The notes under the pieces were generated by a model that saw nothing but the letters and a program-made list of their open reading frames with translations, did no database searches and was not told the origin of the DNA. Below are positions 1 to 37,196 of a stretch of 37,196 bases of DNA, in pieces; position 1 is the stretch's first letter; the number at the start of each line of letters is the position of its first letter. The stretch is taken from positions 1-37,196 of the forward strand of contig JAJEEZ010000645.1 in assembly GCA_022820705.1 (NCBI GenBank), given 5' to 3'. This DNA is from Candidatus Latescibacterota bacterium. GTDB taxonomy: Bacteria > Latescibacterota > UBA2968 > UBA8231. The position numbers were made by a program, and so were the translations under genes.

Positions 1-87
1 GCATTCCGCAGCCTCCACCAGCACCACCGGGCCACCTTCGACAGCAAAACCAGCGCACAAAGCAACATCGGTTTCTTACATCTCTGG

Positions 88-924
88 CTATAACGCAAAG
101 AGCATATCCCAGTACTCAGTGGCCAGCTCGCGGGAGAGCGCTTCGGCCTTGGCAAAGTCGCCGTCGGCAATGACCAGCCCGCCGCTACCCATGCCAGCAA
201 AATCGAGATAGGGATGCACCAAAATAGCACTCGTCGATAGGATGCCATCGCGCTGCTCACCGGCCTTGGCCAAGGCCATCACTTGCGCGAAGGGATCGTC
301 GTCTTCGGTCGAGCCGTGAATGGCCCCGGTGAGCACCGGCACCTTGGCCATGGCCATCGCGGGTTTGCACACACCAGCGAGTGCGTCGCACAGCAGGCGC
401 GCCCCGCGCTCACCCGTGGAAAAGGCGTCGCGATGCGGATAGGTTTCCCAAGCCACCAAGCCATCGGCAGCGCGCATCATCTGCGCGGAAATATGGGCGT
501 GCAAATCAAGCGTAGCGACGATGGGCACGGTGTCTCCGACGATGTCTCGCACGGCAGCCAGCAGATCTCCTTCTAAATCGACGCCGCCCTCCACCGCCGC
601 CGCCCCGTGCAGCGGCATGAGGACACCATCCACCGGGAGCGCTTCGCTAAGCCGCGCCAAAAGCTCTTCCTTGAGTGGGTCGTAACAAGCCCGCGTCAGC
701 GGCCCACCGGGACAGGTGCTGGCAAACAACAGGGGTGCAACATCCACGCCGCGCGCCGCCAGCACGCTGAGCATACCGCCGGCCACCCCGTCTTCTGCTG
801 CAAGCACATCGCGCCCGCGCCGCAGTTCATAGCGCTCAAACCACGACAAATCAATCGGCTCGCCGCCGAATTGATTGCACTCGGTAAAAATCGCCCCCAA
901 GGCTACGCGATGTTTGTCGGTCAT
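88..924 (-). CDS. M81 family metallopeptidase / MlrC-like, N-terminal (DUF1485-type) domain only; probably the 5' part of a disrupted gene
   Basis: 278-aa ORF. The N-terminus RVALGAIFTECNQFGG and the overall layout match MlrC-like proteins as I recall them. The ORF stops at the domain boundary and the same frame reopens downstream towards the window edge. Confidence 0.6.
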   Translation of the reverse strand: MTDKHRVALGAIFTECNQFGGEPIDLSWFERYELRRGRDVLAAEDGVAGGMLSVLAARGVDVAPLLFASTCPGGPLTRACYDPLKEELLARLSEALPVDGVLMPLHGAAAVEGGVDLEGDLLAAVRDIVGDTVPIVATLDLHAHISAQMMRAADGLVAWETYPHRDAFSTGERGARLLCDALAGVCKPAMAMAKVPVLTGAIHGSTEDDDPFAQVMALAKAGEQRDGILSTSAILVHPYLDFAGMGSGGLVIADGDFAKAEALSRELATEYWDMLFAL

Positions 925-1001
925 TGTAATAATTGGTTGGTGGAATGGGTTTGTGAAACCGCTTCTAATATAGCCAGACTAAAAGTGACCGGCGAACTAG
1001 C

Positions 1002-1030
1002 TTGCGTTCGTCTCTCGTAGGGGATACAAT
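1002..1030 (+). promoter_or_regulatory. Sigma70-like promoter candidate (TTGCGT, 17-nt spacer, TACAAT)
   Basis: The hexamers and 17-nt spacer were read directly. The -10 ends 9 nt before ATG 1040, implying a near-leaderless transcript. Promoter rules for this taxon are unknown. Confidence 0.25.
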
Positions 1031-1039
1031 CGGTGGATA

Positions 1040-1234
1040 ATGGATATTGTTTGGGAGTACCTCACCGACCTCCAAAGCCGCCACTCGGCCTACGCTATCG
1101 CCGCGTTGCTCGTCCTCGTCTGGTGGGTGGGCCGGAGTTTCGTCCGCCTCTACCGCCAGGCGACCAGCGGTGCCGGCCGCTTAGAACGCCCCCAAGAAGA
1201 GGAGCGTCCACGTCGGCGCCTGCCGCTCGATTAA
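1040..1234 (+). CDS. Small membrane protein (one predicted TM helix), hypothetical
   Basis: 64-aa ORF with the hydrophobic stretch AYAIAALLVLVWWVG. Its TAA stop lies 2 nt before ATG 1237 of the next gene. Confidence 0.4.
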   Translation: MDIVWEYLTDLQSRHSAYAIAALLVLVWWVGRSFVRLYRQATSGAGRLERPQEEERPRRRLPLD

Positions 1235-1236
1235 AC

Positions 1237-2412
1237 ATGCAGCCAGACCACTTCGCCGCCTATCACGACGAGGATCTCGTCCGCGCCCTCACCCTAGAAC
1301 GCGCCAACTATCAGGCCCCCTACCTAGCCAGCGTCGCCGCCGAACTGGCACGCCGCAACGTCGATCCCCAAGCCTTCATCGACCAAGTCGAAGTCCGCTA
1401 CCACGCAGACGCCCCCGCAACCTGCACCATCGCCCAAGCCCTCGCAAAAGCCAGCGAAGAATTGCCGCTGTGGCATCTGCTGGCCTTTACCCGCTACTTC
1501 GGCGATACCCTCGTCGTCCAGCGCGAGCTGCGCTCCTATCTGGTGAACGTTTACCGAGGCGAGGAGTATGCCTTCTCCTTCTTCGTCGCCGAGGGCCAAG
1601 CCCTACAAGACTTGCTACGCCGTTTTCTGACCCTAGCAGACTGGGACCACCTCGCGGGCACAACCTATCAGCTCGATAGCTGGCACTCCCTCCTCCGTAC
1701 CCGCTCACCCCGCTACATGCAAAAAATCGCCACGGCCCTAGCCGACGAGGGACTGCTCTTCACCGTCCAGACCCCGGTCTTGAGCCGCGACCCGCGCGGC
1801 CAGCTAACCCTGCTGGTCCCCGGCCGCGACCCGGCGGCTACCGCGGTCCTGCACAAGGTGGAAGACCACCTCAGCACCCTCCGCGACCAAGCCACTGCCG
1901 CCTTTGCAGCAAACGACCGCGACCGCGAGCTAGCCATCTACGCCGAGCTTGCCACCTACGGGCTGAACAACCCGGCTATCTACTACAACCTAGGCAGCGC
2001 ACTCGCCGAAGCCGGGCGCTATGCTAAGGCCGCCACCGCCTTTGTCGAAGCCGCATCCTTGAGCCTTACTGCGCTCGACATCCAAGTCCCATTCCAGTCC
2101 CGCCGGGGCACTGGAGGGCTGGGGGGGACTTTCGGGATGGTGGGGACGTTGATCTCGTCGCTCAAACCGGATGAGAAGACGCCAACAGATGAGCAGCGCG
2201 AGGTCCCCGATTACATCGAAGACATTGAGCTACAGCTTGCACATCTACTCAAGCGCTTACCCCAAGACCTCAACATCCTCCACGCCCTAGCCGCCATCGC
2301 CGCCATCCGCCACGACGTCCCCCGCGCCCGCGAACACTACCGGCAAATCATCGAGATCAACCCCGCCGACGAAACAGCTAAGCACTACTTGGCCGAACAG
2401 GCGGGCGAATAG
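1237..2412 (+). CDS. Hypothetical protein with a TPR-like C-terminal region
   Basis: Internal ATG of the 1033..2412 ORF. The upstream 68 codons are Pro/Arg-rich and overlap the small ORF in another frame. The C-terminus contains TPR-like helices (AIYYNLGSALAEAGRYAKA, AREHYRQIIEINP). Confidence 0.6.
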   Translation: MQPDHFAAYHDEDLVRALTLERANYQAPYLASVAAELARRNVDPQAFIDQVEVRYHADAPATCTIAQALAKASEELPLWHLLAFTRYFGDTLVVQRELRSYLVNVYRGEEYAFSFFVAEGQALQDLLRRFLTLADWDHLAGTTYQLDSWHSLLRTRSPRYMQKIATALADEGLLFTVQTPVLSRDPRGQLTLLVPGRDPAATAVLHKVEDHLSTLRDQATAAFAANDRDRELAIYAELATYGLNNPAIYYNLGSALAEAGRYAKAATAFVEAASLSLTALDIQVPFQSRRGTGGLGGTFGMVGTLISSLKPDEKTPTDEQREVPDYIEDIELQLAHLLKRLPQDLNILHALAAIAAIRHDVPRAREHYRQIIEINPADETAKHYLAEQAGE

Positions 2413-2461
2413 AATGCTGGAAAACTGGAGAAGATCGGGAGTTACCTTGGCTACTGAGTCT

Positions 2462-3538
2462 TCACCAAGTCAGCGGCTCAAATCCCATGTGCTGCGTCAG
2501 CTTGCGCGCCGCTTGCGCCACCTGCGGGTGCGGGTCGTAGAGCGCGGCCTCAAAGCTGTCGCGATGCGTGCGCGGGTCCAGGCGATCGAGGAACTTGGCC
2601 GCGCTCAGTCGCACGTGCGGCACCGGGTCTGTCAGGCCGCGCCAAAACCACTTCGGGGCCTCCTCCCCACTGCGCAAGACGAGCACCTCGATAGCCGCGC
2701 CGCGCACCGCCTTGTACTCGCTCTCCGCGTACGGAACCAACACCTCCGGCTGAATGTCATCGCAATGCCGCATCACCTTGAGGACGCCGACTGTGCTTTG
2801 CGGCTGGTTCTCGCCGAGCAGCAATACGCACCACTCGAACAGGTCTGGGTCGTCTAGGTCGGCCAAGAGCTGGAGGCCGCGCACCTGCCGCTGCGGCTTG
2901 TCCGACTCTAAGCAATCAATGGCCTCTTCCTCGCGGCGATCGACGGGCGCTGCAATTTCAAACGCGGCCTGCTGCGCTTCGGCCTCGCGCGCCACCTTGG
3001 GCCAGACCCGCAAGTGCTCGAAGTCGATCTCCACCCCGGCAAAGCGGTCGGGGATCCACTGCGCAGCACGAGCGAGCAACTCCTTCTCGCCAAGCCGCGC
3101 ATTGGGCCGGGTCGCCAGCCGGTTGTCGATCCAGCGGGCCAAGCGCAAGACGCCCTCGTGGCGGGCGCTGACGCCCTTGTGCGCCTTGACGCCCAACACG
3201 GCATTGACCCAGCGGGCGATCTCCTCGGCAGTCTCCGGGAGGCCCAGCCCGTAGTGGCTGCGCAGCGAGGACGCGGGAATAGCTCCGTTGATCGAGATGA
3301 CCCCGCCGCTTTCGCGCACCTGCCGACTGCCGTAGCGCTGGCGCAGAGTTTTCAAGTCGAGATCTACGGTTAGCACAACGGGGCGATCTCGCGTGTGCCG
3401 CGATTTGGAGTGTGCCCGCTGCTTGGCGTAACTCTTGCCCCGCGAAAACCACACCCGCCGCGAGGGCGACCGCGGCTGAAAACCATCGCGGGCGATCTGG
3501 CGCGCGGCGCGGCGCGTCGTGCCGTGATAGACGATCAT
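2462..3538 (-). CDS. HEAT-repeat protein with a small N-terminal ART/Tpt1-like (VYHGT) domain; function unknown
   Basis: 358-aa ORF. C-terminal HEAT/PBS-lyase-like repeats are visible (AVRGAAIEVL, DPVPHVRLSAAKFL, DPHPQVAQAARKL). The N-terminus begins MIVYHGT. Confidence 0.6.
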   Translation of the reverse strand: MIVYHGTTRRAARQIARDGFQPRSPSRRVWFSRGKSYAKQRAHSKSRHTRDRPVVLTVDLDLKTLRQRYGSRQVRESGGVISINGAIPASSLRSHYGLGLPETAEEIARWVNAVLGVKAHKGVSARHEGVLRLARWIDNRLATRPNARLGEKELLARAAQWIPDRFAGVEIDFEHLRVWPKVAREAEAQQAAFEIAAPVDRREEEAIDCLESDKPQRQVRGLQLLADLDDPDLFEWCVLLLGENQPQSTVGVLKVMRHCDDIQPEVLVPYAESEYKAVRGAAIEVLVLRSGEEAPKWFWRGLTDPVPHVRLSAAKFLDRLDPRTHRDSFEAALYDPHPQVAQAARKLTQHMGFEPLTW

Positions 3539-3591
3539 GATAGACCTCCTGACTAGTTCAAAACGCCTGCGGTCAGAATGGCTTTCTCACT

Positions 3592-4494
3592 TCACAATGT
3601 CAAGTTTTTCTTCGGTTCCCGCGTGCAGCGAACTAAGCAGCGCAACTCGATGATCGGATCGGTTGGACAGTTCCGTTGGTAATCTCGCACCCGCTCCAGC
3701 CATTCAGCCTCCCAGTCGCCGCCCTGATAGCGGTGCAACGTCGCCAAGGCACCTACGGCTGCGGCTTGGACGTTCCCGGGCTTTTCCGCGCTCCAAACGT
3801 CGCCACTGTACTCCCTGCGGATGCCGCCTTCGGTTGGATCCCAAGCGGCCTCTACGTGTTGGCGCAGGTAGCGCCCCGTCAAGGCGCGGAGGTGCGTCTC
3901 TCCACGACGAGCGGCCTCGTCCAACATCGCGGTTAACGCGGCGAGGGCTGCCTCGCTGTAGACGCAGGTCCCCCAGTACTCGTCAAAGTGGAAGAAGTCG
4001 CTGCGGATGGCAAAGAGCAACCCTCCCAAGTCCGGGTGATAGTGGTAGTTCAAGATGGCGGCTACGGCGCGAGCGGCTGCTATTTGCAGTTCGCGGTCGG
4101 CATGGTCGTGCAAAAGGCGAGTACACACGCTCAACACCTGCGCCCAGTCGTCGAGACAGCGCGCCCCCTTGGGCATGGGTTGCCCCTCTGGCGACTCGCC
4201 GATGTAATCCGCCGCATCGCAACGCGCTAGGCTTTGCAGCACGAGCGTCCGCGCTCGTTCCCAGTATCCACAGGCCGCCAGCCCCTCGGCCAACGCAAGG
4301 GAGCCGCGGACCGCAGCCTCGTCGCGTTCACAGCCCTCGGCCACTTGCTCGGCCAGCCTCCGGTAGCGCGGCTGATCCCACAAATGCGACAGCGACCACA
4401 ACAATTGACCGTCCCGGAGCGCACTGGTACCCGTACCGCCCGCCAACAGCGCCTCGACGGACTTGGCGGCCACCTCGGCGATCCGCTCCTTCAT
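3592..4494 (-). CDS. Hypothetical protein, all-helical (possibly alpha/alpha-toroid-like)
   Basis: 300-aa ORF, 2 nt downstream of the epimerase gene on the same strand. I recognise no diagnostic motif. Confidence 0.55.
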   Translation of the reverse strand: MKERIAEVAAKSVEALLAGGTGTSALRDGQLLWSLSHLWDQPRYRRLAEQVAEGCERDEAAVRGSLALAEGLAACGYWERARTLVLQSLARCDAADYIGESPEGQPMPKGARCLDDWAQVLSVCTRLLHDHADRELQIAAARAVAAILNYHYHPDLGGLLFAIRSDFFHFDEYWGTCVYSEAALAALTAMLDEAARRGETHLRALTGRYLRQHVEAAWDPTEGGIRREYSGDVWSAEKPGNVQAAAVGALATLHRYQGGDWEAEWLERVRDYQRNCPTDPIIELRCLVRCTREPKKNLTL

Positions 4495-4496
4495 CG

Positions 4497-5498
4497 TTAG
4501 AACTGCCCGCTGCGAGATTCGTATTTGGTCGGCTTACCCAAGCTCAGGCCATCGGCCATGACCCACTCGGCCACCGTGCGCAGCATCTGCTCCGGACCGA
4601 CGCGTGGGCGGCCAAATTCCGCGCACAAGCGCCGGCTATCTCCCAAGAGGGCGTCCGGAGCCTCCGTGCCCGTAAAGTGGGGCGTTTTGCCCATGATCTT
4701 CCCTAGCTGTTCGGCTAGATCACGCACGGATAAGGTATCCGGGCCAGTCAGATTGATGACGTCGGCTGGACTATCGCACAGGGGGAAGAAGCGGCACAGA
4801 TAGGCGTTGGCGTCGCCCTGCCAAATTTGGTTGACGTACCCCATCGTCAGGTCAATCGGCTCTTCCTGCCACACCTTATCGGCGAGATCGCGGATGATGC
4901 CGTAGCGCGACTCAGTGGCGTAGAACAGCCGCACAATGACCAAGGGTGTCCCCCGCACCCGCGACGCGTACTGAGCCACCCGCTCGCCACCCAAGCGCGA
5001 TTGGGCGTATTCGCCCACCGGACCCAAAGCCCCATCTTCGTCCGCCCCCGCCCCCGGAGCCTTGGCATACGCATACACATTGCCCGAGCTCACATAGACG
5101 ATCCGCGATTGTGGGTAGCGCGCCATCACCGCGCCGGGCAATGCGGTGTTCATCGCCCAAGTCGCGTCTTCATTGCCGGTGGCACCAAACTTAAACCCGG
5201 CGAGGAAGAGGACGTTGGGCGCATCGGGCAGTTCCTCCAGCGCCTCGTCAGCGAGCAGGTCGCAGGCAATGGTTTGCACGCCGACGCTTTCCAAGTAGCG
5301 CTGCTTTTCCACATCTCCAAAGCGCGCCACCCCTATCACCTGCTGCGCCCCAGCCCGCACTAACAGCTCGGCCAAGGTCGGCCCCATCTTGCCGCTTACC
5401 CCCAGCAGCAGGATCGGTCCGTCCAACTGACGCACGGCCTCCACGACTTCGGGCGTCGGAGTCGTCATGTCGTCGATGAGCGCGGCTTCGCTGACCAT
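4497..5498 (-). CDS. NAD-dependent epimerase/dehydratase family protein
   Basis: Rossmann motif LLLGVSGKMGPTL near the N-terminus and an extended-SDR layout. Note YAQSR where YxxxK is usual. Confidence 0.8.
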   Translation of the reverse strand: MVSEAALIDDMTTPTPEVVEAVRQLDGPILLLGVSGKMGPTLAELLVRAGAQQVIGVARFGDVEKQRYLESVGVQTIACDLLADEALEELPDAPNVLFLAGFKFGATGNEDATWAMNTALPGAVMARYPQSRIVYVSSGNVYAYAKAPGAGADEDGALGPVGEYAQSRLGGERVAQYASRVRGTPLVIVRLFYATESRYGIIRDLADKVWQEEPIDLTMGYVNQIWQGDANAYLCRFFPLCDSPADVINLTGPDTLSVRDLAEQLGKIMGKTPHFTGTEAPDALLGDSRRLCAEFGRPRVGPEQMLRTVAEWVMADGLSLGKPTKYESRSGQF

Positions 5499-5500
5499 AT

Positions 5501-6466
5501 TTACCTCTCTTTCACGACTTCGGTGAGCTCAGCCGAGTCGCATTGAACGCCCTCGGCGGCTAGACCGAGGACCAAAGTTCGCGCGGCAATTCCCTCTTTG
5601 GCCCACGCTTGCTGCATGGCATCGGCCACCTCTGCACCCTGTCCGCTGACCAGCGCCAACGCGGTCGGCCCGGCCCCGCTCAACGCCGCACCCAACGCCC
5701 CAGCCTCTGTAGCCGCGGCCAACACCCCTTCCATCCCCGGAACCAAGGCCGTTCGATAGGGCTGGTGCAACCGATCTTGCATCCCAGTCCGCAGCAGACT
5801 GTAGTCGCCCCGTTGCAGCGCGGCCACCAACAAGCCGACGCGCCCGGCGTTAAATATCGCGTCCCGCCGCTCAATCCGCTCGGGCAGCACGCTCCGCGAC
5901 TTAGACGTGGGCAAGGGAAAATCCGGTACGGCCACGACCGCGGCCAAATCCCTCGGCGGCTCAATCCGCGCCCATGCAACCTCTTCGCCGTCCAAAGCTG
6001 CGATGACGATCCCTCCCAACGCGCAGGGCGCGACATTGTCCGGGTGTCCCTCCACAACCACGCCCTGCCGCAAAACCTCTTCTCGATCCAGCCCCATTCC
6101 GCACAGTTCGGCTCCGGCGGTTAAACCAGCGACTAAGGCCGCCGAACTGCTGCCCAACCCACTGGCCAGCGGGATATGGCTGTCAATCACCAAGCTCAGC
6201 CGCCCGGGCGTCTTGCCGGCCCGCGCATAGGCTTGCATCACCCCCTGATAGACCGCATTGCGCTCGTCCAAGGGCACGCTCCCGCTCCCCTCACCCGTGA
6301 CCACAATTTCCAAGCCCGCGCCCGCGCCTTCTTCCACTGTCAAATCCATGTACAATTCCAGTGCCAGTCCCAAGCAGTCAAAACCCGCGCCTAAATTCGC
6401 CGACGTGGCCGGTGCGCGCACTCTCACCTGTTTCACTGCCTTGTCCATGGAGGATCTCTTATCCAT
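5501..6466 (-). CDS. thrB: Homoserine kinase (GHMP kinase)
   Basis: APATSANLGAGFDCLGLAL and the GHMP motif PLASGLGSSSAALVAG. The start may instead be the internal ATG at 6448. Confidence 0.9.
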   Translation of the reverse strand: MDKRSSMDKAVKQVRVRAPATSANLGAGFDCLGLALELYMDLTVEEGAGAGLEIVVTGEGSGSVPLDERNAVYQGVMQAYARAGKTPGRLSLVIDSHIPLASGLGSSSAALVAGLTAGAELCGMGLDREEVLRQGVVVEGHPDNVAPCALGGIVIAALDGEEVAWARIEPPRDLAAVVAVPDFPLPTSKSRSVLPERIERRDAIFNAGRVGLLVAALQRGDYSLLRTGMQDRLHQPYRTALVPGMEGVLAAATEAGALGAALSGAGPTALALVSGQGAEVADAMQQAWAKEGIAARTLVLGLAAEGVQCDSAELTEVVKER

Positions 6467-6501
6467 CTTTACTGAAACCTTAATCCCAACCCGATAAAAC
6501 T

Positions 6502-7344
6502 ATGCGTATTGACTCCCATCTGCACGTCTTCGCCCGCCCCAGTGCCGAGTTCCCGCGCGAGATCACTTCAAGTATGCCCGCCGAGCGCGAAGCCCCCGTC
6601 GAGGATTTCTTGGCGCACATGGCCGACCACGCCATTGACAAAGCCGTGCTCGTGCAAACCGGCGGCACCAGCCTCGCGCATCACGCCTATTTACAACACT
6701 GCCTGCGCACCTATCCCGACCGCTTCTTAGGCATCGGCTTGATCCCGCCCGACGAGTCCTCACCCGCCGACCACATGGATCGCCTCGCCGCAGCCGGCTC
6801 GATCATCGGCTTCCGGCTCCGCTCTCTCGGCGACTTTTCCCGTCCGATATGGGAACACGCCGCCCGCAAAGACTACGTGCTCTGGCTCTACCTGCGCGCT
6901 ACCTCCGCCCCACTACTGCCCCAGTTCCTCGCGGATTTCCCCCAAGTGCGCGTCGTGATTAATCACCTCATGGTTTGCCCACGCGAGGATCGGTTCACTT
7001 GGGACGCCAAGGGCCGCCCGCAGATCGACACAGAGATGCCGCCGCCGACCGGATTCCTCGGCCCTGCGCCCGATTCGCCCAACGTCTGCGTCCATTTGTC
7101 GGGTCAATACGCCATGAGCAAGGCGGCCTATCCCTATCCCGACTTGGCCGCTTGGCACCGCAGCCTGCTGGACGCTTTTGGTGCCGAACGCCTGCTATGG
7201 GCTTCGGATTTTCCCTGGATTGTAGCCGACCCCGGCTACGGCGAATGCGTCGAGGTCCTTGATCACCTGCTGCCCGACCTGAGCAGCGAGCAGCGCCAAC
7301 TCATCATGGGCGAGACCGCGCGGCGGTTTCTCGGCTTTAGGTGA
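6502..7344 (+). CDS. Amidohydrolase-2 family metal-dependent hydrolase
   Basis: N-terminal RIDSHLHVF (HxH metal motif) and C-terminal ASDFPW, typical of this family. Confidence 0.8.
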   Translation: MRIDSHLHVFARPSAEFPREITSSMPAEREAPVEDFLAHMADHAIDKAVLVQTGGTSLAHHAYLQHCLRTYPDRFLGIGLIPPDESSPADHMDRLAAAGSIIGFRLRSLGDFSRPIWEHAARKDYVLWLYLRATSAPLLPQFLADFPQVRVVINHLMVCPREDRFTWDAKGRPQIDTEMPPPTGFLGPAPDSPNVCVHLSGQYAMSKAAYPYPDLAAWHRSLLDAFGAERLLWASDFPWIVADPGYGECVEVLDHLLPDLSSEQRQLIMGETARRFLGFR

Positions 7345-7395
7345 AGGACACGACCACTGGTGGTTGCAATCGGGCCATAGGTACGGATGTCTTCC

Positions 7396-8211
7396 TCAAG
7401 GTACCTGAGCCGTGTTTTTCTTTAGGAATCGGATAAACTCTTGCCCAAGCTCTGTAACCTCTAGGAGTTCAGATGGGCCAGAAGTTGGGCCAAGATGCCC
7501 AAGACCGAATCCCCGAGTATAGAGAAGTGCCTTTGACATTAAATCTTGGATTAAAAAAGAGTACTCCGAATCCGAGACATTATAGTGACTCGGCTGGCAG
7601 TACTCAACGCTTGTATCACTATCGTCTTCCCCTGTATCCTCTCGTTCCTCAGCCGCCCGCAGATGTTCAGCCAAAATGCGCACTTGGATGTCTGACAGGG
7701 CAATCAACAGATCCAGAAAGCGATCGTCGAAAGGCGTACCTTCGGCGTGCTGCAACCGGCCCGCGAGTACTGCGGCCAGTTTTCTTCGCTTTTCCTCCGC
7801 TCTAACCTTGGCAGCTCGTATCAAGACATCTTCTAGGAAATCGACAAACTCTGGGCTGTGAATATAGGCGACATCAATTTTGTCGGTCTCAAGAGTCTGA
7901 AGGTTTTCTGCCAGATACCCCACGAACTTTTCGAGACGTTCCTGTTTAAGACGGGCGCGCCCTTCAAAAATAGCTTCGTTTAGCAGTGTTCCAACGTACG
8001 GGATTGCACCGACGAGTCCGCGAACCACCACTTCAGTCGATTTTTTGACGTAGGCTTCTGCGGGCAGAGACGTAGTGCTTACCACGCGACTGCGATCTTG
8101 TTTTGCAGCACCGCGCAAACGGTTTAGAAATCGGTCGAGATCGCCGCCGCACTCTTCCCAAATTTTCTGCCTCGTCTGGTGAATTTCTTCAACGATAGGA
8201 TCGCGGTTCAT
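7396..8211 (-). CDS. Antitoxin-like N-terminus fused to a ~215-aa helical plus winged-helix-like module; putative partner of the PIN toxin
   Basis: ATG 8211 is preceded by GGAGGAG. The longer 8331 start would run through the PIN gene in another frame. The N-terminus is MNRDPIVEEIHQTRQKIWEECGGDLDRF. Confidence 0.6.
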   Translation of the reverse strand: MNRDPIVEEIHQTRQKIWEECGGDLDRFLNRLRGAAKQDRSRVVSTTSLPAEAYVKKSTEVVVRGLVGAIPYVGTLLNEAIFEGRARLKQERLEKFVGYLAENLQTLETDKIDVAYIHSPEFVDFLEDVLIRAAKVRAEEKRRKLAAVLAGRLQHAEGTPFDDRFLDLLIALSDIQVRILAEHLRAAEEREDTGEDDSDTSVEYCQPSHYNVSDSEYSFLIQDLMSKALLYTRGFGLGHLGPTSGPSELLEVTELGQEFIRFLKKNTAQVP

Positions 8212-8692
8212 ATTCTCCTCCGGGCGGTTGCAAAAGTTCTTCAGGTGTAACAATGACAGGCATGTGAAGATGCAATTCCGAATTAATAGCTCCGAGCCGA
8301 CGAATGACTTCCCCATTAGCAATATGGGCACAATTCCATGTTACCAGATAGTCCATTGAGTATGTAACAGCTAAAGCAATATGGGGCAAGTCTATCTGGG
8401 CACGGCCTGTCAAACCGAGACGTTGAGCGTAGATGGAAATAAGGTCCTGCACCTCATTATTGAGCTCTATGACCGGCAATTTTTCCACGATCGCTAGACG
8501 ACGTGCGACTATATCTGGATCACCGAGACAAATTTCTGCCAACACAGCCTCGGAAATATATACATCGAAACGTTCGCGAGCACCGCGCCACCAATCACGT
8601 GTGATCTGCTGGTGAGCAGCAATAATAATATCTCGGCTTGGCCGAGCAGCTAAGTAACTGGGAATCGTCGTTTCCAAATAAACGGTTGGCAT
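8189..8692 (-). CDS. PIN-domain ribonuclease, VapC-like type II toxin
   Basis: 167 aa. VYLETTIPSYLAARPSRD ... MDYLVTWNCAHIAN matches a widespread PIN subfamily as I recall it. The gene starts 30 nt downstream of the obg stop. Confidence 0.8.
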   Translation of the reverse strand: MPTVYLETTIPSYLAARPSRDIIIAAHQQITRDWWRGARERFDVYISEAVLAEICLGDPDIVARRLAIVEKLPVIELNNEVQDLISIYAQRLGLTGRAQIDLPHIALAVTYSMDYLVTWNCAHIANGEVIRRLGAINSELHLHMPVIVTPEELLQPPGGEYEPRSYR

Positions 8693-8721
8693 ATTGTGCT
8701 ATTTTTATAGAACGGTGTGCT

Positions 8722-9735
8722 TTAGGTTTTTTCTTGAACTACAAATGCTTCGTCAGCACGCAGCTTCTTCACCGCCTGCCCCACACTGCGCAGCATCTCA
8801 GTCACTCCACGACCGGTAACGGCCGAGACCAAAAAGCGCGGCGCACGCAAATCGGCAAACGGATCTTCAAATTCCGCATTCGGCCCTAGCAAGTCAGCCT
8901 TAGTCAGCGCAATCCCAGCGGGCTTGTGCCGCATCCCTTCGTCGAAAGCATCCAACTCGCCGCGGAGGGCCTCCAGCTCGCCGCGCGGGTCCGGGCTGGT
9001 GCAATCAATGGCAAACAGCAGGATGCGCGTGCGCTCAATGTGGCGCAAAAACCGCATGCCCAAACCCTTGCCCTCATGCGCCCCCTCGATCAGCCCCGGC
9101 AAGTCGGCCAACACAAAACTCTCGCCTTCGGCCCACTGCACAATGCCCAAGTGCGGCTCCAAAGTCGTGAAGGGATAGTCGGCAATTTTAGGACGGGCCG
9201 CGGAAAGCCGCGCCAGCAGCGTGGATTTGCCCGCATTGGGAAAGCCCACCAGCCCCACATCCGCCAGCAACTTCAGCTCGAGCCGCACCACCATTTGCTC
9301 GCCTTCTCGCCCGGGGTCGGCGCGCCGTGGAGCCTGCACGCGAGGCGTGGCAAAGCGGGCATTGCCCCGACCTCCGCGACCACCCTCCAGCAGGACCAAC
9401 TCCTGCCCCTCCGCGACCATGTCGCGGATCAGCGCGCCCTTTGCGTCGCGCAAGAGGGTGCCCGGCGGCACGCAGATAATCGCGTGCTCGCCGCGCTGAC
9501 CCGTCCGGCGCTTGCCCTCGCCATGGGCACCGCGACCAGCGCGGATGTGGCGTTGGTAGCGAAAATCGTGCAACGTGTTAAGTTGAGGATCAACGCGGAA
9601 AATTACATCGCCGCCATCGCCGCCGTCGCCGCCGTCCGGCCCGCCGCGCGGCACGTACTTCTCGCGCCGAAACGAACAGCAGCCGCTGCCGCCATGCCCC
9701 GACTCCACCGTGATGGTCATTTCGTCGATGAACAT
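8722..9735 (-). CDS. obg: GTPase Obg/CgtA
   Basis: N-terminal MFIDE...GGDGGDGGDV Obg fold and G1 motif GFPNAGKST. Confidence 0.95.
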   Translation of the reverse strand: MFIDEMTITVESGHGGSGCCSFRREKYVPRGGPDGGDGGDGGDVIFRVDPQLNTLHDFRYQRHIRAGRGAHGEGKRRTGQRGEHAIICVPPGTLLRDAKGALIRDMVAEGQELVLLEGGRGGRGNARFATPRVQAPRRADPGREGEQMVVRLELKLLADVGLVGFPNAGKSTLLARLSAARPKIADYPFTTLEPHLGIVQWAEGESFVLADLPGLIEGAHEGKGLGMRFLRHIERTRILLFAIDCTSPDPRGELEALRGELDAFDEGMRHKPAGIALTKADLLGPNAEFEDPFADLRAPRFLVSAVTGRGVTEMLRSVGQAVKKLRADEAFVVQEKT

Positions 9736-9744
9736 GGGGACCGA

Positions 9745-11127
9745 CTAGTACTCTTCCGGCTCCGCCCGCCATCCAGGTGCCATCGCCTCGTACGTGGCAC
9801 TTTCCTTGTTCCACATCAAATCCACCGAGCCAACCGGGCCGTTGCGCTGCTTGCCGATGATGATCTGAGCAAGGCCCTCCAGACTCTCACCGTCTGGAGA
9901 CTTGAGATCGTACATCTCTGGGCGATAGATGAACATCACTACATCGGCGTCCTGCTCCAAGCTGCCCGACTCCCGCAGGTCCGATAGCTGCGGCCGCCGG
10001 TCCGTGCGGCTTTCTACGGCGCGCGACAACTGCGACAAGGCCAAGACCGGTACGTCCAATTCTTTCGCCATGGCCTTGAGGCCGCGCGAGATATGCGAAA
10101 TCTCCTGTTCGCGGCTCTGTGCCCTAGCATGTCCACTCATGAGTTGCAGATAGTCGATTATGACCATGTCGATCCCGTACTCGCGCTGCAGCCGCCGCGC
10201 CTTGGCTCGCGCTTCGAGTACTGAGATACCGGGTGTGTCGTCGATGTGGATGGGCGCTTGAGCCAAGCGGTCGATATTGTGCGTTAAGTGCATCCAGTCT
10301 TCTTCGCGCAGCCGGCCAGTGCGGAGCTTGTGCAAATCAACCTTGGTCTCCGCGCTGAGCAGTCTCTGAGCTAATTGCATCTTAGACATCTCCAAGCTGA
10401 AAATCGCCACCCCAACTCCAGCATCCACGGCCGCGTTGCGCGCCAGCGTCAGCGCCAGCGCCGTCTTGCCGACGCTGGGCCGCGCCGCGAGGATGACCAG
10501 ATCGCCCTTCTGAAAACCCGACATCTGGTCGTTGAGATCGGCAAAACCCGTATCCACCCCCAAGACCGTGCCCGCCCCCGCGTGGACGTGCTCGAGGTGC
10601 TCGAAGGTTTCGCCCATCACCTTCTCCAGCAGCTCAAAACCCTCGCCGATTTGGTTTTCGCTCAGGGTGAAAAGCTTCTGCTCGGCATTGTCGATCAGGG
10701 TCTGGACATCCTCGTCGGCCGCGTACGCTCGCTCAATGACTTCGCTAGAAGTTTCGATCAACTTGCGGCTGAGCGCCTTCTCCAAAACGATCCGCGCGTG
10801 ATAGTCGATATTGGCCGTCGTGGCCACTTCAGACCCCAGCTTGGCCAGATAAACGACCCCGCCGACATCGTCGAGTTGGCCGCGGCGCTTGAGTTCCTCG
10901 GTCAAGGTTAGCTGATCGACTGCCGTGCCCCGCTCAAAAAGGTCGGTCATAGCCGCGAATATCCGGCTGTGAGGGGCGTGGTAGAAACAGCTTTCGTCGA
11001 GGATTTCAACGGCGCGGACAATGGCCCGCTGCTCTAGCATCATCGCCCCGAGCACGGCCTGCTCGACCTCTACGGCCTGCGGCGGCATCCGCCCGAGATC
11101 TTGGCCTCCATTTCGACTCTGGGTCAT
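9745..11127 (-). CDS. dnaB: Replicative DNA helicase DnaB
   Basis: PPQAVEVEQAVLGAMM N-terminus, Walker A ARPSVGKTA, 460 aa, no intein. Confidence 0.95.
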   Translation of the reverse strand: MTQSRNGGQDLGRMPPQAVEVEQAVLGAMMLEQRAIVRAVEILDESCFYHAPHSRIFAAMTDLFERGTAVDQLTLTEELKRRGQLDDVGGVVYLAKLGSEVATTANIDYHARIVLEKALSRKLIETSSEVIERAYAADEDVQTLIDNAEQKLFTLSENQIGEGFELLEKVMGETFEHLEHVHAGAGTVLGVDTGFADLNDQMSGFQKGDLVILAARPSVGKTALALTLARNAAVDAGVGVAIFSLEMSKMQLAQRLLSAETKVDLHKLRTGRLREEDWMHLTHNIDRLAQAPIHIDDTPGISVLEARAKARRLQREYGIDMVIIDYLQLMSGHARAQSREQEISHISRGLKAMAKELDVPVLALSQLSRAVESRTDRRPQLSDLRESGSLEQDADVVMFIYRPEMYDLKSPDGESLEGLAQIIIGKQRNGPVGSVDLMWNKESATYEAMAPGWRAEPEEY

Positions 11128-11145
11128 GATTCAGCTCCAAAAAAT

Positions 11146-11829
11146 TTAGAGTTCGACCCCGTCGTAGAGCTTCCGCACCCGCTTCATGTCTTCCCAAGTC
11201 GGGCGCTTCCACTGGGAGTTGCGCAACAGGGCCGCCGGGTGGTACGTGGCCACCAAGGGGATACCCTCGTAGTGGTGATCCTGGTCGCGCAAGCGGCCCA
11301 TGGGCTCGCTGCTGCGGAGCAAGGTCTGCGCGGCAAAGCGACCCAAGGTGCAGATGACGCGGGGCTGGACGATTTCGATCTGGCGCTTGAGATACGGCTC
11401 GCACTGCTCAATCTCGTCGGGTAGGGGGTCGCGGTTATTCGGCGGGCGGCACTTGAGTATGTTGCAGATATAGACCTCGTCGCGGGACAGGCCCATAGCC
11501 TCGATGATCTTGGTCAGCAGTTGCCCAGCTTTCCCCACAAAAGGCTGGCCCATGCGGTCTTCCTCGGCCCCTGGGGCCTCGCCGATGAACATGATGCCGG
11601 CCGCTAGATCGCCGCTGCCAAACACGAAATTCTGCCGCGTCGCACCCAGCCGACAGCGAGTACACTCGCAAATCTGGCTGCGAAATGCCTCTAGCGTATC
11701 AACTGCTGGTTCCTCTGCCTTATGCTCCACAACCGCCTCCGGTGCTGTGAATTGGGTACCTTCAAAAGCCACTAAATCGGCTAGATAGCGCCGAGCCTCG
11801 TCCAGTACGTCCTCGCTCCGCTCTTCCAT
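11146..11829 (-). CDS. Uracil-DNA glycosylase, family 4
   Basis: CTRCRL, GEAPGAEED, GKAG and HPAALLRN motifs. Confidence 0.9.
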   Translation of the reverse strand: MEERSEDVLDEARRYLADLVAFEGTQFTAPEAVVEHKAEEPAVDTLEAFRSQICECTRCRLGATRQNFVFGSGDLAAGIMFIGEAPGAEEDRMGQPFVGKAGQLLTKIIEAMGLSRDEVYICNILKCRPPNNRDPLPDEIEQCEPYLKRQIEIVQPRVICTLGRFAAQTLLRSSEPMGRLRDQDHHYEGIPLVATYHPAALLRNSQWKRPTWEDMKRVRKLYDGVEL

Positions 11830-11853
11830 GGCGACATCCTCGCTCAGTACGGG

Positions 11854-13047
11854 TTAAACTCCCCGCCGCGTCCGCACCCAGTCGAGGATGCGGTCGGCGA
11901 CCGCAGACTTGCTCAGCAGGGGCAGGTCCTCCTCTTGGCCCTCAACGTCAATCAGGGTAACGCGATTGGTGTCGCCGGCAAAACCAGCCCCTTCGTCGTT
12001 GAGCATGTTGAGCACGATTAAGTCGCCCCCTTTGCGCACCAGCTTCTCCCGCGCCCGCTCCGGCCCCTTTTCCGTCTCCATCGCAAAGACGACCAGCAAC
12101 CGCTGGCCCTTGCGTTGACCTAGCCCAGCGGCAATGTCCGGGTTTTCGATCAACTCGATAGAGCGAGATGCAGCACCGCGCTTGATTTTTTGCGCGGCCA
12201 CTTCCTTGGCGCGATAGTCGGCCGGAGCTGCCGCCAAAATCGCCCCATCTACTTGCTCAAACAAGGTCTCGACAGCGCGCTGCATGTCGCTCGTCGAGCG
12301 CACCAACTGCCGTTCCACACCAGCGGGCGCGGGCAGTGCAGTCGGCCCGGAAACCAGCCACACGCGCGCCCCACGCGCCGCGGCCCGTTCGGCTATCGCA
12401 TAGCCCATCTTGCCCGACGAGCGATTGGAAATAAAGCGCACCGGATCGAGGTCCTCGACCGTGGGACCAGCCGTTACCAGCAGCTTCAGTCCATCCAAGT
12501 CGCCGCTGAAATGCGCCGCAACCGCCTCAACCAACTCCGCTGGCTCGGGCATCCGCCCGCGGCCAACCGCACCCGACGCCAGAGGCCCCACCCCTGGTTC
12601 GAGCAGGTGGAACCCCCGCTCTGCCAAGGTCTGCACATTGGCCTCGACCGCGGGATTGGCGAACATGTTCTCCTCCATCGACGGCACCAGCAGGACGGGG
12701 ACACCCGCGCACAACAACACCGAGGTGAGCAAGTCGTCGGCCAAACCGCCGGCTATGCGCCCCAAACAGTGCGCCGTAGCCGGAGCTACTAAAATCAAGT
12801 CGGTCCACTCGGCCAACCCCACGTGCAGGACGGGAAATTCCGCATCGCGGCCAAATAAATCGCTGTACACCGCGTGGCGGGAAAGCACTTCTAACGTCTT
12901 GGGCGCGACGAACTCGCCAGCCGCGCGGGTCAATACCACTCGTACCTCAACCCCTTCAGCCATCAACAGCCGCACAATCTCCGGCGTCTTGTACGCGGCA
13001 ATGCCGCCGGTGACTCCGAGTAGGATATGGCGACCCTGCAAGCTCAT
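11854..13047 (-). CDS. coaBC: Bifunctional phosphopantothenoylcysteine decarboxylase / phosphopantothenate-cysteine ligase
   Basis: ILLGVTGGIAAYK flavoprotein N-terminus plus a CoaB half (ISNRSSGKMG). ATG 13047 overlaps the upstream stop as ATGA. Confidence 0.9.
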   Translation of the reverse strand: MSLQGRHILLGVTGGIAAYKTPEIVRLLMAEGVEVRVVLTRAAGEFVAPKTLEVLSRHAVYSDLFGRDAEFPVLHVGLAEWTDLILVAPATAHCLGRIAGGLADDLLTSVLLCAGVPVLLVPSMEENMFANPAVEANVQTLAERGFHLLEPGVGPLASGAVGRGRMPEPAELVEAVAAHFSGDLDGLKLLVTAGPTVEDLDPVRFISNRSSGKMGYAIAERAAARGARVWLVSGPTALPAPAGVERQLVRSTSDMQRAVETLFEQVDGAILAAAPADYRAKEVAAQKIKRGAASRSIELIENPDIAAGLGQRKGQRLLVVFAMETEKGPERAREKLVRKGGDLIVLNMLNDEGAGFAGDTNRVTLIDVEGQEEDLPLLSKSAVADRILDWVRTRRGV

Positions 13048-13598
13048 GGCTGATCGAGGCGCGCCAAGATGTGCGCGCAGGCGGCTTGGGGGTTGCAGCA
13101 TTCGGTATCGACGACCAAGTCGTACACCGACAAGTCGCTGATGGCGATTTGGTGATGCGCGGCGTAGCGCTGGGCCTCGGACTCCTCGCGCTGGCGCGTT
13201 TCCGCGAGCGCTTGCGCCACCGGCTTGCCCTCGCGCTGTCCCACGCGCTCAGCCCGCACGGCCAGCGCCGCTTGCAGCCAGACCTTGAGGGCTGGAAGCT
13301 GATGCCGCTGGGCCATCCAGCCGGTGAGTCGCCCTTCGACGACGACTGGCGCACTCGCCCGCGCTTGCTCAACCAAGCGTTCGTCGAGCTGGCGGTCGAT
13401 GCAGCCATCAGCTTCGGCCCGCTGGCCAAACTCGGCCAAGCTCACGCCCGCCTCTTGGGCCAGCTTGCGAAAGACGGCTCCGGCATTGACATAAGCCCAG
13501 CCCAGCCGCGCACACAGCCGGTCGCACACCGTGGTGGTGCCGCTGCCAGCCAAGCCGCTGATGGTGATGATCTGCACGGATGCCATAGATGCCTTCAC
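13044..13598 (-). CDS. cmk: Cytidylate kinase family protein (short, archaeal-type)
   Basis: P-loop ISGLAGSGTTT; 184 aa; sits between yicC and coaBC. Confidence 0.7.
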   Translation of the reverse strand: MKASMASVQIITISGLAGSGTTTVCDRLCARLGWAYVNAGAVFRKLAQEAGVSLAEFGQRAEADGCIDRQLDERLVEQARASAPVVVEGRLTGWMAQRHQLPALKVWLQAALAVRAERVGQREGKPVAQALAETRQREESEAQRYAAHHQIAISDLSVYDLVVDTECCNPQAACAHILARLDQP

Positions 13599-14563
13599 GC
13601 CAAGTTTTGCACCTGCTCGCGCAGCCGCTCAATCTCTTCTTTGATCTCTACGACCCAATGGGCGATCTCGGCATCTGCGGCCTTGGTGCTGATGGTGTTG
13701 GCTTCGCGGTGCATTTCCTGCAAGAGAAAGTTCAAGCGCTTGCCCACTTCGCCGCCCTGGGCCAAGGTATCGAGGAACTGGGTATTGTGGCTGCGGAAGC
13801 GGACGATCTCCTCGACGATGTCGCTGCGCTCGGCGATCAGGGCAATCTCCGTGGCGAGGCGATCTTCGGCAACCGCCCCAGGCGCGAGCAGCGAGGCGAT
13901 CTTTTCCCGCAGCCGCTCGGCAACCTCACCACGGGTCGCTTGCGCTCGCTCGGCTACGCGCTCCAGATGCACCCCCACCGCCTCGACGCGGGCGCGCAAG
14001 TCCTCGGCGAGAGTGTGTCCCTCGGCCTCGCGCATGGCCACTAACTCGGCCAGCGCTTGGTCCAACCCCACCCGCAGCACCTCTTGCGCAACCGCGCTAT
14101 CCAGCTCTGCGACTTGGACGCGAAAGAGATTGGGTAGCTTCGCCAGCAGCACCCGCTCAATTCCCACATTGAAATGCTCTAGTCCCTTAAAGCGAGCAAA
14201 AAACGCCTTCCACGGCGGCAGCGTAGCCCGACTCTCCGCCGCTTCGCTCTGCGCCAATTCAGCTAGCCGCCGTAGCTGGGCCAGATAGTGCTTGGCGGCT
14301 TCTTCGTCTAACTGGGGCAGGGCCTCGGGCTGACTTTCCTCTTCCCAAGCGATGTGCGCGCTTATCTTGCCGCGCTTAACCCGCGCCTGAATCCGCTCGC
14401 GGATGGCTAGCTCAAAGGGCTGGAGATCAGCCGGGCAGCGCACCTGTATGTCGAGATAGCGGCTGTTGACCGACCGCAGTTCGACGGCGAGCCGCAAACT
14501 CCGCCGCTCGGCTGCGGCGCGGCCAAAGCCGGTCATGCTGTGAATGGGAACTGGCTCGGTCAT
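13595..14563 (-). CDS. yicC: YicC family stress-induced protein
   Basis: SMTGFGRA N-terminus and C-terminal NFLLQEMHREANTISTKA. Confidence 0.85.
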   Translation of the reverse strand: MTEPVPIHSMTGFGRAAAERRSLRLAVELRSVNSRYLDIQVRCPADLQPFELAIRERIQARVKRGKISAHIAWEEESQPEALPQLDEEAAKHYLAQLRRLAELAQSEAAESRATLPPWKAFFARFKGLEHFNVGIERVLLAKLPNLFRVQVAELDSAVAQEVLRVGLDQALAELVAMREAEGHTLAEDLRARVEAVGVHLERVAERAQATRGEVAERLREKIASLLAPGAVAEDRLATEIALIAERSDIVEEIVRFRSHNTQFLDTLAQGGEVGKRLNFLLQEMHREANTISTKAADAEIAHWVVEIKEEIERLREQVQNLA

Positions 14564-14643
14564 AATTGGTTCTCGCGGGATAAAAGTTACAACTAAGGAA
14601 AGTCGCTAAGGAGTAAATCCGATGCAAGAGAGGATTGGCAGCC

Positions 14644-15885
14644 TCAGCGGCCTGGATTCACGGCAATGCGGACGATGGAAGAAAAGCCGACGAGCTGTGC
14701 AAGAGTTTGGCCCTCGGCCGTGAATTTCCACAGCACGTCGTCGGTCGCGACCCAAGCCCGCTGCTGCACTGGGTCAAAGGACAAGGCGCTACCGCCGGGC
14801 ACGTCGGTCCAGTGCTGCTCCAATATCCCGGCAGCCGAGAACACCGCCAGATCCCGTTCCCCCAATACCCAGCAGGCTCCGCTTGCATCATCCACGGCCA
14901 GTCCCACGGCCGCGGCAAAAGGCAATTCCACGTAGAGGATGGTGCCCGCTCGATCCAGCCGCGCCAAGCGGTGCCCCTCACCGCCCAACAGCCACACATC
15001 TCCCCCTGTGCCTGCCACCAGTGCCTTGGGAGCCGCCAGCACGTGGAATTCAGCGGCGCGAGTGCCGTCGGGCTGGTAGAACAGCACGCGGCTTTGGGCT
15101 TGGTCGGCGATCCAGCAGCCTCCGGCCTGTGCGGCCAACGCCACAGGCTGAGTAAAGGAGGCATCGACCGGAATGAGGGCCAGCGAATCGGCCGCGTCCA
15201 AGGAAAACCAAAAGACCCGCTGTTGCCCCGCGTCGGCCAGCCAACCAATGCGCGCGGCAGCATCAATGGCCAGAGCACCGGGGCTCTCCACCGCCGCGCC
15301 CAGCGCAGCCAACGCGCCGTCTTCCGCAATCCGGTACAGCCCGGCAAACCCCCGGTCGCTGACCCAGCACGAACCATTAGCCACGTCGAGCGCAATCGCC
15401 GCCAAGTCGAAAAAGCGCCCCTGGGCAAAGTGCGCACTGCGCGCATCCGCGCTGATTTTCCACACCAGCCCGGCGTGGCGATCAGCCACCCAAGCGACTT
15501 CTGGGCCGGGCGTAGCAGACACGGGCCTGCCGCTAGGGCGCTCGTCTTCCCCGGCGACGAGCAAGCTGAGCTGGTACTCGTAGCTCGTCCCGTTTTGCAC
15601 TCCTCCGTCCGCATATGTGGTCGCGTCTGGTGCCAGCACTGGGGTGATCGGCTCCCACTCGTCCCCAGGCAGACGGCGGTAGAGTCGGTAGCCTTCGATA
15701 TCGGAAAAGTGGGAAAAATCCCACCGCAACTCCACCTGACCATCGAGTGCCAAAGCCGTCAAGGCACTAAACGACTCGCTCTGCAGGTCCTCGGCTTGCG
15801 GGTCGAGTGGATTGCGCCGCGGGCGGTCGCTGCAAGCTAAGACCAGCGCGCCGAGGCAGCACCCTATCCAGAGACAGCTTCTCAC
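14644..15885 (-). CDS. Lipoprotein with an FN3-like domain and a beta-propeller-like repeat region
   Basis: Signal peptide and lipobox (LVLAC). FN3-like EGYRLYRR...TSYEYQL. Repeated CW(V/I)(S/A)D blades. GTG start overlaps the upstream stop (GTGA). Confidence 0.6.
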   Translation of the reverse strand: MRSCLWIGCCLGALVLACSDRPRRNPLDPQAEDLQSESFSALTALALDGQVELRWDFSHFSDIEGYRLYRRLPGDEWEPITPVLAPDATTYADGGVQNGTSYEYQLSLLVAGEDERPSGRPVSATPGPEVAWVADRHAGLVWKISADARSAHFAQGRFFDLAAIALDVANGSCWVSDRGFAGLYRIAEDGALAALGAAVESPGALAIDAAARIGWLADAGQQRVFWFSLDAADSLALIPVDASFTQPVALAAQAGGCWIADQAQSRVLFYQPDGTRAAEFHVLAAPKALVAGTGGDVWLLGGEGHRLARLDRAGTILYVELPFAAAVGLAVDDASGACWVLGERDLAVFSAAGILEQHWTDVPGGSALSFDPVQQRAWVATDDVLWKFTAEGQTLAQLVGFSSIVRIAVNPGR

Positions 15886-16313
15886 GACCGAGACCTAAAA
15901 AAGAGCAGGTACGAACTGAGTACCAAGCCTACCTCCATGCCGATAAACGCCGCGCCAGTCACGCGGTCAAAGTGCTTGGCCGCGTCCAATTCTCGCTGCT
16001 GACGCACCACGCTGGCCGAGCGCAAATAGCGGTCGTACGCAGCGTTGGCCCGCTCCTTGCTCCAGTAGGCCACTGCACCGGCCCCCACGGCCAAGGCCGC
16101 GCTCAAGTAGAGCTTTTTGCGCGAGCGTTTCTCCTTGCTTGGAGCCGCAGACGCAGTTGGCATCGACTGCTGCCCAAGCTTTGGCTGCTCGGCCCATTGC
16201 TCCGCTAAAGCTGCTTCCAACGGAGCCAACCGCCGAGCTAGCTCTAACGGCTCAGCCCATGTCGGCACACCTGAAAGCACCAGCAGCAAGCACCAAGCAA
16301 TCGTCTTTTTCAT
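15882..16313 (-). CDS. Secreted/membrane-anchored hypothetical protein
   Basis: Signal peptide MKKTIAWCLLLVLSGVPTWA and two hydrophobic segments. Embedded in the operon. Confidence 0.5.
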   Translation of the reverse strand: MKKTIAWCLLLVLSGVPTWAEPLELARRLAPLEAALAEQWAEQPKLGQQSMPTASAAPSKEKRSRKKLYLSAALAVGAGAVAYWSKERANAAYDRYLRSASVVRQQRELDAAKHFDRVTGAAFIGMEVGLVLSSYLLFFRSRS

Positions 16314-16327
16314 GCCGTTTCCCTCGC

Positions 16328-17389
16328 TCAGTGGCGTCCAAACACGTAGAGAAGCCGCTTCTCAGTGGCGACGACGACGACCTGTGCGCCCAAGGACACC
16401 GGTGCCAAAACGGGGCCGTCCAACCGGTATTTCCACAGCAGATGTCCGTCTTGCAGATCCAAGGCGTAGAGATGGCCGTCGCTGGAAGCGCCATACGCAG
16501 TGTGATCCGTAGCGACTGGACTGCTCCGCACCACACCCTCAGTGGCAAACGTCCACCGCACGGCACCAGTAGCCGCGTCTAGTCCATAGAAGTGACTGTC
16601 GGCGCAGCCGACCACCAAGACACCGCCGGCCAATGCTAGCCCCGGAGTCGGCAGCGCACCCAAGGCCTGCTCCCACACCACCTGCCCGGAGTCGCGGTAC
16701 GCGGCTAGCACCCGACCAGAGGCTGTCGCCGTAACTATCTGCTCTCCAGCAAGTACGGGCTGCGAGCGCACCGCTTCCTCTAGACTCGTGCGCCAGCGCT
16801 CTTTGCCACTTTCCGCATTCAGGGCTACCAAGTCCCCAGACGCGGTACCAGCAAACGCGAGATCACCGCTCAGCGTCAGTTCAGTCCGCGGCCGACCGCC
16901 CAATTCGGCGTGCCACAGCAAATGCCCGTCGTCCAGACGCAGCGCCTGCACTGCGCCCTGCTCATCCACCGCGATCAGGGTATCGCCGCGCACGACCGGC
17001 ACCTGACAAAACGTTCCCTCGTGCCGCCAAAGCTCCGCTGCTGTCCGCCGATCCAAAACCCGCAAGCTAGGCTTGCGGCCCAACACCCCCAGCGCGTACC
17101 GCGCCCCGGCCAACTGCCCTGGGGCACACGCCATTTTATCGTATCCATGCTTGCCCAACTGGGTGCCATTGCGTCGGTTCAGCGCATAGAGGGTCGGCTC
17201 CGTCGTCAGTTGGAGGATCAGATCACCGGCAAAGAGCGCGCCGCCCAGCGGCGAGCCGTCCATTTTGTGCGTCCACAAAAGTTGCAGCGGCGGCTCAACT
17301 CCCACTGCGCTGCGCCCCGGCTCGCCGAGGTAGAGCACCTTTTCGCCGCAGGCCGTCAACAGGCAAAATCCGAGCAAGGCGTAGCGCAT
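16328..17389 (-). CDS. PQQ-like beta-propeller repeat protein (BamB-like)
   Basis: Lipoprotein-type N-terminus (LLTAC) and repeated G.LYALD/..G...W motifs (HFYGLDAATGAVRW, HLYALDLQDGHLLW). Confidence 0.8.
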   Translation of the reverse strand: MRYALLGFCLLTACGEKVLYLGEPGRSAVGVEPPLQLLWTHKMDGSPLGGALFAGDLILQLTTEPTLYALNRRNGTQLGKHGYDKMACAPGQLAGARYALGVLGRKPSLRVLDRRTAAELWRHEGTFCQVPVVRGDTLIAVDEQGAVQALRLDDGHLLWHAELGGRPRTELTLSGDLAFAGTASGDLVALNAESGKERWRTSLEEAVRSQPVLAGEQIVTATASGRVLAAYRDSGQVVWEQALGALPTPGLALAGGVLVVGCADSHFYGLDAATGAVRWTFATEGVVRSSPVATDHTAYGASSDGHLYALDLQDGHLLWKYRLDGPVLAPVSLGAQVVVVATEKRLLYVFGRH

Positions 17390-20164
17390 TTAATAATCCC
17401 AACCAAAGAAGAAATCCCAGCGCGTGTCGCTGTCTATGGACTTGAAGTCCGTGCGCCGCGCCGCATCCACGCGAAAGACGAAAACCCCGCCCAAGGCCAA
17501 GCGCACCCCCGTGCCAAACGCCGCGCGCCATTGCTCGAAGTCGGAGTTCCACGCATTGCCCACGTCGAAAAAGAGCGCACCCCGGAAGGCGCTAAACTCT
17601 ATGGCCCCAAACGGAAAGTGGAGCAAGAACCGATCGACCAAGGGGAAGCGCAACTCTTGGTTGTACAACACCATCTTACTGCCCCACAGCGAGCGCCAGC
17701 GATAGCCCCGCAACGTCCAACTACCCCCCAAGGAGAAAAACTCAGGTACCGCGCCGGTGGAGCGCCGGCCCATCAGGCGCACGGCCAACGCGCTGCGCTG
17801 CGAGAGGCGGAAGTAGTGCCGGTAGTCGCCAAAGAGCGTGATATTGAACCGCCGCGAGGTCTTAAAGTCGATCGTCTGCGCCAGCCCAAAGCTGTAGCGC
17901 TGGCCCTCCAGCGGCCCGGTCGGAATCCACAGGCTAGTGTCGTGGGTATAGCTGACGTAGTTGTTGGCCAGCCAGCCCGACAGCTTCCGCCCCTCAAATT
18001 GCCGGTCGATTTCAGCGTGGCGCAGCGAGAGCCGGGTGTCGATGCGGTCGTGCTGGGAAAAGGGATAGCTCAACCCAATGTGGGCACCCAAGCGCTCTTC
18101 GCGCACAAAGCGGCCAAAGCGGCTCGAAAAGCGGTCGTTGAGCCGGAATACCCCCCAATACGCGTTGAGCCGCTGCCCGAGGTGGAAGCGCGTCAAGGCC
18201 ACGTTCAGGCCGTCGAAGAAACCGGATCGGCTGGCGGCAATGTGCGAGAGCACGAAGTGGTACTGATCGTTGCCCAGCACATCGCTCAGCGCCACTTGAA
18301 TGCCGCCCGAGGTGCCAAATTCCGGGTCCTGCGAGATCTGACCCTGGGCTATGTCGAAGCTCATCTTGCGCTCATAGGGCCGGCTGGCGACCTCACTCTG
18401 GCCGTGCAGACTCGCCAGCGACCACGGCTCGGCCTGCGCCTCATCCACGCGCTGATAGCTGACCTCCGCGCTGTCGGCCCAATCCACGGCCAGCTCGTAG
18501 ATTTGGAAGCCGCCGCTCTCATAGCCAGAAAAGAGCAAGTGCTGGTCATCGGCCAATAGCACCGGATCAAACGCACCCGTCAACACGTGGGTCAAGCGCT
18601 GGGTCGCCGTGCGCTCGCCCGTTAGCTGCAAGGCATAGATATCGTACGCACCCGCGCGGTCAGAGCTAAAGACGATGCGCTCGCCGTCCGGCGACCAGCG
18701 CGGCTGTCCGTCGTTGTGCTCGCCGTGGCTGAGAGCCGAGATCTGCTCGGTCGCCAAATCGTATAGGAACAAATTGTAGCGACCGCGCCGTCCCCCGGTC
18801 CAGCGGTCGGAGCTAAAGACGATGTGCCGACCATCCGGTGACCAGTCGGGCTCGCGGTCGTGATAAATGTCGCGGCATAAGGCGCGGAGGCTATCGCCCG
18901 TTACATCGACCAGATAAATGTCAGTCCAGCCCCCTTCGTCGCTGCCGGCAAAGGCCAGCCGCTGCCCGTCGGGCGCGAACGACGGCGACGCAATCGCGAC
19001 GATCCCGGCAAACGACAAATCCTCCACCACGCGTTTTTGTTCCACATCCCAAATGTACAGGTGATCGCGACCTCGGCTTTTGGCTGCAAACGCCAGCCAC
19101 TTGCCATCCGGGGAAGCGGCCAGCCGCGTCGAGAGCGGGTGCAGGGACTCAAAGACCGGCATGCGCTCGCCTTCGACTACGACCTCGGGTTCGCTGCCGT
19201 CGCGGCGCGTGCGGACGATCTGCGTATAGCCTTGATCGTTGCGAAAGTGGTAGAATGCGCTGCTATCTCCGGGGACGATTTCGGGCTTGATATTAAAGCC
19301 GCGCTGCGTGCGGGCAGTGGCCAATTCGGATGGGGGATCGCGGTCGGCAATCGCCGGCAGGTGGCGCTTGTGCAAATGGTATTGCCAAGCTTGGTCGAAC
19401 TTGTCCAAGCTCTCGCCGGTCGTAATCGCAAAAATTTCGCCAAAGGTCTCGCCGCGCCACCAATTGGCAAAGAGTTGCTCAAACACATCGGCTCCGTGCC
19501 GCGCTGCCATAAAGTGGCAGATCGACTCTCCTTCCTTGTACATCTGAAAGGTGCCGTAGATGCGATACATCTCGGCGATGGACACCAGCCGCCGCGCAAA
19601 GAGCGCATCGCGCACTATCATTTCGCCAAAGCTGTTAGGCTCGCTCGACCAGTACTCGGCCAGCCCTTCGGAAAACCACAGCGGCGCCGGGCGGAAGTCC
19701 AATATCCCGTGCTGCTTCAGCACCCGCGCAATCCGGTCAAACGTGAAGACGTGGACCAACTCGTGGTGCAGCACCCGCTCGAATTCGGGCAGGGAACCGC
19801 TCAGCGGCAATGCGACCCGCCCCTTGAGGTATTCGGTGAAACCCGCTACCCCCTCGGGCAGGATATTGGGGATGATATTCGTCTGTTCAAAGTAGATGTG
19901 CGAGGAATAGACCACTAGCGGCACCCGCCGCTGCACTGTGTGGGCGAACTTCTTTTCGAGGTCGGTGAACTGGCGCTCGGCCATTTGCGCGGCGTACGCG
20001 GCCAACTCCTCCTCTTCGGCGAAGAAGTACACGTCAAAGTGCTCAGTCTCCATTTTCCGCCACGCAAACTCCGCGTACTGCACCTTGTTGCGGCCAAAGC
20101 CCTGGCCGTCAGCAGCCGAGGCCATCAGCAGCCAACCGAGCGCGACCCAAGCTAAACAGCGCAT
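17390..20164 (-). CDS. Outer-membrane fusion protein: peptidase-MA-like (HELVH) domain, TolB-type PD40 beta-propeller repeats and an Omp85/surface-antigen beta-barrel
   Basis: Start moved to ATG 20164 (signal peptide MRCLAWVALGWLLMASAADG). This avoids the overlap with dapF that the 20209 start would create. HHELVHV with SEGLAEYW, repeated SPDG..I.FSSDR, and a C-terminal barrel ending FFFGWDY. Confidence 0.75.
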   Translation of the reverse strand: MRCLAWVALGWLLMASAADGQGFGRNKVQYAEFAWRKMETEHFDVYFFAEEEELAAYAAQMAERQFTDLEKKFAHTVQRRVPLVVYSSHIYFEQTNIIPNILPEGVAGFTEYLKGRVALPLSGSLPEFERVLHHELVHVFTFDRIARVLKQHGILDFRPAPLWFSEGLAEYWSSEPNSFGEMIVRDALFARRLVSIAEMYRIYGTFQMYKEGESICHFMAARHGADVFEQLFANWWRGETFGEIFAITTGESLDKFDQAWQYHLHKRHLPAIADRDPPSELATARTQRGFNIKPEIVPGDSSAFYHFRNDQGYTQIVRTRRDGSEPEVVVEGERMPVFESLHPLSTRLAASPDGKWLAFAAKSRGRDHLYIWDVEQKRVVEDLSFAGIVAIASPSFAPDGQRLAFAGSDEGGWTDIYLVDVTGDSLRALCRDIYHDREPDWSPDGRHIVFSSDRWTGGRRGRYNLFLYDLATEQISALSHGEHNDGQPRWSPDGERIVFSSDRAGAYDIYALQLTGERTATQRLTHVLTGAFDPVLLADDQHLLFSGYESGGFQIYELAVDWADSAEVSYQRVDEAQAEPWSLASLHGQSEVASRPYERKMSFDIAQGQISQDPEFGTSGGIQVALSDVLGNDQYHFVLSHIAASRSGFFDGLNVALTRFHLGQRLNAYWGVFRLNDRFSSRFGRFVREERLGAHIGLSYPFSQHDRIDTRLSLRHAEIDRQFEGRKLSGWLANNYVSYTHDTSLWIPTGPLEGQRYSFGLAQTIDFKTSRRFNITLFGDYRHYFRLSQRSALAVRLMGRRSTGAVPEFFSLGGSWTLRGYRWRSLWGSKMVLYNQELRFPLVDRFLLHFPFGAIEFSAFRGALFFDVGNAWNSDFEQWRAAFGTGVRLALGGVFVFRVDAARRTDFKSIDSDTRWDFFFGWDY

Positions 20165-20189
20165 TGCAGTCCCTGCTACCACACGCCGT

Positions 20190-21059
20190 TCAGCGCAATT
20201 CGCGCACAAACGACGGGCTGAACGCGCCGCGCGCTACTTCGGAGACCGGCCCCTTCATCGTCAGGTCGTAGCTTGCGCTCACGTCGATGTGCAATGTCCC
20301 ACCTGGGGCCCTAACCGCAACCGGACTTTTGACCAAGCCCAGCCGCACCGCCGCACTCGCAGCCGCACACGCCGACGATCCCGACGCCTGCGTTTCACCG
20401 GCACCGCGTTCCCAGATCAGGATGTAGATCGCATGAGGCCCCACGGGCACGGCGAGCTGTACGTTGATGCGCCGGGGGAAGAGCGGGTGATTTTCCAACT
20501 CTGGCCCCAAAGAGCATAGCTCGTCCTCAGTCCACCGAGCGCCCTGTTCGCGGAAGACGACGCAGTGCGGATTGCCGACGCTGACGCCGGTAAAGGTCAA
20601 AGTCTGCCCGCCGACATCAATCGGCTGCGCGACCAGCTCTTCGGCTTCCAGCGTGCAGGGCAAGGCTTGCGGCGCAAACGTCGCTCGCCCCATCTGCACC
20701 GTGGCGGTGCTGGCGTCACCATGCTGATCAATGTGCAAATCAACGCTCACTAAGCCGCCCTCCGTTTCGACCGTGAACTGCTGCTTTTGCACCTGGCCGG
20801 TGGCGTGCAGGTAGCGGGCGAATATCCGCAGACCATTGCCTGACTTTTCCGCCTCGCTGCCGTCGGGGTTGTAGATTTTCAGGCCAAAGTCGGCCTTTTG
20901 CGACGGTGCCAGCGCGAGAATGCCGTCGCTGCCCACGCCCCAATGGCGGTCGCAAATCGTGCGGATATTGTCTGGCGTCAGCTCAAAGCTGAGCCCAGCC
21001 GGATCAACGGCAATGTAGTCATTGCCGAGGCCGTGTCCCTTGAAAAATTCGTTGTCCAT
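20190..21059 (-). CDS. dapF: Diaminopimelate epimerase family protein, with both catalytic Cys positions occupied by Ser
   Basis: FKGHGLGNDY, NPDGSEAEKSGNGLR, GNPHCVVF and ERGAGETQASGSSACAA are colinear with DapF. The start is set at MDNEFF (ATG 21059). Confidence 0.8.
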   Translation of the reverse strand: MDNEFFKGHGLGNDYIAVDPAGLSFELTPDNIRTICDRHWGVGSDGILALAPSQKADFGLKIYNPDGSEAEKSGNGLRIFARYLHATGQVQKQQFTVETEGGLVSVDLHIDQHGDASTATVQMGRATFAPQALPCTLEAEELVAQPIDVGGQTLTFTGVSVGNPHCVVFREQGARWTEDELCSLGPELENHPLFPRRINVQLAVPVGPHAIYILIWERGAGETQASGSSACAAASAAVRLGLVKSPVAVRAPGGTLHIDVSASYDLTMKGPVSEVARGAFSPSFVRELR

Positions 21060-21219
21060 TATGCGTCCTTTCTCGTTTGTCTTACAGAACTTAGACCCCT
21101 GCTCAAGCAGGGTCAAACAAAGTTGCCGAGGGGAGGCCGGCCGGTATATTAGCCTTCATGTTGTGCTTAGTAGTAGCCCTCGCGGCAGAGGCGCGCCCGC
21201 TTATTGGCCTCCCACTGCC
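21046..21219. repeat. Left copy of a ~174-bp direct repeat (dapF-like 5' end + 98-nt divergent intergenic region + first ~60 nt of the nucleosidase gene)
   Basis: Aligns colinearly with 24930-25102. By eye there are about 10 differences, including one 1-nt indel. Confidence 0.85.
21094..21114. promoter_or_regulatory. Conserved stem-loop in the divergent intergenic region (GACC(C)CTGC-TCAA-GCAGGGTC)
   Basis: 8-bp stem with one bulged C and a 4-nt loop. It is identical in both repeat copies and lies ~35 nt upstream of the dapF-like ATG on the minus strand. Confidence 0.35.
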
Positions 21220-21447
21220 ATTTGCGCGTACTCAGCCAGCAGTTTCACGCGCTCCACGCCGAGCCACCCGGTCTCGCCGAGCCAACCGCCCGCTGGTAAT
21301 TCACGGCCACGCAACAGTATCAGTTGCGCGGCTTGCTCGCGCGCTGGCAAGCGCTGGCACCGGCGACTCCTGCCGTCAACAACGACTTGCTGGCCTTGCA
21401 AAGGCGCGATGAAGTGTTACGTTATCTTCAACGGCAGCTAGCGGCCA
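21158..21447 (+). pseudogene. Decayed copy of the nucleosidase gene (5' ~60 nt joined to the 3' ~230 nt; ~0.5-kb internal deletion, frameshift, TAA nonsense)
   Basis: MLCLVVALAAEARPL is identical to the start of the 25042 gene. 21219-21447 aligns with ~25600-25825 at roughly 80-85 % by eye. CAA in the intact copy is TAA here (TGG TAA at ~21295). Confidence 0.75.
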
Positions 21448-21491
21448 TGGTTTTCACCTTAATCTATTGAGGATGGAGGAGTGAATTCAGG

Positions 21492-22607
21492 ATGAATAGT
21501 CCCCAAAGATATAACGCGCTAAGTCTTTTCTCTGGGGCCGGAGGAATGGATATAGGCGTACAGGATGCGGGATTCGATATTCTAGCACAAATAGAAATAG
21601 ATGAACACTGCTGCAACACCCTACGTGCGGCAAGAGAACGCGAAAAAAGAGATACCAAAATTATTGAGTCAGATATTAGAGAGATTGACCCAGCCGAACT
21701 TCGCAAAGACTTAAACCTAGAAAAAGGCGAACTCGATCTTCTTTTTGGAGGCCCCCCTTGTCAATCTTTCTCCTTAGCAGGAAAGCAACTTGGCTTAAAA
21801 GACGAGAGAGGCATGTTACTATTCGAGATTGTTCGGTTTTCCGAAGAGCTAGAACCAAAGGTGATTTTAGTTGAGCAAGTAAAAGGGCTTCTCTCATCAA
21901 AAGGATCCGAGCAGCGAAGAGGTGAAATTTTTGAGAAATTTTTAATAGCCTTAGAAAATGCTGGTTATTCTTCCAAATGGAGAGTTGTTTTAGCCGCAGA
22001 TTACGGCGTACCTCAACTGCGAGAGCGATTATTCGTAATCGCCACGCTGAAAAGAAACGGCTTCCTCTTTCCAGAACGAACATACGCACCGCTAGAAGAA
22101 TGTAATGGATTGTTCTCGTATAAACCTCATGTCGGTATCGGCTCCGTAATTGAAAATCTAGGAACACCTTCACCAAAAATTAGGGGAACTACTTTCTACG
22201 ACCGCGAGGACAGCCACGTCGATGTAACGCCAGCTAGGGACAGGGAACGCATCGAACAGGTTCCCGAGGGATCATATTTGGCAGCTCATCCTCACTTAGG
22301 TAAAAGATTACTCAGAGGTCTTAAATCAAAGGACACCACAAAGTATTTAAGGCTGCATAGGGATAGACCTGCTAATACATTAAGGTGTGGAGAGATTTTC
22401 TATCATCCCATCGAAGATAGGTATCTCACGCCACGGGAATATATGAGAATTCATGGCTATCCCGATTCATATATCCTAAAAGGACCTATACGCAGTAGAA
22501 CGGGTACCGTGAAAAACTTAGACCAGCATAGGCAAGTTGCGAATTCAGTTCCCCCTCCTCTCGCAGAGGCTTTGGCGAGCAAAATTTTCGAGTACCTAAA
22601 TGAGTAA
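21492..22607 (+). CDS. dcm: DNA (cytosine-5)-methyltransferase
   Basis: Motif I LFSGAGGMDIG, IV GGPPCQSFS, VI VEQVKGL, VIII QLRERLFVIA, IX LTPREYMRIHGYPDSY, X ANSVPPPLAEAL. SD GGAGGAG lies upstream. Confidence 0.9.
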   Translation: MNSPQRYNALSLFSGAGGMDIGVQDAGFDILAQIEIDEHCCNTLRAAREREKRDTKIIESDIREIDPAELRKDLNLEKGELDLLFGGPPCQSFSLAGKQLGLKDERGMLLFEIVRFSEELEPKVILVEQVKGLLSSKGSEQRRGEIFEKFLIALENAGYSSKWRVVLAADYGVPQLRERLFVIATLKRNGFLFPERTYAPLEECNGLFSYKPHVGIGSVIENLGTPSPKIRGTTFYDREDSHVDVTPARDRERIEQVPEGSYLAAHPHLGKRLLRGLKSKDTTKYLRLHRDRPANTLRCGEIFYHPIEDRYLTPREYMRIHGYPDSYILKGPIRSRTGTVKNLDQHRQVANSVPPPLAEALASKIFEYLNE

Positions 22608-23706
22608 AATTTTTGAAGTATTTGGCCATCCATTAACCTCAAATCATCCTGATGCGATTGACTGTCGCACGAGGGCTTGGTGTCCATTCATGGAGAATGA
22701 ATGTGATGGTGGAGGCAATAGGCATCTCTCCGCTTTGAATTTGCGGAACTATCCACAATTAGCTCAACAATTCCCTAAAAAAGATACTATTCAGGTTGGG
22801 GTCTGTTCACTCTTGGTGCGTGGGAAGCCTTGGATTGTTTGTCCTAGGCGCTTATTCGCCCTGCGGGATTCCAACTGTTCTCATCTTCAAGCAAGAGTTC
22901 GAGAGGACCTGATCCAATATAGCGGAGTAGATAGAGCAATCGAATATCGGGCATGGTCTGAGGTAAAGATAAAATTCTCAATGAATAAAAATGAAAAAGA
23001 GAAAACATTTGACTATACCTTCGACTACGTTTTGGCAGGAAGGTGCAGAAAATCACTTAGCGAAATATCAGAACTAGTTAAAAAGAGCGAGCGAGAATGT
23101 GAGAAAATTGCGACCCAAAACAAATTCACGCTAGAAAGGTATGCTGGAGAGCACTGGGTAGTCGATTTTCCCGCTGATCCAATAGTAATAGTCGAGGTGA
23201 TGACCTCATCTACCTCTGGGGGAAACAAAAAGAAGAGAACGCAAATAGGAATGGCTTTTGAAGATGCTATCTTGAAAGGAGACGACCACGAAGGCCCCGG
23301 TATTAACTATAGACAAGTATGGGCGCGAATGGTCAGTCAACTTATTGTAAAATCACAGGTTAGTTTGGCTTGGGGTGGAAAAACTATTTGGATTGTACAG
23401 GATGCTTTAGCGGACTATATTTCTTCTTCGACCGGACTGGATCTCCAACGATTCATCAGTAGCACTTCAGATGAGGTGAACATATTGTCCTTTGGATATG
23501 GGAACAATCCCGAGCCTGAAGAGGACTCCGGGATCGTCCCTCTATGTGAATCCCAGCTATATGCGGGACCTGTATCTTCAGCCAAAGGATCCGGTAAAAG
23601 TGGTGGATTTATGGACATCATCACTATTGGCGTACCACCTCCGAAAGATTACTTATGGAAATCGCTTTTCCGCAAGTCTCCGTGTGGTAGCGTTAATGTG
23701 CCGTAG
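22600..23706 (+). CDS. Type II restriction endonuclease, NotI-like family
   Basis: EVFGH, WCPF, EC, GVC and WIVCPRR are colinear with the NotI N-terminal Cys4 region as I recall it (FFGH, CPF, SC, GVC, WLVCPNR). FDYTFDY and IVIVEVMT occupy the PD-(D/E)XK positions. The ATG overlaps the methylase stop by 8 nt. Confidence 0.65.
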   Translation: MSKIFEVFGHPLTSNHPDAIDCRTRAWCPFMENECDGGGNRHLSALNLRNYPQLAQQFPKKDTIQVGVCSLLVRGKPWIVCPRRLFALRDSNCSHLQARVREDLIQYSGVDRAIEYRAWSEVKIKFSMNKNEKEKTFDYTFDYVLAGRCRKSLSEISELVKKSERECEKIATQNKFTLERYAGEHWVVDFPADPIVIVEVMTSSTSGGNKKKRTQIGMAFEDAILKGDDHEGPGINYRQVWARMVSQLIVKSQVSLAWGGKTIWIVQDALADYISSSTGLDLQRFISSTSDEVNILSFGYGNNPEPEEDSGIVPLCESQLYAGPVSSAKGSGKSGGFMDIITIGVPPPKDYLWKSLFRKSPCGSVNVP

Positions 23707-23744
23707 CCGCCTCGCATTCGCTGCACGGAGTTGATATTATAGCC

Positions 23745-24527
23745 TCAGAAGGGTAATTCATCATAGTCTATGTATGGATTCTTCTCGGAGTATGGCTTCT
23801 CCTCAAAGGAATCAAGCAATGGCTGCAACTCCTTGGCCCACTCAGCAGTGGAGAAAAGGAGCTCTGCAGACAGTGAGTCGTAGTACCTTTTGTCGCCAGA
23901 CGACAGCCCATCTTTGCATAACCGGAGTATAAAGTCATTGGGTCTCTTCCCATACCCTATGAGGTATCGAAAGAAGTAGCGGAAGACGTAGTCCTGCTCG
24001 CCCCTATTGGGAGAACTGAGCTTCTTGGTTAACGTGTAGATTGCTTGGTCTCTTAACTCCATTGAATCAATAATATTGGCCAGCCAAGTGCCAAGTGCCC
24101 CCCCGAGATACTCTCCAGAATTTGCCTTGTACTCCCCTTCCTTGAGAGATTTCAGTAGCCGACTTTCGATCCGAAGCCTTGCTATGCGAGCGATCTGATT
24201 CCATTCGTCTCCAGCGAACACCTTGGTAGCAATCCTGATGGTAGCGTCATCTTCGGTTGTCTTGAGATCCTCAGATACCAGTGCCACAAACGCTGATCTA
24301 TCTTCCGCATCCAACCTATTGAGGATCGAGTGAGCCACTAGTCTCATCACTTGAGGATTTACTTCGGTCCGGGCTTCGTAGATGGCAGTCAGTGTATCGT
24401 TGAGCTTCTCCTTTGGTATCTCAGATACGATGAGATCTGTGTATTCCTCACTTTCAACGAAGTGTTCGTCACGGATTCTCTGAATCATATCTCCGATCTC
24501 GAAAGGTGCTTTGGCCTTATTGATCAT
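23745..24527 (-). CDS. Uncharacterised helical region; most likely the 3' part of the frameshifted TIGR02391-domain gene
   Basis: 260-aa ORF. Its frame stays open upstream to 24590 and there encodes KIEDNKEVADRILAFLDYLLQ, the expected end of the TIGR02391 domain. Confidence 0.6.
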   Translation of the reverse strand: MINKAKAPFEIGDMIQRIRDEHFVESEEYTDLIVSEIPKEKLNDTLTAIYEARTEVNPQVMRLVAHSILNRLDAEDRSAFVALVSEDLKTTEDDATIRIATKVFAGDEWNQIARIARLRIESRLLKSLKEGEYKANSGEYLGGALGTWLANIIDSMELRDQAIYTLTKKLSSPNRGEQDYVFRYFFRYLIGYGKRPNDFILRLCKDGLSSGDKRYYDSLSAELLFSTAEWAKELQPLLDSFEEKPYSEKNPYIDYDELPF

Positions 24528-24886
24528 CTGCAGGAGATAGTCGAGGAAGGCGAGGATCCGGTCAGCAACCTCCTTGTTATCCTCGATTTTTTATGGCTTC
24601 TCGGATTTCTTATAGCCTGCATAACGCCACGAAGAAGCGACCCCGTTCCCTTTTGAATATTCCTATCAGACTCGCTCCTGAGAGGAGTGAGTTTAAGCTT
24701 GGGATCAGATCCACCAAGTGCTTCGCCAACCAAGGAAACCCCATCGCTCTCGCATCCAGTACGATCACGAAGGACTTCATTCAATAGGAAGATAGAATCG
24801 AGAATAGCACCTGTGTAGTTCGCCTTTTCGTAGTTGGCATATATAGCCTTTGATAATTGTTCGGACAATTCAATTTGGATGTTCAT
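24524..24886 (-). CDS. TIGR02391 (Hypoth_Ymh) domain protein, 3' end out of frame
   Basis: YANYEKANYTGAILDSIFLLNEVLRD ... GSLLRGVMQAIRNPRSH matches the family signature (RNPxxH). After the A6 run the frame gives a junk tail, SRITRRLLTGSSPSSTISCR. SD AAGGAG lies upstream. Confidence 0.7.
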   Translation of the reverse strand: MNIQIELSEQLSKAIYANYEKANYTGAILDSIFLLNEVLRDRTGCESDGVSLVGEALGGSDPKLKLTPLRSESDRNIQKGTGSLLRGVMQAIRNPRSHKKSRITRRLLTGSSPSSTISCR

Positions 24887-24895
24887 GGATACTCC

Positions 24896-24943
24896 TTAGC
24901 CTGTTTGGACTATAGCTCCGCTGTTGTTCAATTCGTTGTTCAT
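24896..24943 (-). CDS. 15-codon upstream ORF derived from the duplicated dapF-like start (MNNELNNSGAIVQTG)
   Basis: The ATG is in the same context as the dapF-like ATG in the left repeat. The TAA stop overlaps the SD (TAAGGAG) of the TIGR02391 gene. Translation is unproven. Confidence 0.3.
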   Translation of the reverse strand: MNNELNNSGAIVQTG

Positions 24944-25102
24944 TATGTGCCCTTTCTCGTTTGTCTTACAGAACTTAGACCCCTGCTCAAGCAGGGTCAA
25001 ACCAAGTTGCCGAGGGGAGGCCAGCCGGTATATTAGCCATCATGTTGTGCTTAGTAGTAGCTCTCGCGGCTGAGGCGCGCCCGCTGTTGGCCTTCCACCG
25101 CC
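24930..25102. repeat. Right copy of the ~174-bp direct repeat
   Basis: See the left copy. The offset is 3884 nt. Confidence 0.85.
24978..24998. promoter_or_regulatory. Second copy of the conserved intergenic stem-loop
   Basis: Sequence identical to 21094-21114. Confidence 0.35.
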
Positions 25103-25878
25103 TCCAAGGCGTGAGCGACCATCCCTATCGCATCTGCGCGGGCGAGCAGACACACCTGATTGTCTCCGGCGTCGGTAAAATAGCCGCCGCAGCAGCCACG
25201 GCGTACCTGCGTGCATTGATCGGCGATACACCGGCTGCTTGGCTCAATATCGGTATCGCCGGCCACGGCAGCCAAGCAGTGGGGACGCCTCTGCTAGCGC
25301 ATAAGATCGTGGACGCAGCCAGCGGCAAGCCCTTTTACCCCACCTTCACCGCGCCCCCGCCCTGTCGCACCACTTTGCTACATACCGTCGATCGCGCACA
25401 ACCAGCTACTGGCGACGTTGCGTACGACATGGAAGCCAGCGGCTTTTGCGAGGCCGCCCAGCGCTTTGCCACCAGCGAGCGAGTCCACTGCCTCAAGGTA
25501 GTATCCGACAACCCGCAATCTCCCTATCAGACACTTAATGCGGAGAAAGTGGAGGCGTTAATAGAAACGCAACTCGATGCGGTCGCCCAAGTTGGCGAAC
25601 ATTTGCGAGCACTCAGCCAGCAGCTTCACGCACTACACGCCGACCCGCCCGGCCTTGCCGAGCTAACCACCCGCTGGCAATTTACCACTACGCAACAGCA
25701 CCAGTTGCGCGGCTTGCTCGCACGTTGGCAGGCGCTGTCAAAGACGCCCATTGTCAACGACGACTTGCTGGCCTTGCAAAACCGCGACGAAGTATTAGCC
25801 CATCTTAAGCAGCGGCTAGACGAAGTGGAGTTTTTTCTTATTCCAGAAGCGACGAAAGATGCTCAGGCAAAAGCCTAA
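25042..25878 (+). CDS. PNP_UDP_1 family nucleosidase/phosphorylase (MTA-/futalosine-nucleosidase-like) with a ~85-aa C-terminal extension
   Basis: LVVALAAEARPL N-terminus, SGVGKIAAA, GIAG and YDMEASGF motifs. The helical tail (TTRWQFTTTQQHQLRGLLARWQ) is not part of the standard fold. Confidence 0.7.
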   Translation: MLCLVVALAAEARPLLAFHRLQGVSDHPYRICAGEQTHLIVSGVGKIAAAAATAYLRALIGDTPAAWLNIGIAGHGSQAVGTPLLAHKIVDAASGKPFYPTFTAPPPCRTTLLHTVDRAQPATGDVAYDMEASGFCEAAQRFATSERVHCLKVVSDNPQSPYQTLNAEKVEALIETQLDAVAQVGEHLRALSQQLHALHADPPGLAELTTRWQFTTTQQHQLRGLLARWQALSKTPIVNDDLLALQNRDEVLAHLKQRLDEVEFFLIPEATKDAQAKA

Positions 25879-25968
25879 CGACGGTTGGACAACTTGAAAA
25901 TAGCGTTGGCAAACGAATAATACGGCTCGTTTGTGCTTCATCTATACCTATCCTAAAGAAAGGAAACT

Positions 25969-26859
25969 GTGATGCCGCAAAAATTCTTGCTGTGGACGGT
26001 CGCCCTGCTCAGCTTCTACAGCCACGCCCTAGGCCAAGACGGCCCGTACATTCAGATGGGCTGGGGGATCGCCGTTGCTCCGGCGATGGACGTGAGGGGC
26101 ACCGACAACGACTGGAGCACCAAGTGCGACCGAATCATCAATCCGGACGGGTTAGAAGTGAGCGATGAATGCGATTCAGTGCCAGCCCCAACGGAATGGG
26201 AAAATGCGTTTGGCGGCGGCTCTGGAATCGGGTCGGGCTTCGCTCTTGGCTATCGCTGGGGAGCCTTCAGAATCGAGGGAGAGTACTTCCACCGCAGCAC
26301 GACCTACGACGAGCGCTCCGACATTGCCATCTTCGACGAAATAACCCTCGACAAGCAGGATCAGGAAATCGAATTGGCCATCGCCGGGATCGACAACTTG
26401 CAATCGCACAACCTGTTCGCCAACGCTTACTACGACTTTACCTTGGGACCGGCGCTAGTGTCGTACGCCGGGGCTGGAGCGGGGATGGCAAGCACATCGT
26501 TTTACTATTTTACTAATTGGAAGCGCAACGACGACCCCAGCCGGATTAGGACGTTTGCAGACCCGGATTTGAACGCGAAAATCGCCGGTTCAACCACGAT
26601 CGGCCAAGCGCGACTGACCGACCGCCGCATAGGCTATCAACTGCTCGTCGGCGCGGCCTATCAGATCGGCGATCGCGCCGCTTTGGATCTCAAGTTGCGC
26701 TGGATGACTTCCGGCGAGTTCGCAAGCGAAAAAACCGAGTGGGATCAACTGCGCAGCCACGACTCCACAGTGGGGCGCGGCGAGCCGATTCTATACACTA
26801 TTACCACGGACGACACCTCGTTCTGGGGAGCGGGCCTTAGCCTGCTATACCAGTTCTGA
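25969..26859 (+). CDS. Outer-membrane beta-barrel protein
   Basis: Signal peptide (LLSFYSHALG/QD), alternating beta-strand pattern, C-terminal LSLLYQF. The start could be ATG 25972. Confidence 0.75.
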   Translation: MMPQKFLLWTVALLSFYSHALGQDGPYIQMGWGIAVAPAMDVRGTDNDWSTKCDRIINPDGLEVSDECDSVPAPTEWENAFGGGSGIGSGFALGYRWGAFRIEGEYFHRSTTYDERSDIAIFDEITLDKQDQEIELAIAGIDNLQSHNLFANAYYDFTLGPALVSYAGAGAGMASTSFYYFTNWKRNDDPSRIRTFADPDLNAKIAGSTTIGQARLTDRRIGYQLLVGAAYQIGDRAALDLKLRWMTSGEFASEKTEWDQLRSHDSTVGRGEPILYTITTDDTSFWGAGLSLLYQF

Positions 26860-26884
26860 GGATCGCTTTAGCAAGGGAGGAGCT

Positions 26885-27673
26885 ATGATCAGCGCCGAAC
26901 AATTAAGGACCTTTGAGGAACGGGGCGCTGTCACCATTGACACGCCTTTGACGACCGAAGAAATCGCCGCGGCCGCGGCCGCCATCGACGCACTACTGCC
27001 TTTTAAACCAGCCGAACCGGACCAGGCACCGCGTTTTCGCTACGGAGCGACCTGCAATTACTACGAGCCGGCCCTACTGGACCTGATCCAGCATCCCTTC
27101 TTTGAAGCGGTCGCCAAACGAGTATTGCGAGCCGATGCGATCCGCTTTTTCCAGACGGCGATTGTGGCTTCTTATCCCCAGCCGGAAAGCGAGTTCAGCT
27201 ACGACCAGCACACCGATATCCAGTACAGCTTGGCGGATTGGGCTGCGACGCCACGGCGGGTCGTATGCAGTTTTTTTCTGTGGTTGACCGATGTCAATGA
27301 GCAGCGGGCACCGATGATGCACCGACCCGGCAGCCACCGCCTAGTAGCTGCCGCGCGTTCGGTCGATCCAGTGCTGAAAGACGCGATGCCGGGAGTCCAG
27401 GGCATCAAAATGGTGGACCTGCCGCCGGAATACGCTGCGCCGCAGCCGGTTTTGGCACAAGCGGGACAGGTAACAGTGCTGACGACGTCCATGGTCCACG
27501 GCGGATCGACCAATATAGACGACGAGCCGCGCAAGGCGCTGGTTATGACCTATACTGCGGCGGGAGTCGCGATCGGCCTACCCGAAAATCAGGCGGCGAC
27601 CAAGCGAGAATACGACGCCAAACTAAGAGAGCTTCTGCGGCCCGAGCGGGCGCATCTAGTAGCTGAGGACTAG
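26885..27673 (+). CDS. Phytanoyl-CoA dioxygenase (PhyH) family Fe(II)/2-oxoglutarate oxygenase
   Basis: N-terminal LRTFEERGAVTI, HTD (HxD), a distal VHGGSTN His, and SD GGGAGGAG. Confidence 0.8.
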   Translation: MISAEQLRTFEERGAVTIDTPLTTEEIAAAAAAIDALLPFKPAEPDQAPRFRYGATCNYYEPALLDLIQHPFFEAVAKRVLRADAIRFFQTAIVASYPQPESEFSYDQHTDIQYSLADWAATPRRVVCSFFLWLTDVNEQRAPMMHRPGSHRLVAAARSVDPVLKDAMPGVQGIKMVDLPPEYAAPQPVLAQAGQVTVLTTSMVHGGSTNIDDEPRKALVMTYTAAGVAIGLPENQAATKREYDAKLRELLRPERAHLVAED

Positions 27674-27680
27674 AAAAATA

Positions 27681-28574
27681 TTAGCCGAGGTCTCGCCGTC
27701 GGGCCTGAAATCGCTCGGCATACACCATACCGAGCACGCCGGCCAAGATCAAAATCCCACCGCCAGTCAAGCTCCAAGTCACTGGCTCCCCCAAGACCCA
27801 GTGGGCCAGCGCGATCTGCCCGATGGGTGCTGTAGCAGTCAGCGTACCGACCAGCACGGCACTGAGCCGCTTCATGCCCTCCGAGACCAAAACAAACGCA
27901 CAGCCCGTGGCCAACACGCCCAGCACGAGCACTATAATCCACGTGGCCGCCGTCGGCTCCGAGTGCAATTGAAAATGAGTCGCGGCGAGTGCGCCCGTGA
28001 CCACTACACCCATCGTCATCATTGGGGCCAGTATCGCCGCGGTTCCCACCCGCTGTGCAAGTGCCTTGTTGGCGAGCGCGTAGATTCCCCAACCCAACCC
28101 CGCCAACAGCATCAGCACATTGCCCAGTACATAGCGCGGTGCAAACAGGTGGCCCACATCCTCGCGTGCCCCCACGATCACCGCGACTCCAGCCAGCACC
28201 AGCGCCATCCCCACCATTTTCCCTATACCCAACCGCTCGCGCAGCACGACGACGGCCAGCACCGTCAGCGCGACGTATTGCACCTGGACGACCAACGAGC
28301 CAGCGCTGGCCGTGGTATAACTCAGTGCCAACGCATAGAGCGAGAAGTTCAGGCTCATGCCCAGCCCCCCGATCACATGCCACCAAGACCATTGAATGTC
28401 CCGCAGGGTATGGCCGCGCGCGAAAAAGGCGGCCGACACGACCGCCGCACCTTGCAGCAACCGGAGAAAGGCGATCGTGAACGGATCAAAAACGGGAAAT
28501 AGCAGTTTCACCAGCACCGGGATGACGCTCCACAACGCAAACACCCCCAGCATACACAGTATCCCAATCCCCAT
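27681..28574 (-). CDS. DMT superfamily (EamA-like) transporter
   Basis: About 10 hydrophobic helices in a duplicated EamA layout; 297 aa. Confidence 0.85.
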   Translation of the reverse strand: MGIGILCMLGVFALWSVIPVLVKLLFPVFDPFTIAFLRLLQGAAVVSAAFFARGHTLRDIQWSWWHVIGGLGMSLNFSLYALALSYTTASAGSLVVQVQYVALTVLAVVVLRERLGIGKMVGMALVLAGVAVIVGAREDVGHLFAPRYVLGNVLMLLAGLGWGIYALANKALAQRVGTAAILAPMMTMGVVVTGALAATHFQLHSEPTAATWIIVLVLGVLATGCAFVLVSEGMKRLSAVLVGTLTATAPIGQIALAHWVLGEPVTWSLTGGGILILAGVLGMVYAERFQARRRDLG

Positions 28575-28723
28575 CCTGCCGATCCCTCTTCTATAAGTAG
28601 GGTGCTAGTCCTCGACGTTGACGCCCAAAGGCGCGGCGAAGCGCGGGAATGCCGTCGGTCACTTCCGCGCTTCACCTTGCGGAAGCTCGATGTATTTCCC
28701 CGTATCTATCTAAATCAAGGAAG

Positions 28724-28999
28724 CTACTGGGTGATAGCAAGCCGGACGTTCAGTGTATCCAGCACTCTAAAGAGCGTGTCAATCCGCGGGTTGCCCTCGC
28801 TGGATAGCGCCCGGTACAACGCCTGCCGCCCCAGACCGCTGGCTTCGGCGATGGAGGACATCCCCTTGGCCCGGGCGACATTGCCGAGAGCCTTGGCGAA
28901 GTACTTCGGATCGTTTTCTTCTAGCGCTATGTTGAGGTATTCAATCAACGCCTCATCGTTGTCGAGAAAATCGATTACGTCGAATTTTTTGAGCTTCAT
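28724..28999 (-). CDS. HigA-family addiction-module antidote protein (HTH)
   Basis: MKLKKFDVIDFLDNDEALIEYLNIALEENDP...MSSIAEASGLGRQALYRALS...LDTLNVRL. A strong SD AAGGAGG lies 4 nt before ATG 28999. Confidence 0.8.
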   Translation of the reverse strand: MKLKKFDVIDFLDNDEALIEYLNIALEENDPKYFAKALGNVARAKGMSSIAEASGLGRQALYRALSSEGNPRIDTLFRVLDTLNVRLAITQ

Positions 29000-29050
29000 G
29001 ATGCCTCCTTTGAGCCAAGTCTCAAAGACCTCGGTATAGACGATTTCCAT
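29000..29050 (-). pseudogene. Remnant (about 17 codons) of the cognate RelE/ParE-type killer gene, fused in frame to the antitoxin
   Basis: MEIVYTEVFETWLKGGI resembles the N-terminal signature (T..F..WL) of the killer proteins paired with this antidote family. This assignment is from memory only. Confidence 0.35.
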
Positions 29051-29057
29051 AGTCGCA

Positions 29058-29077
29058 ATGTCCCTTTTTGAGGACAT
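29058..29077. promoter_or_regulatory. Palindrome ATGTCC-N8-GGACAT just upstream of the TA remnant (operator or RBS hairpin candidate)
   Basis: Perfect 6-bp inverted arms read directly. They lie in the AT-rich divergent region between the TA remnant and the SPL-like gene. Confidence 0.35.
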
Positions 29078-29164
29078 ATTGTCAAGTAGATTCTTACGTA
29101 TGACGGATCCCTTGTTTATACTTGTCTGTGGAAATCGTTTAGATTCGTCACCTGTTTGCTGCCC

Positions 29165-30172
29165 ATGTTCGATTTCATCTACGCCGAAGAGTCCATCCGC
29201 GACCACCCGCGCACCCGCGCCCTGCTGGACCGCTTCCCCCGCGCTCAGCTAGTCCCCTGCGCCCGCTACGGCGAGGTCTTCAACCGCACGGCGCAAAACT
29301 TCCGCCTGCAAAAACGCCGTCCCGCGCTCATCCTCGCCCACAAGGCCGGGCGGCGCGTCCTTCCCGCCCCCGACGGCTACGGCATCGGCGGCGAGCGCAA
29401 CTACTATTTTTCGCACCTGCTCAACTGCCCCTACGACTGCCGCTACTGCTTCCTCCAAGGCCTGTACCGCTCGGCGCACCTAGTCCTCTTTGTCAACTAC
29501 GAAGACTTCCAGCAGGACATCGCCGCGCACATCGCTGCGGACGCGCCCGACACGCCCTATTTCTTCTCCGGCTACGACTGCGACAGCCTTGCATTAGAAG
29601 GCATTACCCGTTTTACAGCCGACTTCCTCCCTTTCTTTGCCGACCATCCGCAAGCGTACTTTGAACTGCGCACCAAGAGTGTGCGCATAAAAACCCTACT
29701 CGCCACCGAGCCCCTGCCCAACTGCGTCGTCGCCTTCAGCATGACCCCGCCGGCGCTTGCCGACCAATTCGAGTTCGGCGCGCCACCGGTGGCCCGACGT
29801 TTGGAGGCCATAGCCGCCCTGCAAGAACGCGGCTGGCCCATTGGGCTGCGCTTTGATCCGCTGCTCTACGACCGCGCCTACGAGGAGCGCTACCGCGACC
29901 TGTTCGCCCTCGTGTTCTCCAAGGTGCGCCGCAACGGTCTGCACTCAGTCAGCCTAGGCCAATTCCGCCTGCCGCAGGGCATGTACAAAACCATGCACAA
30001 GCTCTACCCAGACGAAAAACTCCTCGCCTATGGCTTGGAAGAAAAAGACGGCATGGTCTCCTACCGGCCCGCCTTGGCCCAAAAGCTACACGACTTTTGC
30101 GCGGATCAATTGCTCCAGTACATTCCCGCCGAGCTTTTCTTTCCCTGCCCCTCCACCACCCTACAGGTCTGA
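29165..30172 (+). CDS. Spore-photoproduct-lyase-like (SPL family) radical SAM protein
   Basis: Radical SAM CPYDCRYC cluster motif, N-terminal FDFIYAEE...HPRT and overall length. ATG 29165 is preferred over TTG 29156. Confidence 0.8.
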   Translation: MFDFIYAEESIRDHPRTRALLDRFPRAQLVPCARYGEVFNRTAQNFRLQKRRPALILAHKAGRRVLPAPDGYGIGGERNYYFSHLLNCPYDCRYCFLQGLYRSAHLVLFVNYEDFQQDIAAHIAADAPDTPYFFSGYDCDSLALEGITRFTADFLPFFADHPQAYFELRTKSVRIKTLLATEPLPNCVVAFSMTPPALADQFEFGAPPVARRLEAIAALQERGWPIGLRFDPLLYDRAYEERYRDLFALVFSKVRRNGLHSVSLGQFRLPQGMYKTMHKLYPDEKLLAYGLEEKDGMVSYRPALAQKLHDFCADQLLQYIPAELFFPCPSTTLQV

Positions 30173-30173
30173 T

Positions 30174-30884
30174 ATGCGCGTCTTAGTCACCGGGGCCAGT
30201 TCCGGCATTGGCCGCGCCGTCTGTGAGAAGCTGCTCGCCAACGGCCATCGCGCCATCGGTATTGCCCGCGATTTCGGCAAGTTTTCCTGCGATGACCGCC
30301 GATTTAAAGCGCACGAAATTGACCTCGCCGACCTCGACCAGCTTCCCGACCATCTACAAAACCTCGTCGCCACCTACTCGGCTCTCGACGCCCTAGTCCT
30401 CAACGCCGGTGTAGGTCGCTTCGGCACCCTAGAGCAATTCTCCTACGAGCAAATCCGCGCCCTAATTGACCTCAACTTGACCAGTCACGTTTTCGTCGCC
30501 CGCGCTTTCCTTCCCTCCCTCAAAAAAGCTGGGCGCGGACACTTGGTCTTTATGGGTTCGGAAGCCGCACTCATCGGCACGGCTCAAGGCAGCTTGTACT
30601 GCGCGGCCAAGTTCGCTCTGCGCGGCCTCGCCCAAGCCCTGCGCGCCGAGTGCGCCCGTGCTGGCATCCGCGTCACGTTGGTCAATCCCGGCATGGTCCA
30701 GTCGCCCTTTTTCGACGAATTGGATTTCCGCCCCGGCCCAGAGTCCGACAACTACATTTTGCCGGAAGACGTCGCCGAGGTCATCGTCCAAGCTCTGACG
30801 GCGCGCGACGGCACAGTACTCGACGAAATCAACCTCTCGCCGCAAAAAAAAGTGATCGAGTTTGGCGCGCGGAAGAAAAAGTAA
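30174..30884 (+). CDS. Short-chain dehydrogenase/reductase (SDR)
   Basis: MRVLVTGASSGIGRA, NAG, YCAAK. The ATG lies 1 nt after the SPL stop. Confidence 0.85.
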   Translation: MRVLVTGASSGIGRAVCEKLLANGHRAIGIARDFGKFSCDDRRFKAHEIDLADLDQLPDHLQNLVATYSALDALVLNAGVGRFGTLEQFSYEQIRALIDLNLTSHVFVARAFLPSLKKAGRGHLVFMGSEAALIGTAQGSLYCAAKFALRGLAQALRAECARAGIRVTLVNPGMVQSPFFDELDFRPGPESDNYILPEDVAEVIVQALTARDGTVLDEINLSPQKKVIEFGARKKK

Positions 30885-30939
30885 CCGGCGCTTGCTGTTT
30901 GGTGTTTAACCTGTACCCATCGCAAGAAAGCCAACGGCC

Positions 30940-31734
30940 ATGCTCCAACGCACCTTCCTCGTCCTGCTCATCGCCGCCTGTACCCTCTCGTCCGGCTGCG
31001 CCACGGTCCGCCGCTAGCTGGGTTACTCCCTGATTTCCGACAAAACCGAAATCAAACTCGGCGCGAAGTTCGCCGCCCAAATCGAAGCCCAACAACGCCT
31101 TCACCCCGACCGCGGCCTCCAGTCCTACATCCAGCGCGTCACCAAGGCCCTACTTCCCCCAGCCATAGAAGACCGCCCCGGCATCCGCTACCGCGTTAAG
31201 GTCCTCGACGACCCCAAACAAATAAACGCCTTCGCCGTCCTCGGCGGCTATCTCTACGTCTATAGCGGCCTACTGCTGATCGCTGAAGACGAGGCCGAAA
31301 TCGCCGGAGTCCTCGCCCACGAGATCGGCCACATCGTCGGCCGCCACTCTGCCAACCAACTCGCCGCCCGCTTCGGCATGGACTTCCTCACCAGCCTCGC
31401 CCTCGGCGAAGATCCCTACCAACTTGGCCAAATCGCCTCCCAACTCGGCAGTGCCCGCTTCAGCCGCGACGACGAGCGCGAGGCCGATACCTTCGGCGTC
31501 CGCTACGCCATCGAGGCTGGGTACGATCCGCGCGGCCTGCTGCGCTTTTTTGAAAAACTGAAAAAGCTCGAAGCGCACCGGCGTTCTGATTTAGAAAAGC
31601 TCTTCGCCAGTCATCCGCCTACCGGTGAGCGGATCCGCCGCATCGAGCGTCTGATCGACCAGTACGGAGCCAGCGGGGGGCAGCGCCACCGCGCGCGATT
31701 TGTGCGCGAGACCGCCGTTTTGCGGTGCAAGTAG
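30940..31734 (+). pseudogene. M48 family metallopeptidase (lipoprotein) interrupted by an in-frame TAG at 31015-31017
   Basis: Signal peptide and lipobox (LLIAACTLSSGC), then TAG, then the same frame continues LGYSLISDKTEIKLG...LAHEIGHIVGRH...EADTFGVRYAIEAGYDP to the stop at 31734. Confidence 0.8.
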
Positions 31735-31804
31735 CGCTCCTATTGTCCCAGTTCAATCCAATTCCTACTTTCTTGGCGGTTTCTCACTCCGCTAAGGAAA
31801 TTAA

Positions 31805-32815
31805 ATGTTCCGTGTCTTCCTCCTGCTCCTGACTTTGCTGCCCAGTGCGCTCCTAGGCCAAGAGCGCCCGCCAACGCCGGTCATCGTCGCCGAGGTCCTC
31901 GAACAACCGCTTGTCGAAGACCTCTCCTTTGTCGGGCGCATCCTGCCCATGCGCTCCAGCCGCGTCGCCGCCGAGACCGAGGGGCGAGTACTAAGGCGCT
32001 TCGCGGAAGCCGGCCAAACCGTGCGCGGCGGCGATCCCCTCTTTGAATTAGCCAACGATCCACTCCAAGCCTCGCTGGCCGAAGCGCAGGCCGATTTTGA
32101 ACTGCGCCAGTTTAACTACGACCGCAGCCGCCAGTTGCGCGCCACCGACGCGGTCTCCGAGCAAGACCTGCGCGACGACGCCTACGAACTGGCCCGCGCC
32201 CGTGCCAAGCTAGCCGGCCTCCAAGCGCAAGTAGAAGACCTCTTCGTCCGCGCCCCCTTCTCCGGGCACATCATCCAGACCTTTACCGAGGTCGGCCAAT
32301 GGGTCGGGCGCGGCGGCGAGATTGTCCAAGTAATCTCCATCGACACCGTCCGCGTGTACGTCGATGTGCCCGAACGCTACGTGTCGCAGCTCACCTTGGG
32401 CGATCGCGCCGACATCTTCGTCGATGCCCTCGGCGGCGACCCCATTGCCGGCCTCGTGGCCGTCATCCTCGCCGAGGGCTACGCATCCTCCCACACCTTC
32501 CCGGTCGTCGTTGGTGCTCTCAACCCAGAGGGCCGGATGCGCAGCAATATGTCCGCGCGCGTGCGCTTCCAGATCGCACAACCTCAGACCTCGATTCTGG
32601 TGCACAAGGACGCCCTAGTCTCCGGCCCACAAGGACAGGTCGTGTACCTTGCCCGCGACGGCAAGGCCGTCAGCCGCCCCGTCGAAACCGGGCTGGCGCA
32701 CAAGGGCTACGTAGCCGTTACCGGCGAACTCGCGCCTGGCGACCTCGCGGTGGTGCGCGGCAACGAGCGGCTGATGGACGGCCAAGCCGTGCGCATCATC
32801 CGCCGGCAGCCATAA
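31805..32815 (+). CDS. RND efflux periplasmic adaptor (membrane fusion protein)
   Basis: Signal sequence, coiled-coil hairpin (LAEAQADFELRQFNYDRSRQL) and lipoyl/beta-barrel segments. It lies directly upstream of the RND permease. Confidence 0.85.
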   Translation: MFRVFLLLLTLLPSALLGQERPPTPVIVAEVLEQPLVEDLSFVGRILPMRSSRVAAETEGRVLRRFAEAGQTVRGGDPLFELANDPLQASLAEAQADFELRQFNYDRSRQLRATDAVSEQDLRDDAYELARARAKLAGLQAQVEDLFVRAPFSGHIIQTFTEVGQWVGRGGEIVQVISIDTVRVYVDVPERYVSQLTLGDRADIFVDALGGDPIAGLVAVILAEGYASSHTFPVVVGALNPEGRMRSNMSARVRFQIAQPQTSILVHKDALVSGPQGQVVYLARDGKAVSRPVETGLAHKGYVAVTGELAPGDLAVVRGNERLMDGQAVRIIRRQP

Positions 32816-32821
32816 TCCGCC

Positions 32822-35980
<3,159 letters not shown>

Positions 35981-36052
35981 CGTCTGATCGGGGTTCACCC
36001 GTTGTATTGCCACCACTGGCCGTTGACGAGCTCCGGACCTTTCGTGTGAATG

Positions 36053-36061
36053 TGATACAAT
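36053..36061 (+). promoter_or_regulatory. Extended -10-like element TGATACAAT
   Basis: Same GATACAAT core as at 1023-1030, 70 nt upstream of ATG 36131. There is no convincing -35. Confidence 0.2.
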
Positions 36062-36130
36062 GCCCGGTTTGCAGGGGCAGGTGAAGATCATCGCCGCACT
36101 CACCCGGCACCTTTCCATTCGGAGACATTC

Positions 36131-36988
36131 ATGACTTTGACCAAAGAACAGAAAAACCAATTTTTCCAAGACGGCTATATCGTCGTCAAAGGACTGCTGA
36201 CCACGGACGAACTCGAGACCCTGCGCAACCACTACGCCGACCTTGCGCTCGGTCGCGTCCCCGACTACCCGGAAGGCAACATCTCTCACCACCCTCCGGG
36301 AACGGCTCAAGCCGCAGAACCGCCCACACCGCACGGAAGCCGACATGACCGACGCGGCACTCAGGTTTACCCGCAAGGGGAAGTAACCGCCCCAGCAGAT
36401 CGCACGCCGGTTGCGGACCCGCTGGATACGGTAAGTCATCTCAACCTGCCTTCGTACCACCATTCGGTTTTCAATGCGTTTGTACGAAGCCCCAAAATCG
36501 TCGACATCATCGAATCCCTGATGGGGCCGGACATCAAGCTCTACTACGACCAGGTCTTCGCGAAGCCGCCATACGCCAAAGCGAATCGCTACCATCAGGA
36601 TTCCATTTTCTGGGCCTTCTTCGCGAGCAACTTCCAAGTCACATGCCAGGTCCTGCTCGACGATGCAACTGTCGAGAACGGTTGTGTGCGTTTCATCCCG
36701 GGCAGCCACCACTTCGGCCTCGTCAACTGGGACCATCTCCCCTACATGCTGACAGAGGATGTGCTCGCCCAAGAGGTCGCTGTTCCACTGAAGGCAGGTG
36801 ATGCGACCTTTCACCACAGCCTGGCACTCCATTGCAGCGGCCCGAATACAACGCCGTACCGGCGGCGAAGCTGGTCGATTCACTACGTCTCTTCGGACAC
36901 GCGTTACATCGGTACACCCGAAGAGACCGAACTCCTTAAACAGCGCGGTTGCCTTGTCGGGCCGGAACCTGTCAACGGCCGCCCCTGA
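36131..36988 (+). CDS. Phytanoyl-CoA dioxygenase (PhyH) family oxygenase
   Basis: N-terminal EQKNQFFQDGYIVVKGLL, HQD (HxD), FHHSLALHCSGPN. The segment at about residues 50-95 has odd composition. Confidence 0.75.
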   Translation: MTLTKEQKNQFFQDGYIVVKGLLTTDELETLRNHYADLALGRVPDYPEGNISHHPPGTAQAAEPPTPHGSRHDRRGTQVYPQGEVTAPADRTPVADPLDTVSHLNLPSYHHSVFNAFVRSPKIVDIIESLMGPDIKLYYDQVFAKPPYAKANRYHQDSIFWAFFASNFQVTCQVLLDDATVENGCVRFIPGSHHFGLVNWDHLPYMLTEDVLAQEVAVPLKAGDATFHHSLALHCSGPNTTPYRRRSWSIHYVSSDTRYIGTPEETELLKQRGCLVGPEPVNGRP

Positions 36989-37196
36989 TCCGTGGGCGCG
37001 AGTTCCCAGGGTGTGTATAGTCGGACCGCAGCGGGATACTACAGGCCGGCTCCGGCACCAACCGCTTCCGGCTCTCTCCTACGAGAAGGTTGTCGAACGC
37101 GCCACGCCGACGATGCGCCGTATTTATGGGTTCGATTCCCAACCTCAGCCGCCGGATCAGCCTACGCGGTAAGTGCCTTTCGCTGATAAGGCTTTC

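Follow-up and report, generated by a model that had tools for sequence, protein, structure and literature searches.

From a comparison with 33 related Latescibacterota loci (a MAG clade, chromosome-scale assemblies among them), we propose an origin for the AT-rich defence island at 21046-25102 of the window, that is, of the whole 37,196-nt stretch of DNA analysed here. The arrangement would be an old junction between occupied and empty alleles, created by host recombination at a defence hot spot whose content varies, a reading to which we give somewhat better than an even chance. The island appears to be one more case of the "insertion with long target duplication" already known, and not a purpose-built element that captures promoters; the locus reveals no new kind of element. 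What it offers is a dense natural series in one clade, of at least 33 loci (empty, occupied, duplicated and partly decayed), from which the order of events can be reconstructed.

The island is bracketed by two direct repeats, 21046-21219 and 24930-25102, which the original prediction had estimated by eye as about 174 bp at ~94% identity. Global alignment gives 162/174 identities (93.1%) with a single 1-nt gap, and an ungapped repeat search finds 167 nt at 92%. As predicted, each repeat holds codons 1-4 of dapF (termed dapF' in the right copy), the 98 nt between the divergent genes (21060-21157 and 24944-25041), whose hairpin is identical in both, and the start of a nucleosidase-like gene, nuc, measured as 62 nt on the left and 61 nt on the right; the reverse complement of the dapF start reads ATGGACAACGAA and ATGAACAACGAA in the two copies. 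To the left lies the real dapF gene (diaminopimelate epimerase, 20190-21059, minus strand; TIGR00652 9.4e-69, PF01678 1.2e-51), a conserved flank with 89-99% amino acid identity across 20 related loci. To the right lies the intact nuc (25042-25878, plus strand, 278 aa), which has weak profile similarity to futalosine hydrolase/PNP_UDP_1, has orthologues in 21 Latescibacterota loci and ends in ...EFFLIPEATKDAQAKA before its stop codon, a tail of the empty-site allele type. The left copy of the gene is a pseudogene, psi-nuc (21158-21470, plus strand): its 62-nt 5' end is joined at 21219/21220 to the last ~250 nt, with loss of 498 nt (the equivalent of 25103-25600), and it also has a +1 indel and an internal stop before it ends in ...LRYLQRQLAAMVFTLIY. 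The decayed 3' end between the repeats, put at ~230 nt in the original prediction, is 251 nt long (21220-21470) and is 78% identical to 25601-25825; within it, 21220-21441 aligns with 25601-25819, about 220 nt at 78%, beyond the 174-nt repeats. Left repeat and decayed 3' end are thus one nuc copy with a 498-nt deletion, and therefore the original duplication spans about 0.9 kb, with dapF codon 4 at one end and the stop codon of nuc at the other. The 174-nt repeats are only the 5' ends of this larger duplication of two whole nuc transcription units. That repeat and nucleosidase tail together make a single deleted gene copy had been missed in the earlier reading of the DNA.

From repeat start to repeat start the distance is 3.88 kb, of which 3.46 kb is AT-rich (3459 nt at 45.3% G+C; flanks 58-62%). 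The AT-rich part ends with the upstream region of its last gene (24887-24929, minus strand), which meets dapF codon 4 in an illegitimate joint at 24929/24930; together with the dapF' ATG this region forms a 15-codon uORF. Either side of this joint carries an 8-nt GTTGTTCA, which does not serve as a simple microhomology junction. The deletion junction in psi-nuc, CCACYGCC/ATTTGCG, is identical in five genomes (the window, L003, L004, L014 and L017). In L010 the left copy decayed in a different way, and therefore the left copies were once intact; a genome with two intact nuc copies was not found among the related loci. A fresh target duplication was rejected on two counts, the 3' parts being only 78% identical and the deletion junction being common to five genomes.

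The insert carries only three genes, and both their content and the G+C contrast (45% vs ~60%) bear out the view that the cargo is foreign and defence-like. In the predicted plus-strand unit of methylase and endonuclease, M (21492-22607) is clearly a C5 cytosine DNA methyltransferase (PF00145 7.9e-64, TIGR00675 7.6e-55, PADLOC MTase_II 2.6e-78). Its partner R (22600-23706, plus strand, 368 aa), which overlaps the end of M by 8 nt, is a putative restriction endonuclease of an unannotated family. None of its 1268 homologues is named or carries a Pfam domain, R itself gave no Pfam, NCBIfam or PDB match (PDB by sequence and by predicted fold), and the PADLOC REase_II match is weak (E=0.002). In all three distant contexts (3/3) a homologue follows a PF00145 methylase immediately and overlaps it, and from this arrangement and the weak PADLOC match we infer that R is a restriction endonuclease. 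Homologues with at least 83% identity all sit at the one dapF-nuc site. The family is a candidate new family of restriction endonucleases, widespread as a partner of C5 methyltransferases. The third gene (23745-24886, minus strand) was rightly assigned a TIGR02391 domain: it is a HEPN-type TIGR02391/Ymh-domain gene with a ~260-aa C-terminal region (PF09509 4.3e-21 on a 120-aa ORF) and an R-x4-H motif, RNPRSH. It is not intact in the window, which had been overlooked; a 1-nt deletion in a T6 run at 24587-24592 splits it into ORFs of 120 and 260 aa, and this frameshift may mark a genuine pseudogene or may stem from an error in sequencing. Three relatives (L013, L003 and L006) have the intact ORF of 379 aa, with matches to PF09509 (1.1e-23) and to PADLOC PD-Lambda-3_B (8.4e-11) and Aga_HEPN (5.4e-10).

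The related loci fall into three states. In state A, the empty site (dapF-nuc-omp-phyH), eight relatives have dapF, one repeat copy and nuc without M-R (L001, L002, L005, L007, L008, L009, L011 and L015), the kind of empty site for which the original prediction had proposed to look; the repeat is single-copy in L001 and L002, for example. In state B, M-R lies directly behind an intact nuc without duplication; this holds for 13 of the 20 loci with complete M-R (L012, L013, L016, L018-L021 and L028-L033), among which there are at least two different nuc-M junction types. State C, the window-like psi-nuc-M-R-...-nuc, comprises seven loci (the window, L003, L004, L010, L014, L017 and L027) plus the partial L006. 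The right copy starts at variable points in these (positions 1, 15 and 100) and begins only at the -10 box in L010, L014 and L017; L004 has a different gene in the HEPN position, and in L027 the cassette is cleanly inserted without duplication, splitting the -35 from the -10. Fragments of M-R also occur behind omp (L020) or inside the promoter (L027). On the tree of the flanks, states A, B and C are interleaved, with the empty-site L001 and L002 nested inside a clade whose other genomes are occupied. Between sister genomes, nuc has diverged further than its own flanks.

One comparison is with L013, a state-B locus. The window is colinear with it over 21230-24930 at 95.3%, and both the tail of psi-nuc and its junction to M match those of L013, where nuc is intact (269 aa, ending in ADMEFTLIY before the stop). 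The TLIY ending is shared by psi-nuc and L013, whereas the right copy ends differently (IPE..A). Only five sites at the psi-nuc 3' end distinguish A from B, and four of the five are in the B state, the first being in the A state. Judged by sequence, then, the psi-nuc tail and M junction are of the state-B type, and the right copy is an empty-site allele. In trees, the psi copies cluster together (96% and 100% bootstrap), and the right copies cluster with the state-A nuc of sister genomes (for L003, its right copy joins L002 at 99%). Among the D1 copies the grouping follows host clade and not side, and the resulting mosaic is compatible both with a crossover and with none. The 13 loci without a duplication, the B-type tail of psi-nuc and the copies being diverged alleles point to a probable secondary origin of the duplication, after insertion and not at the moment of it. 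The original prediction had suggested homologous capture from a relative as one route; this came near, the comparison showing a joint of a B and an A allele.

The island lies in a larger variable interval. Behind nuc, the outer-membrane beta-barrel gene omp296 (25969-26859, plus strand; PF02462/PF13505) belongs to the hot spot as a variable cassette in its own right: it is absent in L008, L009, L011 and L006, and in L004 and L007 it is flanked by diverged repeats of the nuc 3' end (145-166 nt). Orphan nuc 3' fragments occur in L019 and L020 as well. The conserved right flank (26865-27673, plus strand) begins 20 nt upstream of phyH (phytanoyl-CoA dioxygenase family, PF05721 1.5e-16), and homology resumes at 26864-26870 in every locus that carries phyH. 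Between nuc and this point the relatives have nothing, omp296, omp with a redoxin-family gene, M-R, M-R-HEPN, M-R with a 255-aa gene, or M-R' with an AAA ATPase pair. With conserved flanks and alternative cassettes across the related loci, and no mobility genes, the nuc-phyH interval is a variable defence and cassette hot spot in this clade. As stated in the original prediction, integrase, transposase, tRNA and inverted terminal repeats are lacking: ORF and profile searches found no integrase or transposase ORF in 21046-25102, the 37-kb window has no tRNA, no Rfam family was found, and the repeat search found no terminal inverted repeats. Defence genes are often mobile without a recognisable mobility gene. 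An island borne by a site-specific integrase or a transposase was rejected, there being no recombinase, tRNA target or terminal repeats and the end points varying; those of the M-R cassette differ between genomes, at 23691-23743.

We suggest a plausible course of events. State B, the arrangement of most carriers, has a foreign Type II-like M-R, with or without the HEPN gene, directly behind an intact nuc, and this cargo supplies the last codons of nuc. One homologous exchange and one illegitimate joint (24929/24930), both by host recombination, would then give the order dapF - promoter - nuc(B) - M - R - HEPN / dapF' - promoter - nuc(A) - omp - phyH. The route may have been homology-facilitated illegitimate recombination or the single-crossover integration of a circularised fragment. 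Once two copies were present, the upstream nuc would be redundant and could decay through the 498-nt deletion, the frameshift and the stop codon. Excision of the RecA type through the repeats could return the locus to state A. Such excision, raised in the original prediction, is plausible: L001 and L002 nest among occupied genomes, and the nuc of L002 is sister to the right copy of L003 (99%). Counting against this scheme, the three start points of the right copy and the clean insertion in L027 call for a number of additional events or recombinants.

B before C is a probable order, and a large share of these data would also fit a primary insertion long ago in which 0.9 kb was duplicated, one copy or the other being lost later. 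Here M-R-HEPN would have entered the empty site once, in a common ancestor, duplicating dapF'-promoter-nuc, perhaps through repair of a double-strand break induced by the RM system; B would then be loss of the right copy, C decay of the left copy and A excision. We regard this as rather unlikely. By the definition of Furuta 2010, the island qualifies if R is taken as the endonuclease: the insert is 3.46 kb (<20 kb) without mobile genes, the 174-nt repeats exceed 30 bp and align once at the eight empty sites, and M is clear (PF00145 7.9e-64) with R taken from the overlap context and the weak REase_II match (E=0.002). The nuc 3' ends on the two sides are about as divergent as the whole clade (78%), compatible with an old event, and A-state genomes nest among C-state genomes. 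However, the homology to L013 stops at 24930, and L013 goes on with 262 nt of island-like DNA at 44.7% G+C. Because its island extends 262 nt past the equivalent of 24929, the joint at 24929/24930 is secondary, and L013 cannot derive from a window-like state C. Moreover, two perfect 0.9-kb repeats would be very unstable, and the 13 B loci, the two or more nuc-M junction types and the M-R fragments in L020 and L027 indicate repeated reshuffling, not one inherited event.

Tandem amplification of a nuc-M-R-HEPN unit, with later loss of the second cassette and replacement of the second nuc by the A allele, is very unlikely. Amplification of RM systems through flanking repeats has been shown experimentally, as cited in Furuta 2010 (PMC2853133), and the novel joint of the HEPN end to dapF codon 4 matches a tandem-duplication junction in topology; yet more steps would be needed, and none of the 33 loci has two M-R copies.

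The original prediction held that the cargo had been installed so that copies of a host promoter drive both its operons, and an adaptive form of this idea is that the element carries or selects copies of the bidirectional promoter for M-R and the HEPN gene. A consensus scan gives a sigma-70-like match, TTGCCG-16-TATATT, at 21123-21150 (plus strand) for nuc and for psi-nuc-M-R, conserved in the second copy at 25007-25034 (plus strand) before the functional nuc, although total matches in the scan do not exceed the shuffled background. The predicted -10 ends 7 nt before the ATG, so the nuc or psi-nuc transcript may be leaderless. Between the psi-nuc stop and the start of M, 21 nt further on, there is no promoter-like match. 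Transcription of M-R would start at the left nuc promoter and run across psi-nuc, just as it would run across nuc in state B. In the window, L003 and L006 the complete dapF-side intergenic region with a start codon precedes the HEPN gene, and the resulting 15-codon uORF ends in the HEPN Shine-Dalgarno sequence; the right-hand dapF-side promoter copy may drive uORF and HEPN gene. Even so, we give promoter capture very little credence. Most carriers lack the duplication (the 13 B loci), L013 has an intact HEPN gene with island DNA upstream in place of the dapF/nuc intergenic region, L010, L014 and L017 keep the right copy from the -10 box only, L027 has no duplication and its -35 and -10 apart, L004 has another gene at the HEPN position, and in the window the HEPN gene is frameshifted. 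We infer that the duplication is a by-product of recombination rather than design; a duplicated host promoter beside foreign cargo need not mean promoter capture. Finally, an assembly chimera or collapsed repeat is a negligible prospect: the contig is metagenome-assembled and 174-nt repeats could mislead short-read assemblers, but independent assemblies show this gene order and these junctions in L003 (a 6.26-Mb chromosome; 6.1 kb colinear at 93.8%), L004, L014 (a 4.52-Mb chromosome), L017 and others, and copies 7% diverged are not collapsible.

Returning to the joint of occupied and empty alleles, a wider reading is possible, though we hold it as doubtful. Host recombination alone would move integrase-free cassettes here (RM, HEPN, the ATPase pair, the omp gene), regularly duplicating pieces of the adjacent host gene, so that the duplications would be joins of occupied and empty alleles and not the work of RM enzymes. 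Each join would combine one homologous and one illegitimate junction, or arise by Campbell-type integration of circles. Under the same tentative reading, the states would be natural intermediates that explain the "long target duplications" of RM systems, in a series of empty site, cassette behind an intact gene, merodiploid with reciprocal decay, orphan 3' fragments and clean promoter insertion.

The closest known case is the insertion of RM genes with long target duplication (Nobusato et al. 2000 Gene 259:99; Furuta, Abe & Kobayashi 2010, PMC2853133), in which the repeats span translation start sites and so leave the flanking genes intact. The island shares with it M and a partner, a low-G+C insert, the lack of integrase, transposase and tRNA, long direct repeats that are single at the empty site, repeats over translation starts and intact flanking genes. 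It differs in that the tables of Furuta 2010 give duplications of 46-423 bp, whereas here about 0.9 kb with a whole gene and a bidirectional promoter is duplicated; one copy has decayed to a pseudogene; the copies are diverged alleles (78-93%) and not near-identical; the duplication-free state B in 13 loci suggests duplication after the first insertion; and the same footprint surrounds a non-RM cassette, omp296. The 2010 survey left the mechanism open and it is still unproven, and the present series of loci bears on it. As for the cargo, M (PF00145, TIGR00675) and an overlapping partner conserved beside C5 methyltransferases across phyla recall a Type II RM system, unlike which the partner has no recognised nuclease domain, named homologue (among 1268) or PDB match.

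The hot spot also recalls the minimal mobile elements, or cassette hot spots, of naturally transformable bacteria such as Neisseria (PMC3082526, PMC1538595): its flanks are conserved, dapF-nuc to the left and either phyH or an SPL-family gene to the right, the cassettes alternate, mobility genes are lacking, and the states are interleaved on the flank phylogeny, which suggests exchange by homologous recombination. In the classical elements a clean double crossover occurs in the flanks, whereas a good number of the junctions at this locus are illegitimate, with parts of the left flank left behind as duplicates. The locus is also like the orphan arrays of T6SS effector-immunity, Rhs and CDI loci, for which homology-facilitated illegitimate recombination is the explanation given (Kirchberger et al. 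2017, PMC5361080). There the gene body is constant, the 3' tail varies, and incoming modules push the former 3' end downstream together with its cargo, so that orphan 3' fragments stay behind as diverged direct repeats. The counterparts here are the orphan nuc 3' fragments of L004, L007, L019 and L020 and the whole displaced nuc in the window. Unlike in orphan arrays, the anchor is a housekeeping-type nucleosidase and not a toxin, the cargo consists of defence genes and an outer-membrane protein, and the displaced nuc of the window is complete with its promoter and is now the functional copy.

The arrangement in the window most likely arose by the joining of two alleles of one locus, an empty allele and an allele carrying a methyltransferase pair behind an intact nucleosidase-like gene (nuc). 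The direct repeats at 21046-21219 and 24930-25102 align with 162 identities in 174 columns (93.1%) and one 1-nt gap; their gap-free core is 167 nt long at 92%. Both copies contain the first four codons of dapF (20190-21059, minus strand) as reverse complement, the whole 98-nt dapF/nuc intergenic region and the 5' 61-62 nt of nuc. The homology extends past the repeats, 21220-21441 matching 25601-25819 at about 78-84%, and the left copy equals a single nuc gene minus 498 nt (25103-25600). The original duplicated unit therefore spanned about 0.9 kb, beginning at dapF codon 4 and ending at the nuc stop. The original prediction rightly placed a decayed nucleosidase 3' end between the copies but saw it as separate from the repeat; both belong to one nuc copy (psi-nuc, 21158-21470, plus strand), which has an additional T that shifts the frame and also an internal stop codon. 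The functional copy lies at 25042-25878 (plus strand). The intergenic region holds a hairpin (CCCTGC-TCAA-GCAGGG, 21093-21113 and 24977-24997) that is the same in both copies and kept in all relatives; since the whole window gave no match to Rfam, it falls in no known RNA family.

The earlier description of direct repeats, AT-rich insert and gene content was correct: the window has no tRNA, and the insert has neither a terminal inverted repeat nor a recombinase ORF. The G+C content is 45.3% over the 3459 nt from psi-nuc to the right repeat, against 61.7% in the left and 58.3% in the right flank. Separately, a low-G+C patch (about 49% versus about 62%) at 7396-8692 on the minus strand, between an amidohydrolase-like gene and obg, encodes two ORFs (311 and 167 aa) without Pfam matches and may be another small foreign insert.

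Starting 21 nt past the psi-nuc stop, the insert encodes a C5 DNA methyltransferase (M, 21492-22607, plus strand; PF00145, 7.9e-64; TIGR00675) and an overlapping 368-aa partner (R, 22600-23706, plus strand). None of the 1268 homologues of R is named or has a Pfam domain, and R itself has no Pfam or NCBIfam domain. The family has an invariant GGGNR motif and four conserved cysteines, and in all three distant contexts checked R adjoins and overlaps a C5 methyltransferase. The R sequence had no significant match in the PDB, and neither had its AlphaFold model (pLDDT 76, pTM 0.79) by Foldseek; the top hit there, a Cas4-like PD-(D/E)XK protein, has E=0.39 and cannot be used. A nuclease fold for R therefore stays putative. 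R is thus best described as a putative endonuclease and a candidate for a new restriction endonuclease family. Since tblastn with R against plasmid and phage collections gave no match, no vehicle was identified. The third gene (TIGR02391/PF09509, 23745-24886, minus strand; hereafter HEPN) is present as originally reported, but it is not intact. In three related loci (L013, L003 and L006) one uninterrupted ORF encodes 379 aa: a HEPN-type Ymh domain with the RNPRSH motif at the N-terminus and about 260 further residues. In the window, a homopolymer (T6, 24587-24592) is one base short compared with L006, and L013 and L003 also carry one more base here; the gene is thereby split into ORFs of 120 and 260 aa, which may reflect a true pseudogene or a sequencing error in the homopolymer.

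In a scan of one genome per species, 21 loci proved orthologous; all belong to MAGs of Latescibacterota (2 labelled Gemmatimonadota), many of them chromosome-scale. Eight further loci were reached through close homologues of R. From tblastn and blastn maps, the loci fall into three states. The empty site sought in relatives by the original prediction exists as state A (dapF, one repeat, nuc, in some cases the outer-membrane beta-barrel gene omp296, and phyH) in eight loci: L001, L002, L005, L007, L008, L009, L011 and L015. State B (dapF, intact nuc of 268-277 aa, M, R, in some cases HEPN, right flank) is free of duplication and was assigned to L012, L013, L016, L018-L021 and L028-L033. State C (psi-nuc, M, R and, further on, nuc) comprises the window, L003, L004, L010, L014, L017 and L027, with L006 partial. 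An assembly chimera, earlier named as a possible refutation, is excluded because L003 has the same structure, colinear with window 20900-27000 over 6.1 kb at 93.8%. A metagenome scan with a 48-nt pattern for further HEPN-cassette right junctions found nothing.

How the nuc copies are related suggests which alleles were joined. From the psi-nuc 3' end to the island end (21230-24930), the window is colinear at 95.3% with the state-B locus L013, where an intact nuc precedes. Psi-nuc ends in ...LRYLQRQLAAMVFTLIY*, similar to ...ADMEFTLIY* in L013, while ...EFFLIPExTKDxQxxA* is the C-terminus of the right copy and of the state-A genes. Of the five diagnostic A/B sites that exist in the nuc 3' end, four carry the B state in psi-nuc, a weak indication given so few sites. 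In a neighbour-joining tree of this region, the pseudo copies form clades of their own (bootstrap 96% and 100%) and the right copies fall together with nuc genes of state-A sister genomes (99% for the L003 right copy with L002). In the tree of the dapF/omp85 flank, states A, B and C are interleaved, and the state-A loci L001 and L002 lie within a 100%-supported clade of L003, L004 and the window. Five loci (the window, L003, L004, L014 and L017) share an identical deletion junction, CCACYGCC|ATTTGCG, which indicates one old event; the left copy of L010 decayed differently, so left copies were formerly complete. Between the window and its sister L004, flanks are 96.8% and psi copies 95.3% identical, against 86.3% for the functional nuc 3' ends (25600-25878 versus L004 8563-8840). 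These identities point to frequent allele replacement at the locus, and nuc appears to be a focus of such replacement or of diversifying selection.

Based on these relationships, we propose that M-R settled first at the nuc 3' end, giving state B, and that a B allele was then joined to an A allele through one homologous exchange and one illegitimate joint (island end 24929 to dapF codon 4, 24930). This could occur by homology-facilitated illegitimate recombination (HFIR), a process put forward to explain orphan arrays at T6SS and Rhs loci (PMC5361080), or a circularised fragment (repeat-nuc-M-R-HEPN) may have integrated through one crossover. Two nuc copies would result, and the upstream one would then have decayed. 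The earlier suggestions of homologous capture from a relative and of repeats permitting excision both fit the data. Excision would leave one change from left-type to right-type sequence along the repeat of the empty sites L001 and L002; the pattern there was mosaic and uninformative. In the main rival, a primary insertion long ago duplicated the 0.9-kb target in a single step, and reciprocal losses came afterwards; this reading is weakened by the present data, and we consider it unlikely. A 262-nt segment of L013 was tried as a decayed second nuc copy, as expected from reciprocal loss, and was rejected: it has no similarity to nuc and is AT-rich, island-like DNA.

In that segment (44.7% G+C), found in none of the other loci compared, the L013 island runs on beyond the equivalent of 24929; the right end of the window island is therefore a secondary breakpoint. 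Directly where homology with the window island stops, L013 has a perfect 75-nt tandem duplication (12274-12423; copies 100% identical, a hairpin in each). In the window, the 8-mer GTTGTTCA flanks the illegitimate joint on both sides at 24918-24942 (...CTGTTGTTCA ATTC GTTGTTCAT...), with a chance, estimated post hoc, of roughly 1e-4. A simple microhomology junction was rejected because both copies are kept, 4 nt apart; the 8-mer hints at microhomology-assisted or templated joining.

The joining of B and A alleles would have taken place at a cassette hot spot, the region from about nuc codon 267 to 26865 (20 nt upstream of phyH) being variable. Across genomes it holds nothing, omp296, omp296 with a redoxin-family gene, M-R, or M-R-HEPN, and the final nuc codons come from each cassette itself. 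In L004, M-R is accompanied by a 255-aa gene (6901-7668, minus strand) without Pfam or PADLOC match in the HEPN position, beside the 3'-most 58 nt of HEPN. L019 (8945-12363) holds an M-R remnant, in which R is deleted apart from its final codons, joined to M in a 416-aa ORF, and downstream an alternative, defence-like pair of the AriA/GajA-like ATPase kind: a 456-aa AAA ATPase (PADLOC HEC-02A, PD-T4-4_A, AriA, GajA-like) and a 185-aa protein without known domain. An orphan nuc 3' fragment lies downstream of that remnant, and L020 has the order nuc, omp, orphan nuc 3' fragment, M-R. In L004 (8682-8847 / 9829-9994) and L007 (8698-8842 / 9844-9988), omp296 lies between two direct repeats (145-166 nt, 73-80% identity) that correspond to the nuc 3' end, and a 446-aa redoxin-family gene follows; this is the same long-duplication footprint around a non-RM cassette. 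The start of the right copy is position 1 of the repeat in three loci (window, L003, L006), position 15 in L004 and position about 100, at the -10 box, in three others (L010, L014, L017). In L027 (4700-7200), a 73-nt nuc 3' fragment, M and R lie between the T and A of the predicted nuc -10 hexamer, the target neither duplicated nor deleted and nuc beginning a few nucleotides past R. Such variation in end points fits illegitimate joints and deletions, not site-specific recombination; integron-like or att-like boundary motifs were rejected, the end points being unlike between genomes.

The original interpretation is thus partly supported. Its claim that the cargo was installed for host promoter copies to drive both operons does not fit the carriers, most of which have no duplication. 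HEPN is intact in L013 without the host intergenic region, the right copy is reduced to the -10 box in three genomes, and the L027 insertion splits the promoter. The uORF noted earlier does exist: a frame of 15 codons begins at the duplicated dapF start codon and ends in the HEPN Shine-Dalgarno sequence. A TTGCCG-16-TATATT match in both copies, 7 nt upstream of the nuc ATG, is not above shuffled background, and transcription of the insert from the promoter copies is something we only infer.

This comparative series of loci informs an open mechanistic question. The locus is comparable to RM insertions with long target duplication, whose repeats frequently cover the start or stop of translation and so leave neighbours intact (PMC2853133). 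The duplication in the window differs in being larger, comprising a whole gene and a bidirectional promoter; one copy has decayed and the copies have diverged, a duplication-free state exists, and the footprint is not confined to RM cassettes. The locus also shows similarity to minimal-mobile-element hot spots and to orphan arrays built by HFIR.

What the first reader, a model, noticed from the sequence alone, without database searches (positions are those of the whole stretch)
23745..24886. TIGR02391 (Hypoth_Ymh) domain continues, across a 1-nt frameshift in an A6 run, into a 260-aa unknown region: a candidate novel ~380-aa defence protein next to the R-M system
Seen (minus strand): the 120-aa ORF carries a clear TIGR02391-type domain up to ...GVMQAIRNPRSHKK and then a junk-like tail. 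The sequence at the shift is CAT AAA AAA TCG (T6 on the plus strand at 24587-24592). In the -1 frame the text reads (KK)IEDNKEVADRILAFLDYLLQMINKAKAPF..., which is the amphipathic last helix expected after RNPxxH. This frame runs without a stop into the 260-aa ORF, whose annotated Met is thus probably internal. One extra A would give a single ~380-aa protein. Knowledge: this domain has no assigned function. I recall it as a rare family, sometimes appended to other proteins and seen in phage, restriction or abortive-infection neighbourhoods. Inference: three readings are possible. It may be a fresh inactivating mutation or a homopolymer sequencing error. It may be slipped-strand ON/OFF switching, as in phase-variable R-M loci (A6/A7 is short for that). 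Or it may be low-level -1 slippage. The C-terminal 260 aa are all-helical with no motif I recognise. The convergent pairing with an R-M operon inside one island suggests a combined defence locus.
Basis: partly seen in the sequence, partly recalled or inferred. Interest (0 to 1): 0.8.

Follow-up and report, generated by a model that had tools for sequence, protein, structure and literature searches.

The report
Frameshifted HEPN RNase with SSB-like tail
A one-base deletion has split a gene for a widespread but untested two-domain RNase, probably an anti-phage suicide protein; the break itself is ordinary, but intact relatives almost all end in a copy of the short tail that the bacterial DNA-binding protein SSB uses to recruit its partners.

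Summary
The minus-strand ORFs 24886-24524 (120 aa) and 24527-23745 (260 aa) are two halves of one gene, broken by a 1-nt deletion in an A run (A6 at 24587-24592). The closest intact relatives have an in-frame A7 or GA6 and encode 379-380 aa.

The break is a real allele. The same A6 sequence occurs in three assemblies, and all 15 syntenic neighbour genes are intact. No intact copy of this strain is on record. Nothing supports programmed frameshifting or selected phase variation.

The protein is not an orphan. At least 627 clusters (50% identity) carry the C-terminal domain, and in the listed hits it nearly always follows an N-terminal Ymh/TIGR02391 domain, a HEPN RNase family with an invariant RNPRSH motif.

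The C-terminal part is a confidently modelled ARM/HEAT-like solenoid with no solved relative. It ends in a disordered acidic tail whose consensus, DDDIPF, equals the SSB C-terminal tip.

The gene is a solo cassette in mobile contexts. A homologue sits in the variable region of a P2-like prophage. The R-M neighbour is specific to this Latescibacterota clade.

The best reading is a recently inactivated single-gene abortive-infection RNase, analogous to (not homologous with) DARNA/PD-T7-3.

The parts
24524..24886 (-). ORF1, 120 aa. It comprises residues 1-100 of the HEPN (Ymh/TIGR02391) domain followed by 20 out-of-frame residues. The start ATG is at 24886-24884.
   Evidence: TIGR02391 matched over 2-96 of 125 only. 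tblastn of the intact relative aligns its residues 1-100 in frame -2.
24892..24897 (-). Shine-Dalgarno-like AAGGAG, spaced 5 nt from the ATG.
   Evidence: Read directly from the sequence.
24593..24610 (-). Codons for R93-N-P-R-S-H98, the Rx4H catalytic motif of HEPN RNases.
   Evidence: R93, N94, P95, R96 and H98 are invariant in 54 homologues. Motif definition from PMC3710099.
24587..24592 (-). A6 run (T6 on the plus strand): the site of the 1-nt deletion. Intact relatives have A7 or GA6 here.
23745..24527 (-). ORF2, 260 aa. It begins at the internal Met122, and the true reading frame continues upstream to the A run. It encodes the end of HEPN helix 4, the whole alpha-solenoid domain and the tail.
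   Evidence: relative's residues 100-379 align in frame -1. AF2 model of the 95%-identical P0001: pLDDT 88.9, helices 131-359. The profile of this domain finds 627 clusters.
23748..23765 (-). Codons for the C-terminal Y-D-E-L-P-F, the SSB-Ct-like acidic tip. The family consensus is D-D-D-I-P-F.
   Evidence: 219 of 264 family proteins end in PF. In a control of 1168 ORFs from the fetched loci, all 41 that end in [DE][DE][ILVM]PF are this gene. SSB-Ct = DDDIPF per PMC5872125.
24896..24943 (-). 15-codon leader ORF (MNNELNNSGAIVQTG*). Its ATG and first four codons are a copy of the dapF start, and its stop overlaps the Shine-Dalgarno site of the HEPN gene.
24930..25096 (.). Right copy of a 167-nt direct repeat, 92% identical to 21046-21212. 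It duplicates the dapF/278-aa-gene divergent promoter region and probably supplies the promoter of the HEPN gene.
21046..21441 (.). Left island border. It holds the original dapF promoter region (21046-21212) and a decayed, internally deleted duplicate of the 278-aa gene (21219-21441, 81-84% identical to 25600-25819).
   Evidence: L009 carries an 870-bp version of this duplicate.
21492..22607 (+). C5 cytosine DNA methyltransferase (Dcm type), the first gene of the R-M pair in the same low-GC island.
   Evidence: PF00145 216.5 bits, TIGR00675 186.8 bits, PADLOC MTase_II. GC is 0.43-0.50 against about 0.62 in the flanks.
22600..23706 (+). Putative type II restriction endonuclease, 368 aa. It overlaps the methylase gene by 8 nt and is convergent with the HEPN gene, with a 38-nt gap between the stop codons.
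   Evidence: No Pfam, NCBIfam or PDB match. One faint PADLOC REase_II hit (E = 0.0021). 1268 unnamed homologues. A 56%-identical homologue again lies directly downstream of a PF00145 methylase.

Best explanation
The locus is a recently inactivated allele of a single-gene HEPN toxin or defence protein. The intact protein (~380 aa) has three parts. The first is an N-terminal Ymh-type HEPN domain (residues ~1-125, catalytic R93x4H98), predicted to be a metal-independent RNase. The second is a ~235-aa ARM/HEAT-like alpha-solenoid (~130-360). The third is a ~20-aa disordered acidic tail ending in D-[DE]-[IL]-P-F, a copy of the bacterial SSB C-terminal tip.

Inferred mechanism. The RNase is kept silent until the solenoid and tail module senses an infection cue connected with ssDNA or SSB. 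One possibility is ssDNA not covered by host SSB, as for DARNA. Another is a phage protein that docks on the SSB tip, with the tail acting as bait or as an autoinhibitory plug. RNA cleavage then arrests the cell (abortive infection).

In this window an A7 to A6 deletion two codons after the catalytic His cuts off the last HEPN helix and uncouples the sensor. The gene is therefore off, or at best leaky through rare slippage.

Shown: the frameshift, the single-protein architecture, HEPN membership, the fold class, the tail motif, the solo-gene and mobile contexts, and the reality of the allele. Inferred: RNase activity, defence role, and what the sensor and tail recognise.
For: Frameshift and architecture.

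Real allele. An identical A6 sequence occurs in ENA assemblies of two BioSamples and in a Logan assembly. One of the three may be the window's own source assembly. The other 15 syntenic genes are intact. The four 7-8-nt homopolymers in the window break no ORF: the two inside syntenic genes, A8 at 30844-30851 and C7 at 24098-24104, lie within single-frame tblastn alignments, and the other two lie within long listed ORFs.

Recent event: dN/dS of window versus relatives is 0.27-0.37, no higher than among intact pairs at 0.37-0.50.

Recurrent, non-site-specific loss. At least 7 of 56 species-representative loci are disrupted. Members of the 90% cluster are broken at other positions, and no intact copy of this strain is on record; the closest intact member is 96.8% identical.

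HEPN: PF09509 and TIGR02391 score above their cut-offs, RNPRSH is invariant, and the family assignment is in PMC3710099.

Fold: AF2 pLDDT 88.9. Only weak ARM/HEAT matches in the PDB (best E = 0.013), and no sequence match.

Modularity: the C-terminal module with a VKDVPF tail is also fused once to a CHAT protease.

Tail: consensus DDDIPF in 219 of 264 proteins, and disordered in the model.

Defence-type context. Neighbours include an integrase, recombinases and transposases, with no conserved partner. A 383-aa homologue (hhalign E = 3.7e-46) lies between the replication genes and portal gene Q of a P2-like prophage. From my own recall of P2 genome organisation, this is the old/tin variable region; PMC9122126 supports only that P2-like phages carry defence hotspots.

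Functional analogue: DARNA has an N-terminal HEPN domain plus a Pds5/HEAT-like C-terminal domain. It is a tRNase activated by ssDNA presented by phage SSB.
Against: No member of this family has been tested, so RNase activity, toxicity and phage defence are all inferred. PADLOC-DB 2.0 has no full-length model; only the HEPN domain matches PD-Lambda-3_B and Aga_HEPN. The family shows no detectable homology to DARNA/PD-T7-3, so the analogy is architectural only. Most immediate neighbours in 41 loci are housekeeping genes, and only a few are defence genes, so island enrichment is modest. The enterobacterial prophage homologue lacks the DDIPF tail, so the tail is not essential to every branch. Consensus assemblies cannot exclude a minority A7 subpopulation. 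The three assemblies are of one strain from related samples, and one of them may be the window's source.
Confidence: 0.72

Rival explanations
1. Sequencing or assembly error. The organism really has A7 and an intact gene, and the A6 is a homopolymer miscall.
For: The change is a 1-nt indel in a homopolymer, the classic error type. The reading frame is otherwise perfect and dN/dS is not relaxed. Related long-read MAGs show split genes elsewhere (L002).
Against: The same A6 sequence occurs in two ENA scaffold assemblies from different BioSamples and in an independent Logan assembly, at 99.98-100% identity over 3.9-4.8 kb. All 15 other syntenic genes are intact. The four longer (7-8 nt) homopolymers in the window break no ORF.
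Confidence: 0.07
2. Slipped-strand phase variation. The A6/A7 tract is a contingency switch that turns a costly toxin or defence gene OFF and ON in the population.
For: The tract length differs among close relatives: A7 is in frame, A6 is out of frame. Toxic defence genes are plausible targets for reversible silencing. Consensus assemblies cannot reveal minority variants.
Against: A 6-7 nt run is short for an efficient switch (own knowledge of contingency loci). Half of the close relatives have GA6 instead, and more distant homologues have no run at all. No intact allele of this strain exists among 15 cluster members. Other copies are broken at unrelated positions, which fits random decay rather than a dedicated switch.
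Confidence: 0.08
3. Programmed -1 ribosomal frameshifting or transcriptional slippage on A AAA AAA yields full-length protein as the normal expression mode.
For: A -1 slip of tRNA-Lys on AAA AAA would re-pair perfectly and produce exactly the 380-aa protein (inference from the sequence). A low incidental level of slippage is likely.
Against: Every homologue examined at this site except the window and L061, including the 93-97%-identical relatives, encodes the protein in one frame with the same downstream sequence. The 100 nt downstream fold no better than shuffles (z = -0.25). There is no conserved two-frame arrangement.
Confidence: 0.04
4. A functional two-protein split. A truncated HEPN peptide and a free sensor-plus-tail protein (the stop and start overlap as ATGA) now act separately, for example with the sensor-only protein as a regulator or decoy.
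For: The 260-aa ORF starts exactly at the domain boundary, and its ATG overlaps the ORF1 stop codon (ATGA), an arrangement compatible with translational coupling.
Against: There is no Shine-Dalgarno-like sequence before the internal ATG. ORF1 lacks the fourth core helix of the HEPN bundle. Short homologues in the databases start at inconsistent positions and look like fragments. 195 of 264 fetched proteins are 340-440 aa.
Confidence: 0.03

Closest known systems
Ymh family of the HEPN superfamily (Pfam PF09509 Hypoth_Ymh / TIGR02391; Anantharaman et al. 2013, PMC3710099)
   Same: The N-terminal 125 residues match both models above their cut-offs. The Rx4H motif (RNPRSH) is invariant. The model shows a four-helix core. 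The family has a reported association with R-M loci, as seen here.
   Different: The architectures listed in 2013 were solo domains and fusions to paraMORC, AbiJ-NTD1 and AbiTii. The C-terminal ARM/HEAT-like solenoid with an SSB-type tip is not among them.
DARNA / PD-T7-3 (bioRxiv 10.64898/2026.02.22.705581)
   Same: It is a single-gene system with an N-terminal HEPN RNase domain followed by a C-terminal all-helical HEAT/Pds5-like sensor domain. Its biology is connected to SSB: ssDNA presented by phage SSB activates tRNA cleavage and abortive infection.
   Different: There is no detectable sequence homology: no PD-T7-3 hit for any of 54 members at E <= 1. DARNA is 456 aa against 380 aa here, and its HEPN subfamily differs. 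No SSB-Ct-type tail on DARNA is mentioned in the passages of the paper I searched. Oligomeric state and activator are unknown for the present family.
PD-Lambda-3 component B and pAgo-associated HEPN (PADLOC Aga_HEPN, short-pAgo/HEPN systems)
   Same: They share a Ymh-like HEPN domain. All 54 members hit both models (E down to 2.4e-19 and 2.9e-16).
   Different: Similarity is confined to the HEPN domain. In those proteins the HEPN domain is C-terminal and works with a partner protein. Here it is N-terminal, with its own sensor and no conserved partner.
PrrC / RloC type anticodon nucleases linked to restriction-modification systems
   Same: These are HEPN-superfamily RNases that sit next to an R-M system as a second line of defence. 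That is the logic proposed for Ymh-paraMORC fusions in PMC3710099, and it is the arrangement seen in this window.
   Different: There is no ATPase domain. The R-M here is a type II Dcm pair rather than type I. The R-M linkage is not conserved outside the Latescibacterota clade.
C-terminal tip of bacterial SSB (SSB-Ct, DDDIPF)
   Same: The last six residues of the family consensus are identical to SSB-Ct. They follow a disordered acidic linker, often with an extra Phe at position -8 to -10, as in E. coli SSB ...DFDDDIPF (PMC5872125).
   Different: There is no OB fold and no homology to SSB. Only the tip is mimicked.
Hypoth_Ymh domain-containing protein of P2-like prophages (Escherichia phage vB_EcoM-813R9, URC10481.1; Klebsiella phage Kp4865-2)
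   Same: It is homologous over both the HEPN domain and most of the solenoid (hhalign probability 100, E = 3.7e-46, 306 columns). It is 383 aa and is encoded between the replication genes and portal gene Q, which from my own recall of P2 organisation is the old/tin variable region.
   Different: It is about 27-29% identical, ends in ...ELLGQIS without the DDIPF tip, and is also untested as far as the searched library shows.

Membership tests
HEPN superfamily, Ymh family (PF09509 / TIGR02391) | Score above the curated cut-off of the family models over the whole domain | tested here: met
   Repaired protein: PF09509 85.2 bits (cut-off 25), profile positions 4-118 of 119. TIGR02391 62.4 bits (cut-off 39.45), positions 2-124 of 125.
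HEPN superfamily, Ymh family (PF09509 / TIGR02391) | Conserved Rx4-6H catalytic motif | tested here: met
   R93-N-P-R-S-H98, with R93, N94, P95, R96 and H98 invariant in 54 homologues. Motif definition in PMC3710099.
HEPN superfamily, Ymh family (PF09509 / TIGR02391) | Four-helix up-and-down bundle | tested here: met
   In the AF2 model, helices 9-20/24-43, 49-57, 72-97 and 105-124 have pLDDT of about 90. This is a prediction only. The window allele loses helix 105-124.
HEPN superfamily, Ymh family (PF09509 / TIGR02391) | Endoribonuclease activity | not testable with these tools
   Needs biochemistry.
DARNA / PD-T7-3 | Sequence homology to PD-T7-3 | tested here: not met
   No PD-T7-3 model among the PADLOC hits of 54 members at E <= 1. 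No PDB sequence or fold match. Whether the 9tra-9tre entries were in the copies searched could not be checked.
DARNA / PD-T7-3 | N-terminal HEPN domain plus C-terminal HEAT-like helical sensor in one polypeptide | tested here: met
   AF2 model plus weak Foldseek ARM/HEAT hits, compared with the description.
DARNA / PD-T7-3 | Activation by ssDNA; dodecamer; tRNA anticodon cleavage | not testable with these tools
   Needs experiments.
PD-Lambda-3 (two-gene system) | Presence of both components A and B | tested here: not met
   Only the HEPN part of B is matched (residues 20-100). There is no conserved neighbour in 41-47 loci.
Bacterial SSB | OB-fold ssDNA-binding domain | tested here: not met
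   No SSB or OB Pfam hit. The model is all-alpha apart from one hairpin.
Bacterial SSB | Disordered acidic C-terminus ending in D-D-D-I-P-F | tested here: met
   The consensus of the last six residues is DDDIPF in 219 of 264 proteins. The window has YDELPF. pLDDT is below 50 for residues 369-378.
Phase-variable contingency locus | Long simple-sequence tract conserved in relatives, with ON and OFF lengths in one population | tested here: not met
   The tract is 6-7 nt, is replaced by GA6 in four relatives, and is absent from distant homologues. No ON allele of this strain is in the databases. A minority population is not testable without reads.
Programmed -1 ribosomal frameshift | Two-frame arrangement conserved in homologues, plus a downstream stimulatory structure | tested here: not met
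   Homologues are in one frame. Fold z-score is -0.25.
Type II restriction-modification system (neighbouring genes) | Methyltransferase with catalytic family match | tested here: met
   PF00145 216.5 bits, TIGR00675 186.8 bits.
Type II restriction-modification system (neighbouring genes) | Cognate endonuclease | tested here: inconclusive
   No family or PDB match, and only a faint PADLOC REase_II hit. The methylase-then-368-aa gene pair, with overlapping ends, recurs with a 56%-identical homologue in an unrelated genome.

The most novel reading that the evidence does not exclude
The conserved DDDIPF tip is a functional mimic of the host SSB C-terminal tail. It would plug this HEPN RNase into the SSB interaction hub. 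It could act as bait for phage proteins that dock on the SSB tip (recombinases, replication or anti-SSB proteins), so that binding switches on the RNase. Alternatively it could be an intramolecular plug that is displaced when ssDNA or an SSB-Ct-binding protein appears. That would be a decoy- or guard-type immune sensor built on the SSB tail. I found no description of this in the searchable literature.
Probability: 0.3. Interest if true: 0.75.

Novelty: new variant of a known kind. Interest (0 to 1): 0.5.

Why it matters
As a feature of this window the finding is modest: a recently broken copy of a mobile toxin or defence gene.

The family behind it is more interesting. It is large and spans several phyla (Latescibacterota, Acidobacteriota, Chloroflexota, Bacillota, Pseudomonas and others). 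It folds confidently and is absent from the defence catalogue I could search. It combines a HEPN RNase with a sensor that ends in an exact copy of the SSB interaction tip.

Several recent systems (Retron-Eco8, Hna, AbpAB, DARNA) show that phage SSB and ssDNA are favoured infection signals. A defence protein that itself wears the host SSB tail would add a new logic to that theme. It is directly testable with a tail deletion and pull-downs.

The locus also shows how such genes are lost quickly. At least 7 of 56 species-representative copies are disrupted.

Tried and rejected
1. Foldseek of the high-confidence model against the PDB and BFVD gave only weak generic ARM/HEAT hits (best E = 0.013, TM <= 0.36), or nothing. 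A profile search of PDB sequences found nothing. No template-based function can be assigned to the solenoid.

2. PADLOC on the repaired protein, on 54 members and on the prophage homologue gave no full-length model and no PD-T7-3 hit. A weak RT_UG33 C-terminal similarity appeared in 6 of 54 members (best E = 1.2e-6) and was not pursued.

3. I searched for other effectors fused to the sensor. One CHAT-protease fusion turned up (P0244). Searching with it showed it is a singleton, since the related CHAT proteins carry other C-terminal modules. Modularity is therefore suggestive, not established.

4. I looked for a conserved partner gene by all-against-all BLAST of the neighbours of 47 loci, and by Pfam and PADLOC scans of 145 neighbour ORFs. 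There is none.

5. I scanned JGI metagenome contigs for A-run length variants of this clade and found 0 hits, which is uninformative. The look-up of the 90% cluster was more useful.

6. I tried to identify the restriction enzyme with Pfam, NCBIfam, PDB and names in 1268 homologues. It has no name and no family.

7. The promoter and terminator consensus scan around the gene gave nothing above shuffle expectation.

8. Literature searches for TIGR02391/Hypoth_Ymh, SSB-Ct mimics or decoys in defence found no study of this architecture.
Full report
**1. The observation**

On the minus strand the window reads ...AGA AAT CCG AGA AGC CAT AAA AAA TCG AGG... The A6 run lies at 24592-24587. ORF 24886-24524 encodes 120 aa, ending in 20 junk-like residues. 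ORF 24527-23745 encodes 260 aa. Inserting one A gives an uninterrupted 380-aa ORF.

The 120-aa ORF matches TIGR02391 only over model positions 2-96 of 125. The repaired protein matches positions 2-124 of 125 (62.4 bits, cut-off 39.45), and matches Pfam PF09509 over 4-118 of 119 (85.2 bits, cut-off 25).

**2. One protein, not two**

All carry PF09509 and most are 370-390 aa. The nearest is 95% identical and 380 aa.

A profile of the C-terminal 256 residues alone was searched against 1.84 billion representatives. It found 627 clusters (277 at E <= 1e-30). In the listed hits the domain nearly always starts at residue ~122 of a ~375-aa protein. Shorter hits begin at inconsistent positions and look like fragments.

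At the DNA level, the closest intact relatives are Candidatus Latescibacterota MAGs, 93-97% identical to the window. Two of them (L003, L049) have CAT AAA AAA ATC and four (L001, L002, L009, L010) have CAT GAA AAA ATC, all in frame. The window has lost one base.

**3. Real allele or artefact?**

tblastn of the 16 genes of the syntenic relative L001 shows that 15 are in one frame in the window. Only this gene is split. The window's four 7-8-nt homopolymers break no ORF. The two that lie inside syntenic genes (A8 at 30844-30851 and C7 at 24098-24104) sit within single-frame tblastn alignments. The other two lie within long listed ORFs.

The exact 260-aa product, preceded by the same 120-aa ORF, is encoded on contigs from two ENA metagenome assemblies (BioSamples SAMN22237341 and SAMN22237343) and from an independent Logan assembly of SRR16351692. 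These are 99.98-100% identical to the window over 3.9-4.8 kb and carry the same A6. One of these assemblies may be the window's own source. An assembly error is therefore unlikely.

The 90%-identity cluster holds 15 sequences. Ten are intact at 379-380 aa, but none is identical to the repaired window protein; the best is 96.8% identical. So no ON version of this strain is on record. Other members are truncated at other positions, at 226 aa, at 294 aa, or with the tail lost.

Among 56 family loci in species-representative genomes, at least seven are disrupted by frameshifts, deletions or insertions at various sites.

dN/dS between the window copy and its relatives is 0.27-0.37. That is no higher than among intact copies, at 0.37-0.50, so the break is recent.

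The A run is absent from more distant homologues. The 100 nt downstream fold no better than shuffled sequence, with z = -0.25. Programmed frameshifting and a dedicated phase-variation tract are therefore not supported. A minority A7 subpopulation cannot be excluded without reads.

**4. What the protein is**

The N-terminal domain belongs to the Ymh family. Anantharaman et al. (2013) placed this family in the HEPN RNase superfamily and noted its association with R-M operons (PMC3710099). The motif RNPRSH is the Rx4H catalytic signature, and R93, N94, P95, R96 and H98 are invariant in 54 homologues.

An AlphaFold2 model of the 95%-identical P0001, built with a 54-sequence alignment, is confident (pLDDT 88.9, pTM 0.72). 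It shows a HEPN helical core to residue 124, an all-alpha solenoid from 131 to 359 with one small hairpin, and a disordered tail.

Foldseek finds only weak ARM/HEAT resemblance, to importin-alpha and the PP2A A subunit (best E = 0.013). Nothing appears in BFVD or by sequence against the PDB.

PADLOC-DB 2.0 recognises only the HEPN domain, through PD-Lambda-3_B and Aga_HEPN, in all 54 members. It has no full-length model and gives no PD-T7-3 hit.

**5. The SSB-type tail**

This feature was not in the finding. The family ends in a nearly invariant acidic tail. 219 of 264 fetched proteins end in PF, and most of the rest are truncated or frameshifted fragments. The consensus of the last six residues is D-D-D-I-P-F, often with a Phe at position -8 to -10.

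That is the hexapeptide of the SSB C-terminal tip, the docking site for SSB's many partner proteins (PMC5872125). E. coli SSB ends ...DFDDDIPF (own knowledge). The window encodes YDELPF at 23765-23748.

As a control I examined 1168 ORFs of at least 100 aa in all fetched loci. The 41 that end in [DE][DE][ILVM]PF are all this gene.

A single CHAT-protease protein (P0244, 695 aa) carries the same solenoid with a VKDVPF end. This indicates that solenoid and tail form one transferable module, but the fusion is a singleton.

Five literature searches found no description of an SSB-tip mimic on a defence or toxin protein.

**6. Context**

The gene lies in a 3.9-kb low-GC island (GC 0.43-0.50 against about 0.62) between dapF and a 278-aa gene.

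The island also holds a Dcm-type methylase (21492-22607) and an overlapping 368-aa gene (22600-23706). The latter has no family assignment. A 56%-identical homologue again follows a PF00145 methylase in an unrelated genome, so it is probably the cognate endonuclease.

The three-gene island is conserved in the Latescibacterota relatives. Elsewhere the HEPN gene is a solo cassette. It lies next to a Bro-N gene, an RNase T/NYN pair and transposases in Pseudomonas baetica. It lies inside a serine-recombinase element in Bacillus, and beside a tyrosine integrase in a Gemmatimonadales MAG.

No neighbour recurs among 47 loci, and the commonest neighbour families are integrases and transposases, with 3 of 145 ORFs each. 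A few neighbours are defence genes: a DRT reverse transcriptase, Mrr, SocA/Panacea, PDC-S02 and methylases.

A 383-aa homologue covering the HEPN domain and most of the solenoid (hhalign E = 3.7e-46) lies between the replication genes and portal gene Q of a P2-like prophage. From my own recall of P2 genome organisation, this is the old/tin variable region. PMC9122126 supports only that P2-like phages carry defence hotspots. This homologue lacks the tail.

**7. Mechanism**

The following points are shown:
- a HEPN catalytic domain;
- a covalently attached helical module that is conserved as a unit with an SSB-tip ending;
- solo, mobile, frequently pseudogenised genes.

The rest is inferred. I propose an abortive-infection RNase whose C-terminal module is the sensor.

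The closest functional precedent is DARNA/PD-T7-3. [quoted passage not shown] The present family is not detectably homologous to it, so the analogy is architectural.

For the tail I consider three options:
- bait for phage proteins that target the host SSB tip;
- an intramolecular plug comparable to the acidic tails of SSB, gp32 and gp2.5, which compete with ssDNA (own knowledge);
- a tether to host SSB-binding proteins at replication forks.

None of these can be tested with the tools available here. In the window allele the break comes two codons after the catalytic His and removes helix 105-124, so the product should be inactive.

**8. Verdict**

It is partly outdated or unsupported on the unknown domain, on novelty and rarity, on phase variation and slippage, and on an obligatory partnership with the R-M.

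The locus itself is an ordinary young pseudogene. The family is an untested variant of the HEPN single-gene defence theme with an unusual and testable SSB-tail feature.

Noticed in passing
window 21046-21212 and 24930-25096; 21219-21441 and 25600-25819: The low-GC island is bracketed by direct repeats. One is a 167-nt copy (92%) of the dapF/278-aa-gene divergent promoter region. The other is a decayed, internally deleted copy (81-84%) of the 3' part of the 278-aa gene. Relative L009 keeps an 870-bp version. The island therefore arrived with, or caused, a duplication of its target region.
   Followed up: partly
window 24896-24943 (minus strand): The HEPN gene sits behind a duplicate of the dapF Shine-Dalgarno site, ATG and first four codons. 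This forms a 15-codon leader ORF (MNNELNNSGAIVQTG*) whose stop overlaps the Shine-Dalgarno site of the HEPN gene. The gene is probably driven by a copied housekeeping promoter.
   Followed up: partly
window 28724-29002 (minus strand); L003 4574-5146: The window has a HigA-like antitoxin gene (PF21716 dnstrm_HI1420 plus HTH_3) without its toxin. Relative L003 has the Gp49/HigB-type toxin gene directly upstream. L001 and the window lack it, with the alignment break at window 29010.
   Followed up: partly
window 7396-8692 (minus strand): A second low-GC stretch (GC 0.49-0.55) holds two overlapping ORFs (7396-8331, 311 aa; 8189-8692, 167 aa) with no Pfam match. It could be another island or another split gene.
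   Followed up: no
L061 about 6290-6310 (Acidobacteriaceae MAG CAVRXY010000010.1): A distant family member is frameshifted at almost the same place as the window, three codons after the catalytic His (q1-102 in frame 1, q102-393 in frame 3), but without a long homopolymer. It is from a long-read MAG, so it may be an error.
   Followed up: partly
L049 about 7110-7143 (Latescibacterota MAG JAJDVZ010000138.1) and cluster member P0506: In a close relative with an otherwise intact gene, the last five residues (DELPF) are replaced by unrelated sequence (ends ...YVGLTHR / ...SVGYWPCLRS). This is a natural tail-less variant.
   Followed up: no
protein P0244 (695 aa, JGI, 92.6-kb contig): This is a CHAT (PF12770) protease fused through a coiled coil to the same solenoid module, ending in VKDVPF. 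It is a singleton. Related CHAT proteins carry WD40, TPR, FGE-sulfatase and other C-terminal modules.
   Followed up: yes
L068 4959-6110 (Escherichia phage vB_EcoM-813R9, ON470620.1); also Klebsiella phage Kp4865-2 and 22 Klebsiella plasmid records: An enterobacterial branch of the family (383 aa, no DDIPF tail) is encoded between the replication genes and portal gene Q of a P2-like prophage. From my own recall of P2 genome organisation this is the old/tin variable region. The Klebsiella plasmid hits were not inspected.
   Followed up: partly
family proteins, residues about 80-256: There is weak similarity to the C-terminal 180 residues of the PADLOC RT_UG33 (DRT) model in 6 of 54 members (best E = 1.2e-6). 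It spans the end of the HEPN domain and the first part of the solenoid.
   Followed up: no
L002 10951-11956 (ENA ctg192909_6x_l): In the low-coverage relative contig, the methylase and dapF genes are split (146 aa; 43 + 248 aa), although the same contig's HEPN gene is intact. This illustrates that indel errors do occur in those long-read assemblies.
   Followed up: no
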